Source: a virus. From it: 49,554 bases of DNA. Positions 1 to 49,554 of the stretch are shown here, piece by piece (positions within the stretch are counted from its first letter, which is position 1; every line of letters begins with the position of its first letter). Below the pieces are notes generated by a model. The model was not told the origin of the DNA. It searched no databases and saw only the letters and a program-made list of their open reading frames with translations. Location: positions 1 through 49,554 of the IMG/VR virus record IMGVR_UViG_2643221500_000001. The stretch is one strand, 5' to 3'. A program made the translations under genes and the position numbers.

Positions 1-52
1 TCGAATGGTGGGCGTGACAGGGATTGAACCTGTGACCCCTACGATGTCAACG
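1..52. repeat. attL: attL core: 52-bp direct repeat, identical copy at 49503-49554
   Basis: nt 1-52 equal nt 49503-49554 base for base. The repeat is the 3' part of a tRNA gene. A tyrosine integrase gene ends 72 bp away. Confidence 0.9.
6..52 (-). pseudogene. truncated 3' fragment of tRNA-Val(GAC), displaced copy
   Basis: The reverse complement reads CG|TTGACAT|CGTAG GGGTC ACAGG|TTCAATC|CCTGT CACGCCC A CCA. That is an anticodon loop with GAC, a variable loop, the T arm, the acceptor 3' strand and an encoded CCA. nt 53-90 cannot supply the anticodon-stem 5' strand, D arm or acceptor 5' strand. Confidence 0.75.
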
Positions 53-124
53 ACTTTCCCCATGCGGAAACGCCGTACCTACGGGGAAGGGAGAGCTTAA
101 TATTTTCCATTTACGCACCTACAT

Positions 125-1159
125 TCACTTTATGTTCTCTTTCGCAGGTTCACCTGTGACAGGGGGAACTACGTATAATCCCATCTCCAGTGCTTCAGCA
201 GCTTTCCGCAGATGATCCGGCGAATATTTAGCATAAACTCGCCGCGTGATGTTGGCATTTTTATGCCCCAGATATTGAGCTATTTCCTCCATTGGAACCC
301 CGGCCTCAGCCATCCAGACAGCGGACGTATGTCGAAAGACGTGGGCCGATATACCTTCAAGGCCCGCTTTCTCTGCCGCCGTGGCAATTCCCTTCTTCAG
401 GCTTTTCACCGGCTGGCCAGCCCATTCCACCACATAATCCGTCATGGCACCGTCTCGCGCGTCTTTCAGGGCGGCAAAGAGTGTTGCATTGATCGGGACG
501 ATTGCGCGCCCCTTTCTGCGAACCGTGTCATTCGGATCGCGAAGATGAATAAGCCGTCTGGTCATATCCACACGATCCCATGTCAACTCAAGAATAGCGG
601 TTACGCGGGCCGCTGTTGCCAGCATTAGGTGAAAGGCCAGACGCAAATGCGGCGTTCGGGCCTCCTCGATCATGCGGCGCGCTTCGTCGCGTGTCATAAA
701 TCGGTCTTTGGGTTCCGGCTTTTTCGGTCGCTCTATATGAGGTGCCTTGCCAATCAGCTTGTGTTTTTCGGCCCAGACAAGAACCATCCTGAGATGACCC
801 AGCTCGGTGTGAATTGTACCATCTGAAATTCCGCGCTTCCGACGTTCTGCAGTATGCGCACGGCAATCCTCAATCGTGATGCTTTCGCCGTCCCGACCTT
901 CAAACCGTGCCTTCAGAGCTTTCCAGGTATGCGTCATAGTGCCAACGATGGCGTGACCGGCCTTGTCGGCTAAATAATCACGCCAAAGGTCTGACACCTT
1001 CTGGCCTTGCGTGCGCGTTACCTCTGCATAGATTGCTGGCGCAAGGAGATAAGCTTGGCGCGCGTCATCGGTTCCGAGTGAATAGCGGCGCCTCTTTCCA
1101 TTCCGTTCGAACGTGAGGGCGTATTTTCCTCGTAGTCGGGTAATTCTCCATTCTGACAT
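125..1159 (-). CDS. int: tyrosine recombinase / phage integrase
   Basis: 344-aa ORF. C-terminal catalytic region AHVFRHTSAVWMAEAG..LGH..RRVYAKY is typical of phage integrases. N-terminus WRITRLRGKYALTFERNGKRRRYSLGT resembles arm-binding N-termini. SD GAGAGG lies 5 nt upstream. The gene is adjacent to att. Confidence 0.95.
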   Translation of the reverse strand: MSEWRITRLRGKYALTFERNGKRRRYSLGTDDARQAYLLAPAIYAEVTRTQGQKVSDLWRDYLADKAGHAIVGTMTHTWKALKARFEGRDGESITIEDCRAHTAERRKRGISDGTIHTELGHLRMVLVWAEKHKLIGKAPHIERPKKPEPKDRFMTRDEARRMIEEARTPHLRLAFHLMLATAARVTAILELTWDRVDMTRRLIHLRDPNDTVRRKGRAIVPINATLFAALKDARDGAMTDYVVEWAGQPVKSLKKGIATAAEKAGLEGISAHVFRHTSAVWMAEAGVPMEEIAQYLGHKNANITRRVYAKYSPDHLRKAAEALEMGLYVVPPVTGEPAKENIK

Positions 1160-1311
1160 TCGAACCTCTCAACGTCACTAGCCTTGATGCGAAACAGTTT
1201 GCCACCCAGACGGAAAGCACCAAGCTTCCCGTCTTTGATGAGCGATCGAACATGTTTCTCTGAGCATTCCCACCGCTTGGCGAGAGTGGCAGGCGTAAAC
1301 AGCGCCTCCAT
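1018..1311 (-). CDS. xis: excisionase-family HTH DNA-binding protein
   Basis: N-terminal ATLAKRWECSEKHVRSLIKDGKLGAFRLGGKLFRIKASDVERFE matches the excisionase/MerR-like HTH pattern. GGAGG lies 6 nt upstream. It sits directly upstream of int. The last 47 codons overlap int in another frame. Confidence 0.7.
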   Translation of the reverse strand: MEALFTPATLAKRWECSEKHVRSLIKDGKLGAFRLGGKLFRIKASDVERFECQNGELPDYEENTPSRSNGMERGAAIHSEPMTRAKLISLRQQSMQR

Positions 1312-1397
1312 TATTCACCTCCATGTTGGTTTGAAAAGTGATTTGTTCTTTTTTTGTTCTCAATATAAGACAGCCAGCCTGAACAGGGAGAATTGAC

Positions 1398-1637
1398 ATG
1401 TCTCGATTTAAAACGGTCCGCAATCCGGCTCTTACCGAAGCTGAGAAGCAGCAAATCTTGTCGAGGTTGATTGCGTTGAAAGAGCTTATGAACGGCTGTA
1501 CCGCCAATCTGGAGATAGGCTGCGAAGATTATAAGCTGCTTGACCACCTTGGCCGGGAAGTCATGACAGCCGGTGAAACCATCGCGAAGTCTCGGTTTTG
1601 GGGTAAGCCTGAAATGCATAAAATTGGCGGGAAGTAG
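1398..1637 (+). CDS. hypothetical protein (lone plus-strand gene beside xis)
   Basis: 79-aa ORF with SD AGGGAG 6 nt upstream. Composition is protein-like. No family recognised. Confidence 0.45.
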   Translation: MSRFKTVRNPALTEAEKQQILSRLIALKELMNGCTANLEIGCEDYKLLDHLGREVMTAGETIAKSRFWGKPEMHKIGGK

Positions 1638-1645
1638 CCTCATCC

Positions 1646-1861
1646 TCACTCCCTTTCCCGCAGTGCGGCGCGGCCTTCAAGACGATCCATGCGCGCAATG
1701 AGTTTGTCGATTTTGGCTTCTAAGCGCTCAGCGGTCGATTGTGTGCCGCCTTTGCAGTGACATTCTGCATGGTCGCCATTGATGGCGCGGTTCCAGCAAC
1801 CGGGATGTAGAAAACGACCACCTGGCACGTCTGGGTCAATTATCCATCGGCAACGGCTCAT
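1646..1861 (-). CDS. hypothetical protein (Cys/His-rich N-terminus, coiled-coil C-terminus)
   Basis: 71-aa ORF, last gene of the leftward operon. It has a 4-nt overlap with the upstream gene. Confidence 0.5.
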   Translation of the reverse strand: MSRCRWIIDPDVPGGRFLHPGCWNRAINGDHAECHCKGGTQSTAERLEAKIDKLIARMDRLEGRAALRERE

Positions 1862-2094
1862 TCGGAACCGCCTTTCAGGGCTAGGCGACCGGCAGTCGTC
1901 AGCGTTGCATAGTTGCCGTCTGATGTTTCAATGACCTCGACCAGACCAAGACTTTGAAAGCGCTTAACCGTTTCAACGTCGTGCTGATCGCCTTCATCGC
2001 CAAGGTATATTATGGCTAGGTCAAGACGTTCATCGCGGGTCAGCTTCATTCGCTCTGCTCCCCAAGTGCGGATGCTTTCAGCATGGCGCGCCAA
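1858..2094 (-). CDS. hypothetical protein
   Basis: 78-aa ORF packed in the leftward operon. Confidence 0.55.
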   Translation of the reverse strand: MARHAESIRTWGAERMKLTRDERLDLAIIYLGDEGDQHDVETVKRFQSLGLVEVIETSDGNYATLTTAGRLALKGGSE

Positions 2095-2369
2095 TAGTCG
2101 CTGTAGGTGACAAAATCAGTTACGCGGTCCTCTTTTTCAGCAGCACTAAGCATCGCCTTGCTAGGCTCCTGTAGAGCGGAGAAGATGGTGGAGATTGCGG
2201 CTTGTGCAGCGGACAAGCACAGCTTTCGTTCCACGTCATTAATCTGTTGCCAGCGAATATCGCGAAGCTGATCCAACGTGAATAGCGATCCTTCCGTTAC
2301 AGGGCGGAATGGTCCGTTGATGGCCTTTGCCACCCTCTCGACAAGCGCTTCGTGTTCCTTACTCGGCAT
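2046..2369 (-). CDS. hypothetical protein
   Basis: Internal ATG at 2369 (MPSKEHEALV..) is preceded by AGGAGG. The longer 2489 start overlaps the upstream gene. Confidence 0.6.
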   Translation of the reverse strand: MPSKEHEALVERVAKAINGPFRPVTEGSLFTLDQLRDIRWQQINDVERKLCLSAAQAAISTIFSALQEPSKAMLSAAEKEDRVTDFVTYSDYWRAMLKASALGEQSE

Positions 2370-2574
2370 TGCTGGCCTCCTGATCGCTCTTGTGCATGTA
2401 TTTTCGTACGTGGAAGCGTTGTGCGGATATTTCACGTGCCGCCTGATAGAAGCAGGCTCGTTCCTTCGGGATTGCGTGGACTTCCGCAAAATTCTCGACC
2501 ATGCGCACTAGTCGGAAGATTTCCAAGTCCAGTTTGTCAGCAACAATTTGTCGGGTTGTTCGAGTGTCAGCCAC
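2359..2574 (-). CDS. hypothetical protein
   Basis: 71-aa ORF with short overlaps to both neighbours, in operon context. Confidence 0.55.
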   Translation of the reverse strand: MADTRTTRQIVADKLDLEIFRLVRMVENFAEVHAIPKERACFYQAAREISAQRFHVRKYMHKSDQEASNAE

Positions 2575-2959
2575 GGGCCGCCTCCTTTGCGCGCAAGAGG
2601 GCGATGCAGAGGGCGATGGCTCCAGCCGAAGGGTGATCCGCCGAGTGGCCTACAATTTCGCCATCTATCGCGGTCGATATGGTGGCGTGCCAGTAGCGAT
2701 GATGCACATTTTGCCCAACGCTTGGCACCCACCCCGGCAACACCCTCTCAGCCAGCGCTATAGCGGCGTCTACAGATGACGTCACATACAAGGCTGATGA
2801 AACATCACCATTCGGGAAATTATACATCCAGCACCCTTGACCGAGAGGAGCATCGGCCAGTTGCGAGAAAAACTTTCCATCGCAGAGCAGATCGTGGATT
2901 TCTTCATCCCCTTCCCTGTCAGGCGCGTCTAGCTTGGAGAGGCGGTCAACAAGAGCCAT
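2567..2959 (-). CDS. hypothetical protein
   Basis: ATG at 2959 (MALVDRLSKLD..) has GGAGG 7 nt upstream. Alternative in-frame starts at 3016 and 3076 lack a good SD. Confidence 0.55.
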   Translation of the reverse strand: MALVDRLSKLDAPDREGDEEIHDLLCDGKFFSQLADAPLGQGCWMYNFPNGDVSSALYVTSSVDAAIALAERVLPGWVPSVGQNVHHRYWHATISTAIDGEIVGHSADHPSAGAIALCIALLRAKEAARG

Positions 2960-3103
2960 CGCAGGGCCTCCATCCGCAATTTCCGCATTGTTTTGGCGAG
3001 TAGCTGCACTGTTCATATGCGTCACCGTCCACTGTTGGTTCGTCGCAATCCGGGCACTTGCCGTTGATCTCTTCACATCGGTATTCGGTTGAAGCGCAGC
3101 ACA

Positions 3104-3832
3104 TCATGACGGCTTCCCTCCCAGCGCTGCGCGGGCTGTTGCGCCACCATCAGCATCAAGAGACGCACGAAACTTATCGCCGTCAGCCCCTATCTTCCGA
3201 CAACCAGAAACCTGCTTGGCGTAGAACTCCAGCGCCTTTTCAGCCGCCGCGAGCTTGGCTTCGAGTTCCTTGTTTCGTTGCTGATGATCTTCGCGTAGTT
3301 CCGTCTCTGTCTTAACCCGCGCAGTCAGCGCCGCGTTGTCGGCTTTTATTGTTTCTATATGTTCTTCGTAAGCCTTTTGTACGTTGCCGAATTTTCGCAA
3401 CGTTTCGTCCTTCGCCGCGTTGTCGGCTTCGAGCTTGCTTACTCGCTCAGCTTCAATAGCGGCCTTCTCCATCCATATGCGTTTATCCGCCCGTTCCGCC
3501 GCCAATAGCTCCACAGCCTGCGAGCGGGTGACGACAGCAACAGCTCCAGAAGCGCAAGATTTCGGGTAAAGACGACTAATCCCCAGTTGTTGGTAGTCCA
3601 AACCCATGTCGTATTCGGATGGCGCGTAGCCCACCGTCACCAACTCCTCGCACTTGCCGGTAGCATCCGGCGATACGGGAGCAACGGGGGTGGCCCAAGC
3701 TGCAATCGCCTTGTCAAAGCAATCGCTCACGTTCTGCTCTATTTCGTTCGACATGCCGTGTGCCCAATGAACACCTTCGGGCGTGTCAAACCATGCTCGC
3801 AGGAAGGCTTCTTTGCGTTCTTCACTTGCCAT
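3104..3832 (-). CDS. hypothetical coiled-coil protein
   Basis: ATG at 3832 (MASEERKEAF..) is preceded by AGGAGG. The C-terminal half is a long heptad-like E/K/A-rich region. Confidence 0.65.
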   Translation of the reverse strand: MASEERKEAFLRAWFDTPEGVHWAHGMSNEIEQNVSDCFDKAIAAWATPVAPVSPDATGKCEELVTVGYAPSEYDMGLDYQQLGISRLYPKSCASGAVAVVTRSQAVELLAAERADKRIWMEKAAIEAERVSKLEADNAAKDETLRKFGNVQKAYEEHIETIKADNAALTARVKTETELREDHQQRNKELEAKLAAAEKALEFYAKQVSGCRKIGADGDKFRASLDADGGATARAALGGKPS

Positions 3833-4067
3833 GACGGTCGCCTCCTGATGGGAGGGTGGCAGGAAACTGCACGGTTGCGATACACGGCATCCGGTCATCG
3901 GCTGTCATGTCTCCCCAGCGTGCCAAGCCCAAGGAAATAAGTTTGCCGACAACGGAGGGGTGCGCGCCCTGAATGCGCCACGCGCCGTATCCGAACTTCT
4001 GCTGATAAACCTTGCCATCGCAAATCAGGTGCAGCGTTTCAGTCTGTTTTGGTGTGAGCTTGCTCAT
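3822..4067 (-). CDS. hypothetical protein
   Basis: 81-aa ORF with GGAGG upstream, in operon context. Confidence 0.55.
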   Translation of the reverse strand: MSKLTPKQTETLHLICDGKVYQQKFGYGAWRIQGAHPSVVGKLISLGLARWGDMTADDRMPCIATVQFPATLPSGGDRHGK

Positions 4068-4813
4068 GATCCCGCCACCTCCTGAGAAGGTGCAGATGGG
4101 AGAGGATCAGGTTCGTTCTCGTATGGAACCCGTTCCCCGAAAGGCTCAAGGGCCTTATCTAGATTGTATTCTTCATCTTCTGGAATAACTCCCGTATCGA
4201 ACGCCTCACGCGCTGCGATGACGAGATTAATCACATCCTGCGGCAGATGTTCCCCCTCGACCTTACCGGCGTCGGCATGGTCCGGGGAGGATAGGGCGCG
4301 GATGGCGGTGGCGACATGGGAACATGCAATAGCCATCGTCTCATAATCGCGTGCTTCCTTTTTGTTGGCGGTTACATCACGCTTTTCCAGCCAAGCCGCG
4401 TTGCCCCTGTCAGCAAGCTTCGCCGCTTCCTCTAGCACAGCCGCTCTGCCAGCGGACGGCTCAAGCGCGGAGAGGATGCGAGCGGAATAATCGGCCTGCG
4501 CTGCTGCTTTGGCGACTTCTAGATCAGAAAACCATTCGCGACCGTAAGTCCACCCTTCGCCCTTCTGCCCATTGAATGACTTGATGACTTCGTGCTTTTT
4601 ACCGAGCAAATCGATGGCAATGAACCACAAGCCGTCGCGACCAGCTTCATTTGGTGCTGCCGTCCACTCCAGCTTCTTCACACTCACCCATTGCGGTAGG
4701 CGAGGCAATGCGGCGGTGAGGATAAGCTCCACAGCAGGGGCGGGCACGAGCCATCGACTTTCCCTAAGCGCCATTGCTACAGCATTCTTGACTTCTTCCG
4801 GTACTGTGGTCAT
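4064..4813 (-). CDS. hypothetical protein
   Basis: 249-aa ORF with 4-nt start/stop overlaps on both sides. Confidence 0.7.
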   Translation of the reverse strand: MTTVPEEVKNAVAMALRESRWLVPAPAVELILTAALPRLPQWVSVKKLEWTAAPNEAGRDGLWFIAIDLLGKKHEVIKSFNGQKGEGWTYGREWFSDLEVAKAAAQADYSARILSALEPSAGRAAVLEEAAKLADRGNAAWLEKRDVTANKKEARDYETMAIACSHVATAIRALSSPDHADAGKVEGEHLPQDVINLVIAAREAFDTGVIPEDEEYNLDKALEPFGERVPYENEPDPLPSAPSQEVAGS

Positions 4814-5214
4814 GGCTGGACCTCCAATCTGCTTCGGATAATTGAGAGTTCGCGAGCGTATTCACGGCACTTGGCCCATAGGTGCGCTAGGTGAGCATCG
4901 CGGGATGTTTCGAAGAGTGGACCGCGCTGGATACTGTCGGTCCATTTTTCATCGTCACGAGAGAACTCCCATGCCTTCCAGGTGCGTCCCTCTGCTTTCC
5001 TGATGAAGACGTGATCCACGGTCCATCCGTGGAAGCACCAATATTCACCCGGTACAGGCTCGCCAGTGAGGCGGTCGTATGGCCCCCACTCAAACGGCAC
5101 GGGTGTCGGGTCCGGCTCACTCGGCCATGACAAGGCTGAGCGTTCCAGTTCCTTTTCGATGCTGTCTTTTGCCCACTGTGGGATTTTGGCTTCGCGCCAG
5201 TTGCGTTCGGTCAT
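4810..5214 (-). CDS. hypothetical protein
   Basis: 134-aa ORF with 4-nt overlaps on both sides. Confidence 0.7.
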   Translation of the reverse strand: MTERNWREAKIPQWAKDSIEKELERSALSWPSEPDPTPVPFEWGPYDRLTGEPVPGEYWCFHGWTVDHVFIRKAEGRTWKAWEFSRDDEKWTDSIQRGPLFETSRDAHLAHLWAKCREYARELSIIRSRLEVQP

Positions 5215-5633
5215 GCTCGCGCACCTTCGCTAACAGGGCGACCGAATATGTCGCGCTTACGGGGAGGGAGGGGCTTGGAAAGGGCTTTGGAAGGTTTAGC
5301 TGCCTTGGCAAAACCAGCCGACTTGATCGCACCCTTGGGCCGGACAATGCCTTTTGCCTTATCGCTCTGGCGCTTTGTCTTGGCGGCGCGTGGTGTATCG
5401 AGATTTGCTGTTTTCCAGCGGTGACAGCGTAGGCACACAGCCTTACAATTCTCAATGCTGTTATCACCACCGTTAGACGCGGCAAGTTCATGGTCAAACT
5501 CAACGCCATTGCTAAGCGGGATCGAGCAACGCTGCCCTTCTTCCAAGCCATAGAGCGGGCCGGATGCCTCGCAGCGCATCTGCGAACGTTCGAGAGCCTG
5601 CCTCTTGGTGTTTTTGCTAAACTCCTTACGCAT
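5211..5633 (-). CDS. HNH endonuclease
   Basis: Motif FDHELAASNGGDNSIENCKAVCLRCHRWKT (H-N-H with CxxC). ATG at 5633 is preceded by GGAGG. Confidence 0.85.
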   Translation of the reverse strand: MRKEFSKNTKRQALERSQMRCEASGPLYGLEEGQRCSIPLSNGVEFDHELAASNGGDNSIENCKAVCLRCHRWKTANLDTPRAAKTKRQSDKAKGIVRPKGAIKSAGFAKAAKPSKALSKPLPPRKRDIFGRPVSEGARA

Positions 5634-5802
5634 GGCTTGCCTCCGAAAAGTCAGAGAGTGAAAGCACGATATCGAGATGCAGGGCGCATTCACGATCAAA
5701 GGGGCCGCGAACTTCCTGTTCAAGCTGCTTAGTCTTTTCAGCTTTCACAGTGTCATATGGACGGCTGCGGTAATGTGCAGAAATAAGAAGGGGCTTGCTC
5801 AT
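5626..5802 (-). CDS. hypothetical small protein
   Basis: 58-aa ORF from ATG 5802 with AGGAG 8 nt upstream. ATGA overlap with the ninB-like stop. Confidence 0.45.
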   Translation of the reverse strand: MSKPLLISAHYRSRPYDTVKAEKTKQLEQEVRGPFDRECALHLDIVLSLSDFSEASHA

Positions 5803-6227
5803 GCTGCTTGCTCCTGTAGGAAGCCTTGGCGGCGTGTGTCGTAAAGGGTGATCCCGTGATCCGCACACCAAGCGAGCGCGTATTCGATCAGCGACGATGC
5901 GCGGGCGACCGACATGCGGGCAGTGCTTTCACGGATATTGATGAATTCGCCTTCGAGGCCGGGAACAATCTCGACCTTCTGATTGGTGGCGACGGCATGC
6001 CCAGATACCAGAAGGACTTTCCATTCTTCCGGCTTGCGAGCTTTGCCAGCCCACTCGAAACCAGACTTGGCAATGTCTGTGCAGATCGCATGAAACATCG
6101 CATTCTGGTCAACGCTACGCGTAGGCGGCGCAAACGTGGCCGTGAAGCCGTCAGGTGTGGCGAAGAGAGCCTGAACCGCATTCTGTCGTATGCGTGGGTT
6201 GACGAGTATGAAGCACTGCTTTTCCAT
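5799..6227 (-). CDS. ninB: NinB/Orf-family recombination mediator
   Basis: RSVDQNAMFHAICTDIA and STARMSVARASSLIEYALAWC line up with lambda NinB RSLDQNRKLWACLGDVS and STSRMRVGEFAELLELIQAFG. Size is ~142 aa. It lies next to ssb. Confidence 0.8.
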   Translation of the reverse strand: MEKQCFILVNPRIRQNAVQALFATPDGFTATFAPPTRSVDQNAMFHAICTDIAKSGFEWAGKARKPEEWKVLLVSGHAVATNQKVEIVPGLEGEFINIRESTARMSVARASSLIEYALAWCADHGITLYDTRRQGFLQEQAA

Positions 6228-6235
6228 GGAGCGCC

Positions 6236-6691
6236 TCAAAATGGAATTTCGTCGTCAAGGTCGCGACTAAAGCCGCCCGACTGGTCGCCATACGACTGCC
6301 GTTCTTCCTGACGCTGACTGGATTGGTTGGAGCGCTCTCCTTGTGCGTCTAGCATCTGCAACTCGCCGCGGAACTTCTGCAGAACGACCTCCGTCGAATA
6401 ACGGTCATTGCCGTTCTGATCCTGCCACTTGCGGGTCTGGAGTGCGCCTTCGATGTAAACCTTGGCGCCTTTTTTCAGATATTGTTCCGCTACCTTGGCT
6501 AGGTTTTCGTTGAAAATGACGACGCTATGGAACTCGGATTTCTCTTTGCGTTCACCTGATTGTTTGTCGCGCCAAGTCTCGCTCGTAGCGATGCGCATAC
6601 TGACCACCGGCTCACCGCTATTCATCCGTCGAATGTCAGGATCGGCAGTGAGACGCCCAACGAGGATGACTTTATTGACCGTTCCCGACAT
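6236..6691 (-). CDS. ssb: single-stranded DNA-binding protein
   Basis: N-terminal OB fold [17 protein letters not shown]..., Gly/Gln-rich tail, C-terminal acidic tip DDEIPF. SD AAGGAAGGA. Confidence 0.95.
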
Positions 6692-7124
6692 AGCTTCGTC
6701 CTTCCTTGATGGCTGTTACTGTGGCGTAGTTGACGTTCATGGTTTCGGAGACGACGCGAGGGCGAACGCCCGCCGCTAGTCGGCGGCGAATTTCCTGAAC
6801 CTGAGCTTCTTTGAGGTGCTTTCGATTGCCGCCTGCGCCACGACCTTTGAGCTTCATGTCGTTCATGTTTTCGGCGCGAGTGCCAAGAAATAGGTGATCT
6901 GGGTTTACGCAGGAGCGATTATCGCAGGTGTGGCAAACATCCATTCCATCAGGAATAGGGGCGACGAAAATCTCATATGCGCGCCGATGTGCTGGCCCTT
7001 GTGATGTGTGACCGTAACCATTTCCCTTACCGGCCCCGGTCCACTCCCAACACCGTTCCGGGTCCATGCCGTGCGTGTTCGCCTTTTGAAGGAAGGCCGT
7101 CACCTTATTGACTGATCCAGCCAT
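6672..7124 (-). CDS. HNH_3-type (homing-endonuclease-like) HNH nuclease with C-terminal HTH
   Basis: CWEWTG..GYGH...[22 protein letters not shown] motif. ATG 7124 follows GGAGG and overlaps the upstream stop (TAATG). Confidence 0.85.
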
Positions 7125-7786
7125 TATGCGGCCTCCTTCTGTGCTGCGAATTTCTTGAGGTGGCCGAGCCACGCGGCCTTGAATGTCTGGAAGTCAGCAT
7201 CAGAAAGGGCGTTGATTTCGCCTTCCTGCTTGGCTTTCCATTCAACGGACGCGGCATGCGTTTCTTGCCGAGCAAGATTGGAGAGCAATGCTTCCAGAGT
7301 TTGGGATGGCTCCTTTTTGCTGATAGGTTCGGGCTGCTTATGTCCGCGAACCAATGACCATGGGTCTTGCGTCCAGCGCTTCCACTGCTTCTTTCCGTTG
7401 TATTCCGTGCTCTCGCAGGGGACCCAAACGGCGTCTAAACTGTAGAGATAGCGACCGATGCCCCACTTGACGGCAGCGCGCTTGAAAGCGTCGGAGAGGC
7501 TACCCTTTTCGGCTTCTACGGCGGTGTCGCCAGCGCCATCAGCCTTAGTTACCCACTCTCCAGCAATGCGCAGGGAAAGGTAACAGATCGTCTTGGCACC
7601 ATGGACCTCATAGCGATCCTGCCAATTCTCAGGGCCAACCACTTCGTCAAGTCGGTCCTGAACATCGCGACTGTCGATATAGGCGAGGGCCAGCGCCTTG
7701 GACCCGTCCTTGGTTACAGTCTGGGCGCGCCAGCTAATGGCATTACGCGGAAACTCGGCGGCAAGGTTTTTGAAGGTGTCAGACAT
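7124..7786 (-). CDS. Rad52/22-family single-strand annealing protein
   Basis: Motif GSLSDAFKRAAVKWGIGRYLY is characteristic of phage Rad52-like SSAPs. It lies between the exonuclease and ssb. Confidence 0.8.
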   Translation of the reverse strand: MSDTFKNLAAEFPRNAISWRAQTVTKDGSKALALAYIDSRDVQDRLDEVVGPENWQDRYEVHGAKTICYLSLRIAGEWVTKADGAGDTAVEAEKGSLSDAFKRAAVKWGIGRYLYSLDAVWVPCESTEYNGKKQWKRWTQDPWSLVRGHKQPEPISKKEPSQTLEALLSNLARQETHAASVEWKAKQEGEINALSDADFQTFKAAWLGHLKKFAAQKEAA

Positions 7787-8748
7787 TATGCTGCCTTCCT
7801 CATATCGCTAATTGCGTCTTGAAGTTCTTCAGGGACGTCGAATGACCCGCCGTCTGAAAGGCGAGGATTAAGCAGCCAATCGAGATATGTGGCCGGGAGC
7901 TCGCTGATATGCTTTCCGGCGTGCTTCCCGAATGTGACATACCCTTGCGCGGCAAGACTTTCGGTTCCTGGCCCTACGAGTGCTTTAAGCCGACCGTCAA
8001 AAACTGCTTCATATGCATCTCGTGTCTCGTCGTCCCAGTAGAAGCTCTCCACATTCAGCGGCAGGGAGCGCAGAAGCGTTGTTCCGTCCTCGCACTTGGA
8101 GAGCGCCGTTTCGAGCGCCATGGCAGATCGGCGCATCAGATTTAGAACTGGATCATTGGGTTCTACGGAGAAGCACGCGAATTTCTTGGCGGTTACATAA
8201 ACGAGTGTTACCGGTTCATTGCGAGCCGTGGCATAGAGAGCCGCCTGCCATCGATGAGACAACGAAGCGCTATCAATTGATGATGGGCATCGCGTCGTGG
8301 TCTTTAATTCGATGATCGATTTGTCTTCGAAAAGGAAGTCGATCTTGCCGTAAACTGGCACTGACACGTCATCAATGAAGTGCTCGACACCAAACTGCGA
8401 AGCCATGACGTTCGATGATCTATCCGAGCAAGCCAATACAGCCTGTTCAACCATTTCCGGAACGTCTTCGACTGCCTTTTCTGCTTCCTCGGAAACTTCG
8501 CCAGCCGCACGCTGCCAGAACGTATCTACGGCGAGCATCTTTGCATTGGCCAAAGCGTCTTCACGGGTTTTGTTGTAGAGCCAGAACTGTAATCCTGCTT
8601 CGACAGCATCACCGCGCCACATGTTCGGAGTTGCTTTGCCCTTCACACCAAATACGCGGCGCAAGATAAGGGTGGCAGGAGCGCTGTCCCACTGCGAAAT
8701 CATTGTCGGGGAGATAGACCGGATATTAAAGCGCTCGAAGGGGTTCAT
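7786..8748 (-). CDS. PD-(D/E)XK exonuclease with C-terminal DUF3820-like domain
   Basis: GKIDFLFEDKSIIELKTT matches the D...ExK nuclease motif. C-terminal FGKHAGKHISELPATYLDWLL resembles DUF3820. The ATG at 8748 has an AAGGAAAGGA SD. Confidence 0.8.
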   Translation of the reverse strand: MNPFERFNIRSISPTMISQWDSAPATLILRRVFGVKGKATPNMWRGDAVEAGLQFWLYNKTREDALANAKMLAVDTFWQRAAGEVSEEAEKAVEDVPEMVEQAVLACSDRSSNVMASQFGVEHFIDDVSVPVYGKIDFLFEDKSIIELKTTTRCPSSIDSASLSHRWQAALYATARNEPVTLVYVTAKKFACFSVEPNDPVLNLMRRSAMALETALSKCEDGTTLLRSLPLNVESFYWDDETRDAYEAVFDGRLKALVGPGTESLAAQGYVTFGKHAGKHISELPATYLDWLLNPRLSDGGSFDVPEELQDAISDMRKAA

Positions 8749-8945
8749 GCTGCAGTCCTTTCCTTCTTGGCGATACGCAGATTGTTCCAAGCCTTGTCCC
8801 GTTCTTCCCAGTAGTAAGCCCACCATTTGCGAGCGAGGTCAGGACAACGGGACGCCTCTTCATCGATGGCGACAGAGCGGCAGTAGTTCGCCGTGTTCCG
8901 GCTCTTTCTCGCTGCTGTGAGATAGATTTCAGCGCGGGGCGTCAT
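8745..8945 (-). CDS. hypothetical protein
   Basis: 66-aa ORF with ATGA overlaps on both sides. Confidence 0.5.
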   Translation of the reverse strand: MTPRAEIYLTAARKSRNTANYCRSVAIDEEASRCPDLARKWWAYYWEERDKAWNNLRIAKKERTAA

Positions 8946-9142
8946 GCTGCGACCTCACGATATTCAATGGCCTCAAGTGGGCGGATTTCGTTGAAGATGA
9001 TGCGAAGCTGATCGCGGAGTTCGCGAGGAAGATCGCGCTTCATCAGCTGTTCGAGCGCTTCCATTTTTTCATCGTTGGTGGTGTCGAGGCTTGTCGCCGT
9101 CTGAAACCACTTCACGCCTTCCATGGTTAGGTGATCAGACAT
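8942..9142 (-). CDS. hypothetical protein
   Basis: ATG 9142 (MSDHLTMEGV..) has AAGGA 9 nt upstream. The longer starts lack SD spacing. Confidence 0.5.
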   Translation of the reverse strand: MSDHLTMEGVKWFQTATSLDTTNDEKMEALEQLMKRDLPRELRDQLRIIFNEIRPLEAIEYREVAA

Positions 9143-9260
9143 CGACTTCATTCCTTGCGATATCCGCCATTCTTTCGAGGTGGCAGAGCATGAGAAATGC
9201 TGCCGCAACACTGGCAATGGCGACGGTGAAAAGGATTGCTACGAAGGTGTAGAGGGTCAT
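9135..9260 (-). CDS. 41-aa single-pass membrane peptide (below ORF-track cutoff)
   Basis: Own translation: MTLYTFVAILFTVAIASVAAAFLMLCHLERMADIARNEVDV. GGGGAGG lies 7 nt upstream. ATGA overlap with the upstream stop and ATGTCTGA overlap with the downstream start. Confidence 0.45.
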   Translation of the reverse strand: MTLYTFVAILFTVAIASVAAAFLMLCHLERMADIARNEVDV

Positions 9261-9580
9261 CAGACTGCCTCCCCGCGGGCTTTGGCGAGGGCATCACGTG
9301 CGTTGATGACTTCCTCTTCTGCTTCCGGGTCCCAGAAGTCAGCATCTCCGCTACGAACAAGACTGACGTATCTGTTGATCAATGCTGTTAGCGCGTAATA
9401 AAGCTCCGGTGCCGCAGCTATTAGGTGTGCATTGGCCTTTGCTTCTGCTTCAGTAAGCGGGGCAACATCGTTCCACAGTTCGCCGCAAATCCATGTATTC
9501 TCAGCAATAACGCAAAGGGTCCCACGAACGTCGCTAACATGATGTTCCCACGGTCCTGGCGTAAACTTTGTCTCAGCCAT
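9260..9580 (-). CDS. hypothetical protein
   Basis: ATG 9580 (MAETKFTPGPWE..) has GGAGG 8 nt upstream. Confidence 0.6.
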   Translation of the reverse strand: MAETKFTPGPWEHHVSDVRGTLCVIAENTWICGELWNDVAPLTEAEAKANAHLIAAAPELYYALTALINRYVSLVRSGDADFWDPEAEEEVINARDALAKARGEAV

Positions 9581-9585
9581 AACCA

Positions 9586-9942
9586 TTACCTCCACCGGCT
9601 GTCAGAGCCGATAAAACGGGCCTGTTCGTCTGTGATGAAAACCGGCCCGCGATCTTCGATGGAAATGGCGCGATAAGCGTCTTGAAGCGCGAAACCAAAC
9701 TGCTTGGCATTGAATGTCGTATTGCGCTTGATCCAGCGTTCGAATTGCTCCGGCGTAGCCTCGGCGCGGTACAGTTCAATGTCCTTTAGTTCTGCCGCCT
9801 GTTTTGCGTGGTACATCGACCATGCAAGCTGCATGACGCGCTTTTGGCGGGTGAATTCACGTACCGGCTTTGGTGCCTTTACGGTCAGGCCGCTAAGCAT
9901 CCTTGCAAGGTCTGTGTAGGTTGTCTGGATTGAGGGGTGCAT
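9586..9942 (-). CDS. hypothetical protein, first gene of leftward early operon
   Basis: ATG 9942 (MHPSIQ..) has GGGAG 6 nt upstream. The ATG at 9960 lies only ~11 nt from the -10 box and lacks an SD. Confidence 0.6.
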   Translation of the reverse strand: MHPSIQTTYTDLARMLSGLTVKAPKPVREFTRQKRVMQLAWSMYHAKQAAELKDIELYRAEATPEQFERWIKRNTTFNAKQFGFALQDAYRAISIEDRGPVFITDEQARFIGSDSRWR

Positions 9943-9968
9943 TGGTGTCTCCCAACTCATTTGTTAGT

Positions 9969-10023
9969 TGGAATTTAAATCCAGATAATCTGGATGTCAA
10001 CACCTAATTGGATTTATTTTCCA
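9969..10023 (-). promoter_or_regulatory. P_L-like promoter TTGACA-17-TAAATT with overlapping palindromic operators
   Basis: Minus strand: TTGACA (10000-9995), a 17-nt spacer, TAAATT (9977-9972). The perfect palindrome ATCCAGATAATCTGGAT (9979-9995) fills the spacer. TGGAATTTAAATCCA (9969-9983) and TGGATTTATTTTCCA (10009-10023) resemble the cro-promoter operator. Confidence 0.65.
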
Positions 10024-10105
10024 GAACGCAAATACGACTCGACTCATTGGGTCCGTTCTGGCTGAATGAGAACAGAAAGAGAACAAAACGGAGAGGTGAA
10101 AGGTT

Positions 10106-10339
10106 ATGGGGTGGGCGCTTAGGCAGCAGGAGTACCAATCGTTCACGCTGCACATTCGCTGCGAGAACTGCATGAGAGATGTAAGGCGGGGGCTTACGGT
10201 GCCAGTTTGCGCCGACATGCCAAGTGATGCCGAAGAGCTTCTGGAAAGTGCGCTATTGGGCGATATGTCGTTTCGCTGCGTGCACTGTCAGGGGGTAATC
10301 GGTCGCCTTTTTGATATCAGCGTAGGAGAAGTGTTATGA
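10106..10339 (+). CDS. hypothetical zinc-ribbon-like protein (CxxC...CxxC)
   Basis: 77-aa ORF with SD GAGAGG/AAAGG. Cysteine pairs CENC and CVHC. Confidence 0.55.
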   Translation: MGWALRQQEYQSFTLHIRCENCMRDVRRGLTVPVCADMPSDAEELLESALLGDMSFRCVHCQGVIGRLFDISVGEVL

Positions 10340-10635
10340 CGCGTGAAGTTTTGGAATACATCATCGTTCCACCATATGAGCGTGCATCCGAGGTGGCAGC
10401 ATCAGCCGAGCGCTTGAAAGATCACCTTTCGCGCAAATTCCCCGGATATAGCTTCAAGGTTTCCGGCTTTGTGCCTGTGGGAGATGAGGACGAATTCTGC
10501 GTCGTGCCTGTTATGAACTATCTCAGCCCGGAAGGCCGGTCGCTAATGTGCGAACAGCCTAGCCGGTGGTTTATGGCAGATATTGCCCAGGCGTGTAAGG
10601 ATTTCGATTTTACCGGAAAGAAGCATGCAGCATAA
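10336..10635 (+). CDS. hypothetical protein
   Basis: 99-aa ORF with ATGA overlap to the upstream gene, followed by a strong terminator. Confidence 0.6.
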   Translation: MTREVLEYIIVPPYERASEVAASAERLKDHLSRKFPGYSFKVSGFVPVGDEDEFCVVPVMNYLSPEGRSLMCEQPSRWFMADIAQACKDFDFTGKKHAA

Positions 10636-10661
10636 AAAAAGGGGCCGTCTGGCCCCTTTTT
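10634..10661. terminator. bidirectional intrinsic terminator
   Basis: AAAAAAA GGGGCC gtct GGCCCC TTTTT lies between convergent genes. Confidence 0.8.
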
Positions 10662-10662
10662 A

Positions 10663-11196
10663 TCACGCCGCTACGTGCCAACATTCTTCCATTCGATGGC
10701 GAAGGATATGGTCTCGTTCAGCGGCAGGCTTACTTATGACGACATTTGCCTCTTCGAAGACAAACGCTTCAATCGCTACAATCTGGTCGATCTTTCCTCG
10801 CAGAAACATCCATTTCGATACATCTGTCCAATTCCATAGTGGGCTTTCCGATGTCACCCTTGCTATAGGTGCTGGAAAATCCTGACCACGTAAGCCCTTG
10901 GCGTACAGACTTATTGCAGCTCGTGTGCAATCAGAGCGGGCCGCAATGTCTGATAAACTGACCAATGGATCAGGCTCTACACGTACGATCTTGGCACCAG
11001 CTTTTTCAACGTCAGCCTGAGCGGACGAAATCGCCGCTATAAGGTCTTTAGCTTCGCGAGCGAAATCGATTATGATGTGGCCCTTCTGAAAGGAAACCAA
11101 GGCATCATCGCAGCCAGCATCGTAAAAACGGTTTTCAAAGTCGTCTGCCTGCGGGTCAAGACCAGTGGCAACGATACTGAATTCAAACGTCTTCAT
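10663..11196 (-). CDS. DNA-binding protein: N-terminal alpha/beta domain plus HTH (possible antitoxin/regulator)
   Basis: ATG 11196 (MKTFEFSIV..) has an AAGGAG SD. The central segment LVSLSDIAARSDCTRAAISLYAKG looks like an HTH. It overlaps the upstream small gene by 14 nt. Confidence 0.7.
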   Translation of the reverse strand: MKTFEFSIVATGLDPQADDFENRFYDAGCDDALVSFQKGHIIIDFAREAKDLIAAISSAQADVEKAGAKIVRVEPDPLVSLSDIAARSDCTRAAISLYAKGLRGQDFPAPIARVTSESPLWNWTDVSKWMFLRGKIDQIVAIEAFVFEEANVVISKPAAERDHILRHRMEECWHVAA

Positions 11197-11428
11197 CGCT
11201 TTGCTCCTTTGTGTGAGGGCATCGATCAATAGCGCGCACAATCTGACGAGCGTGGTTCCCCGCATTTTTCGGAGTACCGTTCACGCCAACTTGGCAACCA
11301 TCTCTATCTGCATGCGCGCAATATAATCGGCCCCAATGACCTTGCTTACGCCATGTCCACCCCAGACCTTCAGCGTAAGCAACTGCGTCCTCCACTTCCT
11401 TGTTGGTGTGTCTAGGACGCGTTGTCAT
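11183..11428 (-). CDS. hypothetical 81-aa protein (weak HicA/YcfA-like pattern, unverified)
   Basis: ORF MTTRPRHTNKEVEDAVAYAEGLGWTWRKQGHWGRLYC... The near-consensus promoter ends at 11440, so the ATG at 11428 is the likely start. Confidence 0.6.
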   Translation of the reverse strand: MTTRPRHTNKEVEDAVAYAEGLGWTWRKQGHWGRLYCAHADRDGCQVGVNGTPKNAGNHARQIVRAIDRCPHTKEQSDEDV

Positions 11429-11439
11429 TTTCACAACCA

Positions 11440-11468
11440 TATCTAATTTTTCCGTTAACAGTTGTCAA
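11440..11468 (-). promoter_or_regulatory. near-consensus sigma70-type promoter TTGACA-17-TAGATA
   Basis: Minus strand: TTGACA (11468-11463), the 17-nt spacer actgttaacggaaaaat, TAGATA (11445-11440). An AT-rich tract lies upstream. Confidence 0.6.
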
Positions 11469-11530
11469 CAGATTTCCCCCGTTTCCCGAATATGTGATTA
11501 ATGTTTCATTTTGTTCATATTAACGTTTCT

Positions 11531-12235
11531 TCAGAAATCATAGTCGTTCACTACGCGGCGAAGAAGTGCAATGACCTTCACTTCTTCGCCGTTATCTGCG
11601 TCGAAATCGCGGGGTACGATGATTGGTTTATGCTTTGGATTGGTCGAGCGTGGCGCGAAAACTGTCCGATCCTCATAAAGTTCGATCTGCTTGATCGACC
11701 ATTCACGGAAGTGTCCGCCGTCACGCTGGCGCTGTACGACAACCACCATGCCGTCACGAAGCTTCACTTCAGATGCAATATCGGCATATGCCACGCAAAC
11801 GGCTCGATCTCCCGGCAGGATAGGCCGAGGGTCTAGATTGTTCATTGAATCTCCGGCAACCACGAAAGCCATTTGTCTTGCGTTGGGGTACTTGGTGTCA
11901 GGCGGCAGATAGATTTCTTCTGGCTCACCTTGGTCGAATTCATCAACCTCGCGAAAAGCCCCGGCTTCAACAGTTCCGGCTGTTCGTACCGGCACCATCC
12001 GTCCGCCGATCCGGCTCAATTCCGCTTCGGTATGCTCGATACCATCCCGAAGCCATAGCACGCTCCGTTCAACGGTATCAGCCAGTTTTTCAAGGATATT
12101 GCCGCGAGGATTGTCGATATCCCCACGCAGGTATTTATTGATGCTGTCGTAATTGATGCCTGACCGGCGCGAAAGCTCCGCCTTCGACCATCCAAGTTCA
12201 TCAATACGTTGCTGTAATCGTTCCCACCACTTCAT
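11531..12235 (-). CDS. CI-like repressor: XRE HTH plus S24 (LexA-like) autopeptidase domain
   Basis: N-terminal WSKAELSRRSGINYDSINKYLRG HTH. C-terminal GDSM (Ser) and WSIKQI (Lys) dyad. Divergent from a Cro-like gene. An alternative start exists at 12247. Confidence 0.9.
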   Translation of the reverse strand: MKWWERLQQRIDELGWSKAELSRRSGINYDSINKYLRGDIDNPRGNILEKLADTVERSVLWLRDGIEHTEAELSRIGGRMVPVRTAGTVEAGAFREVDEFDQGEPEEIYLPPDTKYPNARQMAFVVAGDSMNNLDPRPILPGDRAVCVAYADIASEVKLRDGMVVVVQRQRDGGHFREWSIKQIELYEDRTVFAPRSTNPKHKPIIVPRDFDADNGEEVKVIALLRRVVNDYDF

Positions 12236-12259
12236 GTTGCACAGCATAAACTAGGAAAT

Positions 12260-12314
12260 AAAATCCGAATTGGAATTTTCTGGCCTTGTAATTGGATTTA
12301 AAATCCAGTAATTG
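12260..12314 (+). promoter_or_regulatory. P_R-like promoter TTGTAA-17-TAATTG with operator palindrome in the spacer, plus further half-sites
   Basis: TTGTAA (12286-12291), then a spacer at 12292-12308 holding the perfect palindrome TGGATTTAAAATCCA (12293-12307), then TAATTG (12309-12314). Half-sites AAATCC (12261-12266) and TGGAATTT (12271-12278) lie upstream. Confidence 0.65.
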
Positions 12315-12320
12315 TATTGC

Positions 12321-12575
12321 ATGGCTACAAAACATTCCGTCACACAGATCATAGAATTGGCCGGTGGTGCTGCAGTGATCGCAGATGCGAGCAGGGGCAG
12401 GATCAAAAAGGATGCCGTATACAAGTGGCCCAACATCGGGATCCCGGATCGGCATTGGCCCATCATCATTAAGCTTGCGGAAGTTTCGCCGGACGATTTG
12501 TTTTTGGCCAATTGCAAGGCTCGAAAGGTCGCATCTCCCAAGCGCCCGCGCAAAGAGGTGAGGGCGTCGTTATGA
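12321..12575 (+). CDS. Cro/YdaS-like small DNA-binding regulator
   Basis: 84-aa ORF divergent from the repressor gene. Pattern VTQIIELAGGAAVIADASRGRIKKDAVYKWPNIGIP is typical of Cro/YdaS-type proteins. The ATG lies 6 nt after the -10 box and has no SD. Confidence 0.75.
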   Translation: MATKHSVTQIIELAGGAAVIADASRGRIKKDAVYKWPNIGIPDRHWPIIIKLAEVSPDDLFLANCKARKVASPKRPRKEVRASL

Positions 12576-12967
12576 GCAATGCAATCGTCCATGCCATCGC
12601 TGTCGCTGAACTCCGATCGATTGTCGAAGGCGTAGAGAGCATTGAAAGCGATATACGCGATCTGAACGCTGATAAGGCGCAGCTCTACAAAGATGCTGAC
12701 GCCAAGGGTTATGACAAAAAGATCATCAAGAAGGTTGTAGCAGCGCGCCGGATGGAAACGGCAGCGCGCGAGGAGCAAGACGCTCTTTTCCAGACCTATT
12801 GGGATGCCCTTCATGGTGCCTCTCTCGTGCATGCACGCGCACACGTAGAAAAGATTGAACAATTTTCTCATTCGTCTGTCACCCCGTCCCCCTCCCAAGC
12901 GGTAGACGAAGAAAGCCGAGACGCTGCACTCCCTAGCGTCTCGGCTCCCTCTTATGGACAGGACTAA
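12572..12967 (+). CDS. GapR/DUF2312-like nucleoid-associated protein
   Basis: LRSIVEGVESIESDIRDLNADKAQLYKDADAKGYDKKIIKKVVAARRMETAAREEQDALFQTY aligns by eye with Caulobacter GapR (LKSIIDRVERLEVEK...AKGNGFDVKVLKKVVRIRKQD). ATGA overlap with the cro-like stop. Confidence 0.8.
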   Translation: MSNAIVHAIAVAELRSIVEGVESIESDIRDLNADKAQLYKDADAKGYDKKIIKKVVAARRMETAAREEQDALFQTYWDALHGASLVHARAHVEKIEQFSHSSVTPSPSQAVDEESRDAALPSVSAPSYGQD

Positions 12968-13013
12968 GCGGCGATGAGGAACTGCCTGTCCAATTCAAAT
13001 CTTAGAACCTGCG

Positions 13014-13036
13014 GGGCGCGTAATGCGCGCTCTTTC
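13014..13036 (+). terminator. possible intrinsic terminator after the gapR-like gene
   Basis: GC hairpin GGGCGCG taatg CGCGCTC followed by TTTC. The U-tract is weak. Confidence 0.4.
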
Positions 13037-13337
13037 AAGTTCAGCATGTTCTCCCGCAGTAGCAGGCGCAGCATGCTGGCGCGTGACTTCAACGCCCGTC
13101 TGACCGAACACTGCGGGGTCACGTCTCTTTGCGTCTGCAATCTCTTTTTGTCGGGCTATCGCGGCCTTTCGTGCTTTGCCGAGCACTCTAGCGACCGCAT
13201 CCCCGATCATTTCCAAGCTCCAACTCCGTTGCTGTTTCTGGGCTGCTTCCATGTCCAGAAACCTAGCAGCGGAGTCACCCATGAATACGGATCGTTCGTC
13301 CGCGAACGTGGATTTTTCAGCCAAGGAGAAACAGCCC

Positions 13338-13649
13338 ATGTCTGACGTGGATATGGCCGCATCTCTGCTTGACGATGTGATAGGCGCTCGCGGCATTCGC
13401 GAACCCGTCAAGTCGATGCTTGAGCGGGCTTATGCGCTTCTGAGCAAGCGTAACAATGCGTGGACCAGACGGCGTGTCAGAGCCGTTTTCAACAAAGAAG
13501 CAAGCCGGATCGAATACCGCGAGATTGAAGATATGCGGGCGATCCTCGAAGCGAGGGAACAACATGCCGCTTACCGCGAAGAAACCGCCCGTCTTGCTCA
13601 GATGGCTATCCTTCGAACGCCGGAACGCGATTGCCATATGGCTCCGTGA
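13338..13649 (+). CDS. hypothetical protein
   Basis: ATG 13338 has AAGGAG 9 nt upstream. An alternative in-frame ATG at 13281 has GGAG 6 nt upstream. Confidence 0.6.
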   Translation: MSDVDMAASLLDDVIGARGIREPVKSMLERAYALLSKRNNAWTRRRVRAVFNKEASRIEYREIEDMRAILEAREQHAAYREETARLAQMAILRTPERDCHMAP

Positions 13650-13703
13650 CAAGGCCGCTTGGTTGGCTGAATGGATTTGCCCTGAGCTAAAGGATGGCGA
13701 GCA

Positions 13704-13793
13704 ATGATCGAGCTTCGTTCAATACTCATAGCCTTGGCCTGCGCGCTTCTCCCACTGCTGGTTGCGTTCGCTTATGCGAAGTGGGTGGCGTGA
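13704..13793 (+). CDS. 29-aa hydrophobic peptide (below ORF-track cutoff)
   Basis: Own translation: MIELRSILIALACALLPLLVAFAYAKWVA. AAAGGA lies 9 nt upstream. Its stop overlaps the VRR-NUC start (TGATG). Confidence 0.35.
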   Translation: MIELRSILIALACALLPLLVAFAYAKWVA

Positions 13794-14146
13794 TGAGACG
13801 AGCCGCTAAGCGAGATATAGCAGAGCCAGCAATTGTTGACGCCCTTAAGCGCGTCGGCTTCAGCGTTTTGCGCATGGATCAGCCAGTGGACCTGCTGACA
13901 GGATACCGCGGCGTGACATACCTCGTTGAGGTAAAAAGCGGTTCCAAGGGCTATGCGAAGGCCCTGAACGAAAACCAGAAGACTTTTGCTGACCAGTGGA
14001 ACGGCTCGCCAGTCTTCATTCTCCGTAGTGCAGATGACGCTATCGCATGGGCGCAGTCCGTTGCAGCCAATGACGATCTGGGCGACTGGCAGCATGTCGG
14101 AGACGTAACGCAAGGCATTATCGAACGGTTGAGGGCAAAGTTATGA
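13793..14146 (+). CDS. VRR-NUC / PD-(D/E)XK nuclease
   Basis: EPAIVDALKRVGF..PVDLL..YLVEVKSG..L..NQ..F matches the VRR-NUC D...ExK core. Confidence 0.8.
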   Translation: MRRAAKRDIAEPAIVDALKRVGFSVLRMDQPVDLLTGYRGVTYLVEVKSGSKGYAKALNENQKTFADQWNGSPVFILRSADDAIAWAQSVAANDDLGDWQHVGDVTQGIIERLRAKL

Positions 14147-15576
14147 ACGCCACTCCCGACAAGAATTCATTCGTGATTGAGATTGAGCAGGAAGTGCTTG
14201 GAACCCTTCTTATGGGAACCGACTTCCGCCGCGTTTCCACAATCCTTGAGCCTTTCCATTTCCTTGAGCCAGTGCATGCAGAGATATTCACGGCCATCAG
14301 CACAGCCCATGAGCGCATGAACTCAACCAAGCCAGCGGTAGTGATCAAGCTGATCCCGCAGGCAATTCAAGATCAGTACCAAGCCGCTGTCGGAGAAAAC
14401 CTTATCACCTATTTGGCGCGTCTTGCCGTCAGTGCTGTGCTTGGTGGTGCAGCATTTGAGAACACAGCAAAGCGCGTCGTAGACCAGTGGGCCAAGGCAC
14501 AGATTGCCAAGGAAGCCGCCATGTTGGCAGAAGCCGCAGGCGATCCGGCTTCCAGCCCTGTCGAACTGATCAAAACGTTTGGCATGGTTTCGGATGATAT
14601 TCTCGCCCATGTTCGTCGTGGTCCGCGCCGCAAGTCCCAGCTCTCCCTCAAGGACGCAGCGGACAATGCGTTTGCCGCAGCCAAGGAAGCACAGGAGCGA
14701 GGCAGTGGCCTTACTGGCCTGACATGGGGCCTTCGTGACGTAAACAGCAAGACGGGAGGCATCCACAAGCGTGATCTGACGCTTATCGGCGGTCGCCCTT
14801 CAATGGGCAAGACAACGGTAGGCCTGTCAACTTGCCTTAAGGTTGCCAGCGCTGGCCATGGCGTCGGGTTTATCTCTCTTGAAATGGATGCAGACAAGCT
14901 CGCAGCTCGTGCTGTGACAGATATCGCGTTCAACTGGAATATCCGCGTTCCCTATCAGAACGTCATCACCGGGCGCGCCACGATGGAAGAACTTGAACAG
15001 CTTCAGGCCGCTTCCAAGCGCTTCGAGGATTTGCCGCTTCTCATTGAGGAACAGTCAGGCCTCTCCATCACAGACATTCGCATCAAGCTTGAAACTATGA
15101 TGCAGAAGATGGAGCAGGTGGGCAATCCGCTCGAAATGCTCATGATCGACCATCTGGGCCTTATTCGTGCATCAAATCGCTATTCCGGCAACCGCACGAA
15201 TGAAATTGCTGAAATGACTTCGGCTCTGAAGTCGATGGCTCGTGAATACGGGATTGCAGTTGTTCTCCTGTCACAGCTCAACCGTGGGCTGGAAACGCAG
15301 GCAGACAAGCGCCCGCAGCTTTCCTCATTGCGAGACAGTGGCGCTATCGAGCAGGACGCGGACACGATCATCTTCCTATACCGTGAGGCTTATTATCTCC
15401 TCCGCGAAAAGTCAGACGATCCAAGCAAGCAGGCAGAAATCGCCGCCAAGCTGATCGACTGCGAAAACGTCCTGGAATTTGCCATCGCCAAGCAACGTAA
15501 CGGCCCGGTCACCTCGATTGACCTGTTTGTGGATGTTGCTTCGTCAGCGGTGCGCGATTTGGAAAGGCTTCATTGA
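14143..15576 (+). CDS. dnaB: replicative DNA helicase (DnaB family)
   Basis: 477 aa. Walker A GGRPSMGKTT, Walker B LMIDHLGL, and QLNRGLE..RP..SDLRDSGAIEQDAD, typical of DnaB. Confidence 0.95.
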   Translation: MNATPDKNSFVIEIEQEVLGTLLMGTDFRRVSTILEPFHFLEPVHAEIFTAISTAHERMNSTKPAVVIKLIPQAIQDQYQAAVGENLITYLARLAVSAVLGGAAFENTAKRVVDQWAKAQIAKEAAMLAEAAGDPASSPVELIKTFGMVSDDILAHVRRGPRRKSQLSLKDAADNAFAAAKEAQERGSGLTGLTWGLRDVNSKTGGIHKRDLTLIGGRPSMGKTTVGLSTCLKVASAGHGVGFISLEMDADKLAARAVTDIAFNWNIRVPYQNVITGRATMEELEQLQAASKRFEDLPLLIEEQSGLSITDIRIKLETMMQKMEQVGNPLEMLMIDHLGLIRASNRYSGNRTNEIAEMTSALKSMAREYGIAVVLLSQLNRGLETQADKRPQLSSLRDSGAIEQDADTIIFLYREAYYLLREKSDDPSKQAEIAAKLIDCENVLEFAIAKQRNGPVTSIDLFVDVASSAVRDLERLH

Positions 15577-16505
15577 TGAGCGTTCAAGCTATTTCATGGG
15601 CTGTGACATTTGACGCGGAAAATGCCACGGAAAAGGCTGTTCTGCTGATACTCGCCAACTATGCGGATGGAAACGGCGTTTGTTTCCCCGGTCAGCAAAG
15701 CATTGCCAAGCAATCGGCATGTTCTGATCGCTCTGTTCGCAGGGTTCTTGATAGCCTTGAGGAACGCGGGATCATCCGCCGCATTATGCGCCGCAGAGGT
15801 GATGGAACTCGTACCAGTGACCGCATTATTCTCGTAGCTTTTCAACAAGTGGCCAATTTGGCCGCTTGCGAAGAGCAAGAGGACAATCTGTCAACATCAA
15901 CCGGACATCCTGTCAAAACCAACCGGACATCCTGTCCTAATCAACCGGACACTGTGTCCAGGCTCACTACGTTTGAACCGTCAGGGAACCATCAGCAGCA
16001 GCGCGCGGACGCAGGCAAGCCAGCCGATGACCTTTCTATTCTCCAAAGCAAACTGACCGCATCAGCCGGAGACAAGATACAGCCTCATGGCGTGTTTGAT
16101 CTCAGCGCAATCATTGGCCTGATCTCAGCTGGCGTGGATGTGGAGACCGATATCCTGCCAACCATCAGGGCCAGAGCCGCAACGATGCAGCGCCCCGCCA
16201 AGGGATGGAACTATTTCACCGACGCCATCAAGGACGCTCATAACCGCCGCATCAAGGCAGGCGAGGGCCTTGCCAAACCGGCGCGCATCATAACCCCAGA
16301 CACTGAGTTGGCTCCAGAAACTCTCGAAGCCGAATGGGAAAAGCGTCTCAGGTACGCCCGCAGAAATTCAAACTGGATTTCAGCGGTATGGGGTCCAATG
16401 CCAGGAGATGATGGGTGCCGTGTTCCAAGCAATCTACTTCAACCAACCGACGGAAAAGACCGCTACGGCGTCCGTTGGGATGACCAGTCAAAGAGGGCCG
16501 CGTAA
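15576..16505 (+). CDS. replication initiator-like protein (N-terminal winged-HTH)
   Basis: N-terminus AISWAV...EKAVLLILANYADGNGVCFPGQQSIAKQSACSDRSVRRVLDSLEERGII is typical of phage replication-initiator HTH domains. It contains an iteron array and lies downstream of dnaB (TGATG overlap). Confidence 0.8.
   Translation: MSVQAISWAVTFDAENATEKAVLLILANYADGNGVCFPGQQSIAKQSACSDRSVRRVLDSLEERGIIRRIMRRRGDGTRTSDRIILVAFQQVANLAACEEQEDNLSTSTGHPVKTNRTSCPNQPDTVSRLTTFEPSGNHQQQRADAGKPADDLSILQSKLTASAGDKIQPHGVFDLSAIIGLISAGVDVETDILPTIRARAATMQRPAKGWNYFTDAIKDAHNRRIKAGEGLAKPARIITPDTELAPETLEAEWEKRLRYARRNSNWISAVWGPMPGDDGCRVPSNLLQPTDGKDRYGVRWDDQSKRAA
15876..15958. repeat. four 17-nt iterons phased every 22 bp (putative ori) inside the initiator gene
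   Basis: CAAGAGGACAATCTGTC (15876), CAACCGGACATCCTGTC (15898), CAACCGGACATCCTGTC (15920), CAACCGGACACTGTGTC (15942). Confidence 0.7.
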
Positions 16506-17017
16506 TGGATCATTCAAATCTTGGACATGAGTTTGAACACCCGCTCGGCGTGTTCCGTGGAATGAACCCAGCATTCGTTCATAAGGTCTGGGCCAAGCGT
16601 CGTGCTGAAGAGAAACGCAAGCGTGAGCAGGAAGAACGCGCTCAACTCAAGGAAAAACGCAAGCAGGAAGCCCGCGAACGCGCCGAACGTGCTGCGCGGA
16701 TGCTTGAAGCCGCACGAAAGAAAGAGCTGGAAAAGGTCAGATCAGCAAATCGTCCTTTGGTTGCGGATATCATCGCGGCAGTTGCCAGCGATTTCGGCGT
16801 ATCGGCCAAGGACGTAATGAGCAGGGACCGCCGTTACACCGTGGTCAAGGCCCGACATGCGGCAATGGCGGAAGTGGCAAAGCTCCGGCTCGATCTGTCG
16901 ACAGTGAAAATTGGCGAACTGTTCGGTGGTCGTGACCATTCCACCGTTGTCCATGCCATTCAGAAATTCGGGATCAACCGTGAAGCGCTCAAGAGCGCTC
17001 ACAAACAAGCGGCATAG
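16505..17017 (+). CDS. DnaA domain IV-like (Bac_DnaA_C) HTH protein with Lys/Glu-rich N-terminus
   Basis: C-terminal IIAAVASDFGVSAKDVMSRDRRYTVVKARHAAMAEVAKLRLDLSTVKIGELFGGRDHSTVVHAI resembles the DnaA C-terminal DNA-binding domain. Confidence 0.75.
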   Translation: MDHSNLGHEFEHPLGVFRGMNPAFVHKVWAKRRAEEKRKREQEERAQLKEKRKQEARERAERAARMLEAARKKELEKVRSANRPLVADIIAAVASDFGVSAKDVMSRDRRYTVVKARHAAMAEVAKLRLDLSTVKIGELFGGRDHSTVVHAIQKFGINREALKSAHKQAA

Positions 17018-17028
17018 GAGAGGGCGAT

Positions 17029-17322
17029 ATGGCGACGTTTCTGATGGCAGTAGGCGCTTTAACAGTTGCTGCATTAGGCACCCTGACCGCGCTTGTCGCC
17101 GGGTATTTGATCTTTGATGCAGTAAATTGCGCTCGGTTCATCTGGCGATTGAGAATAGCCGCCATCGAAGCAAAACACAGGCTTGGTAGCTGGCACCTTT
17201 TCAAAGCGTGGTTTCGTTATTGGATCGGCGCTGACAGGCGCCCAGATTATCTAGTCATCATTGAAACCAACAAAGAAATTTATTGGCCGGGCAAAGAAGG
17301 CTCGCGCACATATCCAGCATAA
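17029..17322 (+). CDS. hypothetical membrane protein
   Basis: 97-aa ORF with an N-terminal TM segment (FLMAVGALTVAALGTLTALVAGYLIF). SD GGAGAGGG. Confidence 0.55.
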   Translation: MATFLMAVGALTVAALGTLTALVAGYLIFDAVNCARFIWRLRIAAIEAKHRLGSWHLFKAWFRYWIGADRRPDYLVIIETNKEIYWPGKEGSRTYPA

Positions 17323-17344
17323 CCCCAGTCAGCGAGGAACGGAC

Positions 17345-17929
17345 ATGGCGAGGACGAAGGCGGCGAAACTTCAAGCCAAGCGATCAAGAGGAAGGCCAAA
17401 GAAGGATGTTTCCCTCCGTGAACCCAATGGCAGGGCATCAAGAATGAAAGAAGACCCGGCCAAAGTGGCGATGGAGGCAAGGATGAGACATTACGGCGTA
17501 CCAGCAGACATGGCCCGCGATCCGCGCACAGGCTCATACCTTGGCCGTCTGGCAATGGCTGGTCGAGGCGAGGGCATCAGTCAGGACCAGTATGAGGCAG
17601 CAACCCGCTACATCGATCTGTATAACTCGTATCAGAAGGCAATCGGATCACCTGGGGCGTATTACGAACAGATTGGGGGCGTCAATGCTTCTGATCCTGA
17701 TGCCTATGCCGATTGGTGTATTCGAGTAAAGCAGGCGTATAAATCAGCACACGACGCCATCCATGAAGCGCAGGCAGAGGAACGATCAGAGAACCTCTGG
17801 GCGGGCCTTCAATACGTGGTAATCCAGGACCAAGAGTTTCCGCACCTGCTTTCTTCCACAAGACTTGTGTGTAACGCCCTGCATAGGCACTTCATTCTTG
17901 ACAAAAAAAGCAAATCACTGAATAAATGA
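17345..17929 (+). CDS. hypothetical protein, last gene before the ORF-free segment (function unknown)
   Basis: ATG 17345 (MARTKAAKLQ..) with a GAGGA SD. Basic N-terminus. No family recognised. Confidence 0.65.
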   Translation: MARTKAAKLQAKRSRGRPKKDVSLREPNGRASRMKEDPAKVAMEARMRHYGVPADMARDPRTGSYLGRLAMAGRGEGISQDQYEAATRYIDLYNSYQKAIGSPGAYYEQIGGVNASDPDAYADWCIRVKQAYKSAHDAIHEAQAEERSENLWAGLQYVVIQDQEFPHLLSSTRLVCNALHRHFILDKKSKSLNK

Positions 17930-17969
17930 CATCAGATTTTAGGGTGCCGAGTTGCATCCAAAGAGATAC

Positions 17970-17991
17970 AGCGGCTTTCGGGCCGCTTTTT
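17970..17991 (+). terminator. intrinsic terminator
   Basis: AGCGGC tttcg GCCGCT followed by TTTTT, 40 nt after the stop at 17929. Confidence 0.6.
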
Positions 17992-17994
17992 GAT

Positions 17995-18505
17995 TCTGAG
18001 GCAATGCCTCAACGGAATGTGCGAGACGCGGTGAATGCCAGGGCCGTCCTCCCCACAAGGGTGTAGAGTTACCGAGAGATTTGGCGCTCGGCGCACACCA
18101 AATGCGATCTAGGTGCTATGGGTTGGCGGGTGTCTCACCGAAACCAACGTGTTAAATGCCCGTCCTTCTGAGGGTGAGACTACCATTAGGGGATCGCAGC
18201 CTATACCGCACATGGTGATCGGCGCTGTTCCGGGATAGCAGCAGGCCGTCCGAACCGATCACAGACAAGTGGCCCGGCTATGTGCGGGAACTAATCAGAA
18301 CGGCGGCGCTGAAAGCAGAAGCGCTCTTCGCGGCAGTTTGCACGATAGCCAGACCGGTTAGGCCGCTGGATAGCCGGGGTAGCGTCCGGCCCGTTCTGAT
18401 CTAATTCGGTGCCAGTCACATCGTCACCTGATGACATAGGGCAGGATGGTTAAATGCGGGGCATGCGCCAAGCCGAAAGAGTTTGTCCGTAGGCCACCGA
18501 GTATC
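17995..18505 (+). ncRNA. candidate structured RNA / cis-regulatory leader (family unknown)
   Basis: No ORF of 60 aa or more in any frame. Perfect helices: 18080-84/18098-102, 18132-39/18173-80, 18206-13/18280-87, 18215-22/18255-62, 18294-303/18391-400. Strand is assumed from the flanking plus-strand genes and terminators. Confidence 0.3.
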
Positions 18506-18518
18506 AGAGGTCGCCCAG

Positions 18519-18722
18519 ATGAAACGATGTATTCACTTCGTCGGGTTCTGTGGTGAGGAATACTGGACAGCGGTAAAAGCCTTCGGGCCACCACACTTCA
18601 TTCATCGCGGATGGGACTTGAGGGCGCGCCGAGAAATAGCTGATGGTGATCTGGTTGTCTTCGCAAGAGGCCCGCACGATCAAGCGCCGCGTACCAAGTC
18701 ATTTGATGATATTCGCGAGTAA
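18519..18722 (+). CDS. hypothetical protein
   Basis: ATG 18519 (MKRCIHFVGF..) has AGAGG 8 nt upstream. 67 aa. Confidence 0.6.
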   Translation: MKRCIHFVGFCGEEYWTAVKAFGPPHFIHRGWDLRARREIADGDLVVFARGPHDQAPRTKSFDDIRE

Positions 18723-18726
18723 TTCA

Positions 18727-18753
18727 GCCGTCGCCTTCGGGTGGCGGCTTTTT
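18727..18753 (+). terminator. intrinsic terminator
   Basis: GCCGTCGCC ttcg GGTGGCGGC (9 bp, two G-U pairs) followed by TTTTT. Confidence 0.75.
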
Positions 18754-18815
18754 CAATTCCGCATCGTGCGGATAGGCGGCTGAGGTCGTCGCTTCACAAA
18801 CGAAAGGAAATGACC

Positions 18816-19043
18816 ATGAGCGATCTTACCAAGATCGAATACCGAGTTGTGCCTGTCACCCGCTATATCGTGACGCGTTATCATGAGGAAGGGCGAGGCG
18901 CAGGGTGCGAACATCGTGGAGAGTTCGATAACCAGCAAACCGCTTACGATGTTGGCTATGCGCTTGCCAAGGCGGAACATGATCAACTTGGCTGGCCTGT
19001 CGGTGACGAGCGGATCACCTATCCAGAGTTTCAGCCCGCTTAA
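18816..19043 (+). CDS. hypothetical protein
   Basis: ATG 18816 (MSDLTKIEYR..) has AAGGA 7 nt upstream. 75 aa. Confidence 0.6.
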   Translation: MSDLTKIEYRVVPVTRYIVTRYHEEGRGAGCEHRGEFDNQQTAYDVGYALAKAEHDQLGWPVGDERITYPEFQPA

Positions 19044-19056
19044 TCGCGGGCTTTTT
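19033..19056 (+). terminator. intrinsic terminator (stop codon lies in the loop)
   Basis: AGCCCGC ttaatc GCGGGCT followed by TTTT. Confidence 0.75.
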
Positions 19057-19073
19057 CATTGGAGAGAGCACCC

Positions 19074-19265
19074 GTGCCCAAGCCCTCCAAGAAAGAGCTT
19101 AAGGCTCTTAACGACATAGCGAACAAATCCACGATCAAGTTCTGGCGCACTCGCAACATGATTATGCTTGAGGCGGTCATATCTGCGTTCATGGATACGG
19201 ACAGCCCGGAAGAAGTGGCGACGATCCTGAGAGCGCAGGCGAAGATATTGGAAGAGCACAGATGA
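19074..19265 (+). CDS. hypothetical protein
   Basis: GTG 19074 has GGAGAG 7 nt upstream. The TTG at 19059 sits in the terminator U-tract. Confidence 0.55.
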   Translation: MPKPSKKELKALNDIANKSTIKFWRTRNMIMLEAVISAFMDTDSPEEVATILRAQAKILEEHR

Positions 19266-19396
19266 TCGAGGCAATCATATTCGGTAGTGCTATGCTTGGT
19301 TTCTTTGCCGGATGGTGGGTGGCTTACATTATCGGCGTCTGGAACATGCACAGCGGCAGCTATACACGCGATCCGGAACCGTGGGCGAAGAAATGA
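19262..19396 (+). CDS. 44-aa membrane peptide (below ORF-track cutoff)
   Basis: Own translation: MIEAIIFGSAMLGFFAGWWVAYIIGVWNMHSGSYTRDPEPWAKK. ATGA overlaps at both ends. Confidence 0.5.
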   Translation: MIEAIIFGSAMLGFFAGWWVAYIIGVWNMHSGSYTRDPEPWAKK

Positions 19397-19791
19397 CCGC
19401 CAAGCCCGTCTGGTTAGATCGTGGCTGGCAACCGGTGTCTGTTGCCTTTGTCCCATCGCAACAAGCATGGGAACTTCTTCAAAAGAAATACGGGCTTGAT
19501 GAAAGCTGGCCAGAGGCTGCAAATCACGGTGGCTACACAGTTCGATATACCAACCCGGAAGATGGTCAGTCGTTTATCGTCGTTGCCTTATTCAAGGCGG
19601 CTGAACGGGATGCGTCAGAAGTCATCTTCACGCTTGTTCATGAAGCGGTTCACGTCTGGCAGTTCATTTGTCAGGTGGTTGGCGAGAAACACGCCGGTAT
19701 CGAAATGGAAGCATACGGGATTGAGCATTTCAGCCGTGAGCTTGTCGAAGCCTATCGCGCAACAATGGGTAAAGGGAAGGTATGGGCATGA
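19393..19791 (+). CDS. small HExxH-motif protein (putative minimal zinc metallopeptidase)
   Basis: 132 aa. LVHEAVHVWQ (HExxH) with downstream GIEMEAYG as a possible third ligand. ATGA overlaps on both sides. Confidence 0.65.
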   Translation: MTAKPVWLDRGWQPVSVAFVPSQQAWELLQKKYGLDESWPEAANHGGYTVRYTNPEDGQSFIVVALFKAAERDASEVIFTLVHEAVHVWQFICQVVGEKHAGIEMEAYGIEHFSRELVEAYRATMGKGKVWA

Positions 19792-19880
19792 CCGCCAAGC
19801 TTCTCGCTCTCTCTGCCTTCATCCTCCTAGCCTCTTGTGCACCAATATCACTGCAACACACAGCAGTGGCTTACGGATAG
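19788..19880 (+). CDS. 30-aa mini-lipoprotein (below ORF-track cutoff)
   Basis: Own translation: MTAKLLALSAFILLASCAPISLQHTAVAYG. Lipobox L-A-S-C. GGGAAGG lies 7 nt upstream. ATGA overlap. Confidence 0.45.
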   Translation: MTAKLLALSAFILLASCAPISLQHTAVAYG

Positions 19881-19892
19881 CAGGTGTAAGTG

Positions 19893-20159
19893 ATGGGTAC
19901 AGTTCCGTTTTTCATTTCCCAAACGTTGTATGACCAGGCTAAAGCGCTCGGAATGAACATGACTGGGTATGTCGTGGTGAAGCCGCTTCCGAAGATCAAG
20001 GGTAGCTTCTGGAAGACAGTCTACACCCCGCATGCACCATCTCATTTCTTCGATAGCTTTGGTTGTCGGATTGAAAGAAAGCCTCCCGCCCAATCTTTCT
20101 CACTGCGCCCCGGCGCTATTAACTGGCTAGGGAATGGCGTTAACCGCCAAACCCTTTAA
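19893..20159 (+). CDS. hypothetical protein
   Basis: 88-aa ORF with AGGTG 6 nt upstream. Its 3' end overlaps a convergent gene by 20 nt. Confidence 0.4.
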   Translation: MGTVPFFISQTLYDQAKALGMNMTGYVVVKPLPKIKGSFWKTVYTPHAPSHFFDSFGCRIERKPPAQSFSLRPGAINWLGNGVNRQTL

Positions 20160-20376
20160 TGAACGGCATGCTATCGCCAGCATCTCTAATTGCATGCTGA
20201 AGGGCTGATTTTCGAATGTCAGCATCATCTTCGTGTCGCATGACTTGAAGGCTGGATCCTGAAATGCGGTAACGTCCGCAATCGTCACAGATAATTTCAG
20301 CAAAATCACCCATGCGAGGAAGTGCTTCGCGGGCATTCTGTCTGCACACAGGACAGCTGTCGTTACTCCAATCCAT
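20140..20376 (-). CDS. hypothetical zinc-ribbon protein (lone minus-strand gene)
   Basis: CPVC...CDDC pairs. ATG 20376 has GGGAG 6 nt upstream. Confidence 0.55.
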   Translation of the reverse strand: MDWSNDSCPVCRQNAREALPRMGDFAEIICDDCGRYRISGSSLQVMRHEDDADIRKSALQHAIRDAGDSMPFIKGFGG

Positions 20377-20443
20377 ATTCATCTCCCAAGCCTGTTGATT
20401 ACGAGGCTGATGTTAATTCGTTCAATCATAAGGATCAAACGAA

Positions 20444-20743
20444 ATGGCAACCACAACCATTCACGGAAAGCGTCTAGCACTCGGTGCCCCCGGTGAACTT
20501 CTAGTAGACGGTCAGCCACTCGAAGCAGGCACAAAAGCGGAAATTGCCGCTCTTACTTCTCTGACGGGTACGGTAGGCACCGCAAACGATGCGATGACGG
20601 CTGTTGCCGCCGCCACGGCTGCAAGTACTGATACGTCCGCTGCATCGCTCGCTTCCGTGAATACGGCAGTAACAGCGATCAACAACAACCTTGCTGATCT
20701 GCAGGCCAAGGTGAATGCAATCATCGCAGCGCTCAAGGCTTAA
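20444..20743 (+). CDS. hypothetical Ala/Thr-rich protein (possible virion fibre-like protein)
   Basis: 99-aa ORF with an AAGGA SD, directly upstream of terS. Confidence 0.65.
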   Translation: MATTTIHGKRLALGAPGELLVDGQPLEAGTKAEIAALTSLTGTVGTANDAMTAVAAATAASTDTSAASLASVNTAVTAINNNLADLQAKVNAIIAALKA

Positions 20744-20773
20744 CGGCCTGATAGTGAACAAGAGGCAATCGGT

Positions 20774-21307
20774 ATGAGTGAGCGCGATCCCGGCACAGGT
20801 CGTTTCCTTCCGGGTAACAGATTGTGGGAAGCGCGTTCTTCACATGGTCGCAATCCCAAGTTCAGTAATCCTGACGATCTATGGGATGCATGCTGCCAGT
20901 ATTTCGAATGGGTGGATAGCAACCCGCTATTCGAAGACAAGATAACATCGTTTCAAGGCATCAATAAGCATGAGCCGGTTGCAAAACTCCGTGCAATGAC
21001 CTTGCAAGGGCTTTGCCTGTTTATTGATGTAACGATGAAGCAATGGATCGAATGGCGTAAAGACCGCGCCGATTTAAGTGATGTCATCACGCGAGCCGAA
21101 GCAGTCATCTACCAGCAGAAGTTTTCCGGTGCCGCTGCTGATCTTCTCAATGCCAATATCATTGCTCGCGATCTCGGCCTTGCTGACAAGAGTGAGCTGA
21201 CCGGCAAGGATGGCGGGCCAATCGAAACGAAGGACGCAGACGGATACGATCTTGCCCGGCGCATCGCATTCGCACTGAGCGGAAAGAATGACAAATCTGC
21301 TGGATGA
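20774..21307 (+). CDS. terS: terminase small subunit
   Basis: 177 aa. Pattern [29 protein letters not shown]...[18 protein letters not shown] is typical of phage small terminases. It overlaps terL. Confidence 0.8.
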
Positions 21308-22856
21308 CATCTTGCAGCGCTTTGAAGCGCTTCCGCAGGATGTACAGGACCAGATCAAAAAGGATGCACTAACGGCCACGAATGGCCGTTTTTTTATACC
21401 CAATCCGGGGCCGCAGATTGATGCGCTCCATTCCGAAGCCGATGAATTGTTTTTCGGCGGGTCAGCAGGTGGCGGCAAGTCCTCCTTTTTGTGCGGGACG
21501 GCTGTAGACGATCATCAGCGTTCGATTATCTTCCGTCGCGAATATCCGCAGATCAAAGGCCTTGAGGATGAAGTCTCAAAACTGATCGGCGGGCGGACAG
21601 GGTATAATGCGCAGGACAAAATCTGGCGACTGCCGAAGGGCAATGTGCTGGAATTCGGTTCTGTCCCGCATGAAACCGATGTTGAGAAGTATCAGGGGCG
21701 CGCTCACGATCTCAAAGGTTTCGATGAGATTACCCACTTCAGCGAGGCACAGTACCGCTTTCTGATCGGCTGGACGCGCTCAACCGACCTTAATCAGCGC
21801 TGCCGTGTCATTGCTACCGGCAACCCGCCCACGACGCCGGAAGGCTACTGGGTCGTAAAGTACTGGGCACCATGGCTCGACAAGTCGCATCCTAATCCGG
21901 CCAAGCCGGGTGAGCTTCGATGGTTTACCACTATCGACGGGAAGGACGTTGAATGTGAGGGTTCGGAAGAGATTGAAGTTAATGGCCGTATGGTCAAGCC
22001 ACGGTCACGGACATTTATCCCGGCCAAGCTAGAGGATAACCCGGACCTTATGGCCGCAGGCTACGCTTCCGTGCTCGAAGCTATGCCGGAAGAATTGCGC
22101 ATACGAATGCGTGATGGTCGTTTTGACGCCGAGGTAAAGGACGGAGATTTTCAGGTCATCCCGACCGAATGGATACGGATGGCGCAGGCCAGATGGACGT
22201 CTGAAGTGCCTAATAGCATGGGAATGTCCAGTCTTGCACATGACGTTGCATTAGGTGGCGGTGACGCGAATACCTTCGCCCGTCGTCATGGTCATTGGTA
22301 TGACGAAATCATTTCAGAACGTCTCAAGGGGATGATTGACCCGATAGACCTTGCAGCGCGCGATCTGGCTTTGATGCGCGATGGATGCACGGTCATTATC
22401 GATATGGGCGGCGGATATGGCTCCGGCGTCTATTCGCATCTGAAGAACAACGTACGGGGGATTAACCTCGTGCCATTCAATGGAGCTGATGAGTCCCGCA
22501 AGTCGACGCGAGACGGAAAGCTCAAATTCGTAAACAAGCGCGCTGAAACAATGTGGAAGTTTCGTGAGGCGCTTGAACCCAATCTCGGTGAGCCGGTGGC
22601 TTTGCCTCCTGACCCCGAATTATTGGCCGATCTGGCCGCAGCAACGTGGAAACTCACGCCTCGCGGCATTCAGGTCGAAAGCAAGGTCGAAATCAAGAAG
22701 AGATTGGGCCGATCTCCCGACAAGGGTGATGCGGTCGTTATGGCGTGGTCTGCCGGTGAAAACTCGGTAGACGCTCGTATCAAGCGCGCCTCGAACAAAC
22801 AGCGCCAGACAACAGCAAACGTTGGGCATCAGCAGGCCAAGCGCCGCCGCAGATGA
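21288..22856 (+). CDS. terL: terminase large subunit
   Basis: 522 aa. Walker [11 protein letters not shown]-terminal nuclease-like half. Lies upstream of the portal gene. Confidence 0.95.
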
Positions 22857-22868
22857 AAGGATGAAATC

Positions 22869-23060
22869 ATGAGCTTTGGAAAGACACCCAAGCCGCAGCC
22901 AACCCCTGTTATGCCGGATGAACAAGACCCGCAGGTACTGGAAGCCCGTCGCCGTCGTGCTCTGGAAGTCCAGACCCGTGGCGGTCGCCAGTCGACCATT
23001 CTCACGGGCGGATCAGCATCAAGCGGGCAGGGTAACCAGACCCTCGGCGGCGCACAGTAA
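22869..23060 (+). CDS. hypothetical small protein
   Basis: 63-aa ORF with an AAGGA SD, between terL and the portal gene. Confidence 0.55.
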   Translation: MSFGKTPKPQPTPVMPDEQDPQVLEARRRRALEVQTRGGRQSTILTGGSASSGQGNQTLGGAQ

Positions 23061-23072
23061 GGCGGTCTGTTT

Positions 23073-24734
23073 ATGACCAATACGGCACTGGAGCGGCTCG
23101 TCAAAATCGGTGATGCGCTCTTCACCAAGCGCGCACAGGTTGACAGTCTCTGGCAGGAACTGGCTGATCACTTCTTTCCAGAGCGGGCCTACTTCACCCG
23201 TACCTATGTCGAGGGCGACGATTACGCATCGTGGCTGTTTGACAGTACGCCAGTGATGTTCCGCCGTGATCTGGGCAATAACCTATCGTCCATTCTTCGA
23301 CCGCCCTCAAGCATCTGGTTCAAGGTGCGTACCGGCGTCCAGAGTGTGGATGAGAAGACAGTCAATCGTCAATGGCTTGACAACGCAACAAGCATTCTCC
23401 GCCGCCACTATTACATGCCGATCTCCGGCACTGTGAAGGCGATGAAGGAATGTGACCATGATTTCGTTACCTTCGGCAATGGCGCAATTTCATGCATGGC
23501 CAAGCCGGATGGGTTCCTTTCGACGCGCAATCATCATCTTCGTGATGTCGTCTGGATGGAAAACGATGATGGCGTCATTGACCATGTACAGCGTCGTAGA
23601 AAGATAACAGGCCGCAATATCCTGAAGAAGTGGCCTAATGCGCTTCCCGGTGATGTAAGAGCCTCAATTGAGGAAGACCCGACTTCTGAATTGAAGTGCC
23701 GTCATATCTGCGTACCCGCAGAAGAATATTTCGATGACATGAACAGCAAGCGTGCAAAGAAGCGCCAGCCGTTCATTTCCATCTGGGTACTTGTCGACAA
23801 GGGCTGTCATATTCTGGAGGAAATGCCTCTCCAGCAGAATTGCTATGTCATCCCACGTTGGCACACGATGTCGGACTCGCAGTATGCGGTTTCACCTGCT
23901 GCTGTCGTGGCTCTGCCTGATGCCCGTATGCTTCAGGACATGAAGCGCACATTGATTGAAGCCGCGGAAAAGAGCGTTGATCCGCCTGTCGTGGCCACAG
24001 AAGACGCGGTTCAAGGTGGCGTCAATCTCTATGCGGGCGGCATTACATGGCTTGATGCTGACTATGACGAGCGTCTTGGCGCCGGTTTGCGTGCTCTTGA
24101 GTTGGGTAAGAACCCAGCTCTTGGCATTGATATCATTCAGGACATTCGCTCAACGCTGGCTGATGGCTGGTTCATCAATAAGCTGAACCTTCCTGCGTCC
24201 GGCGATATGACCGCGTATGAGGCGCAGCAGCGCGTGAAGGAATATGTTCGCGCAGCAATGCCGATCTTTGAGCCATTCGGCTCGTCCTATTCATCGCCCG
24301 TTCTTGATCTGCAATTCAGCCTTCTGATGAAGATGGGCGTGTTTGGGGCGCCCAATGAAATCCCGGAAGACCTGCAAGGCCGTGAGATCGAGTTCCAGTT
24401 CGATACCCCGCTGCAGGAGGCCGAAGGCCGCTCGAAGGTCATCGCATTCGGCGAAGTGACCCAGATCGTCGGCACGGCTCAGGCAATTGACCCATCTGCT
24501 CCCAAGAATGTCGATGCAGTCAAGGCTATGCGTGATGCTGTTGAAGGCACTGGCGCCCCGGCTGGCTGGCTTATCGATGCTGACAGTCTGGAAGAAGCAG
24601 ACGATACACAGAACGGCGGTGTTGATCTCGAAGGTGTCGCGCAGGTACTGCCTATGGTCAAAGAAGGCGGTGCAGCAGCCAAGAATGTAGCGGAGGCCGT
24701 GAAGGCAATCGCAGGCGGTGGCAATGGCCAGTAA
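23073..24734 (+). CDS. portal (head-to-tail connector) protein, T7-like family
   Basis: 553 aa, in the position after terL. N-terminal pattern LWQELADHFFPERAYF...DSTPV...LSSILRPPSSIWF resembles podoviral head-tail connectors. Confidence 0.85.
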   Translation: MTNTALERLVKIGDALFTKRAQVDSLWQELADHFFPERAYFTRTYVEGDDYASWLFDSTPVMFRRDLGNNLSSILRPPSSIWFKVRTGVQSVDEKTVNRQWLDNATSILRRHYYMPISGTVKAMKECDHDFVTFGNGAISCMAKPDGFLSTRNHHLRDVVWMENDDGVIDHVQRRRKITGRNILKKWPNALPGDVRASIEEDPTSELKCRHICVPAEEYFDDMNSKRAKKRQPFISIWVLVDKGCHILEEMPLQQNCYVIPRWHTMSDSQYAVSPAAVVALPDARMLQDMKRTLIEAAEKSVDPPVVATEDAVQGGVNLYAGGITWLDADYDERLGAGLRALELGKNPALGIDIIQDIRSTLADGWFINKLNLPASGDMTAYEAQQRVKEYVRAAMPIFEPFGSSYSSPVLDLQFSLLMKMGVFGAPNEIPEDLQGREIEFQFDTPLQEAEGRSKVIAFGEVTQIVGTAQAIDPSAPKNVDAVKAMRDAVEGTGAPAGWLIDADSLEEADDTQNGGVDLEGVAQVLPMVKEGGAAAKNVAEAVKAIAGGGNGQ

Positions 24735-24990
24735 GTCGATATTCGATCCAGTGGCGCTGTCAGATGATGAGCGCCGCGCATTCAAGGCATTGAGCGAAGG
24801 AAAGGCAAGCGGGCGTCAACAGCAGTTGGCCTTATCCTGCATTGTCAATCGTCTCTGCTCCTATCCGGGCATCGTGGCCCACGAAAACACCAATGCAACC
24901 TACTTCATGTCAGGCCGACACTTCGTCGGCGCGGCGATAGTTGGCGTCGTCAACTCGCCTTTTAAACAGAAAGAGGAAGACAAGTCGTGA
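24724..24990 (+). CDS. hypothetical protein
   Basis: 88-aa ORF overlapping the portal stop. Its GTGA overlaps the scaffold gene start. Confidence 0.55.
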   Translation: MASKSIFDPVALSDDERRAFKALSEGKASGRQQQLALSCIVNRLCSYPGIVAHENTNATYFMSGRHFVGAAIVGVVNSPFKQKEEDKS

Positions 24991-25958
24991 GTGACGAACT
25001 CAACACTGAGAAGGGTCAGCCGGTTGCAGAAGCGCCGGTAGATACGACTACCCCGGAACGTGATCCGATTATCGGCGGGCAAGGTGCCGTTGCCGATGAA
25101 CCCGTTGCCGAAGAGCCTAAAGGTGACGGCAAACAGCCAGAGCCTGTCAAGGCAGATACTTCATGGCCGGAAGACTGGCGTGACAAGGCATCGGGCGGGG
25201 ATGAGAAGACAAAGAAAATTCTCGACCGCTATGCGTCGCCTAAGGATATCGCCAAGGCACTCGTTGAGGCCCAGACAGCCTTGCGCACGCGCCCTGCTGC
25301 CAAGAATGAGCCATTCCCTGAAAAGGGTACGGAAGACGAGCAGAAGGCTTGGCGTGAGCAGAATGGCGTCCCTGCTGATATCAAGGGATATGAAATTGAA
25401 GGCTTCGACAAGTTGCCTGACGATCTGAAGCAGAACTATCAAGGCTTTCTGGAAGAAGCGCACAAGCGCAACATGCCAGCATCGACCGTCAAGGAAGCTG
25501 TCGCGATCTATCGTCAGATGGAGCAGTCAGCGACTGACAAGCTGGTTGAGGAAGATATCAACCGCGAAGAAACGGCACGCGACACGCTGATCGATGAATT
25601 TGGCGGGCGTGTCGAGTTCAAGCGAAATGTAGCGATGGCCGACAATTATGTCTCTGCCCGCTTCGGTGAAATGGGTCCGCTTCTTATGCATGGGCGTCTT
25701 GCCGATGGCTCGAAGATCGGCAGCAACCCGGAAGTCATCAAGTTTTTCGTCAATCTCGCCCGCGATGAGGGTTATGCCGGTGATCTTGTCCCGGATAATC
25801 CCGGCGCGGGTGGCCGCAGCATCGACGATCGCATCTCTGAGATTGAATCTCTGATGCGCACAGATGGTGGCAAAGCATACTGGTCTGATGCGAAGGTCCA
25901 GAAGGAATACAACGACCTTCTTCAGGCTCAGGAACGGCGTTCCGGCAAGGGACGCTAA
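24987..25958 (+). CDS. scaffolding protein
   Basis: 323 aa, acidic and helical. GTG start with GAGGAAG 7 nt upstream. Lies between the portal and coat genes. Confidence 0.7.
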   Translation: MSDELNTEKGQPVAEAPVDTTTPERDPIIGGQGAVADEPVAEEPKGDGKQPEPVKADTSWPEDWRDKASGGDEKTKKILDRYASPKDIAKALVEAQTALRTRPAAKNEPFPEKGTEDEQKAWREQNGVPADIKGYEIEGFDKLPDDLKQNYQGFLEEAHKRNMPASTVKEAVAIYRQMEQSATDKLVEEDINREETARDTLIDEFGGRVEFKRNVAMADNYVSARFGEMGPLLMHGRLADGSKIGSNPEVIKFFVNLARDEGYAGDLVPDNPGAGGRSIDDRISEIESLMRTDGGKAYWSDAKVQKEYNDLLQAQERRSGKGR

Positions 25959-26155
25959 TACACTCGCGGCTTCCCCTGTTTCACAGGCCCCGCACAAGAC
26001 AGCCGGTTAGACGGCATCCATCCGCAGAAACGTGACGCCCCGTAACGACCAAGCAGCCCCGCCCAAGCGATTGAGCGGTCTCCCTGCGCACGTCTGAACG
26101 GCCTCCCGAAACGTGAGCGAACCCTGACGCAACCCAGCCGAACAGGAGTTTTCTC

Positions 26156-26992
26156 ATGGCTGACAGTGCATTTCAAAAACAATACCGCCAGGAGTTTATC
26201 GCTGGCTTCGAACAGGGCCAGTCCCTTCTTCGTTCCAGCGTAACGACCGAAGCGGTCATCAAGGGCAATGAAGCGGTTTTCCTCGTGGCAGACACGGGCA
26301 ACGCTGAGCCTGTAACCCGTGGCCTTGACGGCAATATCCCGTCCCGCCCCGACAACCTCAACCAGTACACGGCTACTCTTGTCGAATGGCACGACAAGCC
26401 GAAGCGGACTAACTTCAACATCTTCGCATCGCAGGGCGATGGACGTCGCATCATGCAGACCGGCACCACGAAGGTGATGAACCGCAAGATTGACCAGGAC
26501 ATCATCGGTCAGCTGAACACCGGAACCCAGAATACGGGCGCCGCTGCTGCTGCATCGCTGGCAGTGGTCATGAAGGCTCGTACTATGCTCGGCAACAGCG
26601 AAGTCGACATCGAAGAACTGGATAACATGTTCTTCGTCTGCACGCCTGCCTTCATGGGCAACCTGCTGCAGGTCACCGAGTTCGCCTCCGCCGACTATGT
26701 GGATATCAAGCCGTTGAACGGTCCTACTCGTCGCATGGTGCGTTGGGCTGGCTTCAACTGGGTTGAGCATCCTCGTCTTCCAGGCCGTGGCACGAATGCT
26801 GCCAAATGCTTTGCATACCATCGCAATGCAATCGGCCATGCCGTCAATACCGGCGAGATGTCGGTTAATGCTGGTTACAACGAGGAAGACGATTATTACT
26901 GGGCACGTTCGAGCATCTTCATGGGTTCGAAGCTTCTCCAGAACTCCGGCGTTGTTGTCGTCAACCACGACGATACGACCCTCTCGGCGTAA
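26156..26992 (+). CDS. major capsid protein
   Basis: 278 aa with an AGGAG SD. Position after the scaffold gene. A terminator follows the next small gene. Confidence 0.85.
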   Translation: MADSAFQKQYRQEFIAGFEQGQSLLRSSVTTEAVIKGNEAVFLVADTGNAEPVTRGLDGNIPSRPDNLNQYTATLVEWHDKPKRTNFNIFASQGDGRRIMQTGTTKVMNRKIDQDIIGQLNTGTQNTGAAAAASLAVVMKARTMLGNSEVDIEELDNMFFVCTPAFMGNLLQVTEFASADYVDIKPLNGPTRRMVRWAGFNWVEHPRLPGRGTNAAKCFAYHRNAIGHAVNTGEMSVNAGYNEEDDYYWARSSIFMGSKLLQNSGVVVVNHDDTTLSA

Positions 26993-27008
26993 GAAAGGAG
27001 CTTGAACC

Positions 27009-27272
27009 ATGGCTTACGTCTCCAATGACCTGAACCTTGTGATTGAAAATGTCGGTGGCAAAACCCCGCGCATCTTCACCTACAAGACCGCGGACAATCT
27101 GGCCGCTATTACTGGCGCCGGATATTTCTCGGACGGCACTGCAAAGGGCCTTCGCGTGGGCGATCTGATCCACACGATTGCACCAACTGGCGCCGGTTAT
27201 TCGATGTTCAAGATTACTGCTGTCAGTGCAGCTGGTGCAGCTACCGCCAGCGCGGCTACTGCAATCGCGTAA
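27009..27272 (+). CDS. small virion protein (possible head decoration/cement)
   Basis: 87 aa with an AAGGAG SD. Directly after the coat gene and before a strong terminator. Confidence 0.6.
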   Translation: MAYVSNDLNLVIENVGGKTPRIFTYKTADNLAAITGAGYFSDGTAKGLRVGDLIHTIAPTGAGYSMFKITAVSAAGAATASAATAIA

Positions 27273-27283
27273 TCGACATCATG

Positions 27284-27314
27284 ACGGGCGGTGCAATCCT
27301 GTGCCGCCCGTTTT
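27284..27314 (+). terminator. intrinsic terminator after the coat genes
   Basis: ACGGGCGG(TGCA) atcc (TGTG)CCGCCCGT followed by TTTT. Confidence 0.75.
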
Positions 27315-27336
27315 CTCTCCAACAAAAGAGGCTTTC

Positions 27337-27774
27337 ATGTCTGCTTCGTTGACGCCTTCGCGCATGAGCGCGCAGGGCTATAAGAATCGTGCGCCTTTCT
27401 TCGTCGTTTGCGAGGCGGGCACGGAATACAAGTCCGTCCTTGCTCCGGCGTTCTGGGCGCATGTCGCCGCTTCCCTGCGTCCGTATGATCGTATCGAGGT
27501 TGTTTCGGAAGATGGCGCATTCTATGCTGAATTGCTTGTTCGTTCAGTACGCACAGCATCGCTCGATGTCGTCGAACTTCGACACGTCAAGCTTGACGGC
27601 AAGGTCGACATCGATCTGAGCCGGGACTCGAAATACCGCTATCAGTATCGCGGGCCTCATTCATCTCATTGCGTCATCCGAATTGCTGACAATGAAGTCG
27701 TTGCTGAAAGCCTTCCAAGCAAGGACGCGGCAATCAAGTGGATCGACTCGCAAGAGCGCGCAGAAGCGGCTTGA
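27337..27774 (+). CDS. hypothetical virion-module protein
   Basis: ATG 27337 with an AAGAGG SD. 145 aa. Confidence 0.6.
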   Translation: MSASLTPSRMSAQGYKNRAPFFVVCEAGTEYKSVLAPAFWAHVAASLRPYDRIEVVSEDGAFYAELLVRSVRTASLDVVELRHVKLDGKVDIDLSRDSKYRYQYRGPHSSHCVIRIADNEVVAESLPSKDAAIKWIDSQERAEAA

Positions 27775-27783
27775 GGCTGACTG

Positions 27784-28401
27784 ATGGCTGAACGGCTCGA
27801 ACTCTATAACGGCGCTCTTGATCTCATCGGCGAGGAACCACTCGCCACGTTGTCAGACGAAAATAAGGCACGCCGTGCGCTGGATAGACAATGGGATCGC
27901 GTTGTGCGCTCTCTGCTGGAGTCTGCGCAATGGAAATTCGCCATGGTGACGGTTGAGCTGAGCCATGATGAGGATTTCGAGCCGCAGTTCGGCTTTCAGT
28001 TCGTATTCAGCAAGCCAGAAGACTGGCTTCGTACATATACAGTTTCTAGTGTCGCGTCACTCACGCCGCCGCTTTCCCGCTTCGTGGAAGAGTCCGGACT
28101 GATCTACGCCGATGTTGATCCGCTTTATCTCAAATATGTTTCGTCATCGATTGAGGCTGGTTGGGATTTGGGTAGATGGACAGCACTCTTTTCGGATGCA
28201 GTGATTGCCACTCTCGCAGAAAAAATCTGTCCGATAGTCACCGAAAGTGAAACCAAGCTTGATCGCGTCACTGGGCAGGCTGCAGTAGCCCGCCGTCTGG
28301 CGCGCAGTCACGATGCTTTTCGTGAGGGTCCAAAGGAATGGCCGGATGGCAAGTGGGTTTCATCGCGGCGCGGTTCTCGTGGAAGTCGTAGGGAATACTG
28401 A
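27784..28401 (+). CDS. tail tubular protein A-like / adaptor (by T7 gene-order synteny)
   Basis: 205 aa, directly before an 894-aa protein. The sizes and order mirror T7 gp11/gp12. Confidence 0.7.
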   Translation: MAERLELYNGALDLIGEEPLATLSDENKARRALDRQWDRVVRSLLESAQWKFAMVTVELSHDEDFEPQFGFQFVFSKPEDWLRTYTVSSVASLTPPLSRFVEESGLIYADVDPLYLKYVSSSIEAGWDLGRWTALFSDAVIATLAEKICPIVTESETKLDRVTGQAAVARRLARSHDAFREGPKEWPDGKWVSSRRGSRGSRREY

Positions 28402-31085
28402 TGGCTTCAACCAACAATCTCGTCTTTGCACTGAATGGCGGCGAAGTCGGAAGTGATACAATTTCGCGTATCGATCTGGCCAAAATGCGCCTTGCCGCTG
28501 AGACTTGCATCAACTTCTTTCCCAAGACGGTTGGGCCTATTTTTCTCCGTCCCGGCACTGAGTATCGTTCAACGACGCGCAGTAACAAGCGCGCTCGCCT
28601 TGTGCCATTTGTTTTTTCAGCCACGGACACTGCGCAGTTGGAGTTTACTGGCCTAGAATTCCGCCCTCTGCTGGATGGTCGACCAATCGTCCGCGCTGCC
28701 GTATCGACGGTTGTATCAGACGGAGACTTTGCTACAGGGGCGGGATGGACGCTTACCGCAACCGACGGGGCGTCTTCACAGATTGCTTCTGATGGTCTGG
28801 CGCTCAATGCCCTTGCAAAGGGTTCCACGGCTTATGCAAGACAGCAGGTAACCGTTTCTGGTGGAAGTGTTGGTGTACAGCACGCCCTGAGAATACAAGT
28901 CACCCGCGGGCCGGTTAGAATGCGGATTGGAGCAACAAGCGGTGGCGATCAATATGTTGCTGAAACCAGCCTTGGTGACGGATATCACAGCATCGCTTTT
29001 ACACCGACTGGCAATTTCTGGATACAGTTCCAGAACTCCGGTAGGCCGTTCCGTGTTGTCAGGTCGTGCAAGATTGAAACAGCTGGGGAGTTGGTTCTTT
29101 CAACTCCTTGGTCCGAAAGTATTCTTCGTGAAATCCGTTTTGAACAATCCGCCGATGTTGTCTTTTGCACCCACCAGTCGACACGGGTAGCACGAATTGA
29201 ACGGCGCGGTACCCGTTCATGGTCGGTCGTAACCTACCCCATCAACGACGGCCCGTTTCTGGCAGTTCGCACTGCTGATCTTCGTATGAAAGTCTCCGCC
29301 ACGGAAGGGTTGGCGACACTCACAACGTCGGCGCCTTTCTTCAAGACTGGGCATGTTGGCACGGTATTCCGCTTGTTTCACACTGGTCAGTACCAGACAG
29401 TAACACTTGCAGGGCCTGATCAATGGTCTGAACCTGTGCGGCTTCGCGGTGTTGCAGCGAGCAAGCAATTCTTCGTTAATATCTCTGGTACTTGGGCTGG
29501 CACGCTTCAGCTTCAATTATCCATGGACGGAGATGGCTACGGTAATCAGGATGACTGGAATGGTCAGTCTGGCACATTCACGACAAACCAGTCCGGCACC
29601 ATCCGCCGAATGGGTGATGAATATGATAACGTCACTCACTGGGCCAGAATTGGCTTTCGGGATGATACATATTCATCAGGAGCGGCAACGGTTGCTTTGA
29701 ACGCCGGTGCTGGTGGCGGTGCGGGTGTATGTCGGGTACTTGGCATTATTTCGGATACAGCGGCTGCCGTCGAAGTTACCAAACCGTTCTTTCGTGCCGA
29801 AACTTGGGCGGATGACTGGAAGGAAGGCATATGGTCCGGAGTTCGAGGCTGGCCGTCTGCTGTAGCCCTCCACGAAGGGCGCCTATGGCTTGGAAACAAG
29901 GACTCGATAGCGGGTTCGGTATCGGATGCGTTCGACTCCTTTGATCCAGATACCGAAGGCGATGCGGGACCTATCATTCGTTCCATCGCCACAGGACCAA
30001 TCAACTACGCCCAGTGGATTTTGTCTCTAGGCCGTATGGTCATTGGAACATCAGGCGCCGAAAGCGTGCCTCGCTCTTCGTCATTTGATGAGCCGATGAC
30101 GCCAACTAATTTCACCATCAAGGATGCATCGACGCAGGGAAGTGCGAACGTCCAGCCAGCGAAGATTGATCGTAACGGCATCTATGTGCAGCGTTCGGGC
30201 AAGAGGCTCTATGAATTGTCGTACGACTCGCAGGCACTCGATTACGCTTCGTCCAACCTGACGCGCTTTAATCCTGAGATTGCGGAAACTGGTGTTGTTG
30301 AGCTTGCTGTCCAACGCCAGCCAGATAGCCGCGTCTGGTGCGTCTTGGGTAACGGGCAGTGCGGTATTCTGCTTTATGAAAAGGCGGAGGACGTTACCGG
30401 CTGGCATCGTTTTGAAACTGATGGTCAGGTTGTATCTGTATGTGTGACGCCGGGGACTGAGCAGGATTTTGTATGGATGACCGTTTTGCGCAACGGGAAT
30501 TATTACAATGAACTGCTTCGCTTCGATACGGAAGCTATCGGCGGTACGGCGAACCGCATGGCTGATGCGCATGTTTTTGTCGCTAACAATTCCAATAGTC
30601 CCACTGTCACCGGCCTATCGCATTTGAATGGCCGCACCGTCATTGTCTGGGCCAATGGCAAGCGCGTACCTGGTACATTCATCGTATCTTCCGGATCGAT
30701 CACGCTGCCATATGGCGTTACATCTGTTTGTGTCGGCCTCCCATACAAGGCGCAGTTCAAGTCAACGAAGCTCGCCTACAGTTCCGATGCGCCAATGAAC
30801 CAGTCTAAGCGGCTTGTTCAGGTTGGTGTTGTTCTCAAAAACACGGCGATGAGTGCGCAGGCGCTACGGTTTGGTGACTCCTTCGACAAGATGGACCCAC
30901 TGCCGAGGACGCTCAATGGTATTCCAGTCGATGAAAATGCCGTTTTGACGGGCCATGAAAGTCGGACATTCCCGGTTCCAGGATCGTGGCAGGAAGATGC
31001 GCGTCTTTGCATCGAGGCATATGCGCCCTATCCGGTGCAGATAAATTCCGTCACAGATCAAGTTGGCCTTCATGACAAGCGATAA
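28401..31085 (+). CDS. tail tubular protein B-like / nozzle (by synteny)
   Basis: 894 aa. TGATG overlap with the upstream gene. Confidence 0.8.
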   Translation: MASTNNLVFALNGGEVGSDTISRIDLAKMRLAAETCINFFPKTVGPIFLRPGTEYRSTTRSNKRARLVPFVFSATDTAQLEFTGLEFRPLLDGRPIVRAAVSTVVSDGDFATGAGWTLTATDGASSQIASDGLALNALAKGSTAYARQQVTVSGGSVGVQHALRIQVTRGPVRMRIGATSGGDQYVAETSLGDGYHSIAFTPTGNFWIQFQNSGRPFRVVRSCKIETAGELVLSTPWSESILREIRFEQSADVVFCTHQSTRVARIERRGTRSWSVVTYPINDGPFLAVRTADLRMKVSATEGLATLTTSAPFFKTGHVGTVFRLFHTGQYQTVTLAGPDQWSEPVRLRGVAASKQFFVNISGTWAGTLQLQLSMDGDGYGNQDDWNGQSGTFTTNQSGTIRRMGDEYDNVTHWARIGFRDDTYSSGAATVALNAGAGGGAGVCRVLGIISDTAAAVEVTKPFFRAETWADDWKEGIWSGVRGWPSAVALHEGRLWLGNKDSIAGSVSDAFDSFDPDTEGDAGPIIRSIATGPINYAQWILSLGRMVIGTSGAESVPRSSSFDEPMTPTNFTIKDASTQGSANVQPAKIDRNGIYVQRSGKRLYELSYDSQALDYASSNLTRFNPEIAETGVVELAVQRQPDSRVWCVLGNGQCGILLYEKAEDVTGWHRFETDGQVVSVCVTPGTEQDFVWMTVLRNGNYYNELLRFDTEAIGGTANRMADAHVFVANNSNSPTVTGLSHLNGRTVIVWANGKRVPGTFIVSSGSITLPYGVTSVCVGLPYKAQFKSTKLAYSSDAPMNQSKRLVQVGVVLKNTAMSAQALRFGDSFDKMDPLPRTLNGIPVDENAVLTGHESRTFPVPGSWQEDARLCIEAYAPYPVQINSVTDQVGLHDKR

Positions 31086-31452
31086 TCCGTTTCGTCTGCC
31101 TCCGAATGCCGTCTTGAGAGAGATAACCAAGATGGAAATCTATCGCCTCTCTCGGCGTCAATTGCTGCCGACGTCCTTCATTGGTTACGCGGTGTCGATT
31201 GATGGTCGCGATGTTGCCGCTTGGGCGGCATACGCATACGCAGGCGATATGTGGCTGTCCGCTCGCTTTGAGGATGGAATTGCCAAAAGGCATCAAGTTA
31301 CGGTTCACCGGGCAGCACTTCTATTTCTCGCTGGCTTGAAGGCTCACGGTTTCAAGCTCAAGGCTTGGCCAGATCCGGAAATCCCTCGTTCCCGTGAATG
31401 GCTTCAACGCCTCGGTTTCACTGAAGTCAACTCTCATCTCTGGGAGATGTAA
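31072..31452 (+). CDS. hypothetical protein (gp13 position)
   Basis: 126 aa from ATG 31072, overlapping the upstream stop. Confidence 0.55.
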   Translation: MTSDNPFRLPPNAVLREITKMEIYRLSRRQLLPTSFIGYAVSIDGRDVAAWAAYAYAGDMWLSARFEDGIAKRHQVTVHRAALLFLAGLKAHGFKLKAWPDPEIPRSREWLQRLGFTEVNSHLWEM

Positions 31453-31455
31453 TTA

Positions 31456-31965
31456 ATGGCATTTCTAGCACCTATCGGCGCAGCCATCGGCTCCGCTGTC
31501 AGCTCCGTCACGTCAACAATCGGCGGCGCAGCTACAATTCTGGGGGGTGGCCTCAGTGCGGCGGGGACAATTGCGTCTGCCAATGCACAGGCAAAAGCTG
31601 CAGAATTCGAGGCGCAGCAAGCCGAACAGCGCGCCGCGGAAGAACGCGCTGCTGCATCTCAGGAGGCTCAACTCAAGCGCAAGGAGGGGCAGTTGATGCA
31701 ATCCCGCCTTCAGGCTGCTTCCGCTGCTTCTGGAGCAGGTGCCGGTACTGATGCGCCGACAGTGGCGATGCTGGGCGAAAGCATTGCCGGACAGAGCCGT
31801 CTTAATCAGCTTATGGATATTTATGGCGGCGAAAGCCGCGCCCGTGGCTATGAGGATCAAGCAGCGTCACGTCGTGCAAGCGCACGCTCAGCGCGTCTGG
31901 GCGGCTTGATCGGCGCAGGCACTTCAATTCTAGGTGGCATCTCTCGCTATAAGGGCATTGCATAA
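31456..31965 (+). CDS. internal virion protein (gp14-like position), Gly/Ala-rich with hydrophobic termini
   Basis: 169 aa with N- and C-terminal Gly/Ala/Ile-rich segments, by synteny. Confidence 0.65.
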   Translation: MAFLAPIGAAIGSAVSSVTSTIGGAATILGGGLSAAGTIASANAQAKAAEFEAQQAEQRAAEERAAASQEAQLKRKEGQLMQSRLQAASAASGAGAGTDAPTVAMLGESIAGQSRLNQLMDIYGGESRARGYEDQAASRRASARSARLGGLIGAGTSILGGISRYKGIA

Positions 31966-34691
31966 TGGCTGTATTGCCTTCTGCTAATGATCTCTCTCGG
32001 CCAGCTTCTGCACGTACAGGGCGCATTATTGCGAGCGGCCCTGAGGACTCGGTTGGCCCGTCACTCCAGCGTTTGGGCGGTGTCGTTTCAGCTATTGGTG
32101 AAGAACAGAAGCGGCAGCAGGATGCACTTGGCATGGCAAAGGCAGAGGCTGAGCTTAATCAGGGCCTTATCAACGTCGGCAAACAGTTCGACAACGATCC
32201 TGATTATGGCACATTCAGTCAGCGTGCTCCCAAGGCAACTGGCGATGTCGTCAATCGTGCAGCGAAGAATATCAGTGATCCGAATTTGCGTGAGCGTTGG
32301 GTACAGGGTGCCAACACCGATGCTGTACGTCTGAATGCCAGCATTGACGGGAAAGCTGATACACTCGGCAAGCAGGCAACTATTGCCAATCTTGATCAGA
32401 CCCTTGAGACGCAGCGCCGTATTTATGTCGATCCAGAGACAACCGAAGAGCAGAAACTGAAGGCTCGCGCTGATATTCAGGCGACGCTTGAAGTTGCATC
32501 CAAGACCGGCATTCTGACACCCGATGAGGCTGACCGTCGTTCGCAGCTTAACCTTCGTGATGCGAATTACAGCCGTGCCAAATTGATTGCAGAACGTGAC
32601 CCGGATGCGATCCTCAACCTTAATCGAGGTAGTGTAGCTCAGCTCATTACAGCAAAGGCACAGGAACACGGCGTTCCGGCTGATGTTGCCATTGGCATCG
32701 GGACGATTGAAAGCAATCTTAACCCCAAGGCAAAGGCAGCCACATCATCTGCATCCGGTGTGTTCCAAATTATCAATAGCACTGGCAAGCAGTACGGACT
32801 TACAAATCCATTAGATGCCAATCAGAATATTGATGCTGGTATTCGTCTGACTAAAGACAATATCAATAGCCTGCGCAGTACCACAGGCCGCGAACCAACA
32901 CCGGGTGAAATCTATCTCGCGCATTTTAGCGGCGTAGGTACAGCGCAAAAGCTTGCATCAACCTCTAATGATGCGCCAGCAAGCGATGTGTTCAGCACCG
33001 CAGCAATAAAGGCAAACCCGACGATCCTTGCGGGAAAGTCCGTTGGTGAGGTCAAGCAGTGGGCCGAACGCAAGATGGCTCAGGCCATGGGGCGTCCCGT
33101 GGATGCCTCCACTGGATCAGTTTCGCCTCAACAGGCAGGACCTGAACCGCTTCCGGCATGGTATCAGGATATGTCGCCTGAACAGCGTCAGGCGGTTTAT
33201 GAAACCGCTGAAAAAGTTGTACTGGAGAGGCAAGCGAAGCAAAGCGCACGAGATAAGGCATATCGCGACAGCGTAGCTGATAATTTCAATCTTCGAATTG
33301 CCATGGGAGATACGAAACTTACGTCTCGCGATATCATCGATGATCCTTATTTGGGGCAAGGGCAAAAGGCTGCTCTGCTTAAAAGCTATCAATCTTCGAT
33401 GAAGGCACAAAATACACTGGCGAGCGACCTCGGTTCGATCCAGTCCGGGACTTTCTCCGGTGACCCGTATGATAACGATTTCCAAAAAAGAAATGACAAT
33501 GTTGCCGATTTTGTAATGAAGAACGTTCCGGAAGAGGGACAGCAGCCTTTCTTCGATGGAATGATAGCGCAGTCTGGATATGTGCCCCAGCCTTTGATGA
33601 ATCGTATTCGCGTTGGTGTAGAAAGCCAGAACGTTGCCGATATTCAGAGCGCTTTGGCCAGTGCTTCCCGTTATTCCAGCATTAGTTCCGGAGCAATATC
33701 TCGCGCCACCGGCGGCGATGGAATTCAAAAGAAAGTCGACTTATTCAACTCTTACAAGACGTTGGGATATTCAGACGAGGACGCGGCGAAGCGAATTGCC
33801 GAACAGAACAACCCAGACCTTGCGGGTCGGCGCGATGCAATTCTCAAATCGGATCCGGTGAAGAAGGCAATCACGAAAGTTTCGGCTGCGGACGTGGCTA
33901 AGATATTCGATCCGGGCTTGTTCTCGTCTGCCAAAGTGGGCGGGGAAATATCGGAAGAAATAGTAAGGATTGGTGCATCCGTAGAGTCGCAGGCCCAGAT
34001 TGTGGCAGACTATAAAAACATCCTAGAGGATGGCTTTGTAGAGGCGAACGGCAACGAGAATATCGCTCGTGATCTTGCCGCCAAGCGCATGCAAAAAATA
34101 TACGGCCTTTCGGATATGTCTATATTTGGTTCGAAGACTGTCATGCGCCTGCCACCCGAGAAGACGTACGACCCATTGCCGGACGGAAGCTATGGCTACA
34201 TCAAGGATCAGCTTCACGACGCCTTGAAGGCCGAAGGTGTGGACTTTGATGAAGCGTGGCTTGAGAGCTACGACACGACTGACGGTGATTTTAAGGCGGG
34301 TCGCCCGGCCAACTATCAAATAATATACTCTAAGAACGGCGAGCTTGGTTTATTCCATCTGCCTTTTTTCGCTGATCGTAATGCAGCACTTGCGCAATAC
34401 AATGATGCACAGAAGCAATCTCTGGCAGAGCGAGAAGTATCTTGGGCAGACAATCGTAACGAAGAGATGCGGAACTACCCTGAAGGTCGCAATGGGCCAG
34501 AAAGGTTCAGTAACGACGGTCTCTATCGCGGCGTAGCGAAAGAAGGAAGCCCCATGGCACGTGCCATTGCGGAGAGGCAGGCGGAAAATCGCCGTTCGAA
34601 GGATCGGCAGATGCAAGAACGAGACGCCGCAAAAGCTAAGCGTGATCGAGATCTAGGCGATTTCACAACTCATCTGCCGCAGGAGAAATAA
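31965..34691 (+). CDS. internal virion protein with lytic transglycosylase (SLT) domain
   Basis: 908 aa. SLT motif IGIGTIESNLNPKAKAATSSASGVFQIINSTGKQYGL. TAATG overlap. Confidence 0.85.
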   Translation: MAVLPSANDLSRPASARTGRIIASGPEDSVGPSLQRLGGVVSAIGEEQKRQQDALGMAKAEAELNQGLINVGKQFDNDPDYGTFSQRAPKATGDVVNRAAKNISDPNLRERWVQGANTDAVRLNASIDGKADTLGKQATIANLDQTLETQRRIYVDPETTEEQKLKARADIQATLEVASKTGILTPDEADRRSQLNLRDANYSRAKLIAERDPDAILNLNRGSVAQLITAKAQEHGVPADVAIGIGTIESNLNPKAKAATSSASGVFQIINSTGKQYGLTNPLDANQNIDAGIRLTKDNINSLRSTTGREPTPGEIYLAHFSGVGTAQKLASTSNDAPASDVFSTAAIKANPTILAGKSVGEVKQWAERKMAQAMGRPVDASTGSVSPQQAGPEPLPAWYQDMSPEQRQAVYETAEKVVLERQAKQSARDKAYRDSVADNFNLRIAMGDTKLTSRDIIDDPYLGQGQKAALLKSYQSSMKAQNTLASDLGSIQSGTFSGDPYDNDFQKRNDNVADFVMKNVPEEGQQPFFDGMIAQSGYVPQPLMNRIRVGVESQNVADIQSALASASRYSSISSGAISRATGGDGIQKKVDLFNSYKTLGYSDEDAAKRIAEQNNPDLAGRRDAILKSDPVKKAITKVSAADVAKIFDPGLFSSAKVGGEISEEIVRIGASVESQAQIVADYKNILEDGFVEANGNENIARDLAAKRMQKIYGLSDMSIFGSKTVMRLPPEKTYDPLPDGSYGYIKDQLHDALKAEGVDFDEAWLESYDTTDGDFKAGRPANYQIIYSKNGELGLFHLPFFADRNAALAQYNDAQKQSLAEREVSWADNRNEEMRNYPEGRNGPERFSNDGLYRGVAKEGSPMARAIAERQAENRRSKDRQMQERDAAKAKRDRDLGDFTTHLPQEK

Positions 34692-34694
34692 TCC

Positions 34695-37600
34695 ATGCCA
34701 TTGAACCGCTCAGCACCTCTACCAGGCGGAACACTTGGCATCGCTACGCACGACAAGCCTGATCCATCTGCACTAGAGGTTGCGGGCGCAATGCTTCAAG
34801 AGGATAATCCTGTATTTTCAGCGTTATCGGACGCGAAGTTGGCAATGGGTAGCGCCGATTTCTATAAAGTCGATCCTGCTTCAAATCCGTTCAGAAAGAT
34901 AGAAGACGTTATATCGTCGGAACCTAATGAAGATTTGAAGCGTCGTTATCATGATGCTGTAAAAAGCGGAGCCTTCGATAAGGTTTACAACGACAAATCG
35001 TTCGACGCCACACTGTCTAATATTCAACGCGAATACCAGAATGACCGGGTCATCGCCGCCAGTAGTTGGCCACAGTACTTAGCTGGATTGGCTGCTACAG
35101 TAGCAACCGATCCGACGAACCTTCTCCCCGGAGGGGCCTTCGTTCGAGCTGGTAAAGTTGGCTATTCTGCTACAAAATCCGCCTTGTCGGTTGGGTTGGC
35201 GGCTGGCGGCGCAGCGGCTGCAAGTGAGGCCGCGTTGCAGTCCACACAAGAGACAAGAACCCCAGAAGAAAGCGCTTTCACCGTTGGTGGTTCGGTTCTG
35301 CTTGGCGGACTAATCGGTATGGGTGGGGCAAAGTTCTTCAGCAAAGGCGAATGGAACCGCGTCGGCAAGGCATTGAAGGATGATCTTGAAACGAAAGTTC
35401 CAAACCCAGACGAGGTGACGGATATCATCGTCAAGCGCATGCAATCTGCTGGCGCAGCTGCCGTTGAGAAGATCAACATTGACGATCTGGGGATCGGTGG
35501 ACCGAAAGCGGCGGAACTGGTGGCCCGGGCTACAGCGGCGGCAAGAATTAATCCTGGTATTCAGACCATGCTTTCTCCTTCGATGGAGGTACGCAAGGTT
35601 TACGATCAGTTGGTCGATAACCCGATCTACACGAAGATGAACATGGATGGACGGTCGTTTGGTCCTTCGGTCGAAAATCTTGTCAAGCAGACCGAACGTG
35701 GATCGCTGGCGCAGTGGCTAACTGAGGCAAATTCCTCTTGGCGAGATGCGAAACGAGCAGGGTTTGAAGGGTCTAGAGCCGATTTTATGTCAGCGGTAAG
35801 CCGGGCGGCTAGACGAGGCGATGTTGACCCCAATGGAAATGATTATGTTACACGGCTCGCCAGACAAGCCCGACAGCGTATTTTTGATCCGTTATTGGAA
35901 CGGGCTAAGATGCTCGAACTGCTTCCAGAGGACATTAAGACGACGACAGCAGCAAGCTACGTCACCCGCCTTTGGAACCGTCAACGGCTAATAGCGCGTG
36001 AGAATGAATTCAGACAGATTGCCGCCGATTATCTTCGAGAGCAAATCGCGAAGCTGCCCGATGACCAGAGGGTAGATTTCGTTTCCAAGGCCGATATGGA
36101 AGATTACGTTCAAGATGTAGTGAAGGACGTGTTCAACAATCTAACTGGGCGGGGCAACGGCGATGTGCCAGAATGGCTTGTTCCGACCAAGCGCGGGCCG
36201 TTGAAAGAGCGCACATTCAATATCCCAGACGAAATGGTGGAAGATTTTCTAGAGAACGATATGGAACTTATTCTTCGGCGCTATAGCCGAGTAATGGGTG
36301 CGGATATTGAACTTACGGAAAAATTCGGTCGGGCTGACCTTAAAGACCAGTTGGATGCCATCAATCGGGAATATGATGATCTGTCAGTCGCGGCAAAGTC
36401 CGAGAAAGATCGAATTCAGCTGGATAAGGCCAGAGACAGGGACCTGAAGAACCTCCAAGCTTTCCGTGACATGATACGCGGCACGTACAAGGCGGCAGAT
36501 GAAAGCAGCGGATGGAGCAGACTCACGAGGGCAGCACTCACCTGGAACTATGTGCGCCTTCTCGGCGGTGTCGTGCTCGCCAGTTTGACTGATGCAGCAC
36601 GGCCTATGGCTGTTCATGGGGTACGGGCTTCTATGTCTGATGCCTTGCCAGCATTAGTTTCAGGAACAAAAGCTGCCAAGATTGCCCGGCAGGACGCCCG
36701 CGATCTCGGAGCGGTAACTGAAGTTGTGCTGCAATCCCGGTTGGCTTCGCTAGCGGATTTACAGGACCCTTACAGATACGGTTCATCGTATGAACGGTTC
36801 TTGTCGAACACGTCGAACCTATTCACCAAGACTACCGGCCTTGGTTACTGGAACGACACAATGAAGACTATTGCAGCTGTCATGACGCAAAACCGGATGG
36901 CGCGAAATGCGCTCAATTGGTCAAGCGCAGACAAGCGCGAGCGTGCTTATATGGCCTATCTGGGCATAAACGAGAATATGGCCGAACGTATCGCCAAGCA
37001 AATCAATGCCCACGGCGTTCAAGAAAAGAATATCTGGGGCGCAAATGTCTCGGAATGGACCGATGATGGCGCGCGACGTGCTTGGGCGGCAGCACTCAAT
37101 AAAGACGTTGATCGGACGATTGTTACGAAAGGCGTGGCTGATACGCCCCTCTGGATGAAAACCAATTGGGGCAGACTAATCATGCAGTTCAAGAGCTTTG
37201 GTCTAGCATCGCATCAGCGCGTTCTCATTGCTGGGTTGCAAGAACGTCCTCACCGATTAGCTGAGCAGTTGGTGTTTAGTACGGCGCTTGGCATGATGGT
37301 TGGCTATCTGAAATTCATGGAACGCGGCGATACGGAAGAAGCTAACCGTCTTCTGGAGAACTCAGGGTTATGGATCGCGGACGGGCTTGACCGTACGGGC
37401 ATTCTTTCGCTGCCATTTGAAATATCGAACACGGCGGAAAAACTCGGTTCTCCGGTAGGTATAATGAAAGGTGTCCAAGCTGTTGCGGGCGACGTAGATC
37501 AAGGCGGAGCGGCGTCAAGATATGCGAGCAGAAACAAACTAGGCGCTATCGCTGGCCCTTGGGCGGGTGTCTTTGAGGACTTGTCGACTATTGCCCAGCA

Positions 37601-37733
37601 ACTCGGCGAAGGCGACTTGAAGAAATCTGGCGCGAATGCGATGATTCGACAGTTGCCGGGGGCAACCCTGCCTGGGGTCAGAACAGCTATCCATGTGGGG
37701 ATTAAGCCAGCTTTGCAGGGGGCTGTTGAATGA
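34695..37733 (+). CDS. large internal virion / ejection protein
   Basis: 1012 aa with an AGGAG SD. Sits in the T7 gp15/gp16 position. Confidence 0.8.
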   Translation: MPLNRSAPLPGGTLGIATHDKPDPSALEVAGAMLQEDNPVFSALSDAKLAMGSADFYKVDPASNPFRKIEDVISSEPNEDLKRRYHDAVKSGAFDKVYNDKSFDATLSNIQREYQNDRVIAASSWPQYLAGLAATVATDPTNLLPGGAFVRAGKVGYSATKSALSVGLAAGGAAAASEAALQSTQETRTPEESAFTVGGSVLLGGLIGMGGAKFFSKGEWNRVGKALKDDLETKVPNPDEVTDIIVKRMQSAGAAAVEKINIDDLGIGGPKAAELVARATAAARINPGIQTMLSPSMEVRKVYDQLVDNPIYTKMNMDGRSFGPSVENLVKQTERGSLAQWLTEANSSWRDAKRAGFEGSRADFMSAVSRAARRGDVDPNGNDYVTRLARQARQRIFDPLLERAKMLELLPEDIKTTTAASYVTRLWNRQRLIARENEFRQIAADYLREQIAKLPDDQRVDFVSKADMEDYVQDVVKDVFNNLTGRGNGDVPEWLVPTKRGPLKERTFNIPDEMVEDFLENDMELILRRYSRVMGADIELTEKFGRADLKDQLDAINREYDDLSVAAKSEKDRIQLDKARDRDLKNLQAFRDMIRGTYKAADESSGWSRLTRAALTWNYVRLLGGVVLASLTDAARPMAVHGVRASMSDALPALVSGTKAAKIARQDARDLGAVTEVVLQSRLASLADLQDPYRYGSSYERFLSNTSNLFTKTTGLGYWNDTMKTIAAVMTQNRMARNALNWSSADKRERAYMAYLGINENMAERIAKQINAHGVQEKNIWGANVSEWTDDGARRAWAAALNKDVDRTIVTKGVADTPLWMKTNWGRLIMQFKSFGLASHQRVLIAGLQERPHRLAEQLVFSTALGMMVGYLKFMERGDTEEANRLLENSGLWIADGLDRTGILSLPFEISNTAEKLGSPVGIMKGVQAVAGDVDQGGAASRYASRNKLGAIAGPWAGVFEDLSTIAQQLGEGDLKKSGANAMIRQLPGATLPGVRTAIHVGIKPALQGAVE

Positions 37734-38068
37734 AGCAATTAAGTGAATACGAAGCACGCCAATCCGAGCGATACAAGGCGATGCGCAAACAACTAAATGA
37801 CCTCCATCCAGGATTAGCTGCTTACATCACAATAGCTGGCGTCCTGATGATTGTTTCCGGCTTCTTCTGGGGCGGCGGCGAGGACGGTAACCCGATGTTT
37901 ACAGCAGGTATCGGCTTAGCGGCGCTCCTTGGCGGCGGTGGGTACTGGTTCCATTGCAAGGAGAAGGAGAAGCGACTTTCGCGAGAATTGTCATCCATTG
38001 AAACTCATTTCGCTTCTAAGAATAAGCGCATCAATTGGAACGGCGATGTCTCTGAGGGCGGATCATGA
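37730..38068 (+). CDS. hypothetical two-TM membrane protein
   Basis: 112 aa. ATGA overlaps on both sides. Confidence 0.6.
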   Translation: MKQLSEYEARQSERYKAMRKQLNDLHPGLAAYITIAGVLMIVSGFFWGGGEDGNPMFTAGIGLAALLGGGGYWFHCKEKEKRLSRELSSIETHFASKNKRINWNGDVSEGGS

Positions 38069-38631
38069 GGGATCCCGTGTGCTGTATCGAAGGCTGTAAG
38101 CGACCGATCCACGTAAAGAAGTACGGATTTTGCAGGGCGCACTATCTTCGTTATTGGCGCTACGGTAGCCCGTTTCTAGGGGCAACGTTTGTAGGAGACC
38201 CGAAGAAGTTCATCGATACCGTTGCAGTTACTTACAGGGATGATGATTGCCTTATCTGGCCATTTGGCACAAATACCTATGGATATGCCATGAAAGGCGG
38301 CGTGTATGTAAGCCGATATGTCTGCGAAAAAACAAACGGCCCCTCTCCGGATAAAAACTATGACTGCGCCCATAGTTGCGGAAAAGGCCACTTGGGGTGT
38401 GTCAATCCAAAGCATCTCTCTTGGAAAACGCGAGCGGACAATCTTGCGGATACGGTTATTCACGGCACCCATCGTCGGGGTGAGCGCTCCAATCTATCTA
38501 AGCTGACTGAGGCTGAAGTTTTTGAAATAAAATATTCAACCGCAAACCAACGTCAGACGGCGGCGCAGTACGGCATCGACCAATCTACCGTCAGCGACAT
38601 CAGACGGGGTAAAAGTTGGGCATGGCTTTAG
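38065..38631 (+). CDS. HNH_3-type endonuclease with N-terminal Cys-rich motif and C-terminal HTH
   Basis: CCIEGCKRP..GFCRAHYLRYWRYGSP, then DDCLIWPF..YGY, then CAHSCGKGHLGCVNPKHLSWKT..DN. Paralog of 46749-47462. Confidence 0.85.
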   Translation: MRDPVCCIEGCKRPIHVKKYGFCRAHYLRYWRYGSPFLGATFVGDPKKFIDTVAVTYRDDDCLIWPFGTNTYGYAMKGGVYVSRYVCEKTNGPSPDKNYDCAHSCGKGHLGCVNPKHLSWKTRADNLADTVIHGTHRRGERSNLSKLTEAEVFEIKYSTANQRQTAAQYGIDQSTVSDIRRGKSWAWL

Positions 38632-38655
38632 TTGCCGGGTAAATGTGATGCGGCA

Positions 38656-39033
38656 TCAATCGTCCGGCTCGTCCACAAATTCAGGTATATCAAACCTAAG
38701 AAACGTGATGAACGGTTTCATTTGATCAACGTCAAGGCCGACACGATAGCCAGCATCACGCATCTCAGCTTCAAAGTTCGCAGCTTCTACTAGACGTATT
38801 TTTTCTTCATCCGTTTTGGCCGCTGCTATCGGTGCTACCCAATCACGCATGAAATCAGTGAAAGTGGTCTTCTGAGGATATCTCTCCTCCAGTGTGGCCA
38901 CAATTTCCGCGTTCATGGAGCGATTGTTAGTGTCAGCTTCGCGCTTAATGCGCTCCCGCATACCGTCGGGGAGGCGGAGTACAAATTTATCGGCGGTATC
39001 GGACGGTGGAAGGGGGCGGCTTTTTCTGGACAT
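38656..39033 (-). CDS. Arc/Mnt-family ribbon-helix-helix regulator (Mnt-like position)
   Basis: FVLRLPDGMRERIKREADTNNRSMNAEIVATLEE is an Arc-type RHH. Divergent from the arc-like/ant genes. Confidence 0.75.
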   Translation of the reverse strand: MSRKSRPLPPSDTADKFVLRLPDGMRERIKREADTNNRSMNAEIVATLEERYPQKTTFTDFMRDWVAPIAAAKTDEEKIRLVEAANFEAEMRDAGYRVGLDVDQMKPFITFLRFDIPEFVDEPDD

Positions 39034-39046
39034 TTCACATGCATAC

Positions 39047-39107
39047 TAGCGAATCGCCATTTTTTCCATAGTGGCGACTTGACATCATGGCGACTCGCTA
39101 TCATAGT
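39047..39107. promoter_or_regulatory. divergent control region: TTGACA-17-CATAGT promoter plus three TGGCGA(C/T)T half-sites
   Basis: TAGCGAATCGCCAT (39047-60) is inverted relative to ATGGCGACTCGCTA (39087-100), with one mismatch. TGGCGACT also occurs at 39072. TTGACA at 39079-84 and CATAGT at 39102-07. Confidence 0.55.
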
Positions 39108-39143
39108 GTAGTTACAAATCGGACAGGAGGTTTACCAGAAAAG

Positions 39144-39296
39144 ATGGAGACGAAATTTGTAATCCGCTTCCCAGAAGGGTTGCGTGATTTCATCAAGGAG
39201 GAAGCAGCAAAAAGCGAAAGGAGCATGAATGCGGAGATTATTTTCCAGCTTAAGCGCGCTTATGGCGCGAACGAAAAGAGCGAAGCACCGGCCTAG
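39144..39296 (+). CDS. Arc-like ribbon-helix-helix regulator
   Basis: METKFVIRFPEGLRDFIKEEAAKSERSMNAEIIFQLKRAY is an Arc-type RHH. The ATG at 39087 lies upstream of the predicted -10 box. Confidence 0.7.
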   Translation: METKFVIRFPEGLRDFIKEEAAKSERSMNAEIIFQLKRAYGANEKSEAPA

Positions 39297-39345
39297 GAAA
39301 CCCGCTTCGCTCTCAAACAATCCAGTTTCGTAAAGGATTATCGAA

Positions 39346-40095
39346 ATGGAAGATAGCAAATTTCCATCCGTAGTTAAAGGCCAAATTGGCGAAGGCTCGA
39401 TCCAGACTGTCAATGCACGTGATCTTCACGTATTTCTTGAAGTCGGCGTTCGCTTCAATGACTGGATCGCCAGGCGAATTGCTGAATACGGTTTTGAGGA
39501 GGGCAAAGACTTTTACTCAGAATTGAGTAAAACCTCATCTGGTGGCCGTCCAAGCCGTGAGTACCATATCTCGCTCGACATGGCGAAAGAGCTTTCCATG
39601 GTTGAGCGCAACGAAAAGGGAAAGCAGGCGCGCCAGTATTTCATTGAGTGTGAACGGCGCGCTAAGCAGGTAATTGCCGACCCGGTTGCAGTTCTGAACG
39701 ATCCAGCTGCAATGCGCGGACTTCTTCTCTCTTATACCGAGAAGGTGATCGAGCTTCAAAGCAAAGTTGCTGAGATGCAGCCAGCGGTCGCGGCATTGGA
39801 GCAGATTGCAGAAGCTCATGGAAGCTTCACCCGGACCGAAGCGGCGAAACACATCGGTATCGCGCCTCATCTGCTCTGCAAATGGATGACTACCAACGGC
39901 TGGACCTATCGCCGCCCCGGTACGAGGGATGATATCGCGTATCAGTCCAAAATCAACGCTGGTTATCTGGAGCACAAGGTTACAACCGGCCTTCGCCCAG
40001 ACGGGACCGAGTGGATTTCAACGCAAGTTCGCGTCACGCCGAAGGGCCTGACCGTTCTTGCTAAGGGCTTCCCTCAAGCAGTGAGGGCGGCTTGA
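39346..40095 (+). CDS. ant: antirepressor (AntA-like N-terminal domain plus KilA-C-like C-terminal domain)
   Basis: N-terminus VNARDLHVFLEVGVRFNDWIARRI..YGFEEGKDF and a C-terminal half resembling KilAC antirepressors. AAGGA SD. Confidence 0.85.
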   Translation: MEDSKFPSVVKGQIGEGSIQTVNARDLHVFLEVGVRFNDWIARRIAEYGFEEGKDFYSELSKTSSGGRPSREYHISLDMAKELSMVERNEKGKQARQYFIECERRAKQVIADPVAVLNDPAAMRGLLLSYTEKVIELQSKVAEMQPAVAALEQIAEAHGSFTRTEAAKHIGIAPHLLCKWMTTNGWTYRRPGTRDDIAYQSKINAGYLEHKVTTGLRPDGTEWISTQVRVTPKGLTVLAKGFPQAVRAA

Positions 40096-40733
40096 TGAAC
40101 AGGCGTACATTTATGGGCGCGGCTGCGCTTGTCATCTCCTCGCCAGTATCAGCACTGCCTGTTTCGAACGAACTCGACAGTTTGATTGAACAGCATAAAA
40201 TCCTGTGGAAGCGGGATGAGGATGCTTGGACCAAGGTGGGTGAATTGGATTGCCATCCAGATCTTCGATCTTTGGTCCCAAGGGTCACTCTTTGCGATGG
40301 CAAATTCAGTAAGATTTATGGTTACACGAATATTGAAATCGATCAATACATTGACCGTAGTCTGGAGACTAAGCTTCTTTTTGTGGAGAAAGATGAGATT
40401 AAAACCTCAATAGCGGACAAGGCGGACATTGTACGTAACCGCTACAAAGAAGAACTCGCAAAGCAAGAAGCCCATAAGAAACAAATACAACAATCTATTG
40501 GGCGCGACGATGCGTTTCGGTTTGCCGAAAAGTGCAGTGACGAGACGCGCGACATTGAACAAAGGATATTGAACTATCGGCCAAGATCGTTGCGCGATGC
40601 AGCTCTAATCGCATCGTTTGTTGTGTCTGTGATCAATTCTGGTAACGGATACTTAGAAATGGATCAGGCGCTGGAGGCGTTGCAGAACATCGCAACCGTG
40701 GTGGCTGACACCCCTGAAGAGGTGGCGGCATGA
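40095..40733 (+). CDS. hypothetical protein with twin-arginine-like signal
   Basis: MNRRTFMGAAALVISSPVSA then a helical, charged protein. TGATG overlap with the ant stop. Region is locally AT-rich. Confidence 0.6.
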   Translation: MNRRTFMGAAALVISSPVSALPVSNELDSLIEQHKILWKRDEDAWTKVGELDCHPDLRSLVPRVTLCDGKFSKIYGYTNIEIDQYIDRSLETKLLFVEKDEIKTSIADKADIVRNRYKEELAKQEAHKKQIQQSIGRDDAFRFAEKCSDETRDIEQRILNYRPRSLRDAALIASFVVSVINSGNGYLEMDQALEALQNIATVVADTPEEVAA

Positions 40734-40852
40734 AAATCGCTGCTAGACACATTCTTAAGAGCACGTTGGACGCCGAATTTATGGCAAACCGGATACAGCA
40801 ACTAGCCGATGAACTGGCAGATGCTATGAGGGATGTCCATGGCGGTACGTAG
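40730..40852 (+). CDS. 40-aa ORF (below ORF-track cutoff)
   Basis: Own translation: MKIAARHILKSTLDAEFMANRIQQLADELADAMRDVHGGT. ATGA overlap. GAGGTGG SD. Confidence 0.35.
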   Translation: MKIAARHILKSTLDAEFMANRIQQLADELADAMRDVHGGT

Positions 40853-40906
40853 CGGTGTGACATAAGTCATGAATACGAGTTCATTCTAATCAGAAGAAGT
40901 TAACAG

Positions 40907-40927
40907 AGCGGCCTCCGGGCCGCTTTT
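40907..40927 (+). terminator. intrinsic terminator
   Basis: AGCGGCC tccg GGCCGCT followed by TTT. Confidence 0.7.
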
Positions 40928-40976
40928 CCATATCAACCAGCCAAAGCTCTGCATTTCGCGGGGCTTTTCTCGTTTC

Positions 40977-41003
40977 AGCCGTCTCATTCGAGGCGGCTTT
41001 TTT
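40977..41003 (+). terminator. intrinsic terminator 17 nt upstream of the tailspike start
   Basis: AGCCGTCTC attc GAGGCGGCT followed by TTTTT. Confidence 0.8.
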
Positions 41004-41019
41004 CATGGAGCCTCCATAA

Positions 41020-42981
41020 ATGACTTCAATCAACGTCAATCGTCTGGACGGACTGAGCAGCGCCACGGCTTGGAAAGGGCCTGTTCGGGTTGCGACGACG
41101 ACCAATATTCAGCTGTCCGACCTCCAGATCATTGATGGGGTAGCGCTTAATGATGGAGACCGCGTTCTTGTAAAGGATCAGACCGACGCCCGATATAATG
41201 GCATCTGGGTTGCGGATACTGGCTTGTGGCGCCGTGCACGAGACTTCGCATCGAACCGCGATGTGCGTGAAGGTACGCAGGTATTCGTTGTTGAAGGCGT
41301 AACATACAACCGCAGCGGCTGGTATGTCTCCAGTGACGATCCTATCCAGTTCGGTACGACAGACATTCATTTCACCCAGAACATGCTCATCAACTCAGGG
41401 CAACTGGAAGAACTGGTTGAACAGGCTCAGGAAGCCGCAGATGAGGCAGAGCAAGCTCGTATTGCGGCGGAACTCGCTGCTGCTGCTGCTGAAGCGGCGG
41501 CGGCAATGGCCAACGGGATCACGCCCGTTCCCACTAGATCGGTCCTCAAGCTTCTAAACTACACAGAGAAAAAAGCCGCGCTCATATACGATGAGGGGGG
41601 GCGAAATGGCCTTTTCGCCTTTGTGCCCGGTGATTTATCGTCGCGGGTCGCTGCTGATGTACAAGAAGGTATATATGTGGCGCCAGCGAATGCACCGTCT
41701 GGCATTGATGGAGCGTGGGAGCGAATTGTCGAAGCTTCTTACGATCCCTGCTGGTTCGGTGCTGTTTTGGGCAATACAAACGATTATGCAACTATAAACA
41801 GAGTGGCGTTTCAGGCTTGCATCGATTTTGCTAACTTTACCCGATCTGCTCCCGTTATCCTGCCTGCAGGCACAATTGTTGTTTCATCCACAATTAACAT
41901 TCCCAAGTCGTACAATGTAATCATTGATGGGTACGGGATACTGAGCCGCATTCGTGGAGGGAACGGTTTCACCGGGAATGTCTTCAACTACGGCGATAAT
42001 ACCGTAGGCGGTGGCATTGCGTCGCGTATCAGGAATATTACTATTCTCGGGCCACTATCAGGAACCAGCACAGGCATTGGTGCAACAGATGCTAACGCCA
42101 CCTCTTTCGAGGGGCTTCGCTTTGAAGACCAACAAACAGCAATTTCTCTGACAAACTGCTTCGCTGTCCTAGTAAAGGGTTGCCATTTCACTCGAACTGC
42201 CTTGCATAACATCTATAGCGCAACTAGTGCACATAATCTTCTTCTCAAAGATAATCGCATGTACGGATGCCAGAACGCCGTTGTACGTATCGATGCTCAG
42301 ACATCAAACATCGTTTTTGAAGGAAACGATATCGAAAACTGCGGTTCAATTTTCCTTACACCCTCTGGTGTCGATATAGTGGCTTTCCGGTTTGTAGGAA
42401 ACTACACAGAGGGCAATGTCAATCAAGAATTCACATTCCAAGGAATGTGTTATGGGTTCACGTGTGAAGATAACGTGATAGGTCTGCGAGGCGCTACGCC
42501 GGGGTCGCCTACAGGGTCGGGAGAGGTCAGCACATATAATAATATTCGTGGCGGCAGTTTTAAAAATAACGACCAGTACGAACAAAAGGTGGCTTGGGGC
42601 ACAAATGTTTCCGGAGTCACCGTAACGCGTGGCCGATTGATAGGGAACTCGTCACTTTCTCAGCCACCATTAAAAGTACCAAGCTTGTCAAATACATGGA
42701 CAGCGACAGATACAACAACATTCCCGGTTGGATATATTCGAGATGGCGGGGGAAAGGTTAGTATTCGGGGGCGTCTAACCTCCGGTGCATCCTCATCAGG
42801 CAACGTCGCCTTTACGTTACCTGATGGCTATAGACCGTCTCAGAGGCTTCTCTTTACTATTCATTCCTCGGCGGGAGGTACGCAATGCACCATTGATACA
42901 AATGGCAATGTTCTTCCCATCGCTGCATCCAGCGTCAATGTATGGCTAGATGGAATATCGTTCAATGCTGTGGATGCATAG
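41020..42981 (+). CDS. tail fibre / tailspike with right-handed beta-helix (pectate-lyase-like) domain
   Basis: 653 aa. A GC-rich N-terminal anchor domain, an Ala-rich linker (AAELAAAAAEAAAAMA), then repetitive beta-helix-like segments (..NIYSATSAHNLLLKDNRMYGCQNAVVRIDAQTSNIVFEGNDIENCG..). Confidence 0.85.
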   Translation: MTSINVNRLDGLSSATAWKGPVRVATTTNIQLSDLQIIDGVALNDGDRVLVKDQTDARYNGIWVADTGLWRRARDFASNRDVREGTQVFVVEGVTYNRSGWYVSSDDPIQFGTTDIHFTQNMLINSGQLEELVEQAQEAADEAEQARIAAELAAAAAEAAAAMANGITPVPTRSVLKLLNYTEKKAALIYDEGGRNGLFAFVPGDLSSRVAADVQEGIYVAPANAPSGIDGAWERIVEASYDPCWFGAVLGNTNDYATINRVAFQACIDFANFTRSAPVILPAGTIVVSSTINIPKSYNVIIDGYGILSRIRGGNGFTGNVFNYGDNTVGGGIASRIRNITILGPLSGTSTGIGATDANATSFEGLRFEDQQTAISLTNCFAVLVKGCHFTRTALHNIYSATSAHNLLLKDNRMYGCQNAVVRIDAQTSNIVFEGNDIENCGSIFLTPSGVDIVAFRFVGNYTEGNVNQEFTFQGMCYGFTCEDNVIGLRGATPGSPTGSGEVSTYNNIRGGSFKNNDQYEQKVAWGTNVSGVTVTRGRLIGNSSLSQPPLKVPSLSNTWTATDTTTFPVGYIRDGGGKVSIRGRLTSGASSSGNVAFTLPDGYRPSQRLLFTIHSSAGGTQCTIDTNGNVLPIAASSVNVWLDGISFNAVDA

Positions 42982-44053
42982 CGGACTTGCCACTAAGTCG
43001 GCGGCGCGATCCTGGATTGAAAAATGACTTGAACTTTCCGTGCGTCCACCAATCTAGCCATCCAAACGCCATAGCTGGCGGCAAAGAAATTACAGCAATG
43101 ATTGCCATTGTTAAGTAATATGGAAGCCCGTTTAAGCCAAGAACACCGAGATAGTGTCCGGCAAGGAGCATAGAGCTTATGTGGATGAGATAAATCCCGT
43201 AGGAGAGATCTCCAAACCAAGAAAGTGTCCTGCCTAGCAACCCAGATGTATTCCAGTAGATGGCAGACCAAACGACAAGGCCACATCCAACAGCTTTGAT
43301 CAGTCTTGGAAACAGTCCATCCTCAGTGAACATATGGGGCAGGGCTATCCAAGCTGTATGCGTAAGATTACCAATCTGAGGTATCCAATACAGAAATGCA
43401 CCTAGAAGACCGACGACTACTATAGAAAGCCATCCCTTCAATCGAGGCATCCAGCCTACTGCTATACCAGTAAGGAAGTTGATGCTCATCAAGCTAAAAG
43501 TCAGGCTGTACCATGTCGGGAAAGCGACATCGGTCCAGACATAGGGCCTTGCTGCAAGAGCATATGATCCCAAAAGGGCTAGTACGATAATGGTGACCGG
43601 CTTCCTGCTAACCAGCAATGAGCCGAATACCAGTAGGTAGAAACCTACTTCATAGATGAGCGTCCAGTAAGGTACGTCTGTAAACGCTTGCTTTCCCGTA
43701 GGCATCAAAAAGAAAGGCGCAGCCTCAAGTACAAACACGCCCTTCATGAGCCAAACAGAAAAAGCAGCTAGTATTAGGGCGAGCCAGAGAGAAGGATAAA
43801 TCCGTCTGGATCGGTCTATCAGGAAATTGGTTGGAGAAGACAGAGATACTTTGTGAACCATAAGGTATCCAGACAAAGCAAAGAATACCGCAACGCCAGC
43901 CCCTCCAAGCTCCATTTGTTGAATAATACTGGAGCCACCGGTAAGAATATTTGTAGGCCATGGCAAGTGATGGACAAAAACAAGAAGCGCCGCAATACCG
44001 CGCAGCGCCTGAAGCCCCTGATTTCTTTTCTTCCCTGAATGACTTATGGCCAT
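42962..44053 (-). CDS. acyltransferase-3 family membrane protein (O-antigen/polysaccharide O-acetylase type)
   Basis: 363 aa. N-terminal LQALRGIAALLVFVHH motif and ~10 hydrophobic segments. Convergent with the tailspike gene, with a 20-nt overlap. Confidence 0.85.
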   Translation of the reverse strand: MAISHSGKKRNQGLQALRGIAALLVFVHHLPWPTNILTGGSSIIQQMELGGAGVAVFFALSGYLMVHKVSLSSPTNFLIDRSRRIYPSLWLALILAAFSVWLMKGVFVLEAAPFFLMPTGKQAFTDVPYWTLIYEVGFYLLVFGSLLVSRKPVTIIVLALLGSYALAARPYVWTDVAFPTWYSLTFSLMSINFLTGIAVGWMPRLKGWLSIVVVGLLGAFLYWIPQIGNLTHTAWIALPHMFTEDGLFPRLIKAVGCGLVVWSAIYWNTSGLLGRTLSWFGDLSYGIYLIHISSMLLAGHYLGVLGLNGLPYYLTMAIIAVISLPPAMAFGWLDWWTHGKFKSFFNPGSRRRLSGKSAMHPQH

Positions 44054-44129
44054 GATCCCACCCTTTAAGGCCTAATACTACAGCATAGACTCGCAATCAA
44101 ACCATAATGCGTTTTATGGCACATCATTG

Positions 44130-44237
44130 TTATTGATCGAAATCACGTAAGATGTGGCGAGACTTTAACAGGCCAATCAACCCGAACGATACGACGCCGA
44201 CGGCAATTGCCGATACACAAACATTCACCCAAAACAT
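44130..44237 (-). CDS. 35-aa hydrophobic peptide with charged tail (type I toxin-like; speculative)
   Basis: Own translation: MFWVNVCVSAIAVGVVSFGLIGLLKSRHILRDFDQ. AGGGG lies 6 nt upstream. Confidence 0.35.
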   Translation of the reverse strand: MFWVNVCVSAIAVGVVSFGLIGLLKSRHILRDFDQ

Positions 44238-44290
44238 GATTTGCCCCTGCGATTGATGCAGGCAAGTTAAACCGAGCGAGTGCAATATGA

Positions 44291-44314
44291 CAAGCCGCCC
44301 ACTGAGGCGGCTTT
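44291..44314 (+). terminator. plus-strand-oriented hairpin plus T-tract with no plus-strand gene upstream
   Basis: AAGCCGCC cactga GGCGGCTT followed by TTCTTT. It lies opposite the 5' leader of the 35-aa ORF. Confidence 0.5.
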
Positions 44315-44384
44315 TCTTTGCCGAAAGGAAAGAGAACGGTATGGCTTTATCCACCGCGCATGAAGCCATATCGAAACTTGAAAA

Positions 44385-44410
44385 GAAAAACCCCGGACTA
44401 ACCGGGGTTT
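44385..44410. terminator. bidirectional intrinsic terminator after the TA operon
   Basis: AAAAAA CCCCGG actaa CCGGGG TTT. Confidence 0.75.
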
Positions 44411-44415
44411 CTGAA

Positions 44416-44760
44416 TTATCGGCAAGCTGCCATTTTTTCATCAGGTGGCGAAGACTCTGCCATGTCTCTGCGCAGGTCTTCAAGCATCTGACGCATTACG
44501 TCTGGATGCCGCTCGATCATCAATAAGTAGGCTCGGTTGCTGTCGAGAGGACGAGAACGGTTCTGTTCCCAATCACGAATCTGGTGAACGCTAAAACAGA
44601 ATTCAAGCGCGAAGGCGTCCTGAGAAAGGCCGAGACCTGTTCTAATACCTTTTACGTCAACATCAGCCGGTATGTGTATGTGGGCGGGCTTGAGCTCTCC
44701 GCGAGCAATAGCGCTTACTTCGCGGGCGGCATCAAGCAAACGGTTTCCAGCTTTGCTCAT
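44416..44760 (-). CDS. XRE-type HTH antitoxin (partner of the RelE/HigB-like toxin)
   Basis: ATG 44760 (MSKAGNRLLDAAREV..). DVKGIRTGLGLSQDAFALEF..HQIRDWEQNRSRP HTH. ATGA overlap with the toxin stop. Confidence 0.75.
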   Translation of the reverse strand: MSKAGNRLLDAAREVSAIARGELKPAHIHIPADVDVKGIRTGLGLSQDAFALEFCFSVHQIRDWEQNRSRPLDSNRAYLLMIERHPDVMRQMLEDLRRDMAESSPPDEKMAACR

Positions 44761-45131
44761 GATGCAGTCCTCATCTCCTTGACTTTCTCTCTTACTGATG
44801 CGCGCCAATCGTCAGCTACGCTAGAGAGTATCTTCTTTAATTCTGCCTTCTCTGCGGCGGACAGATTTATTTTTTCGCCTTTAGAATACACGTCCATTAT
44901 AAACACGGGGACGTCATCGGCTGCATAATAGGTGATTACTCTATAACCGCCGCTTTTCCCTTTCCCGGGTTTCGCGAAGCGCAATTTTCGCGCGCCTCCT
45001 GTTCCTTGGATCAAATCGCCAGCCGTTGGGTTTTCTGAAAGCAAATTGTTCAGCCGAAGTCTTTCGTCTTCGGTCATCCCCGCTTCATCAGCGGCCCTAC
45101 GGTAAGAGTGCGTTTCGATCACTGTGTGCAT
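44757..45131 (-). CDS. RelE/HigB-family type II toxin
   Basis: GGARKLRFAKPGKGKSGGYRVITYY..DVPVFIMDVYSKGEKINL is the pattern of the RelE-like (COG4737-type) toxins. The toxin-first order is as in higBA. Confidence 0.8.
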   Translation of the reverse strand: MHTVIETHSYRRAADEAGMTEDERLRLNNLLSENPTAGDLIQGTGGARKLRFAKPGKGKSGGYRVITYYAADDVPVFIMDVYSKGEKINLSAAEKAELKKILSSVADDWRASVREKVKEMRTAS

Positions 45132-45213
45132 GACTAACGACTACGGGATATACGTAGTTCCGTCAACAAACATTTAATTCACTCAGAATTTTTTTCAACC
45201 TGGGATCAATCTC

Positions 45214-45435
45214 ATGAAACTCGTTTCCGACTGGAAGCGGGTGCTCGCGCGCGCGTGGAGCATCCGTTTGCTTTTGCTCGCCGGTATTCTTTCCGGCGTT
45301 GAAGTGGCGCTCCCTTATATCGGTGACGCCTATCTCATCCCAACCGGTGTATTCGCAGCGCTATCCGTTCTTGTGACGATGGCGGCATTTGCCATGCGCC
45401 TAATCTCCCAGAAGGAATTTCGCGATGGCGAGTAG
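45214..45435 (+). CDS. holin (two TM segments)
   Basis: 73 aa with TM segments IRLLLLAGILSGVEVALPYI and GVFAALSVLVTMAAFAMRLI and a charged C-terminus. It overlaps the endolysin start. Confidence 0.65.
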   Translation: MKLVSDWKRVLARAWSIRLLLLAGILSGVEVALPYIGDAYLIPTGVFAALSVLVTMAAFAMRLISQKEFRDGE

Positions 45436-45895
45436 ACTGAAGAAGTCCGGGGCTGTGATGGCTGCGGCAGTGGCACTTGTTAGTGCGTGGGAAGGCGTGA
45501 AGCTTGCGGCCTATCCAGATCGCTTTGCAGATGGTTTGCCAACGGTTTGTTTCGGGGAAACGCGAGGCGTAAAGCTTGGCGACCGTTACACTCTCGAGCA
45601 GTGCAAGAAGATGCTCGGCAATGCTCTGGTGGAATTTGAGACGGGCATGCGCAAATGCCTGACCAGCCCGGACAAGGTTCCTGACAAGCCATATGTGGCC
45701 TTTCTTTCGCTGAGTTATAACATTGGCACCGGAGCGTTCTGCCGCTCGTCAGTGGCCAGATATGCGAACGCTGGCGATTATCGCAAGGCTTGCGATGCAA
45801 TCAGCCTCTACAACAAGGCAGGCGGGCGCGTGGTCAAGGGACTAGTCAACCGTCGCGCTGATGAACGCAAGATTTGCCTTGAAGGTCTGAAGTGA
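45425..45895 (+). CDS. GH24 phage lysozyme with SAR-like N-terminal segment
   Basis: GAVMAAAVALVSAWEGVKLAAYPD....PTVCFGET is the E-D-T lysozyme pattern, preceded by a weakly hydrophobic Ala/Gly-rich segment. Confidence 0.9.
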   Translation: MASRLKKSGAVMAAAVALVSAWEGVKLAAYPDRFADGLPTVCFGETRGVKLGDRYTLEQCKKMLGNALVEFETGMRKCLTSPDKVPDKPYVAFLSLSYNIGTGAFCRSSVARYANAGDYRKACDAISLYNKAGGRVVKGLVNRRADERKICLEGLK

Positions 45896-46254
45896 TGTTC
45901 GGCCTGCTCGACTACATCAAGATCGGGGCAGGGGTAGCTTTTGGCATAATGTTGATGCTCGGCTTCAATCTACTCATCCACGATCCATCTATCCGACGCG
46001 AGGCACGGCAAGGCTATGTCCTCGAAGCGCAGAAGATCGCCCTTGAGGCGAAACTGGCGGAGCGTGACCGCCAGATCAAGGCGGGGCAGCTCGTCATTGA
46101 GTCCTACCAGGAACAACTCCGCAATGCTCGCAGGGCTGAGCAGGAGCGCATTGAACAGACCGAACAGGAGATTGCGGACTATGAAAAGAAACTGGCTGCG
46201 GCGGGCCGGTCTTGCCGTTTTAGTATCGATGACATTGAGTGGCTGCGCAAATGA
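45895..46254 (+). CDS. i-spanin (Rz-like)
   Basis: N-terminal TM (IGAGVAFGIMLMLGFNLLI) plus a coiled coil. The GTG at 45892 is an alternative start. It follows the endolysin gene. Confidence 0.7.
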   Translation: MFGLLDYIKIGAGVAFGIMLMLGFNLLIHDPSIRREARQGYVLEAQKIALEAKLAERDRQIKAGQLVIESYQEQLRNARRAEQERIEQTEQEIADYEKKLAAAGRSCRFSIDDIEWLRK

Positions 46255-46477
46255 TGCGTTGCGCAAGGCGGCGACAGAACAAGGGAAAGCGCAGGCGGGC
46301 TTAACGCTGCCTCCTTATCCCGAAGACTGCCGCAAGAAAGAAGCGCACGCTCCATTGGTTGAAGGTGGCGAGGTCCGCTCAACATTGAAGCGCGAACGCG
46401 AAGCCCTGAAGCGGCAGAATAGTCGCACTGATCGGTGTGCCAAGTTTTATGACGGCGCTGCGGAGGGGCTTAAATGA
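46181..46477 (+). CDS. o-spanin (Rz1-like lipoprotein), overlapped architecture
   Basis: MKRNWLRRAGLAVLVSMTLSGC with lipobox LSGC. It starts inside the i-spanin gene in the +1 frame and extends 223 nt beyond it. Confidence 0.7.
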   Translation: MKRNWLRRAGLAVLVSMTLSGCANDALRKAATEQGKAQAGLTLPPYPEDCRKKEAHAPLVEGGEVRSTLKREREALKRQNSRTDRCAKFYDGAAEGLK

Positions 46478-46698
46478 CCACTCCGGTGCAAGACACTCGC
46501 GACCGCGTTATCCGCCTTGAGGAACGCCTGAAGTCGTTTGAAGAAAAATTCGATGAGCAGTCGAATAAGATCGATGAGATGTATGAACTGCTCACGAAGG
46601 CGAAGGGTGCCAAGCTCGCCCTTATCATGATCGCCGCACTGGCAGGCGCAATCACTACAAAAGTTATCCCCTTCATAAGCCAGTTCTGGCCGAAATAA
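46474..46698 (+). CDS. hypothetical coiled-coil protein with C-terminal TM anchor
   Basis: 74 aa. ATGA overlap with the o-spanin stop. GGAGGGG SD. Confidence 0.55.
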   Translation: MTTPVQDTRDRVIRLEERLKSFEEKFDEQSNKIDEMYELLTKAKGAKLALIMIAALAGAITTKVIPFISQFWPK

Positions 46699-46748
46699 TC
46701 CTCCCCACTCCCACATAGGAGGGCCGCACATGCGGTTCTGCAAAATAT

Positions 46749-47462
46749 TCAGATATGCGTCCAAGATTTTCTATAAATGACGCTGTAGATTGCTGATCGC
46801 GACACTTGAAAACGGTCGGCAAGAAACTGTTGCGTCACGCCTCGCTTACCATACGTGGCACGTATCTCAGCGACCGCCTCCGCCGTTAGTTTTGCGCCGT
46901 TCTGATCCTCACCACAAACATATGTTCCGTGAATTTTCCGGTCGGCTTGGTTCTCTTGAACGGTTTTCCATTCGATGTGTTGAGGATTTACACATCCCAG
47001 ATGGCCATTGCCGCAAGAATGCGCGGCCACCAATTGTTCGTGCGGCGGCTCGCCATGAACAATCTGGCAAACATACCGGCTCACGGTTTGTCGTTTTGCT
47101 CCGATTACGCAGGATCCATAGCCATTGCGATCTTTATTGAAGGGCCAGATAAGGCAATCATCCCTACTGTAGGGCAATACCACGTCATTCAAATAGTTCA
47201 CAGCATCACCGTTGAACTGCCTGCCGCCTAATGGGTCACCATGATCCTTCAATCTAACCCAGTGTTTACCGCACAAATTGCGAGCTTTTGCTTTATTGCG
47301 GCAACCATCAATCGAACAAATCTCATCCAGTTTGTTACGAAAGATACCACCCGCTAAGGGGTCTCCGAGCCGATACCATCTACCGTAGTGCATTTCACAC
47401 CATCCGCGCTTCGATGATGTCTTGTTGCACCCGTCTATCGAGCATATACGTTGATCAGCCAA
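46749..47462 (-). CDS. HNH_3-type endonuclease with triplicated Cys-rich motif and C-terminal HTH
   Basis: CSIDGC..K.GWCEMHYGRWYRLGDPL repeats, then DDCLIWPF..NGYG, then AAHSCGNGHLGCVNPQHIEWKT..EN. The TTG at 47462 has AGGAGG 5 nt upstream. The ATG at 47540 has no SD. Confidence 0.85.
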   Translation of the reverse strand: MADQRICSIDGCNKTSSKRGWCEMHYGRWYRLGDPLAGGIFRNKLDEICSIDGCRNKAKARNLCGKHWVRLKDHGDPLGGRQFNGDAVNYLNDVVLPYSRDDCLIWPFNKDRNGYGSCVIGAKRQTVSRYVCQIVHGEPPHEQLVAAHSCGNGHLGCVNPQHIEWKTVQENQADRKIHGTYVCGEDQNGAKLTAEAVAEIRATYGKRGVTQQFLADRFQVSRSAIYSVIYRKSWTHI

Positions 47463-47605
47463 TTTGACCTCCTGTAAGGTTGACTTGGTTAGAACACGCC
47501 GTGGGATTGCCGTCCCCGGCGTGTTCGCTTTTTGTACCATCGTATTTGCTTGTGGGCAACTTTCTCTCCAGCATCACAGATGCTTGTCACCTCACTCAGA
47601 GGGGT

Positions 47606-48847
47606 ATGATGACACTCCCACACGAAACTCTTCAAGAGGCCGTTGATCTTGTACGAGAACACGGCACGATTATCGCAGCTTCCCGCGCATCGGGAATAAA
47701 GCGCTCCACTCTTCAGGATCGGGTATTCAAGGCAAAGGCAGCGGGGCTATTCTCCCCGGTTCAGCCCATCCCCGGTTTTGATATCTCCCGCTATTCCTCA
47801 ACTGTTCGCAACGGGCAGGTGGTCAGTGAAAGCATCCAGCAAAAGCCATCAGAGGCTATGGGCCGTTTTAATGTGCCTGATGGACATTACGTTAAAGGTG
47901 TGTCTGCTCTGGTGGATGCTGACGGCAACGTCAAACAGCAATGGCTCAAAACGGCGGAAGGGCAACTCGATCCGCTGACACTCGCGGAAACGATCAAAGC
48001 CGCATTCGAAGACTGGTCTCCTCCATCCTTCGACGTTCCTATGCCGACAGGAACAGATGCGGATTTACTGACCATCTATCCGATAGCGGACGCGCATTTA
48101 GGTCTACGCGCTGTAGCAGATGAAAGCGGCGCTGACTATGACCTAGCAATCGCAGCACAGCGCTTCCGGGAAACATCTGCCAGATTGTTCGACAGATCTC
48201 CGAATAGTGGCACCGGTCTGATACTCCAGCTTGGCGACTGGACGCATGTCGATGACGATCTGGCGCTAACGCCTACAAGCAAGAACCCGCTTCAAGTTTC
48301 GGACCGCCTACTCGATATCGTGAAGTGCGGCGTCGATATCATGAAGGACTATATCTATCATGCGCTCACAAAGCATGATCGGGTGATCGTCAAGTGCCTG
48401 AAAGGAAACCATGATCTCAATGCATGGATTTCCCTGTACGTAGGTATATCAGAGCATTTCCGGGATAACGAGCGCGTCATCGTTGATCGCGGTGCCGCCG
48501 ATTATTGGTTCTTCCGTTGGGGATCAACGCTCATCGGAGCGCACCACGGGCACCGCCTGAAGCCCGACGAAATGGCCGGGGCTATGGCTATGGAGTGCAG
48601 GCAGGATTGGGGCGAAACGGATTACCGCATATTTCTGCATGGCCACCTTCATCACCTCATCGTCAAGGAAGTGCTTGGCGTCCGTGTCGAATGCTTCCGA
48701 ACACTGGCCGAAGCAGATCAGCATCATTCCGGTAAATACGGCTCCGGCAAGTCCCTGACGTCCATCACAATTCATAAGACAGATGGCGAGGATGGAAGGT
48801 CACTTATCAACCTTCCTCCTGTCAAAAAGAGGGCATTCCAAGTCTGA
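47606..48847 (+). CDS. HTH domain fused to calcineurin-like metallophosphoesterase
   Basis: Ordered motifs IADAHLG, GDWTHVDD, GNHD, HHGH and HGHLHH. N-terminal AASRASGIKRSTLQDRV looks HTH-like. Confidence 0.75.
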   Translation: MMTLPHETLQEAVDLVREHGTIIAASRASGIKRSTLQDRVFKAKAAGLFSPVQPIPGFDISRYSSTVRNGQVVSESIQQKPSEAMGRFNVPDGHYVKGVSALVDADGNVKQQWLKTAEGQLDPLTLAETIKAAFEDWSPPSFDVPMPTGTDADLLTIYPIADAHLGLRAVADESGADYDLAIAAQRFRETSARLFDRSPNSGTGLILQLGDWTHVDDDLALTPTSKNPLQVSDRLLDIVKCGVDIMKDYIYHALTKHDRVIVKCLKGNHDLNAWISLYVGISEHFRDNERVIVDRGAADYWFFRWGSTLIGAHHGHRLKPDEMAGAMAMECRQDWGETDYRIFLHGHLHHLIVKEVLGVRVECFRTLAEADQHHSGKYGSGKSLTSITIHKTDGEDGRSLINLPPVKKRAFQV

Positions 48848-48905
48848 TGATGAAGTCTTGTCCATATTTGGACATTCGCAACCCCAATTCAGCTGATGCA
48901 AAGAG

Positions 48906-49073
48906 ATGACACCCAATGAGTTTGCCGAATACCTTCTTTCCAAAAACAACGGGGACGCGCTTCAGGCGCTCCACGAAGCCTGCGAAAACATCGCATGGCT
49001 CAACCGATACTGTGTCTCATCGGGATATATCCGCCGCAATCCGCGACCTTCAGCCGATCAGGCGCGGGGATGA
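48906..49073 (+). CDS. 55-aa ORF; coding signal appears to continue in the +1 frame to 49215
   Basis: Own translation: MTPNEFAEYLLSKNNGDALQALHEACENIAWLNRYCVSSGYIRRNPRPSADQARG. AAAGAG lies upstream. Confidence 0.3.
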   Translation: MTPNEFAEYLLSKNNGDALQALHEACENIAWLNRYCVSSGYIRRNPRPSADQARG

Positions 49074-49174
49074 GATATTCATCACGATAAATGGGCGTGA
49101 GGTAATGCTTTCACCAATGCAGGCTAATCTCATGCTGCAGGCTTGGGCATCCGTTGTAGGCGGCGCTTATGTCG

Positions 49175-49369
49175 CTATTCGTCCGGTGCCGTGCCAGTCT
49201 CGCCCTGGTGAATAGCGATAGCCGCCTCGACCATAGCCGTTGCAGCATCGATCCTGTCCCAGCCTGCGGCCTCAGCAGCGTCCAGAGCTTCTACGAGCTT
49301 CCCGGCAATCGCCTCCTGCAAATCCATTTCCCGGTCTGGGTAGTCGCCTTCACGCTTTGGCTTGATCAT
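49175..49369 (-). CDS. hypothetical acidic protein
   Basis: 64-aa ORF with AGGAG 6 nt upstream. Confidence 0.55.
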   Translation of the reverse strand: MIKPKREGDYPDREMDLQEAIAGKLVEALDAAEAAGWDRIDAATAMVEAAIAIHQGETGTAPDE

Positions 49370-49502
49370 ATGGCTCTCCTCTTATGAAGAGGATAGTGCG
49401 GCAAGCATTTCTGTCCATAGGTTCATATCAGGTTCGGTGAACCTAAAGAGCGCTACATATCAGCAGCGCACTTTGCATATAAGTATCTGTTTTGATTGGG
49501 GT

Positions 49503-49554
49503 TCGAATGGTGGGCGTGACAGGGATTGAACCTGTGACCCCTACGATGTCAACG
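49503..49554. repeat. attR: attR core: 52-bp direct repeat identical to 1-52
   Basis: Identical to nt 1-52. The window ends exactly at the repeat end. Confidence 0.9.
49508..49554 (-). tRNA. 3' 47 nt of tRNA-Val(GAC); 5' part would lie beyond the window
   Basis: Same anticodon-loop/T-arm/acceptor/CCA reading as the left copy. Only this copy can continue into bacterial DNA on its 5' side, so it is probably the intact gene. That cannot be seen here. Confidence 0.6.

What the first reader, a model, noticed from the sequence alone, without database searches (positions are those of the whole stretch)
17930..18518. 0.55-kb ORF-free, helix-dense segment at the early/late junction: candidate large structured RNA of unknown family
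The six-frame track lists no ORF of 60 aa or more between 17929 and 18483. Almost every other part of this window carries several overlapping spurious ORFs.

The segment holds many perfect, mutually compatible helices:
- TTTGG/CCAAA (18080-84 / 18098-102) with an inner CGC/GCG.
- GTCTCACC/GGTGAGAC (18132-39 / 18173-80).
- CCGCACAT/ATGTGCGG (18206-13 / 18280-87), which directly encloses GTGATCGG/CCGATCAC (18215-22 / 18255-62).
- ATCAGAACGG/CCGTTCTGAT (18294-303 / 18391-400), enclosing GCGCT/AGCGC (18306-10 / 18320-24).

Other features:
- GTTGG (18122-26) can pair with CCAAC (18144-48) inside the first loop, in pseudoknot geometry.
- The 9-mer GTTAAATGC recurs at 18151 and 18449.
- ATGCCC (18156-61) is complementary to GGGCAT (18459-64).

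The segment starts right after an intrinsic terminator and ends at the SD of the 18519 gene. By eye I could not match it to RNase P, tmRNA, hammerhead or common riboswitch cores. Dense phage genomes rarely keep 0.5 kb of non-coding GC-rich sequence without a function.
Basis: seen in the sequence. Interest (0 to 1): 0.75.

Follow-up and report, generated by a model that had tools for sequence, protein, structure and literature searches.

The report
Modular structured-RNA array in Brucella phages
The gene-free 0.55 kb is one copy of an undescribed string of small, independently folding RNA modules that phages of Brucella/Ochrobactrum carry beside or in place of their tRNA genes, so it is probably a new phage non-coding RNA family whose function is unknown.

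Summary
Positions 17930-18482 are the longest ORF-free stretch of the window, and every listed helix is at its stated coordinates. Long perfect local helices are enriched (5 against 0.8 in shuffles, P about 0.001), although the overall folding energy is no better than chance.

This is structured RNA absent from Rfam 15, but it is not one large RNA. It is a string of stem-closed modules on the + strand: terminator T1, start hairpin H0, Mod1, Mod2, Mod3, terminal module M2, a tail, then the leader of a 67-aa gene and terminator T2.

About 70 distinct arrays were recovered from Brucella/Ochrobactrum/Falsochrobactrum prophages and metagenomes. The array also sits, unannotated, in isolated phages POI1126 and BiPBO1 and in the lytic Tb-group brucellaphages. 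Modules are shuffled between arrays in a roughly fixed order. tRNA genes lie inside or directly against 11 of 72 arrays, always on the same strand. In POI1126 the array fills the gap between tRNA-Met and tRNA-Gln.

Compensatory changes support Mod3, including a pseudoknot, and the M2 hairpins.

The closest analogues are GOLLD and ROOL RNAs, but their models do not match. Function is unknown and expression is untested.

The parts
17898..17926 (+). Promoter-like box at the 3' end of gene pA: TTGACA at 17898-17903, a 17-nt spacer, AATAAA at 17921-17926.
   Evidence: Inferred. 30 of 33 distinct sequence contexts have TTGAC or TTGCC 55-85 nt upstream of T1 and none closer. The strict sigma-70 scan finds no site here.
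17942..17959 (+). Small leader hairpin GGGTGC/GCATCC between the promoter-like box and T1.
   Evidence: Predicted by folding 17934-17998 (z = -2.0). Relatives have different but still complementary arms at the same place (by eye). No formal test was run.
17970..17997 (+). Intrinsic terminator T1 (AGCGGCTTTCGGGCCGCT followed by TTTTT).
   Evidence: Terminator scan. Identical or nearly identical in more than 30 loci with unrelated upstream sequence.
17998..18010 (+). Array start hairpin H0 (GAGGC-AAT-GCCTC), followed by the linker AACGGAAT at 18011-18018.
   Evidence: z = -3.6. Present at the 5' end of about 38 true arrays with a variable loop and G.U variants. It begins 5 nt after the 3' end of a tRNA in 5 arrays. 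L009 has GCCC-AACA-GGGC in its place.
18018..18097 (+). Module Mod1, closed by TGTGCG/CGCACA.
   Evidence: 93-99% identical over about 80 nt in 11 other loci that have different neighbours. It is nearly invariant, so there is no covariation evidence for or against its inner fold. MFE z = -0.4.
18103..18198 (+). Module Mod2, closed by (T)GCGATC/GATCGC(A). GTCTCACC/GGTGAGAC and GTTGG/CCAAC lie in pseudoknot geometry. Carries the first GTTAAATGC.
   Evidence: Homologues in L041, L039 and L061 (87-96% identical). The closing stem differs from the family's usual GCGAG/CTCGC on both strands. L041 keeps GTTGG/CCAGC through a G.U pair. The inner helices are otherwise invariant.
18206..18287 (+). Module Mod3. 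P1 is CCGCACAT/ATGTGCGG, P2 is GTGATCGG/CCGATCAC, P3 is GCTG/CAGC. A pseudoknot joins loop CCGGG (18230-34) with CCCGG (18273-77).
   Evidence: Formal count on 5 sequences: 99.2% of cells paired, 7 pairs changed on both sides, 0 of 500 shuffles reach this, and slid controls give 29-39% paired. All the double changes come from one diverged relative (L009).
18294..18400 (+). Terminal module M2, type A. The closing stem is ATCAGAACGG/CCGTTCTGAT. Hairpin 1 is GCGCT-GAAAGCAGA-AGCGC. A variable centre follows. Hairpin 3 is GCCGG-GGTAGCGT-CCGGC.
   Evidence: The closing stem and both hairpins recur in more than 40 arrays whose centres range from 43 to 104 nt. Count on 9 variants: 100% paired, 5 pairs changed on both sides, 0 of 500 shuffles. 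95.7% identical to L005/L006 although the flanks differ.
18403..18476 (+). Tail module carrying the second GTTAAATGC. In L039 and L089 it is followed by a second, type-B M2 module.
   Evidence: 90-96% identical in L039, L089, L112 and L146; L151 carries a shortened, diverged copy with a 19-nt internal deletion. There is no stable predicted fold (z = +0.9). Its structure is unresolved.
18489..18518 (+). 5' leader of the small gene pB.
   Evidence: Travels with pB rather than with the array: 97% identical in L007, L017, L028, L030 and L089.
18519..18722 (+). pB, a 67-aa protein of unknown function. It is an optional cassette between the array and T2.
   Evidence: ORF list. No Pfam or PHROG family. 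Homologues in 17 viral contigs. Absent from most arrays.
18726..18755 (+). Intrinsic terminator T2 (AGCCGTCGCCTTCGGGTGGCGGCT followed by TTTTT), the usual 3' boundary of the array.
   Evidence: Terminator scan. 100% identical in many loci directly after M2 or the tail.

Best explanation
The segment is one instance of a modular array of structured non-coding RNA that phages of the Brucella/Ochrobactrum group carry on the same strand as their genes, in the slot where their tRNA genes sit.

Shown:
- The array has a fixed start: hairpin H0 plus the linker AACRGAAU.
- It has a fixed end: module M2, closed by AUCAGAACGG/CCGUUCUGAU, usually followed by terminator T2.
- Between these lie zero to about six stem-closed modules, several of them pseudoknotted.
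- The modules fold on their own and are exchanged between phages.

Inferred:
- In this prophage the array is transcribed rightwards from a promoter-like box inside the end of gene pA. Transcription must read through terminator T1, so the array would be made with the late genes.
- The closing stems, the flanking tRNAs (where present) and the terminator hairpins set the processing boundaries. Compact modules, or the whole array, are then released as stable RNAs.
- In POI1926-type arrangements no inference is needed beyond standard processing: in phage POI1126, ordinary tRNA 5' and 3' processing alone would free an RNA of about 325 nt that is exactly the array.

Speculative:
- The released RNA acts in trans on a host factor specific to this bacterial family, for example by binding or sequestering a protein that handles tRNA or other RNA.
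- The biochemical target is unknown.
For: Recurrence and modularity:
- The two anchor motifs co-occur in the same order at 122-566 nt spacing.
- About 70 distinct arrays were collected. They show combinatorial module content in a roughly conserved order: H0, then A, 1, J or G, then B, C, F, D, then M2, tail and T2.
- BLAST hit boundaries coincide with module boundaries.

Structure under selection:
- Mod3: 99.2% paired, 7 double changes, 0 of 500 shuffles, including a pseudoknot.
- M2 hairpins: 100% paired, 5 double-changed pairs, 0 of 500 shuffles.
- Type-B M2 shows perfect compensation in a 9-bp helix and a 6-bp pseudoknot across three lineages.
- Hand-curated tally over 12 helices: 35 double-compensated changes, 13 single changes that keep pairing, 12 that break it.
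- GNRA hairpins co-vary: GGCTC-GAAA-GAGC against GGCCC-GAAA-GGGC.

RNA on the + strand:
- tRNA genes lie in or against 11 of 72 arrays, all on the array strand. In 5 arrays the tRNA ends exactly 5 nt before H0.
- In POI1126 the array (2709-3029) lies between tRNA-Met (2629-2703) and tRNA-Gln (3032-3105).
- The flanking terminators point the same way.
- The curated helices hold 13 G.U pairs against 6 A.C pairs.

Selection for retention:
- The array occurs in three unrelated phage types: lambdoid-like prophages and BiPBO1, POI1126, and 43 records of the 38-41 kb lytic Tb-group phages. No annotated feature lies under the match in any listed record.
- It is single-copy per phage and restricted to Brucellaceae.

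Not coding: there is no ORF of 60 aa or more, and the modules separate from one another in relatives, so no reading frame is conserved across them.
Against: - There are no expression data of any kind. Transcription, processing and stability are all inferred.
- Thermodynamic stability is not above shuffles for the whole segment or for most modules.
- The family is confined to phages of one bacterial family. The double changes come from few independent lineages (L009, POI1126, L002/L127, L007, L039), so the shuffle statistics overstate independence.
- Mod1 and the inner helices of Mod2 are invariant and therefore untested.
- The tail has no convincing fold.
- The most common module (ModD) and H0 show several uncompensated changes: 7 of 9 changes in the ModD stem break a pair.
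- The G.U over A.C excess is modest.
- The strict promoter scan finds nothing in the window.
- The upstream protein pA has no fold or family match to any antiterminator.
- Orphan T-arm hairpins in some arrays (Tb, L069, L106) could mean that part of the material is decayed tRNA.
Confidence: 0.6

Rival explanations
1. It is a cis-acting leader of the late operon. On this view the array is not a free RNA but the structured 5' part of the late transcript. It would sit behind a promoter-plus-terminator unit and serve antitermination, pausing, processing, or protection of the downstream mRNA from RNases.
For: - In the window and in about 30 related contexts the array directly follows a TTGAC box, a leader of about 40 nt, and T1.
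- It lies between replication genes and TerS/TerL/portal, on the same strand.
- Further terminators (T2 and 19033-19052) interrupt the same transcription direction. From general knowledge, this is typical of operons read by terminator-resistant polymerase.
Against: - The same modules occur with no T1 unit in POI1126, between two tRNAs. They also occur in lytic Tb phages, between small ORFs and the portal gene.
- Module content varies freely between otherwise similar phages. That is hard to reconcile with a fixed cis mechanism.
- pA shows no similarity to Q or other antiterminators.
Confidence: 0.17
2. It is a single large RNA with one global architecture. The helices listed would then be domains of one fold.
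For: - The start (H0) and the end (M2 plus T2) are conserved, and module order is roughly conserved.
- In POI1126 the whole array would be released as one piece of about 325 nt.
- GOLLD likewise has a conserved 3' part and a variable 5' part (PMC12286853).
Against: - Modules are present or absent independently, and their boundaries are the closing stems.
- The proposed long-range pairs are not conserved or not required.
- No inter-module covariation was seen.
- The global MFE z-score is about 0.
Confidence: 0.1
3. It is a recombination scrapyard. On this view the slot collects decayed tRNA genes and fragments that are shuffled by recombination at short shared sequences, and it has no function of its own. 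It looks conserved only because the phages are closely related.
For: - Some arrays hold orphan T-arm hairpins and tRNAs with abnormal anticodon loops.
- Direct repeats of linker sequences flank modules, and deletions between short repeats are visible.
- Many module copies are 93-99% identical, so they give no test of selection.
- Small protein genes (pB and the 51-aa cassette E) are mixed in.
Against: - Where copies have diverged, changes in the helices are overwhelmingly compensatory, pseudoknot pairs included.
- Loop sequences such as GGUAGCGU and GAAAGCAGA stay fixed while their stems change.
- Compact lytic phages of 38-41 kb keep about 400 nt of it.
Confidence: 0.08
4. It is a DNA-level element, such as an origin, a packaging site, or a single-strand initiation or recombination site that works through hairpins in DNA.
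For: - It lies next to the replication module in the window.
- It is dense in inverted repeats.
Against: - Its position relative to replication and packaging genes differs in POI1126 and Tb.
- It always has the polarity of the tRNAs and terminators.
- G.U-type variants, GNRA loops and pseudoknots are RNA hallmarks.
- There are no iterons: neither the self-comparison of the segment with the window nor my reading of the sequence shows direct repeats.
Confidence: 0.03
5. It is a decayed protein-coding gene.
For: The position between genes, and short ORFs of 40-56 aa on both strands.
Against: - No relative carries a longer ORF over the window's modules. The only coding cassettes in arrays are separate units (E and pB).
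- Module boundaries and indels ignore any reading frame.
Confidence: 0.02

Closest known systems
GOLLD RNA (Rfam RF01998) and ROOL RNA (RF03087): large ornate RNAs of phages and prophages
   Same: - Both are encoded in phages and prophages, often near tRNA islands.
- tRNAs are sometimes found inside the GOLLD linker region.
- One GOLLD lies just downstream of a Met-tRNA.
[quoted passage not shown]
- Both are rich in pseudoknots, and their function is unknown (all from PMC12286853).

Here: tRNA-Met lies directly 5' of the array in 3 arrays (L046, L138, POI1126) and heads the tRNA pair 5' of it in 2 more (L075, L107). tRNAs are embedded in others. The 3' module M2 is conserved and the 5' part is variable. 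Pseudoknots are present.
   Different: - There is no match to either covariance model, even at E up to 1-10.
- This array is shorter (about 200-600 nt) and built from interchangeable modules rather than one fixed architecture.
- Its host range is limited to Brucellaceae.
- Whether it multimerises is unknown.
Phage tRNA islands and tRNA-punctuated RNA processing
   Same: - It occupies the same genomic slot and strand as the phage's tRNA genes.
- The junction is fixed: tRNA 3' end, then GUUUC, then H0.
- In POI1126 tRNAs bound the array on both sides. By general knowledge, RNase P and 3' end processing would then release it.
   Different: - The window has no tRNA at all.
- The modules are not tRNAs by ARAGORN or by the Rfam tRNA model.
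- 61 of 72 arrays have no tRNA nearby.
Lambdoid late-gene leader (Q gene, pR' promoter, short terminated transcript at tR', accessory genes and tRNAs downstream, as in Stx phage 933W; from general knowledge)
   Same: A promoter-like box, a short leader and a strong terminator lie directly after the last early gene. Then come tRNAs or accessory elements, then the packaging genes, all on one strand.
   Different: - The upstream protein pA (PHROG 15385) has no Pfam match and no fold match to any Q protein.
- The promoter is not detected by the strict scan.
- The array also occurs outside this setting.
Bacterial Y RNAs (YrlA): modular RNAs with a closing stem plus a tRNA-like domain
   Same: A long closing stem formed by the 5' and 3' ends encloses a variable body. 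In some M2 variants that body contains a T-arm-like hairpin (L069, L106). The abstract of PMC4201824 states only that bacterial Y RNAs are widespread and mimic tRNAs; the stem-plus-tRNA-like-domain architecture is from general knowledge.
   Different: - No Rfam Y RNA model matches.
- No Ro60/Rsr gene was seen among the proteins I annotated.
- The window's M2 has no T-arm.

Membership tests
GOLLD RNA (RF01998) | Match to the family covariance model (conserved 3' domain). | tested here: not met
   cmscan of the window at gathering score gave 0 hits. Positions 17800-18800 at E up to 10 gave only 3 unrelated weak hits. 17 related loci at gathering score gave tRNA only. 11 loci at E up to 1 gave no GOLLD hit.
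GOLLD RNA (RF01998) | Phage or prophage location next to, or containing, tRNA genes. | tested here: met
   tRNAs lie in or against 11 of 72 arrays on the same strand. In POI1126 the array lies between two tRNAs. This shows a resemblance in context, not homology.
GOLLD RNA (RF01998) | Length commonly above 800 nt and assembly into a homo-oligomeric cage. | not testable with these tools
   The arrays are about 200-600 nt. Assembly needs biochemistry or cryo-EM.
ROOL RNA (RF03087) | Match to the family covariance model. | tested here: not met
   The same searches gave no hit.
tRNA / tRNA-like (RF00005, ARAGORN) | Cloverleaf recognised by ARAGORN or by the Rfam tRNA model. | tested here: not met
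   The window has 0 tRNA or tmRNA genes and no RF00005 hit. True tRNAs are found only as separate units in some related arrays.
Small self-cleaving ribozymes (hammerhead, twister, twister-sister, pistol, hatchet, HDV-like) | Match to the Rfam models of the catalytic cores. | tested here: not met
   No hit at E up to 10 in 17800-18800, although CTGATGA is present at 18427-33.
Riboswitch or cis-regulatory leader families in Rfam | Match to an aptamer model, and a constant downstream gene. | tested here: not met
   No Rfam hit. The downstream gene varies between arrays: pB, none, tRNA-Gln, or portal.
Dispersed repeats (REP, BIME, MITE, Bru-RS type) | Many copies scattered through a genome. | tested here: not met
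   There is no second copy in the 49.5-kb window. The start motif was found 16 times across the one-genome-per-species bacterial and archaeal collection, and 15 of those hits are in Brucellaceae or Rhizobiales records. I did not verify that each of these loci is a prophage.
Lambdoid Q-dependent late leader | A Q-family antiterminator gene directly upstream. | tested here: not met
   pA has no Pfam family. A PDB profile search gave only weak RecA and fusolin hits. The AlphaFold model (pLDDT 81) has no Foldseek match with E below 0.8.
Lambdoid Q-dependent late leader | A promoter followed within about 50-200 nt by an intrinsic terminator, ahead of the late genes. | tested here: inconclusive
   T1 is clear. 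A TTGAC or TTGCC box lies 55-85 nt upstream in 30 of 33 contexts. The strict sigma-70 scan finds no promoter in the window, and there are no transcript data.
CRISPR array / integron cassette array | A constant repeat at regular spacing, with cas or intI genes nearby. | tested here: not met
   The linker AAYRGAATGCGAG recurs at irregular spacing of 50-190 nt, and its halves pair across the modules. No cas or integrase family appeared among the flanking proteins I annotated.

The most novel reading that the evidence does not exclude
The array is a combinatorial cassette system of small pseudoknotted RNA decoys. Each module would bind and neutralise a different host protein, for example nucleases or sensors that act on tRNA or other RNA in Brucella/Ochrobactrum. 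Phages would swap modules by recombination at the shared closing stems and linkers, as an arms-race locus made of RNA rather than protein genes. tRNA processing enzymes would release the decoys.
Probability: 0.15. Interest if true: 0.85.

Novelty: new variant of a known kind. Interest (0 to 1): 0.62.

Why it matters
- If real, this adds a third family to the small set of phage-borne structured RNAs linked to tRNA islands (GOLLD and ROOL), whose function is still unknown.
- This family has an unusual feature: interchangeable, independently folding, often pseudoknotted modules between a fixed start and a fixed end.
- It is carried, unannotated, by isolated phages: the lytic Tb-group brucellaphages, BiPBO1 and POI1126. 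The question can therefore be tested directly by Northern or RNA-seq analysis, by deletion, and by pull-down.
- The modules are small (50-110 nt), which suits structure determination.
- In practical terms it explains a recurrent gap of 0.3-0.7 kb in the annotation of Brucella and Ochrobactrum phage genomes.

Tried and rejected
- **Rfam.** I searched the window and 28 related loci at gathering and E-value thresholds. Only tRNAs were found, and only in some relatives.
- **Folding energy.** Single-sequence folding of the whole segment and of each module is no more stable than shuffles, except for H0. Thermodynamics alone would have dismissed the finding.
- **First BLAST searches.** BLAST of the segment against phages and plasmids gave only 31-38 nt hits. 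This looked like a dead end until motif searches showed that the modules are shuffled.
- **Is pA a Q-like antiterminator?** It has no Pfam family and belongs to PHROG 15385 of unknown function. A PDB profile search gave nothing. The AlphaFold2 model (pLDDT 81, all helical) has no Foldseek match. Rejected as a tested claim. What remains is the positional argument, together with my unquantified reading that pA divergence tracks the promoter-leader sequence group.
- **Local hairpin alternative.** The conserved unit could have been the local hairpin CTCGCA-CAGAA-TGCGAG (a tRNA acceptor-like minihelix), with the modules as spacers. Rejected, because closing-stem variants change on both sides of a module and not across a linker. 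Examples are GCGATC/GATCGC in Mod2 and GCGAT/ATCGT in L055.
- **Other readings rejected.** Dispersed repeat or MITE; decayed gene.
- **MAFFT misalignment.** MAFFT alignments of type-B M2 and of one M2A variant (L035) put the 3' strands out of register. I dropped L035 from the formal count and tallied type B by hand.
- **My own script errors.** My terminator regular expression failed to mark array ends. About 20 of 58 hits of the short start motif were chance matches in coding DNA. About 10 of 46 hits of the short M2 motif appeared, on reading, to be chance matches as well.
- **Literature.** The BiPBO1 paper (PMC4729917) has none of the words non-coding, noncoding or intergenic, and the Ochrobactrum phage paper (PMC5492332) has none of noncoding, non-coding or intergenic; neither describes the array. 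A catalogue of about 10,000 candidate viral structured RNAs (PMC10690425) could contain some modules, but I could not check its motif list.
Full report
**1. The observation**

The window is a prophage of the Brucella (formerly Ochrobactrum) intermedia type. The nearest relative of the upstream protein is a B. intermedia hypothetical protein at 95% identity.

Gene order around the finding is as follows:
- DnaB helicase, 14143-15576
- O-like initiator, 15573-16505
- DnaA-like HTH protein, 16505-17017
- pA, 17345-17929 (PHROG 15385, unknown function)
- the finding
- pB, 18519-18722 (67 aa, no family)
- small genes
- TerS at 20774, then TerL and portal

Positions 17930-18482 carry no ORF of 60 aa or more. 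This is the longest such run in the window; the next internal one is 82 nt.

Two tests of "more than chance" disagree.
- The minimum free energy of the segment equals that of dinucleotide shuffles: z = -0.03 on the + strand and -1.13 on the - strand.
- Perfect inverted repeats of at least 8 nt and at most 130 nt span number 5, against 0.79 +/- 0.90 in 1000 shuffles.

Overall stability is ordinary for DNA of this G+C content.

**2. What the relatives show**

Rfam 15 finds nothing. BLAST of the whole segment gives only scraps.

Loci fetched through the flanking proteins showed a mosaic. For example, 18290-18404 is 95.7% identical to L005/L006, whose flanks and pA gene (27% identity) are otherwise unrelated.

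Two short motifs taken from an alignment were then searched in IMG/VR. They co-occur in the same order and orientation at 122-566 nt spacing.

Reading these stretches gives a grammar:
- The array opens with a terminator T1 or a tRNA.
- Next comes hairpin H0 (GAGGC-NNN-GCCTC) and the linker AACRGAAT.
- A variable number of modules follow, each closed by its own stem. The stem is often GCGAG/CTCGC, and the linker CAGAAT is repeated between modules.
- The last module, M2, is closed by ATCAGAACGG/CCGTTCTGAT.
- A short tail and terminator T2 end the array.

In the window the parts are:

| Part | Coordinates |
|---|---|
| T1 | 17970-17997 |
| H0 | 17998-18010 |
| Mod1 | 18018-18097 |
| Mod2 | 18103-18198 |
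| Mod3 | 18206-18287 |
| M2 | 18294-18400 |
| tail | 18403-18476 |
| pB leader | 18489-18518 |
| pB | 18519-18722 |
| T2 | 18726-18755 |

BLAST hit boundaries against about 160 loci fall at these module boundaries.

About 70 distinct arrays were collected. Their module content is combinatorial, but the order is roughly kept. A 51-aa basic ORF (cassette E) and pB are optional protein-coding inserts.

**3. Distribution**

A scan of one genome per bacterial species found the start motif in Brucella (formerly Ochrobactrum) species, Falsochrobactrum and unnamed Rhizobiales isolates. Each genome had one locus, except B. pseudintermedia with two. One further hit lay in a Prevotellaceae metagenome-assembled genome and is probably chance.

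In related viral loci where flanking genes could be identified, the array lies between replication genes or pA and the packaging genes, on their strand.

It is also present in isolated phages of three unrelated types:
- **POI1126** (Namazuvirus). The array (locus L162 2709-3029) fills the space between tRNA-Met (2629-2703) and tRNA-Gln (3032-3105).
- **BiPBO1**, a temperate siphovirus, at 44981-45323.
- **43 Brucella phage records, those listed being lytic Tb-group phages.** In Tb it lies at 5931-6216, between ORF11 and terminator_1/portal.

No feature is annotated over it in any of the listed records. The two genome papers I could search do not describe it.

**4. Is it structure, and on which strand?**

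*Mod3.* Five sequences include one at about 75% identity (L009). Of 125 cells, 99.2% form standard pairs, and 7 pairs are changed on both sides. None of 500 column shuffles reaches these values, and slid controls give 29-39% pairing. The pseudoknot between loop CCGGG and downstream CCCGG changes to CTGGG/CCCAG.

*M2 hairpins.* In nine variants 100% of cells are paired and 5 pairs are changed on both sides, with 0 of 500 shuffles reaching this.
- Hairpin 3 has stems GCCGG/CCGGC, GTCTG/CAGAC and GCCAC/GTGGC around the constant loop GGUAGCGY.
- Hairpin 1 is GCGCT/AGCGC, but GCGTG/CACGC in POI1126.

*Type-B M2 interiors.* In L001, L039 and L007 a 9-bp helix and a 6-bp pseudoknot helix are fully re-coded in three lineages.

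*Hand tally.* Over 12 helices I counted 35 double-compensated changes, 13 single changes that keep pairing and 12 that break it. Most of the breaks are in ModD and H0.

*Strand.* All tRNAs in or next to arrays are on the array strand (11 of 72 arrays). Five tRNAs end exactly 5 nt before H0. T1 and T2 point the same way. The curated helices hold 13 G.U pairs against 6 A.C pairs.

*Limits.*
- The double changes come from few lineages.
- Mod1 and the interior of Mod2 are invariant.
- The tail has no convincing fold.

**5. Setting in this prophage**

Upstream of T1, 30 of 33 distinct sequence contexts have a TTGAC or TTGCC box 55-85 nt before the terminator stem, and none closer. These contexts fall into seven or eight unrelated sequence groups.

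In the window this box is TTGACA at 17898-17903, inside the end of pA. A small hairpin (17942-17959) follows, then T1.

This looks like a promoter that makes a short terminated leader, with the array and late genes reached only by read-through. From general knowledge, this is the layout of lambdoid pR'-tR'.

It remains an inference for three reasons:
- The strict promoter scan finds no site.
- pA has no family or fold match to any antiterminator.
- POI1126 and Tb carry the array without this unit.

**6. How it most likely works**

Shown: a recurrent, strand-specific, non-coding array of independently folding modules, with selection on base pairing in at least Mod3 and M2, tied to phage tRNA genes and spread across unrelated phages of one host family.

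Inferred: it is transcribed with the late genes. The closing stems, the neighbouring tRNAs and the terminator hairpins set processing points. In POI1126, ordinary tRNA maturation alone would free the array as one RNA of about 325 nt.

Speculative: the released RNA acts in trans on a host-specific factor. The points that suggest this are:
- retention in compact lytic genomes;
- host restriction;
- module turnover;
- constant loops on changing stems;
- T-arm-like hairpins in some members.

I put 0.6 on the core statement and about 0.3 on the trans-acting reading within it. The rivals are a cis-acting late leader, one large RNA, a tRNA scrapyard, a DNA-level site and a decayed gene. They are weighed in their own section.

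**7. Comparison with what is known**

The closest analogues are GOLLD and ROOL. Both are phage-borne, lie near tRNA islands, sometimes have tRNAs inside, have a conserved 3' part with a variable 5' part, are rich in pseudoknots, and have unknown function (PMC12286853).

Membership fails on the one testable defining feature, the covariance model. The array therefore resembles them in context but is not a member.

It is also not any of the following:
- a tRNA;
- a known ribozyme or riboswitch;
- a dispersed repeat;
- a CRISPR-like or integron-like array.

**8. Verdict**

I rate it a new variant of a known kind, namely phage structured RNA associated with tRNA islands.

- What raises interest: the modular build, the pseudoknotted modules, and the presence in isolated, culturable brucellaphages.
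- What lowers it: the narrow host range, the lack of any expression evidence, and the unknown function.

Noticed in passing
L062 1785-1859 (-); also L127 and L128 (tRNA-like units 114-202 nt downstream of H0): tRNA-like genes embedded in three arrays are called by ARAGORN with abnormal anticodon loops (anticodons given as 'tc', 'cc', 'gccc'). L081 carries the normal tRNA-Arg(tcg) version of the same gene. These could be decaying tRNAs or unusual decoders.
   Followed up: no
L001 4972-5127 (also L035, L042, L070, L075, L144): A 51-aa Lys/Arg-rich ORF (MKGPRELKRYVAKNRKLLKSRCWDDLVIFKLERCKKWRKAHRRPRDGYLAQ) with a GGAG Shine-Dalgarno sequence sits as a cassette between RNA modules D and M2 in many arrays.
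   Followed up: partly
window 17345-17929 (pA): The protein upstream of the array (PHROG 15385) is all-helical. The AlphaFold model has mean pLDDT 81, yet there is no PDB fold match and no Pfam family. By my reading, its divergence tracks the sequence group of the promoter-leader region downstream. This hints that it acts on that region.
   Followed up: partly
window 17898-17997 and about 30 related loci: The unit of TTGAC box, leader of about 40 nt with a small hairpin, and strong terminator is conserved in layout across seven or eight unrelated sequence groups. It would make a short terminated RNA of roughly 60 nt.
   Followed up: partly
L062, L128, L131, L142 and others, directly after T1: Another conserved non-coding element ('ModX', ATGCGGGTGCAAGTAGCAGGCGACCGAATGTCC...) follows T1 in 33 loci instead of, or ahead of, H0. 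L069 has a T-arm-like hairpin there. It is not in Rfam and is not called as a tRNA.
   Followed up: no
L163 2670-2730 (Brucella phage Tb, record 6100-6160): The Tb array contains an orphan, perfect T-arm (GCGGG-TTCAAAT-CCCGC) outside any called tRNA. Similar orphan T-arms lie inside the M2 modules of L069 and L106.
   Followed up: no
window 18151-18159 and 18449-18457: GTTAAATGC is kept in all homologues of Mod2, and GGTTAAATG in all homologues of the tail. Its recurrence in one sequence is about what chance gives. It may be a shared loop motif.
   Followed up: partly
window 18519-18722 (pB): The 67-aa gene has homologues in 17 viral contigs at 46-97% identity, with no Pfam or PHROG family. 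It is an optional insert between the array and T2.
   Followed up: no
L007, L040, L045, L071 (after the 5' half of M2): In several arrays the 5' strand of the M2 closing stem (AATCA[G/A]AACGG) is joined directly to a gene on the opposite strand that normally lies beyond T2. This looks like deletion between short similar sequences.
   Followed up: no
plasmids NZ_CP137607.1 (35219-35653) and NZ_CP061090.1 (25613-25650): Two Brucella plasmids carry pieces of the array. One of them is 59 kb, about the size of POI1126, so they are probably phage-plasmids.
   Followed up: no
window 17002-17028: A 27-nt junction sequence between the DnaA-like gene and the next ORF is 96-100% identical in loci whose flanking genes have diverged. 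It is one of several short conserved boundary sequences in this phage group.
   Followed up: no
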